Source: Candidatus Dadabacteria bacterium (GTDB lineage Bacteria > Desulfobacterota_D > UBA1144 > Nemesobacterales > CSP1-2). From it: a DNA stretch of 64,000 bases. The position numbers and the translations under genes are program-made. Positions 1 through 64,000 of this stretch are shown here, in pieces. The stretch spans positions 192,001-256,000 of the forward strand of contig CAWDVW010000002.1 of assembly GCA_963805855.1 (NCBI GenBank), written 5' to 3'. The first letter of the stretch is position 1. Every line of letters begins with the position of its first letter. The notes beneath the pieces were generated by a model that saw only the letters and a list, made by a program, of their open reading frames with translations, was not told the origin of the DNA and did no database searches.

Positions 1-12536: not shown

Positions 12537-13814
12537 ATGAAAGTCAGATCAATAAGGGGCTTTAATGACATTCTGCCCGAGACGATAAAGAGATGGCAAG
12601 TCATCGAGGAAGAAGCCAGAAAGACATTTGAACTATATGGATTTTCTGAAATAAGGACCCCAGTAGTTGAGTTTACGGAAATCTTTGCGAGGAGTATTGG
12701 AACAACTACTGACATAGTAGAAAAGGAGATGTATACATTTACCGATAGAGATGGTTCATCTATCACGCTGCGCCCGGAAGGCACTGCCGGCGTCGTTAGA
12801 TCGTTTATAGAAAATTCCATATATGCCCGGGCAACAATTACAAAGTTATACTACATGGGCATGATGTTCAGACACGAAAGGCCTCAGAAGGGGCGGTACA
12901 GGGGATTTTACCAGATCGGTGCGGAGCTATTCGGCACAAATGACCCGTATGCAGATGCTGAAATTATTGACATGCTATGGGAGTTCCTGAAATTAGTTGG
13001 AATAACCGGCCTGCTCAGGCTTGAGATAAGCTCTCTTGGGGATGGAAATTGTCGTCCTCAATACAAACGAAAACTTAATGATTACTTTAAACCAAGGAGA
13101 AATGAGCTTTGTGATAACTGTCAGAGGAGACTCGAGGTCAATCCACTTAGAATCCTCGATTGTAAGGAAAATAAATGTAGGGAAATTTCAAAGGATGCCC
13201 CAACCATGCTTGAAAGTCTCTGTGACAAGTGTGAGGAGCATTTGGAAAAAGTTAGAGAATCACTGGGCAATTTGGGTATTAAGTATATTTTAAATCCAAG
13301 TATTGTTCGGGGTCTTGATTACTACACCCGAACTGTCTTTGAAATCACCACAGAGAAACTGGGGGCGCAAAATGCTGTGGCAGCCGGTGGCAGATATGAC
13401 GGCTTGGTCGAAGAACTGGGTGGACCCTCAACGCCAGCCGTTGGGTTTTCGATAGGAATGGAAAGACTTGTATTGCTCCACGAGATGGTGGCTCCAGACG
13501 CCTTCCAGAAGGAATTGGAAGTTTTCATTGCTTTTCTTGGCGAGAAAGCAAAAAAAACGTCATTTAAACTAGCGTATGACCTCAGGATGCGAGGCCTATC
13601 CGTAGAAATGGACTATGAAAACAAGAGCCTGAAAAGCCAGCTCAGGAGGGCCGATAAGCTTGGTTCTAAATTCGCAGTGATTGTAGGAGAAGAAGAGCTA
13701 GGCAGGGGCAAAGTGAAGCTACGAAATATGAAAGAGAGCACTGAGGAAGAATTTGACATAGAAGATTTAAATAAGCTTGCCAGCAAGATTAAGATAGAAT
13801 CGAGTCATCAATAA
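12537..13814 (+). CDS. hisS: Histidine--tRNA ligase
   Basis: 'RGFNDILP', 'LRPEGTA', 'RHERPQKGRYR', 'RGLDYYTRTVFE' and 'AGGRYDGL'. Start moved to ATG 12537. Confidence 0.97.
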   Translation: MKVRSIRGFNDILPETIKRWQVIEEEARKTFELYGFSEIRTPVVEFTEIFARSIGTTTDIVEKEMYTFTDRDGSSITLRPEGTAGVVRSFIENSIYARATITKLYYMGMMFRHERPQKGRYRGFYQIGAELFGTNDPYADAEIIDMLWEFLKLVGITGLLRLEISSLGDGNCRPQYKRKLNDYFKPRRNELCDNCQRRLEVNPLRILDCKENKCREISKDAPTMLESLCDKCEEHLEKVRESLGNLGIKYILNPSIVRGLDYYTRTVFEITTEKLGAQNAVAAGGRYDGLVEELGGPSTPAVGFSIGMERLVLLHEMVAPDAFQKELEVFIAFLGEKAKKTSFKLAYDLRMRGLSVEMDYENKSLKSQLRRADKLGSKFAVIVGEEELGRGKVKLRNMKESTEEEFDIEDLNKLASKIKIESSHQ

Positions 13815-14293
13815 ACGCTTTCCGGCGATAAAACCCAAGCGACCATCCATCCATTCCCTGGACTAGGAAATTTTATTGAGTCATCACGATTCAAGCAAAC
13901 GATAGTACCGGGCTGAAAACCTACTATTGAACGCTCTGAATCAGCTATGAGCAAAAGACTCAACAGCCTCGAAAGAAATGGTAAATGTCCTACAAGCATC
14001 AGTGATTTCTCTTCTGCGCAAAGTAAGTCTGCCACTGGATTGACATCGTCATTCGGAGCAAGCCCTTTAATCGCCTTAACTCTATCAGCTATGGACAACC
14101 CTTTTGCTATTATCTCGGCGGTTTCTCTCGCCCTTAATTTTTCACTACAGTTTATCTCTTCTGGCCAAGTCCCCAGTCTACTTAAACAGTCAGTTACTCT
14201 TTTTACACCCCGTTTACCCTCCGCCGATAATGGCCTTAAGGCGTCCTCTGATTCGCTTTGCGCTTCACCATGCCTTACTAGATAAAAGTACAT
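13808..14293 (-). CDS. sixA: Phosphohistidine phosphatase SixA
   Basis: 'YLVRHGEA', 'RARETAEI' and 'LVGHLP' histidine-phosphatase motifs. Confidence 0.88.
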   Translation of the reverse strand: MYFYLVRHGEAQSESEDALRPLSAEGKRGVKRVTDCLSRLGTWPEEINCSEKLRARETAEIIAKGLSIADRVKAIKGLAPNDDVNPVADLLCAEEKSLMLVGHLPFLSRLLSLLLIADSERSIVGFQPGTIVCLNRDDSIKFPSPGNGWMVAWVLSPESVY

Positions 14294-14315
14294 GGAACTA
14301 TTTAAGAAGATAAAA

Positions 14316-14843
14316 TCACTTTACTCTCTTAATTACGCCGCATGCTATCCGCGCTCCAGCATCGCCTGCGGGATCGGTCGTTTGGTCATCCTTTCCGGCA
14401 TGCATCACAAGCGCAGTCCCTCCCGGTTGAAATAGAGAGTTCTTGCCCTTCTCAAGGGTTGCCAATGGGGCTAAAACAACCGCTGAGGCAGTACCATCAG
14501 GTCCTACTAGAAGATTGGGCATGTCTCCCACGTGCGATCCTTCAGGGTTTTTTAAGCCATGCTTTCTTCCGAAGGGATTGAAGTGTCCCCCAGCAGATTT
14601 GAAATCAGGTGTTTCACACTTACCAACAGCATGAATATGAAATCCATGAAGTCCCTGAGCTATATCATGCACTTGGACAGCTATTTCAACACCGTCGGGC
14701 CCCTCTACAAAGGTTGCATACCCCACGGTTTTCCCTTGATTATTTATTAGCTCGGAAGCAGCCATTTTCGAGTCTGCCCGAGAATAATAACCATTGAAAA
14801 TCAGCAAGAATATTATTGTAACAATAAAAGCTGGACCTCTCAT
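14316..14843 (-). CDS. sodC: Cu/Zn superoxide dismutase, exported
   Basis: Signal peptide, then 'HGFHIH', 'GGHFNP', 'HVGDMPNL' and 'GDAGARIACGVI'. Start at ATG 14843 behind a GGAGG SD. Confidence 0.92.
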   Translation of the reverse strand: MRGPAFIVTIIFLLIFNGYYSRADSKMAASELINNQGKTVGYATFVEGPDGVEIAVQVHDIAQGLHGFHIHAVGKCETPDFKSAGGHFNPFGRKHGLKNPEGSHVGDMPNLLVGPDGTASAVVLAPLATLEKGKNSLFQPGGTALVMHAGKDDQTTDPAGDAGARIACGVIKRVK

Positions 14844-14862
14844 AGAGCACCTCCTCGCATTC

Positions 14863-15300
14863 TCAATTTGATTCAACTTTTTTAAAACACGTAGCGCAAA
14901 ATTTTGCTCCAGCATATAACTCAGCACCACACTCGCATTTTCCGATGACCATCGGCTTCGCGAGCGATTTTAAGTTGCCGAGTTCCTTCTGAGCACTTAG
15001 ATGAACCATTCTCAACTCCTCCTCCCTTCCTTCAATTTCATCCTCGATACTCGAAATATCCATGCATTTCAATCTTATGCTTTCCTCGTTAAATTTATTG
15101 TTGTGCTTGAACATCCTGTATACGGCATTACCAACATCTTCTATGTTTCTTCTCCTCTTCTTCGTAAGTTTCTGTATTTGATTCTTAATCTTCAACGTTT
15201 CATAGGCTTCTTTAGACCTAATATTTACGATTCGCAGTCCTTTGTTCAACCCATATCTCAATTTGGTAATAAGATCAGAATCTTCATTTATTTCAGCCAT
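14863..15300 (-). CDS. Coiled-coil protein with C-terminal zinc ribbon
   Basis: C-terminal 'CECG...AKFCATC' after a helical coiled-coil region. Confidence 0.7.
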   Translation of the reverse strand: MAEINEDSDLITKLRYGLNKGLRIVNIRSKEAYETLKIKNQIQKLTKKRRRNIEDVGNAVYRMFKHNNKFNEESIRLKCMDISSIEDEIEGREEELRMVHLSAQKELGNLKSLAKPMVIGKCECGAELYAGAKFCATCFKKVESN

Positions 15301-15556
15301 AAATGTCTCCTTACAATTTATCGAATTTTGGATGGCTATTGAGTTTGCTCAGAAAGGATAATATATTACCACAGCCTTACCATTTATAAAAAAATTGATA
15401 CCTAACAAGATACATAATCAAGCATAAACATTAGGACATATTTCCAGGTATTATTAACTCCCTTGAGCGTAATACTCAAGAACATTTCATTTATTTGAGA
15501 TGTGAGATATTACTTCCATTTTGAAAGCAATTTAGCAGAAATTACAGAGAGTTATA

Positions 15557-16816
15557 GTGTTAAGAAAGAAAATTTTCTATGGTTGGTACATCGTTGGAGC
15601 ATCCGTGATTTTGATCATCATGGATGGTCTTCTTCTTTATTCCTTTGGTGTGTTCCTTCCTTATCTAAATGAAGAGTTCAATTTTTCCAGAGCAATGGGT
15701 TCCTCGATATTTTCAGTACGATCCTTTGTCCTCGCCTTCTCTTTGATCCTGGCTGGAAAACTTGTGGATAAATATGATCCTCGAAAGGTAGTCCTTGCCG
15801 GAGGCGCAATCGCTGCTCTTGGAGTATTGCTCTCAGGATTCGCAACGAAGGGCTGGCAGCTCTATTTGACGTACGGTCTGCTGATAGGACTCGGAGACGG
15901 GGTTCTATATATTACGTGTGTTGCCGTGGTAAGCAGATGGTTTGTAAAGAAAAGAGCACTCGCGATTGGATTAATAACGACCGGGATCCCGCTTAGTGGA
16001 CTTATAACGAACCCTCTCACCGCATGGCTGATCTCAAGCTTCGGAGTGAGGTATGCATTCTTCTCGCTAGCCGGGATCATCATGATCTCCGTCCTTTCGG
16101 CATTGGTGTTAAGGGGTTATCCAGAAGATAAGAACCTCAGGCCTTACGGTGAAGAGAATGGAGATAGGTCAGAATCTCAACCAGTTCATACTAAAACAAA
16201 AAATGATAACGACTGGAAGGCCCTCGAGGCGATTGGTACACCCACATTCTGGTATATGTATGCCATGTATTTTCTCGGTTTTACTACATTTCTAATTGTA
16301 GTCATACATCTATTTAACTTTGCTATTGATTTAGGAATTTCGCCTCTCGTAGCTTCCGGGGCTCCCGCAGCTATTGGGGTTGGAAGTTTGGTTGGCAGAA
16401 TCATCCTTTCAGCCTTACTGACTGAAGTAATACAAACCACGAAGGTCCTATTCATCTGCTTCCTCTTCCAGGGAAGCTCTATTTTACTCATACTTGCATC
16501 TGGAGAAATCTGGTCGTTCTACTTATTCGGTCTACTGTTTGGATTTTTCTACAGCGGCACCGTCCCTATCTTCCCCACACTACTGGGAAGCTTCTTCGGG
16601 CTGAGCGCTCTAGGAACCATCTACGGATTCTTTGGCACCTCCTATTCGGTGGCTGCAATAGGAGGACCTTTAATCGCAGGATACATACACGATATCACCG
16701 GCAGCTATCTTTATCCGTTTGTCCTCGCTATAGTCTTTTGCTATATTGCAGCCTCATTGAGTTTCTTCATAAAGAAGCCCGAAAAGCTTAAGAGAGATGT
16801 AACTGCGGCCGCTTAA
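15557..16816 (+). CDS. MFS transporter (OFA/MCT-like)
   Basis: About 12 hydrophobic segments, 'FYGWYIV', motif A-like 'GKLVDKYDPRKV' and 'WFVKKRALAIG'. Confidence 0.9.
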   Translation: MLRKKIFYGWYIVGASVILIIMDGLLLYSFGVFLPYLNEEFNFSRAMGSSIFSVRSFVLAFSLILAGKLVDKYDPRKVVLAGGAIAALGVLLSGFATKGWQLYLTYGLLIGLGDGVLYITCVAVVSRWFVKKRALAIGLITTGIPLSGLITNPLTAWLISSFGVRYAFFSLAGIIMISVLSALVLRGYPEDKNLRPYGEENGDRSESQPVHTKTKNDNDWKALEAIGTPTFWYMYAMYFLGFTTFLIVVIHLFNFAIDLGISPLVASGAPAAIGVGSLVGRIILSALLTEVIQTTKVLFICFLFQGSSILLILASGEIWSFYLFGLLFGFFYSGTVPIFPTLLGSFFGLSALGTIYGFFGTSYSVAAIGGPLIAGYIHDITGSYLYPFVLAIVFCYIAASLSFFIKKPEKLKRDVTAAA

Positions 16817-16886
16817 TAATAGTAAAACTTCCACAATAGGTTCTGAGTAAGTCAGTGACGTTTAAAGTAAAATTATTCTGTAAAAC

Positions 16887-18371
16887 ATGAACGAAACTGC
16901 AATTACAGAAATTTGCGAAGCCTCCGATAGATTACTCAAGGAATTGAACCTTGAAAAATATAATAACCTTTCGGGATTGAAGTCGGACAGCAATCAAGAG
17001 GGGATATTCAGAAATTATCCCGATTTCAAAGACCCCGGGCCTTTTTTATCAATCAAGGCGATTCAGCCACACGATGGAACCGAAGAGATAGGATTGAGAC
17101 TGATCCTTTCCTTCTTGGCGACGACCTTTCTCGAGGGCAGGTCGGCAAAATTAATGGATCAAATACTCAATGCGGAATCCGGGGCATCAATCAATTATGG
17201 CAAGAGATCCATCCACTATAGGTCCGTTGTGGACGACATAAAAAACGAGCCCAAAAAATCGGTGAGAGAAGAACTGGACAGGAAAAGACTGGAGGTCGTC
17301 TCAACTGTCAATCCGCTGTACCTCAAATTATTCGAAGCCTTTAATAGAGATTCAGAGGAGCTAGGATTTTCAACATACATGAAACTGTGCGATGACACAG
17401 AATGTCTAGGGCTGAGCAGACTAATGGAAAAGGCAAGGGTTTTCCTGAATGATACAGACTACATTTATAGGGATCTGCTCAAGTGGTTTCTCCTAAAGCG
17501 TATGGAACTGAAATTAGAAGACTTAACCTCGAACGATCTTCGTTACCTATTCAGCTCATTTGAATTACGAGGAAACTTCGCTCAATCTCCATTGTTATTG
17601 ATCGCAAAAAGGTTATTTTCAGAAATGGGCATCGATATTATAAATAACTTAAAAATAGATTCGGAGAAGAGGCGTGGGAAGATCTCAGGGTCGTTTTGCA
17701 TACCCTTAGAAGTCCCAAATAAGATTCTGTGCTCAATAAAACCGTTTGGAGGGGTTGAGAATTACGAATCCTTTTTTCAAGCACTCGGAAAAGGAATGTG
17801 TTACGCTCACACCGAACCAGGAGGATCATTCGAATTCAGGATGCTTAGAGATCCGACATATTTAGAGATTTTTTCTCATTTGTTTAAGAATCTGATATAT
17901 CAACCCAAGTGGATAAAAAGATACCTGAGACACGATCCAGGGAGCGACTTTTTGGAATTCTTGTACCTAAGACAGCTAAATATCTTGAGATATTACTGTG
18001 GGAAGCTAATTTATGAGTCTTTAATTCACGAGAACAGTGAATACAAAGATAGAACAGAACATTACGCACAGACTTTAAGGGAAGCTACATTAGCTGACCA
18101 CGATAAAGCAGATTACTTGATTGACGTAGAACCATTCTTCTATTCGGCTGTCTATGTTAATGCGAGCTTCATAGAGGTTAGCTTCAGATCGTTCTTAAGA
18201 GAAGCCTTTGACGAGGAGTGGTGGAGAAAAAAGGAGGCTGGACATTTTCTACTTAATTTGTGGAAACATGGTGGTAGAATGACATCAAAAGATATCGCCG
18301 AGAAATGTGGAATAAAAGAAATAGATTCGACCCCACTCGTAATCAATTTCCAAGACATTTTCAGGTTGTAA
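16887..18371 (+). CDS. M3/oligoendopeptidase-like protein with a degenerate zinc motif
   Basis: Region 'DSEKRRGKISGSFCIP...GGVENYESFFQALGKGMCYAH...FEFRML' resembles M3-like peptidases, but the expected HExGH reads QALGK. Confidence 0.55.
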   Translation: MNETAITEICEASDRLLKELNLEKYNNLSGLKSDSNQEGIFRNYPDFKDPGPFLSIKAIQPHDGTEEIGLRLILSFLATTFLEGRSAKLMDQILNAESGASINYGKRSIHYRSVVDDIKNEPKKSVREELDRKRLEVVSTVNPLYLKLFEAFNRDSEELGFSTYMKLCDDTECLGLSRLMEKARVFLNDTDYIYRDLLKWFLLKRMELKLEDLTSNDLRYLFSSFELRGNFAQSPLLLIAKRLFSEMGIDIINNLKIDSEKRRGKISGSFCIPLEVPNKILCSIKPFGGVENYESFFQALGKGMCYAHTEPGGSFEFRMLRDPTYLEIFSHLFKNLIYQPKWIKRYLRHDPGSDFLEFLYLRQLNILRYYCGKLIYESLIHENSEYKDRTEHYAQTLREATLADHDKADYLIDVEPFFYSAVYVNASFIEVSFRSFLREAFDEEWWRKKEAGHFLLNLWKHGGRMTSKDIAEKCGIKEIDSTPLVINFQDIFRL

Positions 18372-18385
18372 TTTAGGAGTCCTGG

Positions 18386-19216
18386 ATGAGCACTGGCATC
18401 TTCTATAGCCACATATTTAAGACAAGCCCGGGCCCCGTTGTCGGGCCGAAATTCGTCAATTTCCCCGAATTGCTCAATGGAGTTCTACGATTACCGAACG
18501 TAAGACTATTTGAGCATAAACCTGTGACAGAGGATTTGCTTCTAAAATTTCACTCTAAGGAAATGATCGAGAATCTCAGGAAAAGATCGTATGGTAAAAA
18601 TGCTTTCCTCTCGGTGGGAGCGTGTATAGAGGCTACGAAAATGATTGTGAGCGGAGAATTGAAGAACGGTCTGTTATTCAACAGTGCGTCTGGACACCAC
18701 GCCGGACGAATCTCGGCATGGGGAGGGACTTACATAAACTGCGTTGCGCCAGCCGTGTATATAGCAAGACAGACGATTGGTATTGAGAGATTTGCGCTGC
18801 TTGATACCGACTGTCATCATGGAGACGGTGATAGGGATATGTTTGAAAACGATAATTCTTTTCTTCATATCTGTTTCTGCGACTCGGATTTCGAGAGTGA
18901 AACAAATAAATGTGTTGGTGTGGGTTGGAGTTCCAGTGACGAAAATTATCTTGGTCTGGTAAAAAGTGAGTTTATCCCTCGGGTGAGAAGCTTCAAGCCT
19001 GAGATGATATTCCATTTTCTCGGCCATGACACTTGCCAGGGTGATTATGGAGACATAGGTTTAACTCCGGAATTCTTCATCGACTTGGTGAAAATGGTAA
19101 AAGAGTCTGCCGAAGAGATCTGCGAGGGTAGATATTTAATAATTACCGGTGGAGGCTCACGAAGAGATGTCGCGGAATTCATATTCCCCAAGATTGCTGA
19201 AATTCTAGCAAGCTAA
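18386..19216 (+). CDS. Histone deacetylase-family amidohydrolase
   Basis: 'GHHAG', 'LDTDCHHGDG', 'GHD' and 'TGGG' motifs. Confidence 0.85.
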   Translation: MSTGIFYSHIFKTSPGPVVGPKFVNFPELLNGVLRLPNVRLFEHKPVTEDLLLKFHSKEMIENLRKRSYGKNAFLSVGACIEATKMIVSGELKNGLLFNSASGHHAGRISAWGGTYINCVAPAVYIARQTIGIERFALLDTDCHHGDGDRDMFENDNSFLHICFCDSDFESETNKCVGVGWSSSDENYLGLVKSEFIPRVRSFKPEMIFHFLGHDTCQGDYGDIGLTPEFFIDLVKMVKESAEEICEGRYLIITGGGSRRDVAEFIFPKIAEILAS

Positions 19217-19220
19217 GAGA

Positions 19221-19337
19221 AAGATGCACGATGCATGATTCAGGATACATGATAAAAGGACAATGAACACAAATTCTTATATCGTGCATCATGCATCTTG
19301 CATCCTGCATCATGGATCGTGTATCGTGCATCGTGCG
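19221..19337. repeat. Inverted arrays of a degenerate heptamer (GATGCAN / NTGCATC)
   Basis: gatgcac gatgcat gattcag gatacat ... atcgtgc atcatgc atcttgc atcctgc atcatgg atcgtgt atcgtgc. The same family occurs at about 1568-1626, 33421-33460, 36293-36336, 37272-37385 and 56153-56190. Confidence 0.85.
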
Positions 19338-20336
19338 TCATGGTTTCAAAATCACCTTTCCAAACTGACCCCTGTCCTCCAAGAGCTTTTGTGCGGAAGC
19401 CGCCTCTTTTAGAGGAAAGGTTTTATCTATCACGGGGCGAATAGTTTTCTGAGAAACCAGATTAACAACATTGATCAAGTTGTTTCTTGACGCATTAAAA
19501 ACCGTTACTCCCAGGATAGCAAGGTCTTTCATAATTATTGGCCCGAAGTTAATTGTAGATGAACCCCCACCGACAACCCCCACCAGCAGAATCCTGCCAT
19601 TGGAAGAAAGCGTCTGTATATTTTTTTCCCATACCGATGCTCCGATCTGGTCAAATATAACATCAACCCCCTTATTATTCGTTATTTTTTTAACTTCTTC
19701 GGAAAAATCAGATTTATTGTAGTTTATAGTTTCATCTGCCCCAAGCTCCTTTGCCTTTTCAAGTTTTTCATCTGTGCCCGCTGTAGCAATTACCAACGCA
19801 CCCGTGAGGTGAGCAACCTGTACTGCGGCGCTTCCGGTACCGCTCCCAGCCGCATGCACAAGTACAGTTTCACCACGTTTCAGCCCACCCCTCTCGAATA
19901 GACCATACCAGGCAGTGACGTAGCAAATGGGGAGGGTTGAAGCATCCTCGTATGAAAGATCATCGGGAATTGGGACAACATTTGCTGCCGGGACTTTTAC
20001 ATACTCTGCGAATCCTCCATAAAGATTTACGCCTATTACCTTAGGCGGTCCTCCTCCCGACTTAACAGTTGGATCTATGACAACTCGCGCCCCTAAATTT
20101 AAGTCCTTAACATTCTTACCGACCTCCGCCACATCTCCGGCTATATCCACACCACCAATATGGGGTAGATCAACTGGCCTCGGGGATTTACCGGACCGCA
20201 AGCGTAAATCCAACTGGTTTAAAGACGCCGCCTTCACACTAACAAGAACTTCATCATCTCCAATTTCAGGATCGGGCACATCTTCGTATTTCAGTACTTC
20301 AACACCGCCAAACTCATGATATATTATAGCCTTCAT
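19338..20336 (-). CDS. MDR-superfamily NADPH:quinone oxidoreductase / zinc-binding dehydrogenase
   Basis: 'MKAIIYHEFGGVEVL', 'HAAGSGTGSAAVQ' and 'GKVIL'. Confidence 0.9.
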   Translation of the reverse strand: MKAIIYHEFGGVEVLKYEDVPDPEIGDDEVLVSVKAASLNQLDLRLRSGKSPRPVDLPHIGGVDIAGDVAEVGKNVKDLNLGARVVIDPTVKSGGGPPKVIGVNLYGGFAEYVKVPAANVVPIPDDLSYEDASTLPICYVTAWYGLFERGGLKRGETVLVHAAGSGTGSAAVQVAHLTGALVIATAGTDEKLEKAKELGADETINYNKSDFSEEVKKITNNKGVDVIFDQIGASVWEKNIQTLSSNGRILLVGVVGGGSSTINFGPIIMKDLAILGVTVFNASRNNLINVVNLVSQKTIRPVIDKTFPLKEAASAQKLLEDRGQFGKVILKP

Positions 20337-20504
20337 ACAAAGCCTCCCTTTTTGATATTTGGCATTTTTTATTTCAAAACTATTTAATGGCTAAGATTAT
20401 ATATGAACCACAATAATATATCTGATTTTTTTAGATCACTTAATTTTTTATAAAACAACGCTAAGAGAATAGGATCAATATCCTCAACTAAACGCCTCAA
20501 CAGA

Positions 20505-20605
20505 AGATCTCTTCACCCTTGACGGGGAAGACTAAGATGGGGTGTATTAATGGTACTGTAAACGTCCATGTTTAAATGCGGGGTTGGAAAACCCCGCCTA
20601 TCTAA
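20505..20605. repeat. REP-like palindromes
   Basis: GCGGGGTTGGAAAACCCCGCCTATC hairpin and a degenerate CCCTTGACGGGG element. Confidence 0.5.
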
Positions 20606-20743
20606 CTCGAATGACAGAATAAAACGAAGAAGAAATTCCTCTAAGTTCAAAATCGGAATCATTGAACAAAACAGACTAATGTGCTAATTTTTTGATTGGA
20701 AAATAATCAATAGCTAAAAATAACGGATTGACATAAAAGCCCA

Positions 20744-21013
20744 ATGTTCGGTATAGGAACAGGTGAGATTCTCGTAATACTTGTAATTGCCCTTCTTGTT
20801 CTTGGTCCAAAAGAATTACCAAAGGTTGCCAGAACTATCGGAAGGGCCATGAGAGAACTTCAGAGGACTAAAGATGAAATAAGACAGTCAATCGACACGG
20901 AGTTTGAAGACCATGGTGAGGACAGCAAACCAACGGAGCAAAAGCCAGAAGAAAATGTAGAACAGAATATAGAAGAGAATAAAGATGTGAAACAGCAGGA
21001 TACTCAAGTTTGA
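20744..21013 (+). CDS. tatB: Sec-independent translocase subunit TatB/TatA
   Basis: 'MFGIGTGEILVILVIALLVLGPKELPKVARTIGRAMRE'. Confidence 0.85.
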   Translation: MFGIGTGEILVILVIALLVLGPKELPKVARTIGRAMRELQRTKDEIRQSIDTEFEDHGEDSKPTEQKPEENVEQNIEENKDVKQQDTQV

Positions 21014-21117
21014 AGGCGACGACTTTGAGAATGAGCTATACTCGTTGATATTGCGGGCTTTAATGATTGACATCTATAAGTCAAAATCAACCTAAACCAA
21101 ATCGCAACCAGATTTAA

Positions 21118-21720
21118 ATGACCAAACTACAAAGAGAAGTCCCATTATACGAATTACACACAACACCTACATTATATCCGTTGTCACTCCCGAACGGGCA
21201 GGAAAAAGCGATTGAGATTACTCCGGGAATGGCATTTGGGACGGGAAATCACACTACAACCGTTCTTTGCATAAAATTGCTGGACCATTTACTGAAAGAT
21301 GCAAAGATTGAAAATGTCTTGGACGTGGGATGTGGAAGCGGAATTCTCGCGATCTGCGCGGTTGCACTCGGAGCAAAGACTGCTCAGGGCTTCGATATAA
21401 AGATATCGATTGTGAATGAAGCCAGAGAGAACGTCGCCAGAAACGGACTTTCATCAAAAATAGAGGTTCACCTGGGAACTATCGAGGCGGTTGATGATAA
21501 GTTTGATCTTATCACGGCTAACATATTAATCGATTTGATAGACTTGATCAGCAACGAGCTTGCATCCAGAATGAAACCGAATGGACATCTCATCGTCTCC
21601 GGTTTTAGGAATGAACATAGGGGTGACGTAACAAAGAAGTTTATTGACTTGGGTTTAATACTGAAATACCAGCTACATGAGGGCGAGTGGAGCGCGCTAT
21701 TATTTAATAAATCAAAATAA
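21118..21720 (+). CDS. prmA: Ribosomal protein L11 methyltransferase-like (catalytic domain only)
   Basis: 'ITPGMAFGTGNHTTT', 'VLDVGCGSGILA' and 'DLITANI'. Shorter than usual, without the N-terminal domain. Confidence 0.8.
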   Translation: MTKLQREVPLYELHTTPTLYPLSLPNGQEKAIEITPGMAFGTGNHTTTVLCIKLLDHLLKDAKIENVLDVGCGSGILAICAVALGAKTAQGFDIKISIVNEARENVARNGLSSKIEVHLGTIEAVDDKFDLITANILIDLIDLISNELASRMKPNGHLIVSGFRNEHRGDVTKKFIDLGLILKYQLHEGEWSALLFNKSK

Positions 21721-22199
21721 TTGTTTATGGGTACCAATTGTCCATGTTGGATATTTCGCGGGAAAGATCTCTTACAATTTCATGGATACATGTCTTTGAT
21801 TAGTTCTTGTCTTGGAATCAAGAACGAACTTGAACGGCCTCCCAAAAATTCGTTAAGACTAATTTCATAGGAACGTCACGACTAAAAAATTTCAATCTCA
21901 GTTTCCGCTAGACCCGAAATTAATTTTTATGACGGGTCGTGGTTGGATTACATTTTTTAGTGCTTATGTCATCCGCAACTTTTGTCGGGGATGCCAAGCT
22001 CAAAGTTGGATTCCCGTTTACAATTCCAAGACAAAGGAGAAGAAAACAAATATATCAAGAAATTCTTCCAAAGATCTCGTCCCCAAAAGGGCTGGGTTTT
22101 TCAGCAATGACACATACTACCCTCATCTTCTTACTCAAAATTTGCCAATACAGATATACTCGGATACAATTTTTGCGTACACTCAAGTAAGGAAATCCA

Positions 22200-23792
22200 T
22201 TGCCAAAACTCACAATCGATGGAATTGAAGTTGAGGTTGAAGACGGTTTAAACCTCATTCAGGCTGCATCGCGCATCGGTGTTGAAGTTCCACACTTCTG
22301 CTACCATCCAGCCTTAAGTATCGTAGCACAGTGCAGGCAGTGTCTTGTCGAAGTCGAAGGGGTGCCAAAAGTAATGCCTGCGTGCAACACCTTTGTTAGA
22401 AATGGTCTCATTGTTAAAACAAATTCTGAAAAGGCAATCAACGCAAGAAAGGCAACTGTCGAATTTACCCTGATCAACCATCCTCTAGACTGCCCGATAT
22501 GTGATAAGGGCGGAGAGTGTCCACTACAACTTACTACCTTCAAACACGGGCCCGGGTACAGCAGATTCGACGGACCGGAAGAGAAAAAAGTAAGGAAAAA
22601 GTATTACCTCAGCGAAAGGATATTATACGACCCGAATCGCTGCATAATGTGCACAAGATGCGTCAGATTTACAGATGAGGTTACAAAAACGGGTGAGCTA
22701 GGATTCGACGGACGCGCATTCAGAAAGAAGATTGTAGTTTTCCCAGGCAAGGATTTAGACAATGAATTGGCCGGGAATGTTATCGACCTCTGTCCAGTCG
22801 GTGCACTACTCAACAAAGACACGCTCCACGAAGAAAGGGTTTGGTACTGGAAGTTTGTCGATACGGTTTGCCCCCTTTGCAGTAATGGCTGCAATATAAC
22901 GGTCGGGGTTGATCCACGGATGGGTCGGATTTCAAGGGTTCGTCCGAGGACTAATCTTGAAGTAAATAACTACTGGATTTGTGATAGAGGCAGATACAAT
23001 TTTAAGGCTATTCAAACTGAAAGGCGCCTTAAAGACCCCATTATTCGGACAGGCGAAGGCTTCGAGATAACAACCTGGGAAAACGCTATCGATTTTCTTA
23101 CAGCCGAGATTAAACGGATCAAGAATTACAACGAGGAAATAGCATTCATTTGCTCCCCAGTTCTTACAAATGAAGAACTTTATATGCTTAAAAAGCTTGG
23201 AGGAATCTTGGGGATTAGAAACATCGCTTCAAACATAGTGGAGTCTCAAGGAGAAAAAAAATTTGGACTAATAAGCGAGGATCCTTTCCCAAATAGCGCC
23301 GGTGTTAGAGACATCATTTTATCCGACAATGATGAAGATATGGCAGGCACTATAGACGCTATCGTTGAAAGGAAAATAAAGGCCGTCTACGTGATAGGCG
23401 AAGACCTATTCAATTTTATTTCTGATGGGACTAAAACGACATTGACAGAAGCCTTGGCCAGTCTTTCACTGCTTATTGTTCAAGATTTTAGACTGAGTGG
23501 TACGGCACAGTTGGCTCATGTAATTCTTCCTGGTTCTACCCCATATGAAAAGGACGGAACGTTTACAAATGACAATGGGAGAGTGCAAAGAATAAATCAG
23601 GCAATTCCCCCACCCGGTAATGCAAAACCGGATTGGGAGATTATTAAACTCATAGGAAATACCATTCGGGATGGTAGTTTCAATTACCCAAATCCCTCTG
23701 AGATTATGATTGAGATATCGGAGAAAATTCCGTCCTACAAGGGTATAAACTATGATAAAATCAGCTCACTTGGTACTAACAAGAGTAGTTAG
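22200..23792 (+). CDS. nuoG: NADH-quinone oxidoreductase subunit G (short form)
   Basis: 'VPHFCYHP...CRQCLVE', 'HPLDCPICDKGGECPLQ', 'CIMCTRCVRF', 'CPVGAL' and 'CPLCSNGC'. TTG start. Confidence 0.92.
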   Translation: MPKLTIDGIEVEVEDGLNLIQAASRIGVEVPHFCYHPALSIVAQCRQCLVEVEGVPKVMPACNTFVRNGLIVKTNSEKAINARKATVEFTLINHPLDCPICDKGGECPLQLTTFKHGPGYSRFDGPEEKKVRKKYYLSERILYDPNRCIMCTRCVRFTDEVTKTGELGFDGRAFRKKIVVFPGKDLDNELAGNVIDLCPVGALLNKDTLHEERVWYWKFVDTVCPLCSNGCNITVGVDPRMGRISRVRPRTNLEVNNYWICDRGRYNFKAIQTERRLKDPIIRTGEGFEITTWENAIDFLTAEIKRIKNYNEEIAFICSPVLTNEELYMLKKLGGILGIRNIASNIVESQGEKKFGLISEDPFPNSAGVRDIILSDNDEDMAGTIDAIVERKIKAVYVIGEDLFNFISDGTKTTLTEALASLSLLIVQDFRLSGTAQLAHVILPGSTPYEKDGTFTNDNGRVQRINQAIPPPGNAKPDWEIIKLIGNTIRDGSFNYPNPSEIMIEISEKIPSYKGINYDKISSLGTNKSS

Positions 23793-23819
23793 AATTAGCG
23801 TTCATGGAAAGGTATATCG

Positions 23820-24866
23820 ATGCCCTGGGTTGATATAAGCATATCCTTTATTAAAGTAGTCTTACTGTTATTTGTGGTGCTTACGCTCGTCGCATATCTA
23901 ACGTTTGCCGAGCGGAGAATTAGCGCATTTATGCAAGACAGGTTGGGTCCAAATCGAGTAGGGCCATTTGGCCTACTTCAGCCCCTAGCAGATGGTCTGA
24001 AGTTCATATTTAAAGAAGACATAATTCCTGAACGTGCCTACAAGCCATTATACATTCTTGCCCCCGCACTCGCTCTTATCACTTCCATCGTAGCCCTTGC
24101 AGTGATCCCTATTGGCGAAGGCTTTAACACCACGATCTTTGGTTTATTAAAAGAACCGACCTATGTAAAATTGCAGATTGCTGATATCAACGTCGGTCTT
24201 ATATATGTTTTTGCCATAGGATCTTTAAGCGTATACGGTGTAGTGCTTGGTGGATGGGCCTCAAACAGCAAATACCCCCTTCTAGGTTCTATGCGTTCCG
24301 CTGCTCAGATGGTTAGCTACGAAATCCCGCTCGTTCTTTCAATTTTAGGGGTTATCATTCTCGCAGGATCATTCAAACTGAGCGAAATAGTACATGCACA
24401 GTCTAAACTCTGGTATGTCGTGCCACAGGCATTGGGTTTTCTGGTCTTTCTTGTGGCGGCTTTTGCTGAAACAAATCGACTCCCCTTTGACATGCCGGAA
24501 GCGGAGCCAGAAATCGTTGCCGGTTACCATACAGAATACAGCAGCATGAAATTTGCCATGTTCTTCATGGCAGAATATACGCATATGATAGTAGTCTCAT
24601 GCCTTTTAGTTTGCCTTTTTTTGGGCGGGTGGTATCCACTACCATTCGGCGGGTGGTGGGGAATAGACATTCAAAGATACTGGTATTTGCCCCCACTCGT
24701 GTTCATCGGTAAGGTACTTTTCTTTTTGTTCGTCTTTATATGGGTAAGGTGGACTATTCCCAGATTTCGTTACGATCAGGTTATGGGACTCGGCTGGAAA
24801 GTCCTGTTTCCCCTTGCGGTCTTAAACATAATAGGCACAAGCGCAGTTGTTGTTTATCTACAGTAG
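23820..24866 (+). CDS. nuoH: NADH-quinone oxidoreductase subunit H
   Basis: 'ERRISAFMQDRLGPNRVGPFGLLQPLADGLK', 'ETNRLPFDMPEAE' and 'PRFRYDQ'. Confidence 0.96.
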   Translation: MPWVDISISFIKVVLLLFVVLTLVAYLTFAERRISAFMQDRLGPNRVGPFGLLQPLADGLKFIFKEDIIPERAYKPLYILAPALALITSIVALAVIPIGEGFNTTIFGLLKEPTYVKLQIADINVGLIYVFAIGSLSVYGVVLGGWASNSKYPLLGSMRSAAQMVSYEIPLVLSILGVIILAGSFKLSEIVHAQSKLWYVVPQALGFLVFLVAAFAETNRLPFDMPEAEPEIVAGYHTEYSSMKFAMFFMAEYTHMIVVSCLLVCLFLGGWYPLPFGGWWGIDIQRYWYLPPLVFIGKVLFFLFVFIWVRWTIPRFRYDQVMGLGWKVLFPLAVLNIIGTSAVVVYLQ

Positions 24867-24890
24867 AGGCACGGTGCAACGTGCCCCTGC
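24863..24890 (+). repeat. GTAG-type REP overlapping the nuoH stop codon
   Basis: GTAGAGGCACG-GTGCAA-CGTGCCCCTGC imperfect hairpin beginning with GTAG. Confidence 0.65.
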
Positions 24891-24965
24891 CGATTTTTGG
24901 GTTGGACTTAATGAAAAAGAATATAACCCCTGATGATTCATACCGCCAGGAGGTTGGGTCCTCTA

Positions 24966-26159
24966 CTATTTTACCTTTTCTACAATCATAGCGATCCCCA
25001 TTCCGCCACCTATACAGAGGGAAGCAAGGCCCAATTTTGCCTTTTTCCTCTTGTGTAACTCATGTATCAATTTTGTTAGAAGTACTGCGCCTGAGGCTCC
25101 GATGGGATGTCCAAGTGCTATTGCTCCGCCGTTTACATTAAGCTTTTCCTCAGGAATCGGGAAATCACTCAAGACTGCCAGAGACTGGGCGGCAAACGCT
25201 TCGTTCAATTCAACCAGATCTATATCGTCAATAGAAAGGCCAGCCTTATGCAATACCTTCTGCATCGCTGGTACCGGACCAATCCCCATTATCGCGGGTT
25301 CGACTCCAGCCACTGCATAGGCCCTTATTGAAACCAAAGGCTTAAGCCCAAGTTCTTGTGCCTTTTTCTCAGATGCAACCAGCATTGCTGAAGCTCCGTC
25401 ATTTATACCGGAAGCATTCCCTGCGGTAACCGTTCCCCCAACCTTAAACACCGGACGCAAGCCTCCGAGAGTCTCAAGGGTAGTATCAGCCCTGGCGTGC
25501 TCATCCTTGACGAATGAAATTGGATCCCCTCTTCTCTGAGGAATCATTACAGGAACTATTTCATCATTAAATTTCCCTTCCTCCATAGCAGCCTTGCATT
25601 TCATCTGGCTTTTATAAGCGAACTCGTCTTGCGCCTCCCTTGAAATGTTATATGCCTCTGCGAGGTTTTCTGCCGTTACTCCCATGTGATAATCATTAAA
25701 AATATCCCAGAGACCATCATAGACCATTCCATCCGTTATCTCTTCGTTTGGCATACCCATCCTGTATCCATAGCGAGCCTTTGTAAGATAAAATGGAGTT
25801 GCGCTCATGTTCTCGATTCCACCCGCTAAAATTAAGTCTGAATCCTCGGCCTTTATCGCCTGTGCTGCCAGCGCAACACTCTGCAACCCGGAACCACAAA
25901 CCCTGTTCAGTGTGAATGCTGGTGTCTCAATACTGAGCCCTGCGTTAAGCGCAACCTGACGTGATGGGTTCATTCCCTGACCCGCGGTCAATATATTACC
26001 CATTATACAGTCGTCAATTTCCTTAGGATCGATATCTGCCCTACTCAAAATCTCCTTTACCACAGTTGAACCTAAAGTTGTCGCCGGCGTATCCTTCAGG
26101 GATCCGCCAAATGCGCCTATAGCCGTTCTTAGAGGTCCACATATTACTGCCTTCTGCAT
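24966..26159 (-). CDS. Acetyl-CoA C-acetyltransferase (thiolase)
   Basis: 'NRVCGSG', 'NEAFA', '[14 protein letters not shown]' and 'CIGGGMG'. Start ATG 26159 after an AGGAGG SD. Confidence 0.95.
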
Positions 26160-26543
26160 GTTAAATCCCTCCTGAGTTTTTGTGAATAGCTGGGATTTTA
26201 CCCAAGAAAAACGTCGTTTGCAAAACGCTGTTTTATCAAAATACATAATTGTAGCAGAAAGGTTCAGATAGCCAAAAAACAGCTTCCAATCGAGGGCCCG
26301 CCCCCGAACGGATAACACAAACCGGACTGAGCGGGCATCAATCCCTACATATGTTAATATTGACGACGCAGTGCCACGCGGTCGTTAAAAGATTATGTTT
26401 TTCATGGGCGGCGACCCTAACGTAGCCACGTGTGCAGGGCTAAAGCCCTCCTTCACATCGGGCATTAATGAATAATGCCCGATTTTCTTGACATTAAATA
26501 CTCATTAAGGTAACCCATTAAAAACTCACAAAAAGGAATAATC

Positions 26544-27647
26544 TTGTCCAAGAAATTAGTCGGAATAGTTTTCGGTGGTAGGTCTGTCGAACACGAAATC
26601 TCTCTGCTATCTGCCAGGTCAATCATAAAAAATATTGACTCCGACAGATTCCATATCTTCCCGATATTTATTATGAAAGACGGCAGTTGGAGAAAAGCCT
26701 CGATAGAGGACTGGATAGGCCGGGGGAATATTACAATTTCTGATTCTACCTTTCTTGCTCCTTCCTTAGACCCTCAGAAGCCTGTTTTTTATGAAATTGA
26801 AGATAAAAAGATCAGACAGGAGCACAAACTCGATGTCTTATTCCCAATTTTGCATGGAACATATGGAGAGGACGGGACCGTTCAAGGTATGTTTGAGCTA
26901 ATGGGAATACCATTTGTTGGATCCTCGGTACTTGGTTCATCGGTTGGTATGGATAAGATAGCTATGAAAGCAATATTTAGAGACTCCGGTATACCAGTCG
27001 TTGAATTCATTGGATTCAATAAGTCGGATTGGACAAGACAAAAAGAAATAGTTAAAAAAAGAATTCAGAGCGAAATTGGCATTCCCTGCTTTGTTAAGTC
27101 AGCAAATTTGGGCTCAAGCGTGGGGATAACGAAGGTTAAATCAGAAAATGAGTTGGAAAAAGCAGTGGATTTCGCCTGTGAATTTTCAAACAAAATAATA
27201 GTGGAAAAGGCTGTCTTAAATCCTAGAGAGATTGAAGTTAGCGTCTTAGGAAATGAAGAACCGGTTGTCTCATTGCCTGGAGAAATAATTCCACATAGGG
27301 AATTTTATGACTACAAAGCAAAATACACTGAGAAAGGAACAAAACTGGTGGCTCCGGCCAAGCTTAATGAAGAAGTAACTGAGAATATTCAAAAACTCGC
27401 AATTAAGGGATTCAAAGCAACGGATTGTTTTGGCATGGCCAGAGTAGATTTTCTCATGGAAAAAAGCACAGAAAATATTTTCGTAAGCGAGTTGAACACG
27501 ATTCCGGGATTCACACAAATAAGCATGTATCCAAAACTCTGGGAAGTCAGCGGTATCAGCTATAAGGATCTTATTTCGAGGTTAATAGATCTGGCCTTTG
27601 ACAGACATGAAAACTTGAAAAAGCTCAAGACTGATTTTAAAGATTAG
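26544..27647 (+). CDS. ddl: D-alanine--D-alanine ligase
   Basis: 'FGGRSVEHEISL', 'LHGTYGEDG', 'GSSVG', 'YDYKAKY' and 'ELNTIPGFT'. Confidence 0.96.
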   Translation: MSKKLVGIVFGGRSVEHEISLLSARSIIKNIDSDRFHIFPIFIMKDGSWRKASIEDWIGRGNITISDSTFLAPSLDPQKPVFYEIEDKKIRQEHKLDVLFPILHGTYGEDGTVQGMFELMGIPFVGSSVLGSSVGMDKIAMKAIFRDSGIPVVEFIGFNKSDWTRQKEIVKKRIQSEIGIPCFVKSANLGSSVGITKVKSENELEKAVDFACEFSNKIIVEKAVLNPREIEVSVLGNEEPVVSLPGEIIPHREFYDYKAKYTEKGTKLVAPAKLNEEVTENIQKLAIKGFKATDCFGMARVDFLMEKSTENIFVSELNTIPGFTQISMYPKLWEVSGISYKDLISRLIDLAFDRHENLKKLKTDFKD

Positions 27648-28341
27648 TATGTTTTATCCGGAGCATAAAATTGCTCCCCCTTAAAAACTCAAACCCCACC
27701 TCAACAATGCTGGCTTCGAACCCGGTTTGTTTAAGATCATTTATGAGCCTGTCCATATATGGGTAAATCCTCGCGTTCATTGACTGCAGAGGGTAAATCC
27801 TGACCTCGCTGGAACACACCCTGTTTAATTCAAGGATGGAATTTAAGTGAAATTCATAGTCCAATTTATCGTCATAAATAAATAGAAAGTGTGCCGATAT
27901 TACCAACTCGAAGCTTCTGTCGGGAAATGGCAGAATAGGTAATGAAGCTTTCACATACCTCTCTTCTTCAAGACCTATTTGAAAATCCTCTTCGAATAAT
28001 TTCAATGCACGAGTTCTTGACTCTTTTACATCCTCTACCGAGGAATAGTAATCCCATTTGAATAGATGCGTCTTTTCAGACAGTCGTTCAATAACATGTG
28101 ATATGTCCTTTAAGCCCTTATTCACCAATTGTTTCAGAGGTAAGTCATAAGAGGAGTCACAACCAACCGCTCTAATCCCCATTCTATTTGCCTCTGCCAC
28201 AAATGAAGAGGGACCGGAAGGGCAATCCAGCACTTTCGAACCTTTAAGAGATTCGATATCAAGATCGAGAAACTCTTTATACTCCGATAGGGTTCTGCCC
28301 ACGAAGACAACCCTATCTATATCGAGCCTGTCATTGTCCAT
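27637..28341 (-). CDS. SAM-dependent methyltransferase-like protein
   Basis: 'VLDCPSGPSSF', 'LPFPDRSFELVISAHFLF' and 'EVRIYPL'. Confidence 0.8.
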   Translation of the reverse strand: MDNDRLDIDRVVFVGRTLSEYKEFLDLDIESLKGSKVLDCPSGPSSFVAEANRMGIRAVGCDSSYDLPLKQLVNKGLKDISHVIERLSEKTHLFKWDYYSSVEDVKESRTRALKLFEEDFQIGLEEERYVKASLPILPFPDRSFELVISAHFLFIYDDKLDYEFHLNSILELNRVCSSEVRIYPLQSMNARIYPYMDRLINDLKQTGFEASIVEVGFEFLRGSNFMLRIKHTNL

Positions 28342-28426
28342 AGCGAAAGTCAGAATTCTTCAATTGAACGAAAGGTTCTATCGAATCTAGAATGAAAAAT
28401 CAATAAGAATTAAAATAACAATCCCA

Positions 28427-29398
28427 TTATTCATGCTCGAGGACGTCAGCCTTCGCCCCCCTGAAAATAACCAGGAAAACAACTCCGGTTACTATACACA
28501 CTCCACCTGCAAGTTTTACCAAAGAGGGCAAGTCCCCAAAAATGAGATATGAAAAAAGGACGACGAAAAGCGACTCCAATGGCATTACGGCGGTAGATCG
28601 AGATACGTCAAGAAGCTTTATGGACTGGAACTGACTCGTTTTTGCAATAAATGCTCCAGAAATACCCCCCAAAGTCATGAACAAAACATCTAGCAGACTG
28701 GGCATCTCAAACGTACCTGTGACTGTCAGGTAAATAAATACGACTATTGAAACGCCGAGAGCTCTAAGGCTTGCAACCGTGAGCATATTCAAATCCTGTG
28801 CAATCTTCTTTATTAGAAAAGATAATATTGAGTAGAAAAAAGCCGAGATAAGAGCCAACAACGTCCCCATTAACAGATATCCCTCTTTTTGGTAAGAAAC
28901 AATGACTGCTCCCAATATTGTGATAATGATTCCAAAAAGCTCCCATCTATTTAATCTCTCACCCAAGAAGATAAAACCAAGCATCAAAGTAAACAAGGTC
29001 TGTGATTTCATTAGAAACGACGTGAGAGGAGGACCAATAATCCATATCGAGGTAATCCACAAAGCAGCACCGACGGCAGTCAGGATTGAACTGTAAACAA
29101 ATATCGGGAAATACCTGCGGACCCCCCTGATCTCCAATCTTTGAGAAGGAAGCCAAACAACGACAAGCGAGGAGCATAGAAATGCGCCAAAGAACCAGAA
29201 AAAAACGGTTGTTTCGGGACTAAATTCATTATTTATCGCTTTTCCAAAGATATAGGAAAGGGAAGTGAAGAACGCCGAACATACAAGGAACAAATATCCT
29301 TTTATTGGAAACGCCTTATTATTTATTTGTAATATTATGACTGATATCCTTTGAAACCAGCTTACAAAACCTTTTCTTCTTGCCTGCTCCACCACCAT
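28427..29398 (-). CDS. DMT/EamA-family transporter
   Basis: Two EamA-like repeats with about 10 TM segments ('FIFLGERL', 'YLIFGDLP'). The true start may be downstream. Confidence 0.85.
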   Translation of the reverse strand: MVVEQARRKGFVSWFQRISVIILQINNKAFPIKGYLFLVCSAFFTSLSYIFGKAINNEFSPETTVFFWFFGAFLCSSLVVVWLPSQRLEIRGVRRYFPIFVYSSILTAVGAALWITSIWIIGPPLTSFLMKSQTLFTLMLGFIFLGERLNRWELFGIIITILGAVIVSYQKEGYLLMGTLLALISAFFYSILSFLIKKIAQDLNMLTVASLRALGVSIVVFIYLTVTGTFEMPSLLDVLFMTLGGISGAFIAKTSQFQSIKLLDVSRSTAVMPLESLFVVLFSYLIFGDLPSLVKLAGGVCIVTGVVFLVIFRGAKADVLEHE

Positions 29399-30297
29399 GC
29401 AAGTGCGGAGCCGGATATATTATGCCAGACACTGAACATCGCAGCAGGGAGCGCTGCCAGTGCCCCGAAATATGCCCCAGCCAACGCAACCCCTAACCCT
29501 GAATTCTGCATACCAACCTCTATCGAAACCGCTTTCGCCTTTTTCATGTTCATACCTACAAGCCTGGCTAGTCCGAAACCAACAGCCAGTCCCAAGACAT
29601 TATGGATTATTACAACAAGACCGGTTCTAAGGCCGACGCCGGAAATGGATTCCGCATTGGCTGCCACTATGACCCCGACAATGAAAATTATTACAGCAGA
29701 GGACACAAGAGGAAGAAATTCAACAGCGCGCATGACCTTTTCTCCGTATAAGGCCTTCATTCCAAGACCAAGCGCAATTGGTAAAATAATTATTTTGGTA
29801 GCAGTAATAAAAAGTTTAAAGGCGGGTACGTCTATCCATTGCCCTGCATAAATATATGTAAGAAGCGGAGTCAATACAGGGGACATGATAGTCGAAACTG
29901 AAGTCAACGTTACCGAGAGAGCGACATCTCCTCTAGCCAGGAAAGTGATCACGTTCGATGCCGTCCCGCCGGGGCACGATCCCACAAGCACCACTCCTGC
30001 TGCAAGTAATGGCTTGAGACCGAAAATATTGGAAAGAACAAATCCTGCCAGAGGCATGAACCCGTACTGGAGAAAAAATCCAACAGCAACATCCAGAGGC
30101 CTGAGCAGTACTCTCTTAAAATCTTGGCCGCTGAGGGTAGTATCCATTCCAAACATAATTACACCCAGGGCGACGGGGATGAGATATATGAGTTTTCTAA
30201 AAGGATCGGGATAGAGGTATGTAAAGATCGAGAATCCGATAATCCAGAATGTGAAGTAACGCGTAATCAGGCTGTTCAAAAATCTGAGGATTATCAA
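29362..30297 (-). CDS. Bile acid:sodium symporter (BASS) family
   Basis: 'GSCPGGTASNVITFLARGDVALSV' and 'SIEVGMQNSGL'. Confidence 0.92.
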   Translation of the reverse strand: MIILRFLNSLITRYFTFWIIGFSIFTYLYPDPFRKLIYLIPVALGVIMFGMDTTLSGQDFKRVLLRPLDVAVGFFLQYGFMPLAGFVLSNIFGLKPLLAAGVVLVGSCPGGTASNVITFLARGDVALSVTLTSVSTIMSPVLTPLLTYIYAGQWIDVPAFKLFITATKIIILPIALGLGMKALYGEKVMRAVEFLPLVSSAVIIFIVGVIVAANAESISGVGLRTGLVVIIHNVLGLAVGFGLARLVGMNMKKAKAVSIEVGMQNSGLGVALAGAYFGALAALPAAMFSVWHNISGSALAWWWSRQEEKVL

Positions 30298-30428
30298 AGC
30301 GTTATTTAAGAGGAAGCATTTTTAATGGCTGCGAAAAACTACATAAGATAATAAATGCTGTCAAACGATAAAAAAGAGAAATTTGGGCGGGTATAGCGTT
30401 TTTGTTCTGAAAAAGATCATTTAATTTA

Positions 30429-30582
30429 CGGGTAGATCACGAGTCCCTTCGATTGGACTCAGGGCATGCTTGCTCGTGACAATCGATCGTTTCCGGGTAG
30501 GCAACAAGTCTTGCTCGTTGTAAATTATCGCACCAGCAACCCTTCGAATTCGCTCAGGACAGGAACCGGTGGGCTACCCAAT
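30429..30582. repeat. Nested REP-like cluster
   Basis: GTAG-type hairpins carry CCCTTCG..CTCAGG inserts at 30445-30464 and 30540-30558. Confidence 0.7.
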
Positions 30583-30753
30583 AACCGCAAAATATTTTTT
30601 TCGTTTGAGAGCAGTGTATCAGGGGTGATATTTCATGGTTCAAGCAATTTTCAGATGTCGAGAAATCCCGTCCGTCCGGGTGCGGCTCTTGCGAGAATAC
30701 TTAATCGTATTTTCCCCGAGGTCGAACACCGTTCCGACTAAAGTCCTGGGAAA

Positions 30754-31176
30754 TCACTTTTTCTCAGGTGGGGGTTGATCTACAGCTATGGCGAGCCTTG
30801 AAAAACCGTTTGTCTTTACAGTATCCATCGCCTCAACGACACGACCGTGAGTCACCGAGCTATCTGCTCGTATGATTACCAGAGAATCTTTATCCTTTTT
30901 TTCTTTCAATTTTTGTGAAAGATTGGCCAGTGTGATTACCTTATCATTCAGGTAGGTTTTTCCATCGGCCGTGAGATTTATTGTAAATTCTTCGGCCTTT
31001 ACGGGCTCAGCAGATGCGGCCTTTGGGAGCTTCACATTAATTCCCCCGGAAGTAACGGCGAAATTAAGAGAAAGCGCAAAGAATATGAGCAGATTGAAAA
31101 CTACATCTACTATAGGTGTTAGATCAAGTGTGCTGGCTAAACCCTTCTTTGATTCATCCTCTTTTCGAAATCTCAC
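30754..31176 (-). CDS. exbD: Biopolymer transport protein ExbD/TolR
   Basis: 'LDLTPIVDVVFNLLIFF' and 'IIRADSSVTHGRVVEAMD'. Overlaps the exbB stop. Confidence 0.92.
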   Translation of the reverse strand: MRFRKEDESKKGLASTLDLTPIVDVVFNLLIFFALSLNFAVTSGGINVKLPKAASAEPVKAEEFTINLTADGKTYLNDKVITLANLSQKLKEKKDKDSLVIIRADSSVTHGRVVEAMDTVKTNGFSRLAIAVDQPPPEKK

Positions 31177-31829
31177 CCGACGACCTCTCTAGTTTGCTCC
31201 CTTCTATCTTTCGCGATAACAATCTCTTCCATAATGCTCGTCCCTTCCTCTTCCATTTCCGCTGTAATGTCTCCAGCCTTTCCAGAGGTGTATTTGTAGG
31301 CTATAAACGCTGGAATAGCAACCAAAAGCCCAAGGGCAGTAGTGTAAAGCGCCTCCGAGATACCGCCTGCAAGACTTGGAGGATTGACAATCGGTTGTTC
31401 GGCGATAACCCTGAATATCTTTATCATTCCAGATATCGTTCCTAGTAGACCCAATAGAGTGCTGACATTACTTATAGCGCCAAGGCCCTCAATATATCTC
31501 GAGAGATCGCTCGACTCTTTTCTACCCGATTCTTCGATTTTTTCCTTTAGTTCATCTTTGGGTCTGTCATAATAGTCAAGAGCAGTCGAAGCTATTCTTG
31601 CTATAGGCGAATCATTTGCACGCGACAATACCCTTGCATCGCCAAACTTGCCTTGGGAGATCAACTCATAAAGCATCCTCAAAAACTGTTCAGGAATTAT
31701 CTTTTTCTGCCTGAGAATCCAGATCTTTTGCAGGAAAATTGCCAGCCCCACAACCGAGCAAAGCATTATGGGATACATAAAGAATCCACCTTTCCTAACA
31801 AACTCCAGAAAACTACTCTCCCATATCAT
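31173..31829 (-). CDS. exbB: MotA/TolQ/ExbB proton channel protein
   Basis: 'LLGLLGTISGMI' and 'LAGGISEALYTTALGLLVAIP'. Start at ATG 31829 behind a GGAGG SD. Confidence 0.92.
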   Translation of the reverse strand: MIWESSFLEFVRKGGFFMYPIMLCSVVGLAIFLQKIWILRQKKIIPEQFLRMLYELISQGKFGDARVLSRANDSPIARIASTALDYYDRPKDELKEKIEESGRKESSDLSRYIEGLGAISNVSTLLGLLGTISGMIKIFRVIAEQPIVNPPSLAGGISEALYTTALGLLVAIPAFIAYKYTSGKAGDITAEMEEEGTSIMEEIVIAKDRREQTREVVG

Positions 31830-32071
31830 AAGAACCTCCGTGAATCTGAACAAATATCATGATGAATATAGCTGCTCTAGTCTGAGAACGCTCTAAAAGG
31901 ATATACATTGGGTATCCTTAGGTCAATAATGATTTACGGCTCAAATTTTTCCACTAGGTAATCTATCAGGAAAAAGGTTTAATACTATCCACGGCCTCTG
32001 AAATAGAACCCAATTACGAGGGATTCTGGTTAGCATCCGGACCTCAACAGGCCCACTTTAAAGCGCATTCT

Positions 32072-33335
32072 TCACTTGATAAATCCTGGGATAGTCTCGC
32101 CTCGAATAAGATCCTCAATCTTTTCCCTTTCTCTTACTAAAAAATATTCATCCCTATTGACCAAAACTTCAGGTACGCGTGGACGAGAATTATAATTTGA
32201 AGACATTGCAAACCCGTATGCCCCGGCACTGAGTATTGCAAGAAGATCACCCTTTTTGACCCTTGGAAGTTCTCTATCTTTTGCAAAAAAATCACCGGAT
32301 TCACATACGGGTCCGACTATGTCTACCTTTTCCTCCTGGCTATTACCCTGATTTACATTCAGAATTTCGTGATAGGAGTCATAGAATGCCGGCCTAATCA
32401 AGTCATTCATAGCTGCATCTACGATGACGAACTTCTTTGTTTCTCCTTCTTTTAAATAGATGACCTTTGTTACGAGTATCCCGGCATTGCCAACCAAAGA
32501 CCGTCCAGGCTCTAAAACCAGCCTATATGGTTTGTCTACTCAGCTCTCTCACTACTACTTCGGCATAATCTCTCGGTTTAGGTGACACTTCACCCAATTC
32601 ATAACTAATTGCCAGTCCCCCTCCTACATCTATATACTGAATATCAATTCCTTCACCCCTCAATAAACCTGAAAGCTCTATAAGCTTTCTTAACGAATCC
32701 GCAAATGGAGTGAGATCAAATATCTGTGATCCAATATGTGCATCTATACCAACAATCTCTATACCATCCATCCTTGAAGCTTGCCCGTACACATATCCAG
32801 CCTTATCAATATCAATTCCAAACTTACTCTCTTTGAGCCCGGTAGTTATATACGGATGTGTTTTTGGATCGATATCCGGGTTAACACGAATCGCGACCCT
32901 CGCCTTCTTCTTTAAATCCTTCGCGACGGTGTTTAACGCTTCAAGCTCCTCAGTGGATTCAACATTGAAAAATAATATCTCTGAAATGATTGCTTCCCTC
33001 ATCTCCTCAAGCGTCTTCCCAACACCAGAAAAGACAATCTTTTGCGGGGCACCACCCGCAATTAAAACTCGGCGGAGTTCTCCTAGCGAAACGATATCAA
33101 ATCCTGCTCCAAAGCTCGCGTATGCCTTAAGAATCGCTAGATTTGAATTTGCCTTTACCGAATAACAAATAAGGGCGTCTATGGACGAAAACGCATTATT
33201 ATAAAGAGCAAAGTTATGCTTTAATGCCGAAAAACTGTATATGTAGCAAGGGGTCCCGAAAGATTCAATAATTCTTCTTACAGGGACTTCCTCTACATGA
33301 AGTTCATTATCTCTATATTCAAATCCGTAGTGCAT
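32072..33335 (-). CDS. lysA: Diaminopimelate decarboxylase, split by one apparent frameshift near 32530-32540
   Basis: ORF 32523-33335 has YSVKANS, HIGSQI and DVGGG. Removing one base restores 'KPYRLVLEPGRSLVGNAG' into ORF 32072-32497 (GPVCESGD, GAYG...SNYNSRP). Confidence 0.92.
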
Positions 33336-33471
33336 ATCACTGGCTCCCTTTGACTTTCACCACACATAATTGGCTAAAAATTTCGATTTGTACAGAATAG
33401 AGACTCATTCGAGCGCCATGCCATTCATCCTTCATCATGCATCATGTATCCTGCATCATTAATCACTGAAT

Positions 33472-34065
33472 CTACAATTCACTCTTCAAATAAGATTCGA
33501 CAAAAAGCAATCTATCATTGCCCCAGAACATCTTGTCCCCCACAAAAATTGTCGGCGCGCCGAAAGCGCCCCTTCTAACCGCTTCTGCAGTTTCATTTCT
33601 GAGCTCATCCTTTATATCCTGCTCATCAATCCTCTTTATAAATAGTTCCTGGTCCATATCGAGCTCTTTTAACGCCAGGCGTAGTATATCATCCTGGCTT
33701 ATATCGTCATTCCGAATCCAGTAAAACTCGAAAAGTTTGTGCGTGTAATCCCTAATCCTTCCCTGTTCCTTCGCAACCAACGCGCCCCTCATCGATTTCA
33801 CGCTGTTAACCGGGAACAGCTCCGGGAAATTGAGCTCTATTCCATAATGATTGGCCCAATTCTTTACATCCTGAATCATGTACGTTTTTTTGCTGGGCAC
33901 CTCCAGGGGAGCGCGGTTGCCGGTCTCCTTATATACACCCCCTACTAAAAACGGTTTCCAATCGAGCTTGGCTCCATATTTTGCGCATATCCCTTCAATT
34001 TTCGTTGAAGCAAGATAGCTATACGGGCTTGAAAAATCATAAAAAAACTCAACCTTCTTGCTCAT
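33472..34065 (-). CDS. 2-hydroxychromene-2-carboxylate isomerase / GST-kappa (DsbA-like)
   Basis: 'FFYDFSSPYSYLA' and 'GAFGAPTIFVGDKMFWGNDRL'. Start ATG 34065 with an SD. Confidence 0.9.
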   Translation of the reverse strand: MSKKVEFFYDFSSPYSYLASTKIEGICAKYGAKLDWKPFLVGGVYKETGNRAPLEVPSKKTYMIQDVKNWANHYGIELNFPELFPVNSVKSMRGALVAKEQGRIRDYTHKLFEFYWIRNDDISQDDILRLALKELDMDQELFIKRIDEQDIKDELRNETAEAVRRGAFGAPTIFVGDKMFWGNDRLLFVESYLKSEL

Positions 34066-34317
34066 CTTTTCCTCCGAAACACTCAATAAAAACGATCGAT
34101 TTATTTTACAGCAGTTTTCATACACCCACTAATAGACTTAGTGATCTAGACCTTGACCCTATATGCAAGTGTGCTAAAATCAAAATACAATCGTCAGATT
34201 AAATTTTAGCAAACCAAGATAAGCTAAAGAAAAATGACTTGCCAAATTCGATCCACTCCCACCGTCCAAACGCATTAAAGATAAAAGTTTTTTATGAAGA
34301 TTCAAGATAGATAAAAA

Positions 34318-36267
34318 ATGACAAAGGGATTCAATGGCCTTCGAGTTACCGCTTTTGAGAGCCGCCGGGCAAAAGAGATAGAGAAACTGATCCTTTATCA
34401 CGGGGGCTCTCCACTTTTGGCACCCTCCATGAGGGAGGTTCCGTTATCTGAGGCATCGGAGGCATTAGAGTTTGCAAAAAGTCTATTTGAAGGGCAATTT
34501 GATATCATAATTTTCATGACTGGCGTTGGTACTAGCGCACTATTCAAGGCTGTATCAGCAAAATATAAGCAAACCGAACTTCTAGACACACTCCGCAAAG
34601 TAAAAAAGGTGGCTCGGGGCCCCAAACCGGTTGCCGCATTACGCGAATTTGGACTTAGACCAGACCTCCTGGTACCCGAACCAAACACATGGCGCGATAT
34701 TTTAAGGACATTGGATAATGAGCTCCCCGTAAATGGCAAAAGGGTTGCTGTACAGGAATATGGTCTATCTAACACCGAATTGTTATCAAGCTTGCACGGG
34801 AGGGGAGCAATTGTTACTCCCGTACCTGTCTATCGATGGGCGCTGCCCGAAGACCTAACCCCCCTTCGCTCGGCAATCCGTTCAATTGCAGATCAAAGAA
34901 CCGACATATCTCTCTTTACAAGTTCTCAGCAGGTACACCATTTGATCAAGGTAGCGTCGGACGAAGGCCTGGAAGAGCAGCTTAGAGAAGGTTTAAAAAC
35001 AGTGCTCATAGGATCGATTGGACCTACGACAACGCAGACTCTTCGTGAGGCAGGCTTGTCCGCCGACTATGAACCCAATAGTCCCAAGATGGGCAATCTG
35101 ATCCGAGATTTGGCAAGACGCGGTGAAGCCCTTTTGCGGAAGAAAAGGATTGCGTATTCAAACAAGGTTAACACAAACAAATGGCACAGAATTAACATGA
35201 TCTGGAATAAGGACAAGGGCTCCAACCCAAAAGAGGTCACCAAGAATTCGCCATTTTTAAAAGCATGTCGGCTCGAGCGCACGGACTATACACCAATTTG
35301 GCTAATGAGACAGGCCGGGAGGTTTCTGCGCGAATATAGGGAGCTCCGTGAGAAGGTTTCTTTTCTCGAACTTTGCAAAAAACCTGAAGCGGCGGCAGAG
35401 GTAACTCTGATGGCTGTGGATCGTCTGGCTGTTGATGCCGCGATCATTTTTGCCGACATATTGCTCATCCTGGAACCGTTAGGGATAAACCTAGAATTCT
35501 CCAGAGGAGACGGACCACGAATCAGAAAGCCCCTGAGATCGAGGAGGGCGGTTGCGCAGATTAGAGAATTTGATGCCGGAGAACTTAATTTCGTTTATGA
35601 CGCTATCAGGATCACGCGAAGTGCGCTCGACCCCGAGGTTCCATTAATAGGCTTTGCCGGTGCTCCTTTTACCGTCGCCTCATATATCATCGAGGGAAGG
35701 GGCTCGAAGAACTACGAAAACACCAAAGCAATTATGCACGGGGATTCCCCCACCTGGCATACGTTTATGAATAAATTAACCAATGCTACGGTTTCTTACC
35801 TCAACCATCAAATCTCGGCAGGGGCAGACGCAATACAGATTTTTGACAGCTGGGTTGGTTGCCTTTCACCGGACGACTATAGAGAATATGTTCTACCTCA
35901 TATGAATAGGTTGTTTCAAAACATCGTAAAAAACACCCCGGTCATACACTTTGGTACAAATACAGCCGGAATCTTGGAACAGATGAAGGAGGCCGGCGGG
36001 AATGTAATTGGGCTCGACTGGCGAGTGGATCTTAAAGATGCCTGGGCACGAGTTGGTTATAATGTTGGGGTGCAAGGAAACCTGGACCCTGCAATACTAA
36101 TGACGAAGCCAGCGGAAATTCGTAGAAAAGCTTCCATGATTATGGAGAAAGCCGAGAGAAGACCGGGATATATTTTCAACCTCGGACATGGCGTGTTGCC
36201 TAACACACCTGTTGATAATGTCCTTGCACTAATAGATCATGTGCATGAATATTCAAGTAAACGTTAA
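34318..36267 (+). CDS. hemE: Fused uroporphyrinogen-III synthase (HemD) / uroporphyrinogen decarboxylase (HemE)
   Basis: N-terminal HemD-like part ('ARGPKP', 'VYRWALP', 'FTSSQQV', 'SIGPTT') and C-terminal HemE part ('PIWLMRQAGR', 'LIGFAGAPFT', 'QIFDSW', 'FNLGHG') in one open frame. Confidence 0.92.
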   Translation: MTKGFNGLRVTAFESRRAKEIEKLILYHGGSPLLAPSMREVPLSEASEALEFAKSLFEGQFDIIIFMTGVGTSALFKAVSAKYKQTELLDTLRKVKKVARGPKPVAALREFGLRPDLLVPEPNTWRDILRTLDNELPVNGKRVAVQEYGLSNTELLSSLHGRGAIVTPVPVYRWALPEDLTPLRSAIRSIADQRTDISLFTSSQQVHHLIKVASDEGLEEQLREGLKTVLIGSIGPTTTQTLREAGLSADYEPNSPKMGNLIRDLARRGEALLRKKRIAYSNKVNTNKWHRINMIWNKDKGSNPKEVTKNSPFLKACRLERTDYTPIWLMRQAGRFLREYRELREKVSFLELCKKPEAAAEVTLMAVDRLAVDAAIIFADILLILEPLGINLEFSRGDGPRIRKPLRSRRAVAQIREFDAGELNFVYDAIRITRSALDPEVPLIGFAGAPFTVASYIIEGRGSKNYENTKAIMHGDSPTWHTFMNKLTNATVSYLNHQISAGADAIQIFDSWVGCLSPDDYREYVLPHMNRLFQNIVKNTPVIHFGTNTAGILEQMKEAGGNVIGLDWRVDLKDAWARVGYNVGVQGNLDPAILMTKPAEIRRKASMIMEKAERRPGYIFNLGHGVLPNTPVDNVLALIDHVHEYSSKR

Positions 36268-36351
36268 TGCTCGATTGGGTGGAGTAGTGCAGACTGGATC
36301 GTGGATCGTGCATCTTCCATCATGCATCGTGGATCAGGGCGGTGTCGTTAA

Positions 36352-37290
36352 ATGTCAAACAAATATGACGCAATATTGATGATAGCGTATGGCGGACCCG
36401 AAAAGACCGAGGACGTAAGGCCATTCCTCTCTACGGTTGCAAGCGGGCGGCCTATTCCACCCGATCGCTTAGAGGAAGTGGCTCATCACTATGAGCTTAT
36501 AGGAGGCAAATCACCACTGAACGAGCTTACATACCGGCAAGCTAAGGGGCTGGAGGCTCAGCTGAAAATCAACGGATATCCCCTACCGGTCTATGTTGGC
36601 ATGAGAAACTGGCATCCATTCCTTTCTGATACAGTCATCGAGATGTCAAAAGAAGGGGTAAACAGGGCATTGGCCATAATAATGGCAGCCCATCAATCCG
36701 ATGCGAGCTGGGAAAGGTATCAGCGAGATGTGGAGGAGGCCATTCGTACAACCGGCGTTGACCTGTCCGTAGATTACACAGAACCATTTTATGATCATCC
36801 TCTATTTATTGAGGACTCAGCCGAGCGGATAGCCGAATGCCTCGAACAGATACCGCCCGCTGATCGTGACGATACCCTTTTGATTTTTACAGCGCACAGC
36901 ATCCCGACTCCCATGGCCGAAGCATCTCCGTATGTAGAGCAACTTACGGTTTCATGTCGGCTGATATCGGAGAGGCTAGGTCATGAAACTTGGGTGCTCG
37001 CATATCAAAGCAGGAGCGGTCGTCCTACAGACCCCTGGCTGGAGCCTGATGTGTGTGATGTAATCAGAGAGCACTCCAAAAAATCCACCGGTCATGTAAT
37101 AATTCAACCGATCGGATTTATTTGTGATCACGTTGAAGTCCTTTATGATATCGGTATTGAAGCAGCGGAGGTTGCTGAGGAAGTTGGAATAAAAATGCTG
37201 AGAGCCAAAACGGTAAATGATGATCAGAAGTTTATTGAGGCACTAGCAGACATTGTTATCCGTCACATAAACAAGATACAGGATACATGA
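36352..37290 (+). CDS. hemH: Ferrochelatase
   Basis: 'AYGGPE', 'GMRNWHPF', 'FTAHSIP', 'YQSRSG...WLEPD' and 'GFICDHVEVLYD'. Confidence 0.95.
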   Translation: MSNKYDAILMIAYGGPEKTEDVRPFLSTVASGRPIPPDRLEEVAHHYELIGGKSPLNELTYRQAKGLEAQLKINGYPLPVYVGMRNWHPFLSDTVIEMSKEGVNRALAIIMAAHQSDASWERYQRDVEEAIRTTGVDLSVDYTEPFYDHPLFIEDSAERIAECLEQIPPADRDDTLLIFTAHSIPTPMAEASPYVEQLTVSCRLISERLGHETWVLAYQSRSGRPTDPWLEPDVCDVIREHSKKSTGHVIIQPIGFICDHVEVLYDIGIEAAEVAEEVGIKMLRAKTVNDDQKFIEALADIVIRHINKIQDT

Positions 37291-37412
37291 TTCACGATAC
37301 ATGATTAATGATTGATGATGCAGGACTCTGGATCGATCATGCATCCCAAATCCTGCATCATGCATCGTGTATCTTGCATCATGTCATCTGCAGGAATACA
37401 CCGTAGCGAAAA

Positions 37413-38834
37413 ATGCGAATAGCTATCATAGGTGGTGGTATAACGGGACTGAGCGCCGCGCATCGGCTAATGGAGTTGAGCTCTGAGAGTAAAACTCGGC
37501 TTGAAGTTCTTCTCCTTGAAGGACGTAATAAGCCCGGCGGAGTTATATCTACCAAACGGGTAGATGAATTTTTAGTTGAAGAGGGACCCGATTCCTTCAT
37601 TACCACCAAGCCATGGGCGTTGGACCTATCTAGACGATTGGGTTTGGAACCGGAACTAATCCCGACAAGTGAAGAAAACCGTCGCACCTATGTTGTGAAA
37701 CGGGGAAGACTCATACACGTGCCTGATGGATTCCTTATGCTTGCGCCGACTCGCCTTGTATCGTTCTTAAAATCGCCCTTGTTTACATGGCGCGGGAAGC
37801 TACGAACAGCATTTGAGATAGTTCTACCAAGTAGATCGGGCAACGGTGATGAAAGCCTCGCATCGTTCGTTACGCGACGATTTGGTCGAGAGGTGCTTGA
37901 TGTTGTCGCGCAACCATTAATAAGTGGCATTTACACAGCTGATCCGCAAACCCTGAGTCTTAAGGCCACCTTCCCCCAATTTCTAGAATTGGAACAGAAG
38001 CACGGAAGCGTAATAAGGGCTTTGATCAGAGAAAATAAAAAAAGAAAGACTCCGACATCCGGTGAGAGCGGAGCCCGTTATAGCCTTTTCTTATCCTTCA
38101 AAAGTGGCATGGAAACTTTGATAGAGAAGTTGGGTTCCGGTCTGCCCAGAAAATCTTTGAACCTCGGGAAAACCATTAAACGCTTGGAACCGTCAAAAAA
38201 CGGGTGGGCACTGATGACTGAGGACGGAAAAATGATAGATGCCGATGGTGTAATAATCGCCTTGGCCTCCAATAAGGCATATAAGTTACTCGAAAAATTT
38301 GACAGTCGTCTTGCTAAAGAATTATCACAGATAAGATATGAGTCCTCTGTCGTTATCAACCTCGGTTACAACCTTAAAGACATATCTCATAATCTAGATG
38401 GCTTCGGATTTGTTGTACCGACAGTTGAAAGGCGCCCTATCTTAGCCTGCTCCTTTAGCAGTTTAAAATTCAAGGGAAGGGCACCAGAAGGCAGGGTTCT
38501 GCTCCGCTGTTTTATTGGGGGTGCAACTAATCCCGAAATTTATGAAAGGGACGATAACTGGCTGACGAAAACTGCACATGAAGAAATGTGCGAACTACTC
38601 GGAGTGAGTGATAAACCTGTCTTAAAGATGGTGAGCAGGTACCATCAATCAATGCCTCAATACTTTGTTGGGCATCTTGACCTCGTTGCCAAAATAAAAG
38701 AGCGAGTAGACAAATATAAGTCCCTTGAGCTTGCCGGAAACGCATACGGTGGAGTTGGCATACCGGACTGTATAAATTCCGGAGAAACAGCGGCAGAAAA
38801 CATCTTCAATAATCTAAAAAATAAACCCAGTTAA
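37413..38834 (+). CDS. hemG: HemY-type proto-/coproporphyrinogen oxidase
   Basis: 'IAIIGGGITGL', 'EEGPDSF', 'GFGFVVP' and 'GVGIPDCI'. Confidence 0.93.
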   Translation: MRIAIIGGGITGLSAAHRLMELSSESKTRLEVLLLEGRNKPGGVISTKRVDEFLVEEGPDSFITTKPWALDLSRRLGLEPELIPTSEENRRTYVVKRGRLIHVPDGFLMLAPTRLVSFLKSPLFTWRGKLRTAFEIVLPSRSGNGDESLASFVTRRFGREVLDVVAQPLISGIYTADPQTLSLKATFPQFLELEQKHGSVIRALIRENKKRKTPTSGESGARYSLFLSFKSGMETLIEKLGSGLPRKSLNLGKTIKRLEPSKNGWALMTEDGKMIDADGVIIALASNKAYKLLEKFDSRLAKELSQIRYESSVVINLGYNLKDISHNLDGFGFVVPTVERRPILACSFSSLKFKGRAPEGRVLLRCFIGGATNPEIYERDDNWLTKTAHEEMCELLGVSDKPVLKMVSRYHQSMPQYFVGHLDLVAKIKERVDKYKSLELAGNAYGGVGIPDCINSGETAAENIFNNLKNKPS

Positions 38835-38857
38835 TGATCGAAAGACTCTGAATACGA

Positions 38858-39430
38858 CTATGTTTTAAATGCCTTTTCTCTGAACAGCCTTCTATACAAT
38901 TTAACAAATGCAAAACATATTATTCCAATCACCGAAATAAACGCCACCACGGGAAAAGAAATTGCTATAATTGACATTGCCACTGATCCACCAGCTTCAG
39001 CAGTTGAAACGATCGGATTAGCAAATCCCCCTGTTGTAGCGGTCGATACCAGTCTGGTTATGCCAGTCAAACCCTGAACCGTACCGGCAATTCCTCCACC
39101 AACTATGACCGCTAGTGACCATCTGAGTAAAGGGCTCATTTCCGAGACAGCTGAGGCCATGACTATCGTACCGGCGATTATTGCAGCAGGAACCGCAATC
39201 GTATCCAGGAGGTTATCGATAACCGGGACGTAATAAGAAAGGATCTCAACTATCGAAGCTATCCCAAACACTACAAGAGCTGGATATGTGCCGATCCATT
39301 CAAAGCCAGGGGCCAGGGATAGATGACCAGAAAGTGCCGAAACGCTCACTATCATCAGTGGAATGAATACTCTAAATCCACACGCGGCGCTGAGACCAAT
39401 GCCTATAAAAATGCTTAGTAATGTTTCCAT
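38858..39430 (-). CDS. DUF4126-type membrane protein
   Basis: 'GIGLSAACGFRVFIP', 'YYVPVIDNLLD' and 'TGGFANPIVSTAE'. Confidence 0.8.
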   Translation of the reverse strand: METLLSIFIGIGLSAACGFRVFIPLMIVSVSALSGHLSLAPGFEWIGTYPALVVFGIASIVEILSYYVPVIDNLLDTIAVPAAIIAGTIVMASAVSEMSPLLRWSLAVIVGGGIAGTVQGLTGITRLVSTATTGGFANPIVSTAEAGGSVAMSIIAISFPVVAFISVIGIICFAFVKLYRRLFREKAFKT

Positions 39431-39728
39431 ATCTTTAGCCCTCCTGCTAAAGTAATTATATAAACAGTGATCTCGAGATCAAGACAGAAGTAGATTTAGG
39501 ATGCTTATTGCCAAACCAAATAAAGCTCTTGATTGATACCCACTAAGCGGAAACAAATATTTATTCAAAAAGTTTGATACTAATAAATGTTTGGATATCA
39601 TATTAGAAACTTCGATACGCAGGTTCATAGAAAAAAAAACAAAGACTGGAACAAAGACTCGGATTAATAGTATCATGAAGACAATGTTCAGTTATAATTC
39701 AAAAAATTCTAATGGAGGTAAGTAATCG

Positions 39729-40502
39729 ATGAAACATAAAGACAAGGTAGCGATTGTCACAGGTGGAAGCCTCGGATTAGGGAAGGCAACGGCAATTCTC
39801 CTCGCAAAAGAAGGAGCAAAAGTTGTAATAACCGGCCGTACTGAAAAGACCTTGAAGGAAACTGTAGAAGAAGCAAAAAAAGAAGGGCTAGAAATTGATT
39901 ATTTTGTCAGTGATGTCTCTAAGGAAAATGATTGCAAGGCCGCAGTCGATTATACAATGGGGAAATACACCCGCGTAGATATTCTATTCAACAATGCAGG
40001 CGTCTTGTATATTTATAACACCCACGAAACACCAACAGACAAATGGGAAGAAACTTTTGATGTAAACGTAAAAGGCACTTATTTTATGTCAAAATATGTA
40101 ATTCCAAAGATGTTAGAACAGGGTGGTGGTTGCATAGTCAACAACTCTTCTATACTAGGCTTGAAAGCAATTCCCGGCGCAGCCGCATACAACGCAAGCA
40201 AGGGAGCCATAACACAGCTCACAAGGAGTATGGCTCTTGAGTACGCGGAGAAAGGGATTCGTGTTAACTGTATATGTCCCGGCACAATTTGGACCCCAAT
40301 GGTGGAAGGATTTTTCGCTGCTGTCCCCGATCAGGACGCGCTTAAAGGATATTTGGAAACACTCCAGCCCCTTGCCAAACATTTAGGGCGTTTCGGCAAA
40401 CCCGAGGAAATTGCTCACGCTGTTTCATTCCTCTGTGACGACAATGTTAAGTATATGACTGGTGCTGCGCTTTCGGTCGATGCAGGATGGATCGCCGGAT
40501 AA
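39729..40502 (+). CDS. SDR-family oxidoreductase
   Basis: 'VTGGSLGLG', 'FNNAG', 'YNASK' and 'IRVNCICPG'. Confidence 0.93.
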   Translation: MKHKDKVAIVTGGSLGLGKATAILLAKEGAKVVITGRTEKTLKETVEEAKKEGLEIDYFVSDVSKENDCKAAVDYTMGKYTRVDILFNNAGVLYIYNTHETPTDKWEETFDVNVKGTYFMSKYVIPKMLEQGGGCIVNNSSILGLKAIPGAAAYNASKGAITQLTRSMALEYAEKGIRVNCICPGTIWTPMVEGFFAAVPDQDALKGYLETLQPLAKHLGRFGKPEEIAHAVSFLCDDNVKYMTGAALSVDAGWIAG

Positions 40503-40630
40503 CTAGTTAAGATTTTAATAGAAAATTTTATATCGAGGTTTATTATCGAAGAACTAGTTGTAGAATTTGATTTGAATTGATGGTATAAATATGTTTAAGA
40601 TTTTTCTATTCTAAATCATCTTAAAGGAGG

Positions 40631-40975
40631 GTGAGGATGAAAATTAGGTTAACCATTGTTTTGGCCTTGATTTTCGCAACTGGTTTCTCCACTCTTAGCT
40701 CCTTTGGCGTGGAATACAGTCAAACGGCCTCACAAAAGCACTTCACTGCAATTATATTGAGTCTTCCCGGTGTTATTAGCGCAGAGTGGGATTCTCCAAT
40801 ATCATTATGGGTAAAAACCTCATCTAAAGCTGTTGGATCACCGCCAAATGCACAAAAGGCAAAACAGTTAGCCGACATACTGGCTGAGAGGGGAAGAACT
40901 GCGCTCAGGCAACCGTTTTGCGTTCACATTTATCAGAAAAAAGACAGTGAACTGGCTAGCTCTTGCGTTTATTAA
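40631..40975 (+). CDS. Exported hypothetical protein
   Basis: AAGGAGG SD, signal peptide and two C-terminal Cys. Confidence 0.65.
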   Translation: MRMKIRLTIVLALIFATGFSTLSSFGVEYSQTASQKHFTAIILSLPGVISAEWDSPISLWVKTSSKAVGSPPNAQKAKQLADILAERGRTALRQPFCVHIYQKKDSELASSCVY

Positions 40976-40994
40976 GCTATTACAATCATAGAGA

Positions 40995-42014
40995 ATGAGT
41001 CTAAGCATAAAGGATGAGGCAAGATTTCTATTCTATATATTCGCTCCGATCCTTTTTCTGTCGTGCGTGGGTCGAAACCCTGTAGAGCCTGCGCCCGAGT
41101 CTGGATATTATGAAAATGAACCCGTTGTTTTCGACGCAAGCTACGATGAAGTATGGTCCGCAACTATTGCTGCTTTAGAATCGCTCGACTGGCGAATCCA
41201 AAGCCAGGATATGTCTACTGGTAGAATACAATTCGAAACATCTTATGTTTATAGCCCCGAATTCGGTAAAAGGGACAGAGTATATGCTGAACCAACAAAT
41301 CAGCAGATTAAGGATTCCAAGGTCATGGCTTATCTGAGACAAATATCATACTTCGAAAAATTGACCCCTCCGCCAGCCCCACCCAACCCACAATTCGTAA
41401 AGGAAAAATTGCGTGTCGACGTGAAAAGCCTTGCCCCCTCGGAGACTGAGGTAAAGCTAAGTTATAAAATCATGCCATTCTTTGATTATAAAATCGGATA
41501 CCTGGGCACAGTTAGGTCGAGGGGCCACCTGGAAAAGATGGTACTGCAGGAGATAAATGACGCTCTAATGAAAAAACAGATGCTAGCTCAGGAACTACCA
41601 GAAGCCCCACCAGCCGCATCTTCACTTGAAATAGGATTGGAATTGAAGGATATTTTCTTCGATTTCGACAAATCTGATATAAGACCAGACGCCATAGCAG
41701 TCCTTCAAGAAAATGCCAAGGCACTCAGGGACAACCCGGATTTCACAGTAATGATTCAGGGGTATGCCGACATAAGGGGCACTGCTCAATACAACCTTGC
41801 GCTCGCATTGAGGAGGGCTAATGCGGCGAAAAATTTTCTGATTGGTCTGGGTATAGCTCCGGTAAGAATTATAGTGGTGAGCAAGGGCGCCACAACGAGA
41901 TTTGCCCCGGGAACTACTGAGGATGCATATCAGTTGAATAGGAGAGATCAATTCATATCTATAAAACCAGGCACTGGCACGGGGGCATTGACTACTTATC
42001 GCACTAATGAATGA
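40995..42014 (+). CDS. Lipoprotein with C-terminal OmpA/Pal-like peptidoglycan-binding domain
   Basis: Lipobox-like 'FLSC', then 'DIFFDFDKSDIR', 'GYADIRG...YNLALALRRA' and 'NRR'. Confidence 0.85.
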   Translation: MSLSIKDEARFLFYIFAPILFLSCVGRNPVEPAPESGYYENEPVVFDASYDEVWSATIAALESLDWRIQSQDMSTGRIQFETSYVYSPEFGKRDRVYAEPTNQQIKDSKVMAYLRQISYFEKLTPPPAPPNPQFVKEKLRVDVKSLAPSETEVKLSYKIMPFFDYKIGYLGTVRSRGHLEKMVLQEINDALMKKQMLAQELPEAPPAASSLEIGLELKDIFFDFDKSDIRPDAIAVLQENAKALRDNPDFTVMIQGYADIRGTAQYNLALALRRANAAKNFLIGLGIAPVRIIVVSKGATTRFAPGTTEDAYQLNRRDQFISIKPGTGTGALTTYRTNE

Positions 42015-42214
42015 GAGTAAATCCTTATCAAATTAAATCTAATTGTTCTTATCGTATTAGACAATTCGACACCACTTGCACTTAAATTCATCGTGTTAAA
42101 GTGAAAGTATTGCGGCCAGTCCTTAATTCCGTTTATCCGATATTCAAGTTAGCGCTGTCAAAACAAAACTTTGCCACTACCAGAAATTCTAATCATGTAC
42201 TACAACATCTCAGT

Positions 42215-43048
42215 ATGTCGGAGCGGATAGAAGTGAAAGACTCAAGATTTGACATTAATAAATTAAAAAAAACCTATAAGGACATGAGAAATTATTTCAA
42301 CGATATTAAGGAATTATCCAATTCCGAAGAGGAGGTCACCCACGCGCAATTTGTTATCGATATGCTTCTGAAATGGGAAAGTACACAGTTTAAGACGAAG
42401 CAGAGGATCCCAATAAGTTTTAATGAATATCTCGTCTTCACCATATTGCTGCCGAACGAGACTAACAACAATGATCCGAGCATCGTCGATGGATTGTGGG
42501 CTTATCAATATTTCTTGATAAACATAGGCGAAAAAAAAGAAGCAGACACACTTGAGTCCATCATGCGCAGCAAAATAGGCAGAGAGGAATGGAACGAGAC
42601 CAAGAAGCGAAATGTCATGGCAGCAAATCTGCTCAGATCCGCATACGAAAAAAGTAAGGGATCTGATAACGAGGCTCTAATTGAAGAAGGCGATAAAATA
42701 TCAAATCAGCTCGACTTCGCTTTTATGAAAGATGATAAAGAGGAAAAACAGATACTCGATCAAAAAGAAGAGCCAGACATTCAGGAAAGTGAAAAAGAAG
42801 ATAAATTTGATATGCGCAAATATCTTGAAAAAGAAAGGAAGAAAAAAATACTAGCTCCATATATATGGTTTCCATTCCTCATCATTCTAGCCGGCATCGT
42901 TTTCTATACAGTCTATGGGGCGAGGTTAGGAAGATTAAATGAAAAAGTATTATTGATATTGATCGGTGTATTAATAGTCATGACTTTAGGATTTATCGTC
43001 ATCAAAATGTCGTCGAAAGATAGAGGACAGGGGCAGAAAGGCCCTTAA
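42215..43048 (+). CDS. Hypothetical protein with two C-terminal TM helices
   Basis: Long ORF, charged helical N-terminal part and two hydrophobic C-terminal segments. Start chosen at the first ATG. Confidence 0.65.
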   Translation: MSERIEVKDSRFDINKLKKTYKDMRNYFNDIKELSNSEEEVTHAQFVIDMLLKWESTQFKTKQRIPISFNEYLVFTILLPNETNNNDPSIVDGLWAYQYFLINIGEKKEADTLESIMRSKIGREEWNETKKRNVMAANLLRSAYEKSKGSDNEALIEEGDKISNQLDFAFMKDDKEEKQILDQKEEPDIQESEKEDKFDMRKYLEKERKKKILAPYIWFPFLIILAGIVFYTVYGARLGRLNEKVLLILIGVLIVMTLGFIVIKMSSKDRGQGQKGP

Positions 43049-43222
43049 AATATGCCGTTCTTCCATTGCAAGCCAATTCAGAATCAGAATTTAAGCATTT
43101 CGATTCAAGTATTCAATTTGAAGATCACAGTAGTAAAAGAAATTCAAACCTGAACAGCTGGCTATTCGACCGTACCTAAATTTTTATTTCGCAATTTCCA
43201 AAAAAAGAATGAAATTTAGAGG

Positions 43223-44650
43223 TTACCTTGAATTACTTTCCTCTTTGTATTTCTCCCTCATTTTTCGCATCTCCTCCTTCAAATTCACCGTTTCGTCATC
43301 GTCTACCCATGCCCAGGAGAAAAATTGGATTTCTGCCAGGGAGGTCGGCTCACTGCCGAAGAGGAACACAGCTCGTCTTCCATCTGTCCAGTATGGCTGG
43401 TTCATAAAATTCCTGTGTGGATTATCCTGAGTGGCAATTCCGACACCATCGACATAGCCGACCTTGCTCACAGCCTGTGAAAATAAAAGATCCTGCATCA
43501 GGTATTCCCTCGCCTCATCAATATCTGGATCAATGGCATGGGACGTTCCCCACCATGCTCTCCAGGTGAAGTACGAACCTATGTCCCGGCTTATTGCTCC
43601 AATCCAAATGTCTTTGCCCTGGTATTTCATAGGTGACAGCCAAAGGCGAAGATGGTTCCTCTCATGAATCGTAGATCTCGCCTTCTGAAGTCCCATATCC
43701 TGATGACGTTTGTAGAAATACAGACTGCTCATGGGTGACGTACGATATCTGGCACCGGAAAAGAATGCCTTGAAAGCCCTAAGACCGGAACTGAATGTTA
43801 TTGGCTCGGTAACGTCCCAGCCACGGTATATCAGGGCCGGGAATATGTCATCCGCATCACCTATCAATATAAAATTAATGGGGTCATTCCTTCCGGAGCC
43901 ATCTTTCTTCTGTGTGCAGCAGGGTATATTCTCAAGGGCCCTCTGTAATTCTTCCTCATCTTCTATATTCACGGTCTGGTCGTCTGACGCGATTTTTTCA
44001 AAATCTACTCTTTGGTAGTCGGTTGTGATACCCGGAACTTCAAAGAGAAATGGGAAGGACTCTATCCTTTTGGGTCCGTAAAGGGTCACATTTACAAACT
44101 TCATACCTGGATCAATGTTCGTATAAACGAAGCCCTCTGATGTGCCGCCCGGAGGAATAAAACCTTTGAGTGCTTGCTGCTGAAAGTATTGATCGATTAA
44201 CTCATTTACACTGAATGCGAAATGAATGTGGTTCATATAAGCCGCCTCATTAGGAGAAAAATAATCCGAGTCCATGGCTGCAAACAATAATGAGAATGGT
44301 GTATCAGTTTGATTTTCTATCTGCAGCCAAACCGGCTGAACGCCACCCCTCGCCAGATTAACGCCGAACACCTTCTTGCTCTCATGATCGCTAAGCACCA
44401 CGGCCTTAACTGTTATACCTTCCCTACTCTGTGTCTCGGCCCGTAAAAGAAATGGCAAGTCCTTGGTTGGATTGGGAGACGGTGAATAAAACTTGCACCC
44501 ATTTGTTGTCTTCATGCTAAACACAGACTCGCTTTGCCCATTGGGGCTGCAATAAGATGCACAGCCTGACCACGACATGGAAACAGCACCAATCGTTAAT
44601 ATCAGAATTATGCTACTCAGTAATTTGAATATTTCGCAGAAGTTTAACAT
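43223..44650 (-). CDS. Exported protein with LssY C-terminal-like domain
   Basis: 'DPINFILIG', 'PMSSLYFYKRHQD', 'RNHLRLW', 'WIGAISRDIG' and 'HAIDPDIDEAR' resemble LssY_C. Confidence 0.75.
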   Translation of the reverse strand: MLNFCEIFKLLSSIILILTIGAVSMSWSGCASYCSPNGQSESVFSMKTTNGCKFYSPSPNPTKDLPFLLRAETQSREGITVKAVVLSDHESKKVFGVNLARGGVQPVWLQIENQTDTPFSLLFAAMDSDYFSPNEAAYMNHIHFAFSVNELIDQYFQQQALKGFIPPGGTSEGFVYTNIDPGMKFVNVTLYGPKRIESFPFLFEVPGITTDYQRVDFEKIASDDQTVNIEDEEELQRALENIPCCTQKKDGSGRNDPINFILIGDADDIFPALIYRGWDVTEPITFSSGLRAFKAFFSGARYRTSPMSSLYFYKRHQDMGLQKARSTIHERNHLRLWLSPMKYQGKDIWIGAISRDIGSYFTWRAWWGTSHAIDPDIDEAREYLMQDLLFSQAVSKVGYVDGVGIATQDNPHRNFMNQPYWTDGRRAVFLFGSEPTSLAEIQFFSWAWVDDDETVNLKEEMRKMREKYKEESNSR

Positions 44651-44665
44651 CTGGGTTAATCTGAA

Positions 44666-45956
44666 TCACTCATATAATTGCTTCAATTCTTCAGGGATAT
44701 GTCCGGGTAAATCCCACTTCAATATCTCTATCTCAGACAGGCTCGTATGTCTACTACCTATGAATAAGACAACACGCTTTCCGTCTGACCACCAGGACTG
44801 ATTCTTAAAATTCGTGACAGGCTCTGATCGGGATGAGGCGACCGACCCCCCCACATAGCCAAACTTGCTTAAATTATCCGAGAGCCCGACGTCCTCAAGC
44901 AAATAATGCCTAGCTTCGTCCACCTCCGGATCAATTGATTTCGCGACGTACCACTTCGTGCCACGGGTAAAATCTGAACCAATATCTCGAGTGGTGGAAC
45001 CTATCCACACATGCTCTCCCTTGTACTTAATTGGAGTCAGCCATACCCTGAGCTCTATCCTCTGACGGATCTTCCCCTTTTCCTTCTGTCTTGTCTTCTG
45101 GAGACTGTAATCCTGACTCCTCCCAAAGAAATACTCCCGACTCATCGGGGTAGTTCGGTATCGCGCAGTCGAAAAAATCTGTGACAGGTCTATCTGCTTC
45201 TTCCACTCCTTGGTTATCGGCTCAGAGACATCCCAGCCACGCCTGATGAAAGCGGAAGAGATATCATCTGTATCACCGACCAGCACCAGATTAATTGGAT
45301 AACCCCTACCCGCTCCCTCCTCATCGGTTGTGCAACACGAAAGATCCTCTATAGCCTCTCGAAATTCCTCCTCATTATCGTAATCGATAAATTTTTCCTC
45401 TGAATATAATTCTTGCCAATCTACCAGATCATAGTCACCCTGAAATCCCGGAACCTCGAAATAAAACACGAATTTCTCTATTCTCGTGAAGCAATAAAGA
45501 GTGACCTCAACGTATTTAATCCCCGGATCCATATTGGAGAAAACGAAGCCCTTCTCCTCTTCCCGGTGAAACATACTCAACATGCATTCCGATAGTATTG
45601 AAAAGCCTGTCCATCTCTTTGTTAGCAGAGCGACCGAGTATGTAATGGTTCATAAAAGCAGCTTCATTGGGCGAGAAATAGTCGGGATCGAGTGTGATTG
45701 GCAAAAATATACACGGTATTTCAGTGTCATTCTTGATACTTAACCAAACCGGCTGAATATCGTTTGCGGAAAGGTTGACACCAAATAGATCCTCACTTTC
45801 CTCATCGCTCGGAACAGATGCAGAAACGGTTATGCCGTCTCTGCTCTGACTCTGTGCATCGTTTTTAAACGGAACCTCTTCGATAGGCTTTGGAGAAAAA
45901 TTAGCACAGCCCAAAAAAATGCATATGAAGATTATTACTATTGCTCGCAAAATCAT
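44666..45956 (-). CDS. LssY C-terminal-like lipoprotein paralog, frameshifted near 45563
   Basis: ORFs 45516-45956 (lipobox FLGC) and 44666-45583 together align colinearly with the neighbouring 475-aa paralog. The frame changes in a short G run. Confidence 0.75.
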
Positions 45957-46121
45957 AATTAGATTGCCAAATGCCTGACTGGCAAATTACCTTTAAGAAC
46001 TCTTGATTATTTAACTTTCCAAAGGCGTTCTGTCAACATCTTGCGAAGCCACGAAGCTAATCAAATCTAATATACCAAAGCCAGGGGAGGAACCTTGGGA
46101 AATGCTTTCTTTTACGCTAAG

Positions 46122-47516
46122 TTATTTCACCGTTCCTAGAGTGGCGGCTTCCCACGCTGAAATACCGCCTACTAAATCAGCAATGTTTGCAAAATCATTT
46201 TTCTCAAGGATGCTCGAGGCAATCGATGAACGGTACCCCGTGGCACATTGTACGACCATCTTTTGATCACGAGGTATTTCAGCAATCCTGTCTTCCAACT
46301 GATTCAGTGGAACGTTAAGGCTCCCTTGAATCCGATTTTCATTCCATTCGCTCTTTGTTCTGACATCTAGAACAAGCGGTGGATTTCTCGAAGAAAGCTG
46401 TTCGTGAAGTGTCAGGGCCGTTATCCTATCCGTTCGCTTTAGGAGATCGGGGCGGGTTAGAAGTGAATGCATCCCACCCTCAAGATAACCCTTAATATTG
46501 TCAAACCCGATTCTGCCAAGTCTCATCATTGCTTCCTCCTCACGCCCAGTATCTGCAATAATTACTACCGGCTTATCGCTCTCCAGAATGGTCCCCGCCC
46601 ATGTTGCGTATTTCCCATCTAGTGGGATATTGATACTCCCTTCGAGGTGTGCACCCTCAAAATCGACAGGCTCCCTGACATCTAAAATTTGTGCACCCTC
46701 TTCTCTTAGATTGATGACCTTGTCCAAGGTGAGCGGCTTTAGTGCCTTCTTGATTGTTTTCATTAGCGTCAGGCGCTCTTTCGTATTGAGTATTGCATCA
46801 TATGTGAAGTAGTCAGGTGCTTCGGGTTGATCGGCCGTAACAATCTTTATGAACTCTTCTCTACTCATTGGTTGAAGGGCGTAGTTGTATCTTCTTTGAA
46901 TGCCGAGCGTTGATACAGTGTCCTCACTAAGGTTCCTACCACACATTGACCCTGCGCCATGGGTCGGATAAACAAGCGCCTTATCCGAAAGCTTTAGAAT
47001 CTTATTTTGAATGGAGTCGTACAACATGCCCCCGAGCTCTTCTGCAGACCATCCGAGCGATGCCCTTAGATCAGGGCGTCCGACGTCCCCGATAAAAAGA
47101 GTGTCGCCAGTCAGAACCGCATAGGGTTCCTTGTCATCCTTTGCCAGGTCATAAACGACTATCGATATCGACTCAGGAGAGTGCCCCGGTGTTTCAAGGA
47201 TCTCTAGACGCACCTTTCCAAACTCTATCGTCTCGCCATCACGTAACGGAGTGAATTCATACTCCGCTTTAGCACGGGATCCAAGACATATCTCTGCACC
47301 CACACGTTCCTTAAGCTCCAGATGCCCCGCAACAAAGTCCGCATGAAAGTGGGTTAAAAAGACATAGCTAACGTTAAGCCCTAGGGCTTTAGCATCATTC
47401 AGATACTGGTCTATGTCCCGCTGCGGATCAACTATAACCGCAGTCTTGCTCTCTTCATCCCCGACCAGATAGGATGCATGCGAAAGACAGCCGAGATAAT
47501 ATTGTTTAAGAATCAT
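46122..47516 (-). CDS. MBL-fold persulfide dioxygenase-like protein fused to two rhodanese domains
   Basis: 'THFHADFVAGH', 'TPGHSPES', 'TGDTLFIGDVGRPDL', 'HGAGSMCG' and rhodanese 'QCATGYRS'. Confidence 0.9.
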   Translation of the reverse strand: MILKQYYLGCLSHASYLVGDEESKTAVIVDPQRDIDQYLNDAKALGLNVSYVFLTHFHADFVAGHLELKERVGAEICLGSRAKAEYEFTPLRDGETIEFGKVRLEILETPGHSPESISIVVYDLAKDDKEPYAVLTGDTLFIGDVGRPDLRASLGWSAEELGGMLYDSIQNKILKLSDKALVYPTHGAGSMCGRNLSEDTVSTLGIQRRYNYALQPMSREEFIKIVTADQPEAPDYFTYDAILNTKERLTLMKTIKKALKPLTLDKVINLREEGAQILDVREPVDFEGAHLEGSINIPLDGKYATWAGTILESDKPVVIIADTGREEEAMMRLGRIGFDNIKGYLEGGMHSLLTRPDLLKRTDRITALTLHEQLSSRNPPLVLDVRTKSEWNENRIQGSLNVPLNQLEDRIAEIPRDQKMVVQCATGYRSSIASSILEKNDFANIADLVGGISAWEAATLGTVK

Positions 47517-47522
47517 TGTTAT

Positions 47523-47622
47523 AATTGGGGACAGGCACTTTCTAGTTATATAAAAGAATTACCAGAATCGTTTCTTTGAGTTTTCTGTGTAGCCATTTTT
47601 GGAAAGTGTCTGTCCTTCATTT
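47523..47622. repeat. Short element with imperfect terminal inverted repeats
   Basis: AATTGGGGACAGGCACTTTC ... GAAAGTGTCTGTCCTTCATTT. The core is shared with the element at 59492-59594. Confidence 0.55.
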
Positions 47623-47627
47623 AGTCA

Positions 47628-48005
47628 CTAATTCAGGACCTTATATCCTCTATCTCTCATGCAGTTTCTATATATAGAGTTATAATTCTTGTTGCTCTTA
47701 TACACAGCTCTACCTCCACCGCCTACTCCACCTATAACGGCACCTATGCCTGCACCCTTGCCTACCGAACCCCCGATGGCACCTATGAGTGCACCAGTCC
47801 CAGCTCCCACCCCTGCACCGATTACGGTGTCTTTAGCAGCGTTTTTCCAGTCTCCTGAGTTGTTCTTTGCAAGACGCGTACACTCTGATCTGTCACTGTA
47901 GTACTTATCCTGGTTTTTTATGCTTGCGGGGTCTACAACGGGCTCCGCCCAAGCATACGTGGCGGAAATAAGAAACAAGATAGACAAAAATCTTAGTTTT
48001 CTCAT
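47628..48005 (-). CDS. Exported glycine-zipper protein
   Basis: Signal peptide, GxxxG-rich 'GAGVGAGTGALIGAIGGSVGKGAGIGA' and C-terminal 'CMRDRGY'. Confidence 0.8.
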   Translation of the reverse strand: MRKLRFLSILFLISATYAWAEPVVDPASIKNQDKYYSDRSECTRLAKNNSGDWKNAAKDTVIGAGVGAGTGALIGAIGGSVGKGAGIGAVIGGVGGGGRAVYKSNKNYNSIYRNCMRDRGYKVLN

Positions 48006-48064
48006 AAATTACACCTCCGTTCGGAACCGATATTATAAAAGAGTAAGTTGCGGTTCTGATTAAT

Positions 48065-48763
48065 TTACTCTCGAATCTCCTGCTTCTCCTTAGTTACCTC
48101 TTCTGCAATTTCTACCATATCCCCTTCTATAGGTTCAATGAGCGTATATCCAACAAGGGGTTTATATTCCCCCAATTTGTAATCGCGTATAGTTAATATG
48201 CATTTAGCTTTGCCACCCTCCGGAAAACAGGAATAAGAAACCATCGAACCCGCTATTCTCACAGAACTATCTTCAATTAAAACCGATGGCATCAATCCAA
48301 AGTTATGAACGTCAAATCCTCCCTTTTCATTTTTTGATACCGAATATAATCCAGCGAATTCACTATCACCAGTATCTCTTGGTACAGATCCCTGCTCCTC
48401 TACGGATGTTTTTTTTATTTCCTCGTATACTAACGCACGCCCTCCTAAATCATTAACCCTGTCCAATATATCAATCGTTACTTTTTGGTCTAGTTTTCCA
48501 TCTGTCGTTGTGGTTACCACGGTTTTAACGGGAATTTCAAAATCGCCGTCGCCGATATCGACTGCACTACCAAAGTGCCTCTCCTTTTTCACAACAGTGC
48601 CGTCTTGCTTGGTTTCGGATACGAGTGTCCTGCCCGAAAGCAAGCTATCGTAAAGCTTCTTGAATTCTGAGACATTTAAAGGTTCCTGCTTCGCCTGCGC
48701 GCTAATATATCCGGCTAACATTATTAAAAATAGGAATTTTGCTATCAAACATGCTTTTTTCAT
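48065..48763 (-). CDS. Exported hypothetical protein
   Basis: AAGGAG SD, signal peptide and a beta-rich mature region. Confidence 0.7.
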   Translation of the reverse strand: MKKACLIAKFLFLIMLAGYISAQAKQEPLNVSEFKKLYDSLLSGRTLVSETKQDGTVVKKERHFGSAVDIGDGDFEIPVKTVVTTTTDGKLDQKVTIDILDRVNDLGGRALVYEEIKKTSVEEQGSVPRDTGDSEFAGLYSVSKNEKGGFDVHNFGLMPSVLIEDSSVRIAGSMVSYSCFPEGGKAKCILTIRDYKLGEYKPLVGYTLIEPIEGDMVEIAEEVTKEKQEIRE

Positions 48764-48843
48764 TTTTCGTCTCCTTATGATAAAACAGAATAAAATATCG
48801 ACAGCTACTTTTCAACTAATACAACCTCCGGGAGGTCTTTGAA

Positions 48844-48985
48844 TCATTCATGAACTACATGCAGATCGCTCGAACAGACACCTGCACCGGCGATCCTGAT
48901 CAGGACTTCGCCGGGGCCAGGACGGCTGCGGAATGTCATCGAACCTCGCATCGGTCTGCCACGCGTGTACACGGTATGCTTTCAT
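48844..48985 (-). pseudogene. N-terminal remnant of a zinc-dependent alcohol dehydrogenase
   Basis: AGGAGG SD, then MKAYRVHAWQTDARFDDIPQP / frameshift / PGPGEVLIRIAGAGVCSSDLHVVHE-stop, matching the ADH_N 'GxCxSDLH' motif. GC-rich relative to its flanks. Confidence 0.7.
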
Positions 48986-49113
48986 TCTGCCTCCTTTATC
49001 GCCGTGCGCTCGCTTGCCGTAAATTTTACACCTTTCACCCAGCATGCACATTCAATGAGCATAAAGATAGCCTCTGGGAGGCCATGGCCTCGGGAGGTCT
49101 CTGTTAAATATCG

Positions 49114-50817
49114 CTATTCTGACTTATGTAACCTTGCCTTATCAACATTTTTTTCACGCAGATACTTGTCTAACTCATTTATATTTGCGTCACTATATTG
49201 CTCAAACGATTCGTAACCCTTGTCCGTGATCACGGTGTCCGCTTTATACCAGACATCTATATTAACTTTTCGGTTTACTTTACGTGAAATATCCTCCTCA
49301 ACCCTCTTAAGATCTTCAGGCCTAATTGCATTTATACCAACTGCTTCAACTAACACATCCCACGAATCCCCTTTATGATTGTGATGAATGTTAACCGGAA
49401 AAAGCGAATCGTATCCTTTAAATTTATCTATAATTTCCGCCTCAATCTTATTTCTCGTCTCCTCTTGTTTATCACTGAAGTCACTAGCATATCTCCAGCC
49501 GGTCAACACTCTTCCCCTCTTGTCTGACAGGGTTGTTTCTACATTCCTAACTATAAGATTCAAATTCGGTTTCCCTAATGCCTCTTGCAACTTCTGCTCA
49601 AGTTCCCCGATCTCGGGCTCGGAAAGATTTCGGTAACCCTGAATCGTAGCAATTATTGTTGGTCCCTTTGGAAGAACCGCATAGTCAATGTCTATCAGAT
49701 CCATTCCCGGCCAATAGGACAATTTTTCGAGAAAAGCTTGCTCAGCCTTGCTTATAGCTCGCTCTTCATCGGTAAGAGACTCGTTTAAAAAGAATCCGTC
49801 TAAATTTTGACCGACTACTTCGCCCCCAGTCGACCCAAGAGCGGCAATATCTTGCGAGATCACATCTCTCACTATCAGTTGAGTTGGAAATTTCGTAATT
49901 CCCGACAGCGTCGTTTGTATCTCCTCTACCTTATCAGGAGTTATCAATTTGGGGCTTTTCACATTCGCTAATACATATAATTTTCCGTTTTCCTTGTCAT
50001 AGATGAAGCTATCGAGTGAGCTTGAACGAAACTTTTCGAATTCAGAATCCAGGACGTTCTTAATTGAAAGTTCCATATACCTTTCCTTAACGATTGCAAC
50101 TAAAGAATACGTTAAAAAGATAGCCACGATCGCAAATCCGATAAGGGCAAATCCGAAGCGCCTGAATACGTCCTTCGAAGATAACGATATCCACCACGGA
50201 TTTAGACCCGCAAGCACGAAGGTTGCTCCCGCCACTATGACGATCGACAGGAAATTTGCAAAAAACAACATGAAAGAACCAAAGGCCCCGGAGTAATATC
50301 CAAGAGCCAGGCTTAACCCAGTATTCGATAGCGGTGGAATAATCGCGGTCGCAATAGCTACGCCCGGAAGGACAGGACTGGATTTCTCATCAATCATTGT
50401 AAGAGCCCCCGCAAATCCCGCTAAAATTGCAACCATGAGATCTAGTATCGTAGGCCTGGTTCTTGCAAGCATCTCGGGAGTGGCTTCGAGAGCAAGGGGT
50501 AGAAAACCCAATATTCCAGCAAATAAAATTGATAAAACTATCCCGATTACGACAGATCGAATGGATATTCCGAGCAGGCGAGGATTGCCTATTACAATCG
50601 CCAGAGAAATCCCTATTATCGGGGTCATAAGCGGAGAAACCAGCATGGCTCCTATAATCACTGCCGTACTATTTGCCATGAGTCCGAATGCGGCAATCAA
50701 TGAAGCAGTAGAGAGTAGCGCATAGAATCTAAAGCCTGGTTCGGAACCGGCCGATATTTCATCAAATATTTCTTCCTTTCGCCCCTTGGATGCTCGGATC
50801 TGACTGATTGTTATCAT
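49114..50817 (-). CDS. DUF389 (TIGR00341-like) membrane protein
   Basis: 'NSTAVIIGAMLVSPLMTPI' and 'LPGVAIATAIIPPL', with an extended soluble C-terminus. Confidence 0.85.
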   Translation of the reverse strand: MITISQIRASKGRKEEIFDEISAGSEPGFRFYALLSTASLIAAFGLMANSTAVIIGAMLVSPLMTPIIGISLAIVIGNPRLLGISIRSVVIGIVLSILFAGILGFLPLALEATPEMLARTRPTILDLMVAILAGFAGALTMIDEKSSPVLPGVAIATAIIPPLSNTGLSLALGYYSGAFGSFMLFFANFLSIVIVAGATFVLAGLNPWWISLSSKDVFRRFGFALIGFAIVAIFLTYSLVAIVKERYMELSIKNVLDSEFEKFRSSSLDSFIYDKENGKLYVLANVKSPKLITPDKVEEIQTTLSGITKFPTQLIVRDVISQDIAALGSTGGEVVGQNLDGFFLNESLTDEERAISKAEQAFLEKLSYWPGMDLIDIDYAVLPKGPTIIATIQGYRNLSEPEIGELEQKLQEALGKPNLNLIVRNVETTLSDKRGRVLTGWRYASDFSDKQEETRNKIEAEIIDKFKGYDSLFPVNIHHNHKGDSWDVLVEAVGINAIRPEDLKRVEEDISRKVNRKVNIDVWYKADTVITDKGYESFEQYSDANINELDKYLREKNVDKARLHKSE

Positions 50818-50959
50818 GACCTATTAGAATACAAAAATATGATGGGATTGCTAGAATGCTGATTTGAAGAATTTCACGAGTAAATAACCCCTCCACTCCG
50901 TCGCGCAGTTATTCATTACGGAAATTCATTTCCGCCCGACTTAAAAATTTACTAAATAA

Positions 50960-51220
50960 ACCTCCCTGCAGCAAGCTGCACGACCTCACAATAGAACCTC
51001 AAAGGCTCAGGTGTCATCTCGAAGGAGCAAAGTGACTGAGAGATCTTTATTTATTAAAAAGGAAAGATATTTCGCTTCTGTTCAATATGACAGGGTTTGG
51101 GCAGCCCTTGTCTTGAGTAGTGAGCCCTGAGCCCGTCGAAGGGTCAAACTATCAAAGCGTTGTTTCTTTGTACCTTTGCTGAACCATGTCCTGACGATAG
51201 GTCAGGATCTATTCAGTATC
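50960..51220. repeat. Nested REP-like cluster
   Basis: CTGCAGCAAGCTGCA, a GTCATCTCGA...TGAGAGATCT unit and triply nested CTTGAGTAG[TGAG[CCCTGAGCCCGTCGAAGGG]TCAAA]CTATCAAAG. Confidence 0.7.
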
Positions 51221-51247
51221 AAGATAAAGAAACTAAAGGTATGAATC

Positions 51248-51568
51248 TCAACCCTGGGCGCAATCAATGCATCGATCGGTGTAAGGAAGGGCTTCCAATC
51301 GTTTGACTGAAATAGGGGTTTCGCAGACCGCACATATACCATATGTGTTTTTGTCTATACGATTGAAAGCGTCGTAAATTTGCTCTAATTCAACGCGAAC
51401 ACTTTCCTCAAGCCCCTCTACCACTTTTTCATGCGCACGCTCTAGAGCCTGTTCTTCCGAGTCCTTATCATGGGCTTTCCTCAGAGACTTCTTCAGCTTT
51501 CTGAACTTCTCCTCAAGCTCGACGCGTCGAATCCGAAGTTTTTCAACCAGTTCTTTATACTCATCCAT
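51248..51568 (-). CDS. TraR/DksA C4 zinc-finger protein
   Basis: 'TYGICAVCETPISVKRLEALPYTDRCIDCA'. Confidence 0.88.
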   Translation of the reverse strand: MDEYKELVEKLRIRRVELEEKFRKLKKSLRKAHDKDSEEQALERAHEKVVEGLEESVRVELEQIYDAFNRIDKNTYGICAVCETPISVKRLEALPYTDRCIDCAQG

Positions 51569-51841
51569 AAAAGATTCCCTCTTTTATGTTCTTATATCAT
51601 TAAAACACTTTAATTATATCTAACCACTTTATAATACCCACACTTTCGCAGTTAACTAAATCCCGGGATATCAAGGAGTCATATTGGTTTTCTTCATGCC
51701 ATTAGAACCAGAAATAGGATCATCTCTGAGACTATTCTGTCCGTATAATCCTTTGGAAACTGAACATTTGTTAGAACTCGTTTGTAGAGTTTTAGGTCCC
51801 AGATTTTCTGCGTGTGAATCAAATTCGAGAGCTTATAGAAC

Positions 51842-52771
51842 CTATGGCACCAGGCACCCGGGCGGCACACTTATAATTGCACTTGCACTCTCCTGATTGA
51901 TGTCGCCCCTCGGTCCAAAAATTTCACAATCAACAGGAGGCGCCAACAAGTCAACTACCACTGACGATTGGCCACCGGCCCTGATCCCAAATTCCTCAGA
52001 CGAGTTTATTACGAACTCTTCACCGCTGGAAAGATTCGTAAACGTCTGATTACTGCTCCTGACTCCGCTGTTTCGACTGGAAATTTCGAAGTTCCGAGAT
52101 GCATCAATTGAGATCACCGCTCTCTTATTTACATTGATACCAGCTGCACAATTTGTCGCGCTGAAGTTTTGTACATTTATCACAATAGAACTATTCTTGT
52201 TAGCTTTAATACAATCGTTTGATCTGCCGTTTATAGTAAAGTCTGCCAACTGCGGGGTCGTTATTGAGAATTCTGGTCCCGAAAATATAAATCTCTTACC
52301 GCCACCTATTCGTATCCGTTTTTGTTCTACCTGATAACCACCACCGTCAACATCATCAATAATTACCTGACCGGGACTTTCAAGTCTAACATCCAAAAAC
52401 ACTTGACTATCTTTTGTTATCAAGAAAAACTCGGAAAAGGTTTCTGAAAAGGGAAGAGGCGTCGTAAAAACCAATTCTATAAGTCGTTGAAGTCCCTTAG
52501 CGGGAACCTTTAACTGGTAAGCCCCAAATACGCCCGTTTCGGTACCCCTCCCCAAAGTTTTCCCGGTGTTCGGATTCATTGCTTCGATGGATATTCCAAA
52601 AACATCACCGGTATCTCCATTAACAGATGTTACCATCCCTGAAATCGTGACTCTTCCTGGCCCTCCACCACCGCCACCACCGCCGGTGACGTCAAAGCAA
52701 CCTGTCATTATTAGTGCCGCAGCTATTGCCGATGCGATAAAAAAGGAAGGAGCAATTGATCGTTTAGTCAT
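51842..52771 (-). CDS. Hypothetical lipoprotein with Gly linker and beta-rich repeats
   Basis: Lipobox-like 'MTGC', poly-Gly linker and C-terminal beta-helix-like periodicity. Confidence 0.65.
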   Translation of the reverse strand: MTKRSIAPSFFIASAIAAALIMTGCFDVTGGGGGGGGPGRVTISGMVTSVNGDTGDVFGISIEAMNPNTGKTLGRGTETGVFGAYQLKVPAKGLQRLIELVFTTPLPFSETFSEFFLITKDSQVFLDVRLESPGQVIIDDVDGGGYQVEQKRIRIGGGKRFIFSGPEFSITTPQLADFTINGRSNDCIKANKNSSIVINVQNFSATNCAAGINVNKRAVISIDASRNFEISSRNSGVRSSNQTFTNLSSGEEFVINSSEEFGIRAGGQSSVVVDLLAPPVDCEIFGPRGDINQESASAIISVPPGCLVP

Positions 52772-53245
52772 TCGATTATTCTCCTAATAATCCGAAATCT
52801 TTCAATCCGCTCATTCTAGCACATGTCATCTCCTTGTCAATTAAACCCTTTCACGTGGTCAGACGACGATAAACGGAGTTTTCCAACTTCGACAATTAGC
52901 TTTTATCACGGCACGTATAAAGGTCCATCCCCTCTCCCTACTTCAGTCTCATTCTACAACTTCTTCATTTCAGGTATCTTCATTTTCGATGCGAGAAAGG
53001 GGTGCCTTGAAGAAGTTTGTTCATACGATTACGCATTTTCATTGCGTTGAGAATCGAATGTTCATAATTCTTAAGCATTTGGATTATGTAGTTTTTTGGC
53101 GGATCCTGGCAGGTGGCCCAGACAAGCTGCTAATGATATAATTATTGACACTAATATCTAGGAGCTTAAATTGTTATACATGGTATTTTTAAGTCCATTT
53201 CAGCAGCTAGGTTTCGAATCCCATCCTTAAAAAAGGGGGTAGCAT

Positions 53246-53617
53246 ATGAAGGCTATAAATAAACTTCCGATTGTTATCATACTTCTCTTCAGCACTGGCG
53301 CACTTGCCGGTGACCTCTTTGATAGCGGTCTTGGGGATAACGAAGTGGGTGCTGGCTCCAATTATGACGCCGCACAGAATAGTTGGGACTATGGAACTCA
53401 TGATGACGCTCTCAAGTACAATGTCTTTCAGGATAAGTGGAACTATGCGGGTGAAGGCGACAGTCTCAAGTACAACACCTTTGAGAACGAATGGGATTTC
53501 GCGGGCGAGGATGATAGTCTCAAGTATAACGTCTTCGAAAATAAGTGGGAGTATGCCGACGATAAAGACACGCTCAAGTACAACGTATTTGAAGACGAGT
53601 GGGAGTTTGCAAAGTAG
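53246..53617 (+). CDS. Exported acidic protein with tandem 18-aa repeats
   Basis: Signal peptide, then four clear copies of LKYNxF[EQ]xxW[EDN][YF]A (54-bp period) and one degenerate copy. Confidence 0.8.
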   Translation: MKAINKLPIVIILLFSTGALAGDLFDSGLGDNEVGAGSNYDAAQNSWDYGTHDDALKYNVFQDKWNYAGEGDSLKYNTFENEWDFAGEDDSLKYNVFENKWEYADDKDTLKYNVFEDEWEFAK

Positions 53618-53671
53618 GTGAAGGTTTGCTAAACGGCCTGTCCCGAAAATAGTTGAAAGGCTCAAAAAATT

Positions 53672-53806
53672 ATGTGCGACCCAGTGCTGATAGCCGCAAT
53701 TCCAGAAGAACTTGGCTACTTCGACGAAAAGAAGGGAAAGGACAAGAGGGAGGAATTTCGTGCCCAGCAGCTTGGCCAAGACAATTCAGAAGGCAGCACG
53801 GAATAA
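53672..53806 (+). CDS. Unannotated 44-aa microprotein, copy 1 (MCDPVLIAAIPEELGYFDEKKGKDKREEFRAQQLGQDNSEGSTE)
   Basis: Below the ORF-track cutoff. Paralogous to 58694-58840, with differences in the first ~20 codons mostly at synonymous third positions. Confidence 0.7.
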   Translation: MCDPVLIAAIPEELGYFDEKKGKDKREEFRAQQLGQDNSEGSTE

Positions 53807-54006
53807 TAAGCAAAATAACTCATTTATTCAGGCCTGACCCTCAGAATTTGTACAATTCAAATATCGGGTAGTGGGGGTACGCTGCGTTCCCTCCCCTTCT
53901 TTGTTTGCAATTTAAAGGATTTTCGTTGGTTTTGCGATTCCACTAGTATTAAAGTATAATTGTATCATAGCATTATATTCTACCTAAAGGAGAGATATAG
54001 ATATAT

Positions 54007-54246
54007 ATGAAAACAGTCAACGTTCGTATACCGGAAGAAAAAAGGGATACTCTCAAGATCATTGCCAGCTTAGAGAAAAGAGACATGAAAGATATTATCT
54101 CAGAACTTGTCGACCAATATATTGAAAGACACAAGGAAACTCTTGAGATTCTTTCGAATCCCGACTGGGTAGAGCTGATTAGAAAGGGAAAGAAAGAAAT
54201 CGATGAGGGTATTAAGGGTAAATCCCTTGAAGAACTGGAAGACTGA
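54007..54246 (+). CDS. Ribbon-helix-helix antitoxin
   Basis: AAGGAG SD, RHH-like 'MKTVNVRIPEEKRDTLK' and a C-terminal 'ETLEILSNP...GKSLEEL' typical of RelB-like antitoxins. Overlaps the toxin gene. Confidence 0.8.
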   Translation: MKTVNVRIPEEKRDTLKIIASLEKRDMKDIISELVDQYIERHKETLEILSNPDWVELIRKGKKEIDEGIKGKSLEELED

Positions 54247-54496
54247 AATAAAGCCGACTGCAGAAAAGAGCTACAGAAAGCTTGATAAAAAAACACGGGG
54301 TAGGATAAAAGAAGCTTTATTAAAATTGGAAAAAAGCGATAATCCTTTTCTGGAACAACAAGTCAGAGCGTTGACCGGCGAACTCAAGGGAGATTTTAGG
54401 CTTAGGGTTGGAGACTTAAGAATTTTATTTACGCCAGATAAGAAAAGAAAGGTAATCAGCATATATGCAATCATACACAGAGGAAAAGCATATTAG
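54227..54496 (+). CDS. RelE/ParE-family toxin
   Basis: 'LTGELKGDFRLRVGDLRILF...IIHRGKAY'. TTG start chosen inside the antitoxin 3' end. Confidence 0.88.
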   Translation: MKNWKTEIKPTAEKSYRKLDKKTRGRIKEALLKLEKSDNPFLEQQVRALTGELKGDFRLRVGDLRILFTPDKKRKVISIYAIIHRGKAY

Positions 54497-55037
54497 TATG
54501 ATTATTCTTAACATCCGCGATTGGGAACATCCCCCTTTGCCTGTCGTCCCCGAATGCTTTTTTCAGGGACCCATTATTTTGCTATCGTGAAGCGCAATAT
54601 CGGCTTGCCTATTCTGAGCCACCGTAAGGGCGAGCAAGCCCATGACTGTACCGGCGACCCGCCACCTTCAGTCATTCCAAAGCACGCCCAGTTAAAGTCA
54701 TACGGGGACAAGCATAATCGTGAATCCATGAATAAAAAGAGTTTCTTCTTCCCTTCGTTTTTCCTTCTATTCCTTATCACCCATTCGCCCTGAGTAGTGA
54801 GCTCGTCGAACTATCGAAGGGTGACAAATTCCAATAAACTGCCGGAAATCCCCTTACAAGTTGTCATTCCCGAGGACCGTAATCGGGAATCCACGTGGTT
54901 GGTGAAAGTAGCTCGACATGATTGTCCTGAGTTCTGCACTTTATGACGGATCGGAGACTCTAAGAGTGGGTAAATAAGCAACTGAAGAACGAGCCTGACC
55001 CGGCCCCAGCGGGGTCCAGTGTTTAGAGACGAAGTGT

Positions 55038-55310
55038 TCAAAGCCTTTTCACAATCTTCTCATACACTATCTTCCGGTGAATGATTCCTAAAATTTCGAC
55101 TTCATTTTTAACGATTTTGAATACGATTCTTATATCTCCGACACGTAGTTTCCAGTAGCCTTTTAACGAGCCTCTGAGGGGTTTCCCATATTTCTCAGGC
55201 TCATCGGCTAATCTGGTTTTTATAGCTTCGGCGATGATCTTTTTTTGCTTCTTGTCAAGAATCGCAATGTCGTCTTCTACCTGAGGATGGTAAACAATGG
55301 TATAGGGCAT
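55038..55310 (-). CDS. RelE/ParE-family toxin
   Basis: 'PEKYGKPLRGSLKGYWKLRVGDIRIVF...IIHRKIVY'. Confidence 0.9.
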   Translation of the reverse strand: MPYTIVYHPQVEDDIAILDKKQKKIIAEAIKTRLADEPEKYGKPLRGSLKGYWKLRVGDIRIVFKIVKNEVEILGIIHRKIVYEKIVKRL

Positions 55311-55565
55311 TTATTTTCCCTGTAAGTGGCCAGTCCGATCCTTCCATATTTCTTCATGCGTGAGAGCTTTCTCTCGTCTAAACGTTTTCTCTCGTTCTGA
55401 CGCAATTTCACCCAGAATCATGTCTTCATGAATTTCCAGTGCCTCGCGAAGGAGATCTCGTGCTTTCAGTGAAATAGATATACCCTCCTTTTTTGCAATC
55501 TTTTTAATTGCTTCATAAAGGGGTTTTTCTAACACAACATTTATACGAGGGTTTTTAGCAGGCAT
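55311..55565 (-). CDS. RHH-type antitoxin
   Basis: 'MPAKNPRINVVLE...SISLKARDLLREALEIHED...LTHEEIW', directly upstream of the toxin with an AAGGAG SD. Confidence 0.82.
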   Translation of the reverse strand: MPAKNPRINVVLEKPLYEAIKKIAKKEGISISLKARDLLREALEIHEDMILGEIASEREKTFRREKALTHEEIWKDRTGHLQGK

Positions 55566-55689
55566 TATTACTCCTTAAATTTAATTGTTTAATAAAGTGT
55601 ATCACAAGTGATGTACTCATTCAAAAAATCTCCCATAAAATGGGTTAGTTCCGAAACGGTCAATTCTGTAATATAATTAATACATTCCA

Positions 55690-55812
55690 ATGTGTGATCC
55701 AGTACTGATAGCCGCAATCCTCCGCCGTTTGTCATTCCCGAGGATTCCCCGATCAAGGATTTCGAGGACAAGCGTAATCGGGAATCCATTTTTTCGTTTA
55801 CCCAGTTCCTGA
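55690..55812 (+). pseudogene. Microprotein copy 2, truncated by REP insertion
   Basis: ATG TGT GAT CCA GTA CTG ATA GCC GCA ATC CTC (MCDPVLIAAIL) runs into a REP at 55731. The upstream 55651-55689 matches 58655-58693. Confidence 0.65.
55731..55787. repeat. 57-bp composite REP, identical to 57295-57351
   Basis: GTCATTCCCGAGGATTCCCCGATCAAGGATTTCGAGGACAAGCGTAATCGGGAATCC. A shorter 'empty' version lies at 54863-54892. Confidence 0.85.
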
Positions 55813-55846
55813 ATCTCAAGTTGTGTAATATAATAAATAAAAGCCC

Positions 55847-56078
55847 ATATGTGACCCAGTGCTAGTAGCGACAATCCTCAACCTACAGTCATTCCCGAGG
55901 ACTGTTGTCGGGAATCCATATCGTCATCGCGAAGGGAGAAGCCCTGTGGCGATCTCCCTATCTCTTGAAAAACTGGGATTTCTAAACGAGAGAGAAAGAA
56001 AAAGACAACAAAGGGGAAGTACATGCCGAGCAGCCTCAGCAAGATAATTCAAAAAACCGCGAGGAAGAAGAGATATAA
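55847..56078 (+). pseudogene. Microprotein copy 3, interrupted by REPs
   Basis: ATA start, CDPVLVATIL, a ~80-nt REP insert, then LEKLGFLNE... and a frameshifted tail KDNKGEVHAEQPQQDNSKNREEEEI-stop. Confidence 0.6.
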
Positions 56079-56196
56079 GGTAAAGTCACCGATATCACAA
56101 AAATGATCTACCTATTTATTTTCCAATCTTTGATCCCTCGAAGTTTCGCTTTTGATCCTGCATCCATGTATCATGCATCCGGTATCCTGACTAGCC

Positions 56197-56349
56197 GTGT
56201 ATAAGTTAATAATCGCAATTCTTCTTATGCTTATATCTATTAGCGGATGTTCAAAACGAGCGGACTACAAAAACTTCTATCATGAAGGAAGGAGTCTCAT
56301 TAGGCCAGGCCATGAATCGCCGGCAGAGTATGGGAGCAGCTATCGATAG
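56197..56349 (+). CDS. Small putative lipoprotein or truncated lipoprotein gene
   Basis: GTG start, MYKLIIAILLMLISISG-C lipobox, 50 aa. Confidence 0.4.
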   Translation: MYKLIIAILLMLISISGCSKRADYKNFYHEGRSLIRPGHESPAEYGSSYR

Positions 56350-56473
56350 TAATCTCTTCAAGGATGTTGCGGAGGTTACACCTATTATTTGCGTACTTGC
56401 CTTTCAATATCACTTATCATCAATGTTGCGCAAAGATGCTTCCCTTTAATTCCTGAAGATTTGCTCTACGCTC

Positions 56474-56502
56474 TTGAAGATCTATCATAATCTGGCTATA
56501 AT
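56474..56502 (+). promoter_or_regulatory. sigma70 promoter of the toxin-first TA operon
   Basis: TTGAAG-17 nt-TATAAT, ending 9 nt before the ATC that opens the toxin frame. Confidence 0.65.
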
Positions 56503-56511
56503 CTAGCCAGA

Positions 56512-56805
56512 ATCAAATACAAGATCATTTTTTCGCCGGAGGCCATTGAAGATTTTAAGCGATTATCAGCAAGAGATCGTGCTATCATGCGCGATGCCGT
56601 AGGACGACATCTAAGCCATGAACCCAATAAAACAAGTAGAAGTCGCATCAAGAGGTTGCAGGGAATCAGTCGTCCTCAATATCGGCTACTTGTCGGTGAA
56701 ATTCGAGTGTTTTATGATGTAGTAGAGGCGGCAGTAGAAATATTGGCGATTGTACCAAAATCAAAGGCCGCAGACTGGCTTGAAGGGTGGGGACAAGAAG
56801 AATGA
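56512..56805 (+). CDS. RelE/ParE-family toxin with a non-canonical or mutated start (ATC)
   Basis: In-frame upstream extension IKYKIIFSPEAIEDFKRLSARDRAI supplies the RelE beta1-alpha1 region missing from the listed 72-aa ORF; also 'YRLLVGEIRVFYDV'. Confidence 0.8.
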   Translation: MKYKIIFSPEAIEDFKRLSARDRAIMRDAVGRHLSHEPNKTSRSRIKRLQGISRPQYRLLVGEIRVFYDVVEAAVEILAIVPKSKAADWLEGWGQEE

Positions 56806-57047
56806 AGAAAGTACCATTGTCAGAAGTAAAGGATCAGCTCTCCGAATATTTGCACCTGGCCGAGGAAGAAGAGATTATAATAACTCGGCATGGAAAACCT
56901 GCCGGCATTTTGATAGGGTTTGCTTCAGAGGATGATTGGTTTGATTATCGATTGGAGCATGATCCGAGGTTTTTAACCCGAGTTGAAAGAGCAAGGAAAA
57001 GCTTGCGTGAGGGGAAAGGAGTGTATCTCAAAGATCTTCCTGAATGA
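56802..57047 (+). CDS. Phd/YefM-family antitoxin
   Basis: 'MKKVPLSEVKDQLSEYL...EIIITRHGKPAGILI', with an ATGA overlap onto the toxin stop. Confidence 0.9.
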   Translation: MKKVPLSEVKDQLSEYLHLAEEEEIIITRHGKPAGILIGFASEDDWFDYRLEHDPRFLTRVERARKSLREGKGVYLKDLPE

Positions 57048-57447
57048 TATGTCAAGGTAGCACCTGGGTACGCAAGTTATCGGGAATCCATATCGTCATC
57101 GTAATTCGATGTACCCGGGATAGACTCCACTGCGGCGATCTCAGTACTTTGTCATTTCGAATACTTCGGTCGAGCTCAGCACAGGTTCCATGAGAAATCT
57201 TTCCGTTAAAATCATTTCTGGAAAGAAGAACAACAAGAGACGAAACAAAATAGTCAAACAAGCAAAGCCTGACCGTGGACACACCCACCGGTCTGTCATT
57301 CCCGAGGATTCCCCGATCAAGGATTTCGAGGACAAGCGTAATCGGGAATCCAGTATCGTCATCGCGAAGGGCAAAGTCCTGTGGCGACCTCCCTATCTCT
57401 CGAAGAACTGGTATACCTCGGCGAAAAGAAAGAAAAGAGCAAGATCG

Positions 57448-57810
57448 TTAAGATTTTGATTTGCGAGGTGTTTGGCTGTCCTCTTTTTTACGACTTTGGA
57501 TGGAGGCAAGGCCTGCAAGCAGCACAGGGGGTCTGTTAGGAAATTCAGCAACGATAGACAGCTCCCCGCCTAATGAGTGAATATACTCGCGCAGGGTTGA
57601 CAACAGCACGTCCGAGCGTGATTCAAGGCGCGAGACATTGTCCTGGCTGATCCTAAGTTTAGTTGCAACTGCTTTTTGGGTGAGATGGAGCGCCTTGCGT
57701 AACTCACGCATTGTCATCTCTTCGGCAATCAATTCCGCTGCACGGGCTTGAATCTTATCCCGTCTCTTTTTGGTCAGCTTGCTCAGCTTTTCATCAAGAG
57801 TTTTGCCCAT
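57448..57810 (-). CDS. HigA-like XRE HTH antitoxin
   Basis: 'LRKALHLTQKAVATKLRISQDNVSRLESRSDVLLSTLREYIHSLGGEL'. Confidence 0.88.
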   Translation of the reverse strand: MGKTLDEKLSKLTKKRRDKIQARAAELIAEEMTMRELRKALHLTQKAVATKLRISQDNVSRLESRSDVLLSTLREYIHSLGGELSIVAEFPNRPPVLLAGLASIQSRKKEDSQTPRKSKS

Positions 57811-58193
57811 TATTTTTTCCCTTTCTTTTTCGTTTTTCTTGCCTTAAGCGCCACGAGATGGCTGTCAAAACGGCGGTCCGCCTTCTTTATGAGCCGTTCG
57901 TAAAATCGCTTCTCCCTCGTGCCGGATTTATCGCCAGCCATGAGAAGCACCGCTTTACGCTCGGGGTCAAAGGCAAAGACAACGCGCCACACCCCCTTAT
58001 CAGCCTTGAACCGCAGCTCCTTCATATTCGCATGCTTGGAGCCATAAAGCGTATCCACATGAGGCCGGCCCAGCTCCGGCCCGAAAGTCTCAAGTAGGGA
58101 AGCGTGCGCGTAAAGTTCATCCTGCACGGCTTCCGCCAGTTGATCGACCTCTGGCTCAAAATCGTCATGGAACGTGACAGTCCATTTCTTCAT
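57810..58193 (-). CDS. HigB-like (Gp49/RelE superfamily) toxin
   Basis: 'GPELGRPHVDTLYGSKHANMKELRF...WRVVFAFDPERKAVLLMAGDK', upstream of the HTH antitoxin. Confidence 0.9.
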   Translation of the reverse strand: MKKWTVTFHDDFEPEVDQLAEAVQDELYAHASLLETFGPELGRPHVDTLYGSKHANMKELRFKADKGVWRVVFAFDPERKAVLLMAGDKSGTREKRFYERLIKKADRRFDSHLVALKARKTKKKGKK

Positions 58194-58693
58194 TTATTAT
58201 GACCCTTTTCAATATGTTGTCAAGTACATATGTATTGAAAGGCATATGTCCTCGGAAAGTCGGACACGCTCTCACTCGCACGCTGGGTGATGCTCTCCGG
58301 AATGTCTGCAAATACACCTGTTCCAACCATGGGCATATACATAAAGTTTAGCACCATAAATACCCATAAAGGGTTGCCCTTCAATCAACTCTGTCATGTC
58401 GCTTACAATATATCTTTTATATAGTTTATTAATTCTATTTAGGGATCAATATACAGCAGGTAAAAGAAATAGCAGGGATAATGGCACAGCTTTGCAATGA
58501 GTGCGGTTTTAGAAGTAAAAAAGATAACTGTCTCAAGTGTGGAAGAAGGGTATAGGTTCAAGGTTGGGCGGTTCAATGTCTGCATCACCAAACCCCTCAG
58601 TTAAAAATGAGATATTAACGTCTGTGTCCCCTCTGGCTCAATTATTGGCCTGTCCCGAAACAGTCAATTCTGTAATATAATAAATACAATTAT

Positions 58694-58840
58694 ATGTGTG
58701 ACCCGGTACTAATAGCAGCAATCCTCGAGGAACTAGGCTACTTTGACGAAAAGAAAGAAAAGGTCAAGAAGGACGAAGTTCATGATGAGGGAAGTAGCAA
58801 TGACCCTTCAGAAAACAGCAAGGAAGGAGATCAGAAATAA
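58694..58840 (+). CDS. Unannotated 48-aa microprotein, intact copy (MCDPVLIAAILEELGYFDEKKEKVKKDEVHDEGSSNDPSENSKEGDQK)
   Basis: Paralog of 53672-53806 with TATAAT at 58676-58681 and the same flanking junction motifs. Confidence 0.72.
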   Translation: MCDPVLIAAILEELGYFDEKKEKVKKDEVHDEGSSNDPSENSKEGDQK

Positions 58841-58966
58841 CTCATTTATTCATGCCTGACCCCGGACACTTTATACTGAACAAAATAATCAAACAAACAA
58901 AGCCTGGCCGTGCACATATACTATCCAAAGGGTATAATAGCTTAGTAAATTAGTAGGGAGATAAAG

Positions 58967-59212
58967 ATGACGACGAAGGGCAAAAAGAAAGCAAGGAGAA
59001 AACATGTTGTTAGAGCTCATCAGGTGCAAGTTGTAGAGCTGACAAAGGCAGGTACATCACTGAGATTAGAAATTTACGCACATAAAGAGAAAATAGGCAC
59101 GCTTGAAATTGGACGAGGTTCATTGTATTGGACTGGAAGATCTCGTCAAAAGAGTAATCGAATTAACTGGAGTAAGTTTGCTGACTGGATGGATCGACTT
59201 GCATATGACTGA
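58967..59212 (+). CDS. Small basic hypothetical protein
   Basis: TATAAT and an AGGGAG SD upstream; 81 aa with a protein-like beta/alpha pattern. Confidence 0.7.
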   Translation: MTTKGKKKARRKHVVRAHQVQVVELTKAGTSLRLEIYAHKEKIGTLEIGRGSLYWTGRSRQKSNRINWSKFADWMDRLAYD

Positions 59213-59415
59213 TAGAACAACATCTTCGACCTTGCGTTTATCACGTTTAAGTGGCAGATTCCACCAAGTTCACTCCTTTCAAGTAGACCCACTTTCTCAA
59301 TTATTTTGTCTCTCTGCGTATTGCCAGATTCTTTATATATAGTATAAGATTTAGGACTGACCCCGGAGCTTTGTTAAAAAATTGGGATCAATTTAATATC
59401 AATAGAGGCAAGAAA

Positions 59416-59491
59416 ATAAAAAAGTTTGTATTGATTTCCTGCGCTAGCAAAAAATTCCCGCGTAAATCCAAGGCAAAGGATTTATACATAG
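59416..59491 (+). pseudogene. N-terminal remnant of a DUF6884-like gene
   Basis: 'KKFVLISCASKK...KAKDLYI' resembles the DUF6884 N-terminus. It has an ATA start and is cut off at the inverted-repeat element. Confidence 0.5.
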
Positions 59492-59594
59492 TAACTAGTG
59501 ACAGACACGAATTAATTTCAACCTTAATAATAATTACTAGACGTAATCAGTTGATGGTCCCCCACCTATAAAAATAAGTGTCTGTCACTAGTTA
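59492..59594. mobile_element. MITE-like 103-bp element with perfect 17-bp terminal inverted repeats
   Basis: TAACTAGTGACAGACAC (59492-59508) ... GTGTCTGTCACTAGTTA (59578-59594). Confidence 0.6.
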
Positions 59595-59788
59595 TTTATT
59601 TCTATGTTTAGTATCAACAAACGGACTGTCAAGCCAATCCGATTTTAGGGGAACTGCCCTTACTCCCTCTTGATGAGTCATTCGCAATATCTGCCTATAT
59701 CTTGCAATAAAATCTTCCAATTTTCTAAAGAATATTTCAGAAATCTGTATTACTGTTTTTATTATATTGAAATGATTATATTATAGAA

Positions 59789-60787
59789 ATGCTTGAAAAC
59801 AACTTGAAAGATATGGTCGCTAAAAGATATGGCAAGTTAACTGTAAAGCACCGAGTATTCCCTAATGATAAACAAGGGGCTGCACAATATCTCTGTAAGT
59901 GTGATTGTGGTAAAGAAAAAGTTGTCAGGGGATATGTGTTGCGTAAAGGAGACACCAAATCTTGCGGTTGCTTGCGAGGACAAAATGCCCTCAAATTAGC
60001 TGGAAAAAGGTTTGGAAAGTGGACAGTTATTGAACGTGTAGAAAATAACGATAGAGGAACTTCCAGATGGTTATGTGAATGTGAGTGTGGCCGTCGTAAG
60101 GAGGTATTGGGGAATAATTTGGTTCAAAATAGAAGCAAATCTTGTGGCTGCGTAACTGTGGAAAATACAATTCGACGCAATTTTAAACATGGTTTTAGAA
60201 AACGAGACGCGGAACATCCGCTCTACACAACTTGGCTAAATATGAGAGATAGATGCAATAATCCTAAAAATAGCCATTGGAAACATTATGGAGGCAGAGG
60301 GATTAAGATATGTGAAAGGTGGAATGATTTCACAAAATTTATTGAAGACATAGGAGAAAGACCCCGTGGAGCGACCCTCGACCGTATTGACAATGATGGT
60401 GATTACGAGCCTGGAAATATAAGATGGGCTTCACATAGAGAGCAAAGAGCAAACCAAAGTCTGGTTTTTCAAGAGATGTATATTTATAGCATGAATACTA
60501 GTCTTGGGAAATCTGGGGGGAAGGGCAGATATGGGAAGGCTAGGTCTAAAGCTTATAACACTTGGAGTGGAGTGGTTCAAAGATGTACCAATCCAAAAGA
60601 AACTGCCTATGAATATTACGGAGGCAGAGGTATAAAGGTTGACAAATCTTGGAGAGAAAGCTTTTTAAAGTTTTATAAAGATATGGGTGACCCGCTCCCA
60701 GGATATGAATTACATCGTTTAGACCACGACGGAAATTATGAACCTGGCAATTGCGTGTGGGCAAAAAAAACTAGAAGGAAATTGTAA
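59789..60787 (+). CDS. Phage-type HNH/homing endonuclease-like protein with duplicated modules
   Basis: Two 'KRxGKxTV...LCxCxCG...KSCGC' modules and two 'Y.TW....RC.NP......YGGRGIK...D.DG.YEPGN..WA' modules. Confidence 0.8.
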   Translation: MLENNLKDMVAKRYGKLTVKHRVFPNDKQGAAQYLCKCDCGKEKVVRGYVLRKGDTKSCGCLRGQNALKLAGKRFGKWTVIERVENNDRGTSRWLCECECGRRKEVLGNNLVQNRSKSCGCVTVENTIRRNFKHGFRKRDAEHPLYTTWLNMRDRCNNPKNSHWKHYGGRGIKICERWNDFTKFIEDIGERPRGATLDRIDNDGDYEPGNIRWASHREQRANQSLVFQEMYIYSMNTSLGKSGGKGRYGKARSKAYNTWSGVVQRCTNPKETAYEYYGGRGIKVDKSWRESFLKFYKDMGDPLPGYELHRLDHDGNYEPGNCVWAKKTRRKL

Positions 60788-60833
60788 TGGTCGGAATGGA
60801 CTCGGAACAAATGATGTCAGTAGAAGAGGAGAC

Positions 60834-61178
60834 ATGAGAATGAGTATTATCTCAGACGCAAAAGAAATTGTGAAACTTGTGAGAAAGTTGGACGACGTCG
60901 AATTATACAGAAAAATTCTAAAACTGGAAGAAGAAATTATTGAGATTACTCGAAAAAACAACGACCTACAGCAGAAAATAGACGAACTTAAGAAAATTAT
61001 CGAAACAGAAACAAGCCTAGAATTTCGTCCGCCTTTTTATTACAGAGCGGGTGATGATATACCATTATGCCCTAAGTGCTGGGAAGTCGATAAGAAAATT
61101 ATTCACCTTGTTAATGTGAGAACTGCCTTTAATCCGTTGAGGTGTCAGTCATGCAGGTCTCGATACCCTCTAAGGTAA
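60834..61178 (+). CDS. Coiled-coil plus zinc-ribbon hypothetical protein
   Basis: AGAGGAG SD, heptad region, 'CPKCWE' and 'CQSC'. Confidence 0.72.
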   Translation: MRMSIISDAKEIVKLVRKLDDVELYRKILKLEEEIIEITRKNNDLQQKIDELKKIIETETSLEFRPPFYYRAGDDIPLCPKCWEVDKKIIHLVNVRTAFNPLRCQSCRSRYPLR

Positions 61179-61400
61179 TTCATAGTCTAGCAAAGGAGAA
61201 ATCATATATTCGCTCAAGGAAGTTAATTAAAGAGAATATGGCGTTTAACTCAGTGCGGAAGAAAACATAAAGGTAAAGGGTATTGCTCCATACATTATCG
61301 AAGAGCCTCAAAATATGGAAACCCTTATGAGATAAGAATGAAAAGTTCCGCGAGACGCTTCAGTATGGACGGTTTTTGTCCATACCACTAGGTAATTTTA

Positions 61401-62313
61401 ATGGCTGAATTTAGAAATAAATTCCAGTGGTCAATTTCAAGACAGAGGAACTTCGACAAATGCAAACGACTCTATTATTACAGTCACTACGGTATGTGGG
61501 GCGGATGGGACATGTATGCACCAGAAGAAGCCAAGCTATGTTATAGATTATCAAGGATGACCAATCTACAAATGCTTGCGGGAAGTGTAGTACATGCGAT
61601 GATTAAGAATTGTTAAAAAGCGTTAAAAGTCCAAACTTAATGAGCCTGGATACTCTAAAGATAGAGCAAGAAATAAGCTTAATGGAGCATGGAAGCAGTC
61701 TAAGGAAAAGGGATGGCTTGAAAGCCCTAAGTGGAATATCAATCTATTTGAGCATTACTACAACAGGAACCCCTCAAAGGAATACTTAGAAAGAATAAAA
61801 TCCAAAGTAATGGACTCTTTAACTAATTTTTATAATTCAGAAATATTCTTAAACATAAAAGGAGTTGATTCTCTCTATTGGAAACCCATCGAACAATTTC
61901 AACAGTTGCAAATAGAGAATTACACAGTTGGTCTCAAGATGGATTTCGCTATTGAAATCGACGGGAAGTTGGAAATTTATGATTGGAAAACAGGAAAGGA
62001 AGACGATTCAAATATTGAACAGCTGGTTTGTTATGCCCTTTATGGAGAACAAGAATGGGGATATAGTCTTGACGATATTATTTTGAAGATATTTTATCTT
62101 AATGAAAACCAATTAGAGCAACATAATGTTTCGGCTGAGCAAAAAGTTGAGGCAATTGAAAGGATAATTCAAAATAGCGAGAGAATGCTCAGTATGCTCG
62201 ATGACAAGGATAACAATGTTGCCAGCAAAGACAATTTTCCTATGATTGATAACCTGAATGAATGCAAGTGGTGCTTTTTCCAAGAGATGTGCTATGGGGC
62301 TTCAGTCGAATAG
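61401..62313 (+). CDS. PD-(D/E)XK (Cas4/AddB-like) nuclease, split by two apparent frameshifts
   Basis: 'WSISR...CKRLYYY', 'GSVVH', 'MDF...IYDWKTG', 'QLVCYA' and C-terminal 'CKWCFFQEMC'. Adding one base at each of two short runs (about 61610 and 61657) gives a single frame. Confidence 0.8.
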
Positions 62314-62533
62314 GCGTTGATTTTCTAACGGCTAACTTAAATCAAAGGTACTAGAAACCGCTTGAGCTGACATCCCGTGTTATCCTTCTTTGAAGTCTCT
62401 TATCGTCTTTCCAGGTGGTTCACTTTGTACACGACCTACACAGCCGATTGATTATGAACCTAGTGTAGTAAGTGTACTTGTGTGAGAGATAGAAAGTCGT
62501 TAATTACGAATATTTAAACCTCCTACTGGTATT

Positions 62534-63352
62534 TTGTATACTAGTTACTGTGCAACAAATTCGGAGACTAAGGCATTGTTGAGTTTTCTCGATCGAATAA
62601 TTTCAAGTCTTAACAAATCTAAATCAATTCCCCTACTTGACATTGAAGAACTGAAAAAGCGTGGAAAAAGAAATATAGAAGACGCAATATTTATAAAAGA
62701 GAAATTAATTCCTATTGCAGTTAAATACGAACATTGGAATATCGTTGTATTTGAATCATATGCAGTTATAGAATTAATTATGAAAGGGCTAATTTGTTTG
62801 ACCAAGAATGCTCCATGTAAAACGCATGAAATCAAAAAGTTGGTTGAACAAATGTTGAATATTCTGTCAATGTTTTCAGCTAATAACTCTTGGTTACCTT
62901 TACTTTATAATCACTACCCAAAGAGCGGTGACGGTTATTGTGTAGACATTGATAGTGATATTATTCGTGTGTACAGAATTGACAATGACGTATATACACA
63001 GTTGGGGGCATCTAGTGCAGTTAGAAATATAAAATCTGTCGATGAAATTTTAAGACTCACAGTCAAGAAATTTAAAAATGAAATAGCTGTAAGTGTAGGA
63101 GACGATGAAATTATCAGAAGAAACGACTCGACATATGATTTCCCCGACGAAAGCGAATGGGAAAGGGGATTTAATTTAAGACCAAATTCAGAAAGACTGG
63201 GACTGTTGATAAGGTTAGGAAAGAAATTAAGAAGAATACGCGAAAAATCGTTCTATGGCGAAATAATTTATGATGAAGAAAAAGCTAAAAAGGTTGTGTC
63301 GAGTATGGACGAATGGTTAGATGCTGCAGCCTGCTTCTTTATAAGTGATTAA
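62534..63352 (+). CDS. HEPN-domain protein with a large internal insertion
   Basis: 'WNIVVFESYAVIELIMKGLI...PCKTHEI' and 'LRRIREKSFYGE...EKAKKVV' match the two halves of a HEPN domain. Start uncertain. Confidence 0.65.
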   Translation: MYTSYCATNSETKALLSFLDRIISSLNKSKSIPLLDIEELKKRGKRNIEDAIFIKEKLIPIAVKYEHWNIVVFESYAVIELIMKGLICLTKNAPCKTHEIKKLVEQMLNILSMFSANNSWLPLLYNHYPKSGDGYCVDIDSDIIRVYRIDNDVYTQLGASSAVRNIKSVDEILRLTVKKFKNEIAVSVGDDEIIRRNDSTYDFPDESEWERGFNLRPNSERLGLLIRLGKKLRRIREKSFYGEIIYDEEKAKKVVSSMDEWLDAAACFFISD

Positions 63353-63603
63353 GCAATACTGTTCCCCATTAAGAAGCTAGTAGAATTGAGCTAGTAAAAT
63401 AACGTGAAAAAGCTCTAAGGAGTGGGGGGGGGGGAGCAATGAAGCGAGGGAGATGGGATTCTAGAATAAACACTTATATGTATTGAAGGTTTGTTTGACA
63501 AAAGTGAAGCAGTACAATCTGCTTAGATGACCATGGTGAAATTTCATAGGGTCACGATGCTACATTCTTGTAATAATCCCAAAAAGAAGTTTTATTTGGG
63601 AAT

Positions 63604-64000
63604 TTATAAGCAAAACTTTATATATAATAATATGCCAGCAGCGATAATAACTAAGATAACCCGCAGATTAAAAAAGTGTGCATAAGTTATCGAACTGCAG
63701 TGAGGACACTTTAAGGTAGCAGAGCCTATTTCACCACCACATTTACCGCACTTATCAAATATGCGGGGTTTCGCTCCAGTAGCCTTAATTTGGGTTTCTT
63801 TAACGGAAGTCGTGAGATTAGTAGATATTCTTCCTTGGTTATATCTATTATCGAAATCTTGTTCGCTCATAGAGAGATAAGATAGCCCCTCCAAGAAACC
63901 AACGATAGCTGGTATGAACGTCCAACAGAATATCAAATAAATGAAACCCCAACCAGGACTGTCCAAATAGAATTTATGTATTCCAATGCCGCCTAGAAAT
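63604..64000 (-). CDS. TM2-domain membrane protein with zinc ribbon (5' end outside the window)
   Basis: Upstream frame reads FLGGIGIHKFYL, followed by 'GFIYLIFCWTFIPAIVGFLEG' and 'CGKCG...CPHC'. Confidence 0.85.
   Translation of the reverse strand, partial: FLGGIGIHKFYLDSPGWGFIYLIFCWTFIPAIVGFLEGLSYLSMSEQDFDNRYNQGRISTNLTTSVKETQIKATGAKPRIFDKCGKCGGEIGSATLKCPHCSSITYAHFFNLRVILVIIAAGILLYIKFCL

Follow-up and report, generated by a model that had tools for sequence, protein, structure and literature searches.

The window analysed here, 64,000 nucleotides of one contig from a Candidatus Dadabacteria bacterium, contains an island of four toxin-antitoxin (TA) operons in which a short motif recurs, always in the same orientation. 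This raises the question of what the motif copies are: working junctions at which genes are exchanged, or the remains of something else. An earlier note on this DNA had proposed that they are scars of a non-integron gene-capture system acting in trans. As judged from sequence comparison, the motif is very probably the 29-nt terminal inverted repeat (TIR) of TIRYT or TIRtron elements, and its copies in the window would be single-end relics and derivative repeats within a variable TA island.

The motif and its surroundings in the window

The pattern AAATAR-N13-GCCTGRCC has four exact matches in the window, all on the + strand, and matches in 0/100 dinucleotide shuffles (expected 0). Widening the spacer to 11-16 nt adds a single site, at 54972. 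Scored with a position weight matrix (PWM) derived from copies across the genome, the four sites reach 42-52 bits (Table 1). The 7-kb region, shuffled 200 times, yields at most 4.8 bits with matrix a and 11.6 bits with matrix b, and the real sequence has no minus-strand copy within 53001-60000. Thus, the four sites, the further site with a 15-nt spacer and the common orientation described in the earlier note all hold, as do its two spacer sub-families (a and b) and its four TA operons, each of which is confirmed by Pfam. The 8-nt core GCCTGRCC is unspecific by itself, with 183 copies genome-wide (88 on the + strand, 95 on the - strand).

Two sites, 54972 and 59349, score -12.3 and -19.4 bits with the ungapped matrix, below threshold, and are therefore decayed relics, co-oriented with the four strong sites. 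The sequence around the former matches G001:C116:1573-1704, where a b-type TIR is present, at 79% identity, and 59349-59367 resembles 58848-58866. The earlier note had listed related cores near 59356 and at 53635 and 58647. The first belongs to the decayed TIR remnant; the other two are copies of GGCCTGTCCCGAAA, which occurs nowhere else in the 3.11-Mb genome and marks the left end of a small-ORF repeat unit whose family consensus (..GTTCCGAAAY..) is unlike the TIR core.

Table 1. Positions and properties of the repeats and TA operons in the window.
Feature	Position	Strand	Details
Small-ORF/TIR repeat unit 1	53635..53841	+	Left end GGCCTGTCCCGAAA; small ORF 53672-53806 (44 aa)
Family-a TIR of unit 1	53813-53841	+	Outer end ...GCCTGACCCT; 46.6 bits
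TA operon 1	54007..54496	+	79-aa putative antitoxin, then ParE-family toxin (ParE_toxin 3.2e-07)
Decayed b-type TIR (15-nt-spacer variant)	54972..55001	+	Likeness to G001:C116:1573-1704; fails ungapped matrix
TA operon 2	55038..55565	-	ParE/RelE-type toxin 55038-55310, RHH antitoxin 55311-55565 (Pfam)
Two broken small-ORF units	55647..56100	+	ORF starts 55690 and about 55850
TA operon 3	56524..57047	+	ParE/RelE-like toxin; Phd antitoxin 56787-57047
Family-b TIR, single end	57248..57276	+	41.9 bits
Broken small-ORF unit, TIR lost	57290..57444	+	Hairpins and 3' part of ORF
TA operon 4	57448..58193	-	HTH antitoxin 57448-57810 (HTH_3 5.2e-07); Gp49/HigB-type toxin 57810-58193 (Gp49 4.6e-21)
Small-ORF/TIR repeat unit 2	58647..58863	+	Promoter-like TGTAATATAAT; small ORF 58694-58840 (48 aa); family-a TIR 58835-58863 (52.2 bits)
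Family-b TIR, single end	58883..58911	+	44.6 bits
Family-a TIR remnant, outer half (ATTTAGGACTGACCCCGGA)	59349..59367	+	84% identity over 19 nt; under matrix threshold

Two of the window TIRs, both of family a, form the 3' end of a repeat unit of ~210 bp with a conserved small ORF of 44-50 aa, and unit 1 is 75% identical to 58693-58862. In the two adjacent broken units, each ORF breaks off at nested GTCATTCCC...GGGAATCCA hairpin repeats that follow codon 11, and the 3' end has no intact TIR. The third broken unit has a counterpart in G001:C22 that retains a family-a TIR, 31 nt ahead of TA operon 4. No left TIR of the single-ended units is detectable with the PWM, which counts against reading them as TIR relics.

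The 79-aa putative antitoxin of TA operon 1 has no Pfam match, and a REP-like hairpin ending near 54577 lies 3' of this operon. The toxin of operon 3 matches ParE_toxin at 22 bits and has no canonical start codon before residue 30. Relatives of these operons occur elsewhere: operon 1 is 94% identical to a copy in G001:C9 and 91% to one in G001:C116, operon 3 is 92% identical to G002:C157 and 91% to G007:C711 in another genus, and in G002:C97 a relative of operon 2 again lies directly past a family-a TIR. A transposase or integrase, which the earlier note had likewise not found in the window, is detected neither among the 45 + 18 ORFs scanned, a set leaving out five ORFs of at least 90 aa (53207-53776(-), 53973-54293(-), 54521-54790(+), 57711-58094(+) and 63604-63963(-)), nor by tblastn of the window with the Y1 transposase, and none of the nine PF00589 matches in the genome falls in the window.

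Master elements and their transposase

The two spacer sub-families are the TIRs of two paralogous master elements, both on other contigs. The family-a element is intact (C5:690328-691353, 1026 bp), and its gene (C5:690346-691323) encodes a 325-aa protein that matches Pfam Y1_Tnp (4.5e-14) and carries a C-terminal Bac_DnaA_C domain (residues 237-296, 3.6e-11); a profile search likewise matches DnaA domain IV structures, at 5.1e-08. The HUH histidines H72 and H74 are invariant in four paralogs, as is Y131 (in RYIHLNP), which we take to be the catalytic tyrosine of the Y1 transposase. Inverted family-a motifs flank the gene at C5:690328 and 691325 and match each other at 28/29 nt. The family-b element (C7:79771-80796, also 1026 bp) is a frameshifted pseudogene whose protein is 54% identical to that of family a, and its inverted family-b motifs at 79771/80768 match at 27/29 nt. 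The earlier note had advised a search for a Y1_Tnp gene flanked by the motif and had named a RAYT-like Y1/HUH transposase acting in trans as a candidate; both suggestions fit these genes, and the intact family-a enzyme would be the one to work on the ends in the window.

Two further paralogs have GGGG-tipped inverted repeats of their own (C6:168614/169632 and C7:293034/293790). The outer end of the TIR is GGGGTCAGGC, and the outer tip of families a and b, GGGGTCAG, agrees with the consensus GGGGWSAS as given in the TIRYT sections of two studies (PMC3733652, PMC6006769); the C6 paralog (GGGGTCAA) and the C7:293k paralog (GGGGACGC) fit it in part. In the sections concerned, Di Nocera, De Gregorio and Rocco (2013; PMC3733652) define the TIRYT, or 'TIR-associated tyrosine transposase' (also TIRtron), as a gene flanked by TIRs with this common sequence; such TIRs make up families of moderate abundance whose copies are single, dimeric or grouped. 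In the corresponding part of the classification by Quentin, Siguier, Chandler and Fichant (2018; PMC6006769), TnpAREP subclass 2.1.2 bears Bac_DnaA_C, and 20 of the 26 TIRYTs belong to subclass 2.1. The elements described here would accordingly be IS-like units of about 1 kb, with a RAYT-like Y1/HUH transposase that ends in a DnaA-type helix-turn-helix.

Some observations count against this assignment. The protein reaches 68.5 bits with NCBIfam REP_Tyr_transpos, below the cut-off of 80, and a four-sequence profile matches the solved TnpArep structure 4er8 at E = 0.13 at best. In addition, the literature using the term shows no transposition of any TIRYT.

Copies, neighbours and breakpoints in related genomes

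At 25 bits or more, the 3.11-Mb genome holds 16 family-a and 11 family-b copies, with one further weak match of about 15 bits for each family; the best scores in shuffled contigs are 9.8 and 14.8 bits. With up to three mismatches allowed, the family-a pattern matches 15, 33 and 12 times in the three genomes from the genus. One neighbouring genus contributes 3 matches and the remaining 27 relatives 0, and the reversed pattern gives 0 in all 31 genomes. By this pattern search, the TIR family is restricted to the genus and one neighbour among the 31 genomes examined. Its copy number differs between species, and the presence of an element differs at one locus between congeners. Clusters of copies occur at C5:690-698 kb, at C7:75-84 kb and in the window. 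Three MITE-like inverted pairs are also present, at C7:75791-75933, C3:39843-40102 and C5:697421-697684, the last of which retains the transposase gene's 3' end. No target-site duplication, which together with a TIR pair bounds a small gene-less MITE, is seen in the flanks of these pairs, and the window units have one TIR each; neither a target-site duplication nor a clean empty site was recovered in the comparisons, which also counts against the relic reading.

The earlier note had expected a genome-wide scan to find the motif clustered and co-oriented at accessory-gene boundaries. The scan reveals a dispersed family, and a TA or defence module adjoins the TIR outer end in 4/17 copies, with 4/24 and 4/12 in the two other species, which is far above chance in all three. 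However, orientation is mixed genome-wide, and of the 13 single copies located elsewhere in the genome, 10 lack a TA or defence gene past the outer end (eight face other kinds of gene and two only unnamed ORFs). Breakpoints at the motif, also anticipated, are found: at 4/4 orthologous copies compared, species-specific DNA starts 0-14 nt beyond the TIR outer end. In G001, the variable DNA at TIR ends comprises 2.4 kb (with a metal-sensing repressor and a P-type ATPase) and 9.3 kb exactly between convergent TIRs, and the TA island is missing from the corresponding place in two congeners. The TA/defence adjacency, the indel flanks and the contrast between co-orientation in the window and mixed orientation elsewhere are points against a reading of the copies as TIR relics.

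The first two are also what a cassette system driven by an HUH enzyme would lead one to expect. In such a system, a trans-acting Y1 transposase would nick co-oriented or convergent TIRs on one strand, at their outer ends, and connect these ends to each other, and the DNA between, here the TA cassettes, would be excised, inserted or shuffled, by analogy with one-ended or rolling-circle capture by ISCR/IS91 or with RE-LE junction formation in IS608. Besides the variable segments, it would account for TA and defence modules at outer ends even though TA loci are few (15 matches for four families, 5 in the window), for the same TA operons beside a TIR on other contigs of congeners, for an alternating unit/TA array in another genus (G007:C142) and for neighbouring single ends in G001 and G002 (8 co-oriented pairs, 3 convergent). 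We nevertheless consider it improbable. There is no conserved junction: three contexts that differ in TIR type and upstream repeat place the TIR end 59, 31 or 21 nt from TA operon 1, so that no fixed crossover site exists, and other operons lie 31-85 nt from a repeat end. TIR orientation relative to GC skew is unbiased (11 vs 7), and most copies elsewhere lie between housekeeping genes. The 9.3-kb segment in G001 includes a tyrosine-integrase fragment, so that delivery by another mechanism is possible, and the genomes compared are fragmented drafts from different species, from which the order of events is unreadable. The sites are explained as the ends of an IS-like family already described (in the TIRYT sections of PMC3733652), and the gene-capture proposal is therefore unsupported on the earlier note's own terms.

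A still weaker candidate, and a very doubtful one, is that the motif is retained for a host function, whether to terminate transcription, to stabilise mRNA as a 3' end or to bind a protein for the small ORF or the TA operons, its likeness to transposon ends being secondary. In the small-ORF units, the family-a motif invariably overlaps the stop codon of the ORF, which is under purifying selection, and REP-type repeats are known as RNA 3' elements (as described in part of PMC3733652). However, single-strand DNA folding of 58640-58915 gives no stable fold on either strand (z = +1.25 and +1.17), the sequence contains no G+C-rich stem with a T-run, and Rfam has no matching family at E up to 1. Furthermore, these same 29 nt are the inverted repeats on either side of transposase genes, and units with an interrupted ORF are also multi-copy.

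Chromosomal integrons, too, consist of small cassettes, often TA operons, separated by co-oriented repeats. That the sites are attC of an integrase-less array (CALIN) is extremely unlikely, since neither unit nor motif has hairpin-forming inverted symmetry or, as the earlier note also held, an attC-like fold, no integrase is nearby, the cargo lies in both orientations at variable distances from the repeats, and the motif is accounted for as a TIR; the R''/L'' and L'/R' arms and the IntI at the array head that define such arrays are likewise not seen in the window.

Relation to known repeat systems

The TIRYT/TIRtron family shares with the present elements a RAYT-like Y1/HUH transposase that ends in a Bac_DnaA_C-type tail and long inverted repeats that closely bracket the gene and lack REP hairpins. 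In both, a genome contains several paralogs that differ in TIR type, and the TIRs form a dispersed, moderately abundant set of single, paired or clustered copies. Here, in contrast, many single ends are fused to the small-ORF unit, copies are strongly enriched next to TA/defence modules, and the outer flanks are points of interspecies indels, features that do not appear in the TIRYT descriptions within the sections of PMC3733652 and PMC6006769 used here.

REP/BIME/REPIN repeats with their RAYT are similar in being short, extragenic, clustered in intergenic gaps and served in trans by a single-copy Y1 gene flanked by inverted copies, with inverted pairs as the likely mobile unit. The classical REP is an imperfect palindrome of 20-40 nt with a GTAG or CGTC tag, whereas the motif has neither tag nor palindromic stem, its family-b form is nearly T-free and cannot pair with itself, and it numbers tens of copies, not hundreds; genuine GTAG-tagged hairpins occur separately in the genome. 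The IS200/IS605 elements and their gene-less PATE derivatives have the same Y1/HUH fold and short non-autonomous derivatives, but their ends are distinct subterminal hairpins instead of inverted repeats, and their replication-orientation bias is absent here.

For the TIR relics in the window, the following course is suggested. Single-ended TIRs and REP-like hairpin repeats would have accumulated in the intergenic gaps of a variable TA island. Their co-orientation may stem from local duplication, because the family-b copies at 57248 and 58883 share an altered tip (...CCGTG.ACA) and the 59349 remnant shares GGA, the first 3 nt of the flank of unit 2, with that unit. Inverted pairs, being excisable as MITE- or REPIN-like units, may have disappeared more readily than other copies, and cleavage and joining at TIR ends could leave the outer flanks prone to indels.

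The motif thus belongs to a known kind of selfish DNA and not to a new gene-capture system. TIRYTs are a little-studied family, and the TA/defence adjacency and the indels next to TIR ends exceed what passive junk alone would predict.

Motif copies and the elements they bound

In the 64-kb window, AAATAR-N13-GCCTGRCC has four exact matches, all on the + strand (53813, 57248, 58835 and 58883), and none of 100 dinucleotide-preserving shuffles contains one. With a position weight matrix (PWM) built from the genome copies, the four sites score 42-52 bits, against shuffled-sequence maxima of 4.8 and 11.6 bits, so the sites described in the earlier note are real. All window copies of this 29-nt terminal inverted repeat (TIR) stand in the 'right-end' orientation, and the PWM finds no minus-strand copy in 53001-60000. 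The bare core GCCTGRCC is unspecific, occurring 183 times genome-wide (88 on the + strand, 95 on the -). A further site at 54972 is gained once the spacer is relaxed, and an identity of 84% over 19 nt links 59349-59367 to the outer half of the 58835 site; since both fall below the ungapped matrix, they are taken as decayed relics. The window copies of family b (57248 and 58883) have an altered tip in common (..CCGTG.ACA), and the flank of the 59349 remnant begins with the same 3 nt (GGA) as the flank of the second small-ORF unit, which together point to local duplication.

Genome-wide, the 12 exact copies of the motif sort into the two spacer sub-families, a and b, that had been proposed from the window. 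Inverted partners appear once mismatches are allowed, and family-a and family-b TIRs each flank a Y1 transposase gene on another contig (see table), so the guess of a Y1/HUH enzyme was right. The inverted arrangement of the pairs identifies the outer end of the repeat as GGGGTCAGGC. H72, H74 and Y131 are invariant in four transposase paralogs; the HTH part of the family-b paralog is frameshifted and carries stop codons, and the two remaining paralogs each have their own GGGG-tipped inverted repeats. A weak AT-only stem in the family-a TIR (GAATAA/TTATTC) was rejected as a family feature, being absent from family b. Another, broken Y1 paralog (C7:293034-293790) has a third type of TIR at its flanks, TTAAAGGGGACGCAACCCTTTAAG, which is also present as a full copy upstream of toxin-antitoxin (TA) operon 1 in contig C9 of a congener (G001); GGGGGTACGCTGCGTTCCCTCCCC at window 53868-53896, between the family-a TIR and TA operon 1, is a possible remnant of it.

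The name TIRYT or TIRtron was given to RAYT-like genes that have long TIRs on both sides in place of REPs; many of these TIRs share GGGGWSAS, and they form moderately abundant families whose copies are single, dimeric or grouped (Di Nocera et al., 2013; PMC3733652). The motif fits this consensus through GGGGTCAG. Of 26 TIRYTs, 20 fall in TnpAREP subclass 2.1, in which group 2.1.2 carries Bac_DnaA_C (Quentin et al., 2018; PMC6006769), and the Y1_Tnp and Bac_DnaA_C pair of the family-a enzyme, TIRYT-a, fits this group. The transposase scores 68.5 bits with NCBIfam REP_Tyr_transpos, under the 80-bit cut-off; a small profile reaches the solved TnpArep structure 4er8 at just E = 0.13 and DnaA domain IV at 5e-8, and a solved-structure search with the transposase sequence alone gave no match. 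A full-text literature search for TIRYT and TIRtron matched these two papers alone, and their passages on the elements report no experiments. The motif is best explained by a described IS-like family, little studied so far, whose ends it represents and which acts in trans.

Coordinates of the main features in the window and elsewhere in the source genome (contigs C3-C7)
Feature	Position	Description
TA operon 1	window 54203-54496 (ParE)	ParE
TA operon 2	window 55038-55565	ParE/RelE + RHH
TA operon 3	window 56524-57047	ParE-like toxin + Phd
TA operon 4	window 57448-58193	HTH + Gp49/HigB
332-aa protein	within window 59789-63352	internal duplication, Cys-rich motifs, no Pfam match
PD-(D/E)XK/Cas4-like nuclease	within window 59789-63352	
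HEPN-domain protein	within window 59789-63352	
Small ORF copies	window 53672-53806, 58694-58840; C7:723797, C6:101689, C4:35015	charged tail
Broken units	window 55647-56100, 57290-57444	interrupted after codon 11 by nested hairpin repeats
Family-a element	C5:690328-691353	1026 bp; 28/29 inverted repeat flanking gene
TIRYT-a gene	C5:690346-691323	325 aa; probable start at M13; Y1_Tnp 4.5e-14, Bac_DnaA_C 3.6e-11
Family-b element	C7:79771-80796	1026 bp; flanked by family-b TIRs; paralog 54% identical to TIRYT-a
Gene-less inverted pair	C5:697421-697684	last ~50 transposase codons kept
Gene-less inverted pair	C7:75791-75933	
Gene-less inverted pair	C3:39843-40102	

The small-ORF unit and the toxin-antitoxin island

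Both family-a copies of the window close units of ~210 bp (53635-53841 and 58647-58863) that are 75% identical over 170 nt; GGCCTGTCCCGAAA is found in the whole 3.11-Mb genome at 53635 and 58647 only. A unit is made up of a left end with the family consensus ..GTTCCGAAAY.., the promoter-like TGTAATATAAT, an ORF of 44-50 aa starting MCDPVLIAAILEELGYFDEKK, an A/G-rich tail and the TIR, inside which lies the stop codon of the ORF. In 13 ORF copies drawn from four genomes, the first, second and third codon positions show pairwise differences of 0.10, 0.09 and 0.40, and single-base codon differences are 471 synonymous to 202 non-synonymous in frame, compared with 114/551 and 68/635 in the other frames. 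This pattern indicates that the small ORF is, or recently was, translated. Its 125 homologs (26-84 aa) are all unnamed; Pfam and NCBIfam gave no family, and the ESM Atlas no usable match. The hairpin repeats that interrupt the broken units are the same as in copies on contig C22 of G001, so broken-ORF units have still multiplied and units spread as DNA even with a dead ORF. Relative to G001:C22, a ~130-bp deletion has removed the TIR of the unit that precedes TA operon 4.

The PWM finds no left TIR for the unit on the minus strand (best score -24.6 bits, at 58645), and the unit shows no fold (z = +1.25 and +1.17 on the two strands). By eye, the promoter-like stretch resembles an inverted TIR. 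The idea that the unit is a TIRYT left end was rejected, as the neighbouring Y1 gene in G001:C122 has its own, different TIR. REP-like hairpins GTCATTCCCGAGGA...CGGGAATCCA lie at window 54863-54893, 55731-55788, 55888-55918 and 57295-57352, with 58 genome occurrences of the 3' arm CGGGAATCCA; in several copies they split the small ORF at an identical codon, with ATTCTC/ATCTC on either side resembling a target duplication. At C2:86480, C5:720669, C7:196010 and C4:78073 a GTAG-tagged REP hairpin, CATGTAGCGGAGGAC...GTCCTCCAC, replaces the start of the small ORF, so classical GTAG REPs coexist with the TIR repeats in this genome.

The four TA operons reported from the window were confirmed. The absence of an integrase or transposase also held: none was found among the 45 + 18 window ORFs scanned (a set that omits five of at least 90 aa), nor in the window by tblastn with the Y1 transposase or by PF00589. 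Rfam gave no match at E up to 1 in window 50000-64000. TA operon 3 (window 56474-57055) is 91% identical to a segment of a genome from a different genus (G007:C711), with which the remaining common segments share 70-77% identity, and this suggests recent horizontal transfer of the cassette. The frame of its ParE/RelE-like toxin (56491-56805) opens at 56491, its match to the family profile starts at 56524, and no ATG, GTG or TTG precedes 56587; the start codon may be an unusual one, or the toxin may have been inactivated. The window also holds a secreted-looking protein of 123 aa (53246-53617) with three 54-nt tandem repeats (..D.LKYNVFE..W.Y..) and no Pfam family, and, in a gene-free stretch, a 22-nt inverted repeat with arms 91% complementary and 59 nt apart (59492-59594). 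The island goes on at 59789-63352 with three genes that resemble a defence-type neighbourhood.

Comparison between genomes and the question of gene capture

At up to three mismatches, the family-a pattern has 15, 33 and 12 copies in the three genomes of the genus (the source genome, G001 and G002), 3 in one neighbouring genus and 0 in 27 other relatives; a reversed control pattern has 0 in all 31 genomes. The TIRYT-a gene is intact in the source genome and G001, and G002 has a short remnant only. Both congeners keep the left flank of the window to 53021, after which the island is missing at this position. At C2:86480 and at the MITE-like pair C5:697421, comparison yielded neither a clean empty site nor a target duplication, because intergenic DNA is unalignable between the species. 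At all four orthologous TIR copies compared (the TIRYT-a left end, C7:542538, C5:720669 and C7:636563), species-specific DNA begins 0-14 nt outside the tip. The comparison is between different species with fragmented assemblies, and it shows neither in which direction nor by what mechanism the changes arose. In G001, a metal-sensing repressor (Trns_repr_metal) and a P-type ATPase lie exactly between convergent family-a TIRs (L058; C78, 2704-5077), where the source genome has just 139 unrelated bases.

These breakpoints would also be expected if TIRYT ends were the junction points of a single-strand (HUH) cassette exchange with a Y1 transposase in trans, a reading that we consider highly improbable. 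The enzyme would cut TIRs, whether single, co-oriented or convergent, at their outer tips and join these, and DNA beyond the tip (mostly TA/defence modules here) would be cut out, taken up and reshuffled with no need for an integron integrase, with the conserved small ORF as part of the machinery or as a passenger. The first gene past the outer end does lie in a TA/defence module for 4 of 17 single copies in the source genome, which has just 15 matches for four common TA families (5 inside the window), and for 4/24 family-a copies in G001 and 4/12 in G002. The window TA operons recur on other congener contigs, again adjoining a TIR or unit, and neighbouring single ends at most 5 kb apart in G001 and G002 form eight co-oriented and three convergent pairs. 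However, of the 13 single copies that lie elsewhere in the genome, 10 lack a TA or defence gene past the outer end (eight have another kind of gene there, two unnamed ORFs only), and neighbours include Lon, rplQ, queA, dapA and dnaE. In three contexts, of which one has a different TIR type, TA operon 1 lies 59, 31 and 21 nt from the TIR tip, and the unit lacks a fold. The orientation of the single ends has no relation to GC skew (11 versus 7), which also counts against capture. The claim of a non-integron gene-capture system, made in the earlier note, is therefore not supported. Lagging-strand targeting was rejected as the cause of co-orientation because of the same 11 versus 7 split.

Proposed mechanism and significance

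In the preferred reading, that of TIRYT ends, intact TIRYT-a would most likely recognize family-a TIRs, perhaps via its DnaA-type HTH, and most likely cut a single strand at the GGGG tip, in the manner of Y1/HUH enzymes. The mobile form would be inverted pairs, that is, the element itself and the pairs of 143-264 bp. Single ends would be products of decay, partial events or local duplication, and would accumulate because they cannot be excised. Activity at the TIR ends, or recombination between them, could produce the indel-prone outer flanks. TA islands probably tolerate insertions, so that TIR repeats would pile up there together with hairpin repeats.

The lineage is a compact natural test system for TIRYT: one enzyme gene is intact and a paralog is dead, MITE-like pairs occur as well as single ends, and copy numbers in three congeners are 15, 33 and 12. 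Questions that become testable are whether TIR-bounded DNA is moved by a Y1/HUH enzyme whose DNA-binding tail is of the DnaA type, what lets single ends persist, and whether TIR ends drive turnover among nearby accessory genes. For annotation, the lesson is that the look of a 'cassette array' can come from transposon ends and small repeats heaped in a TA island.
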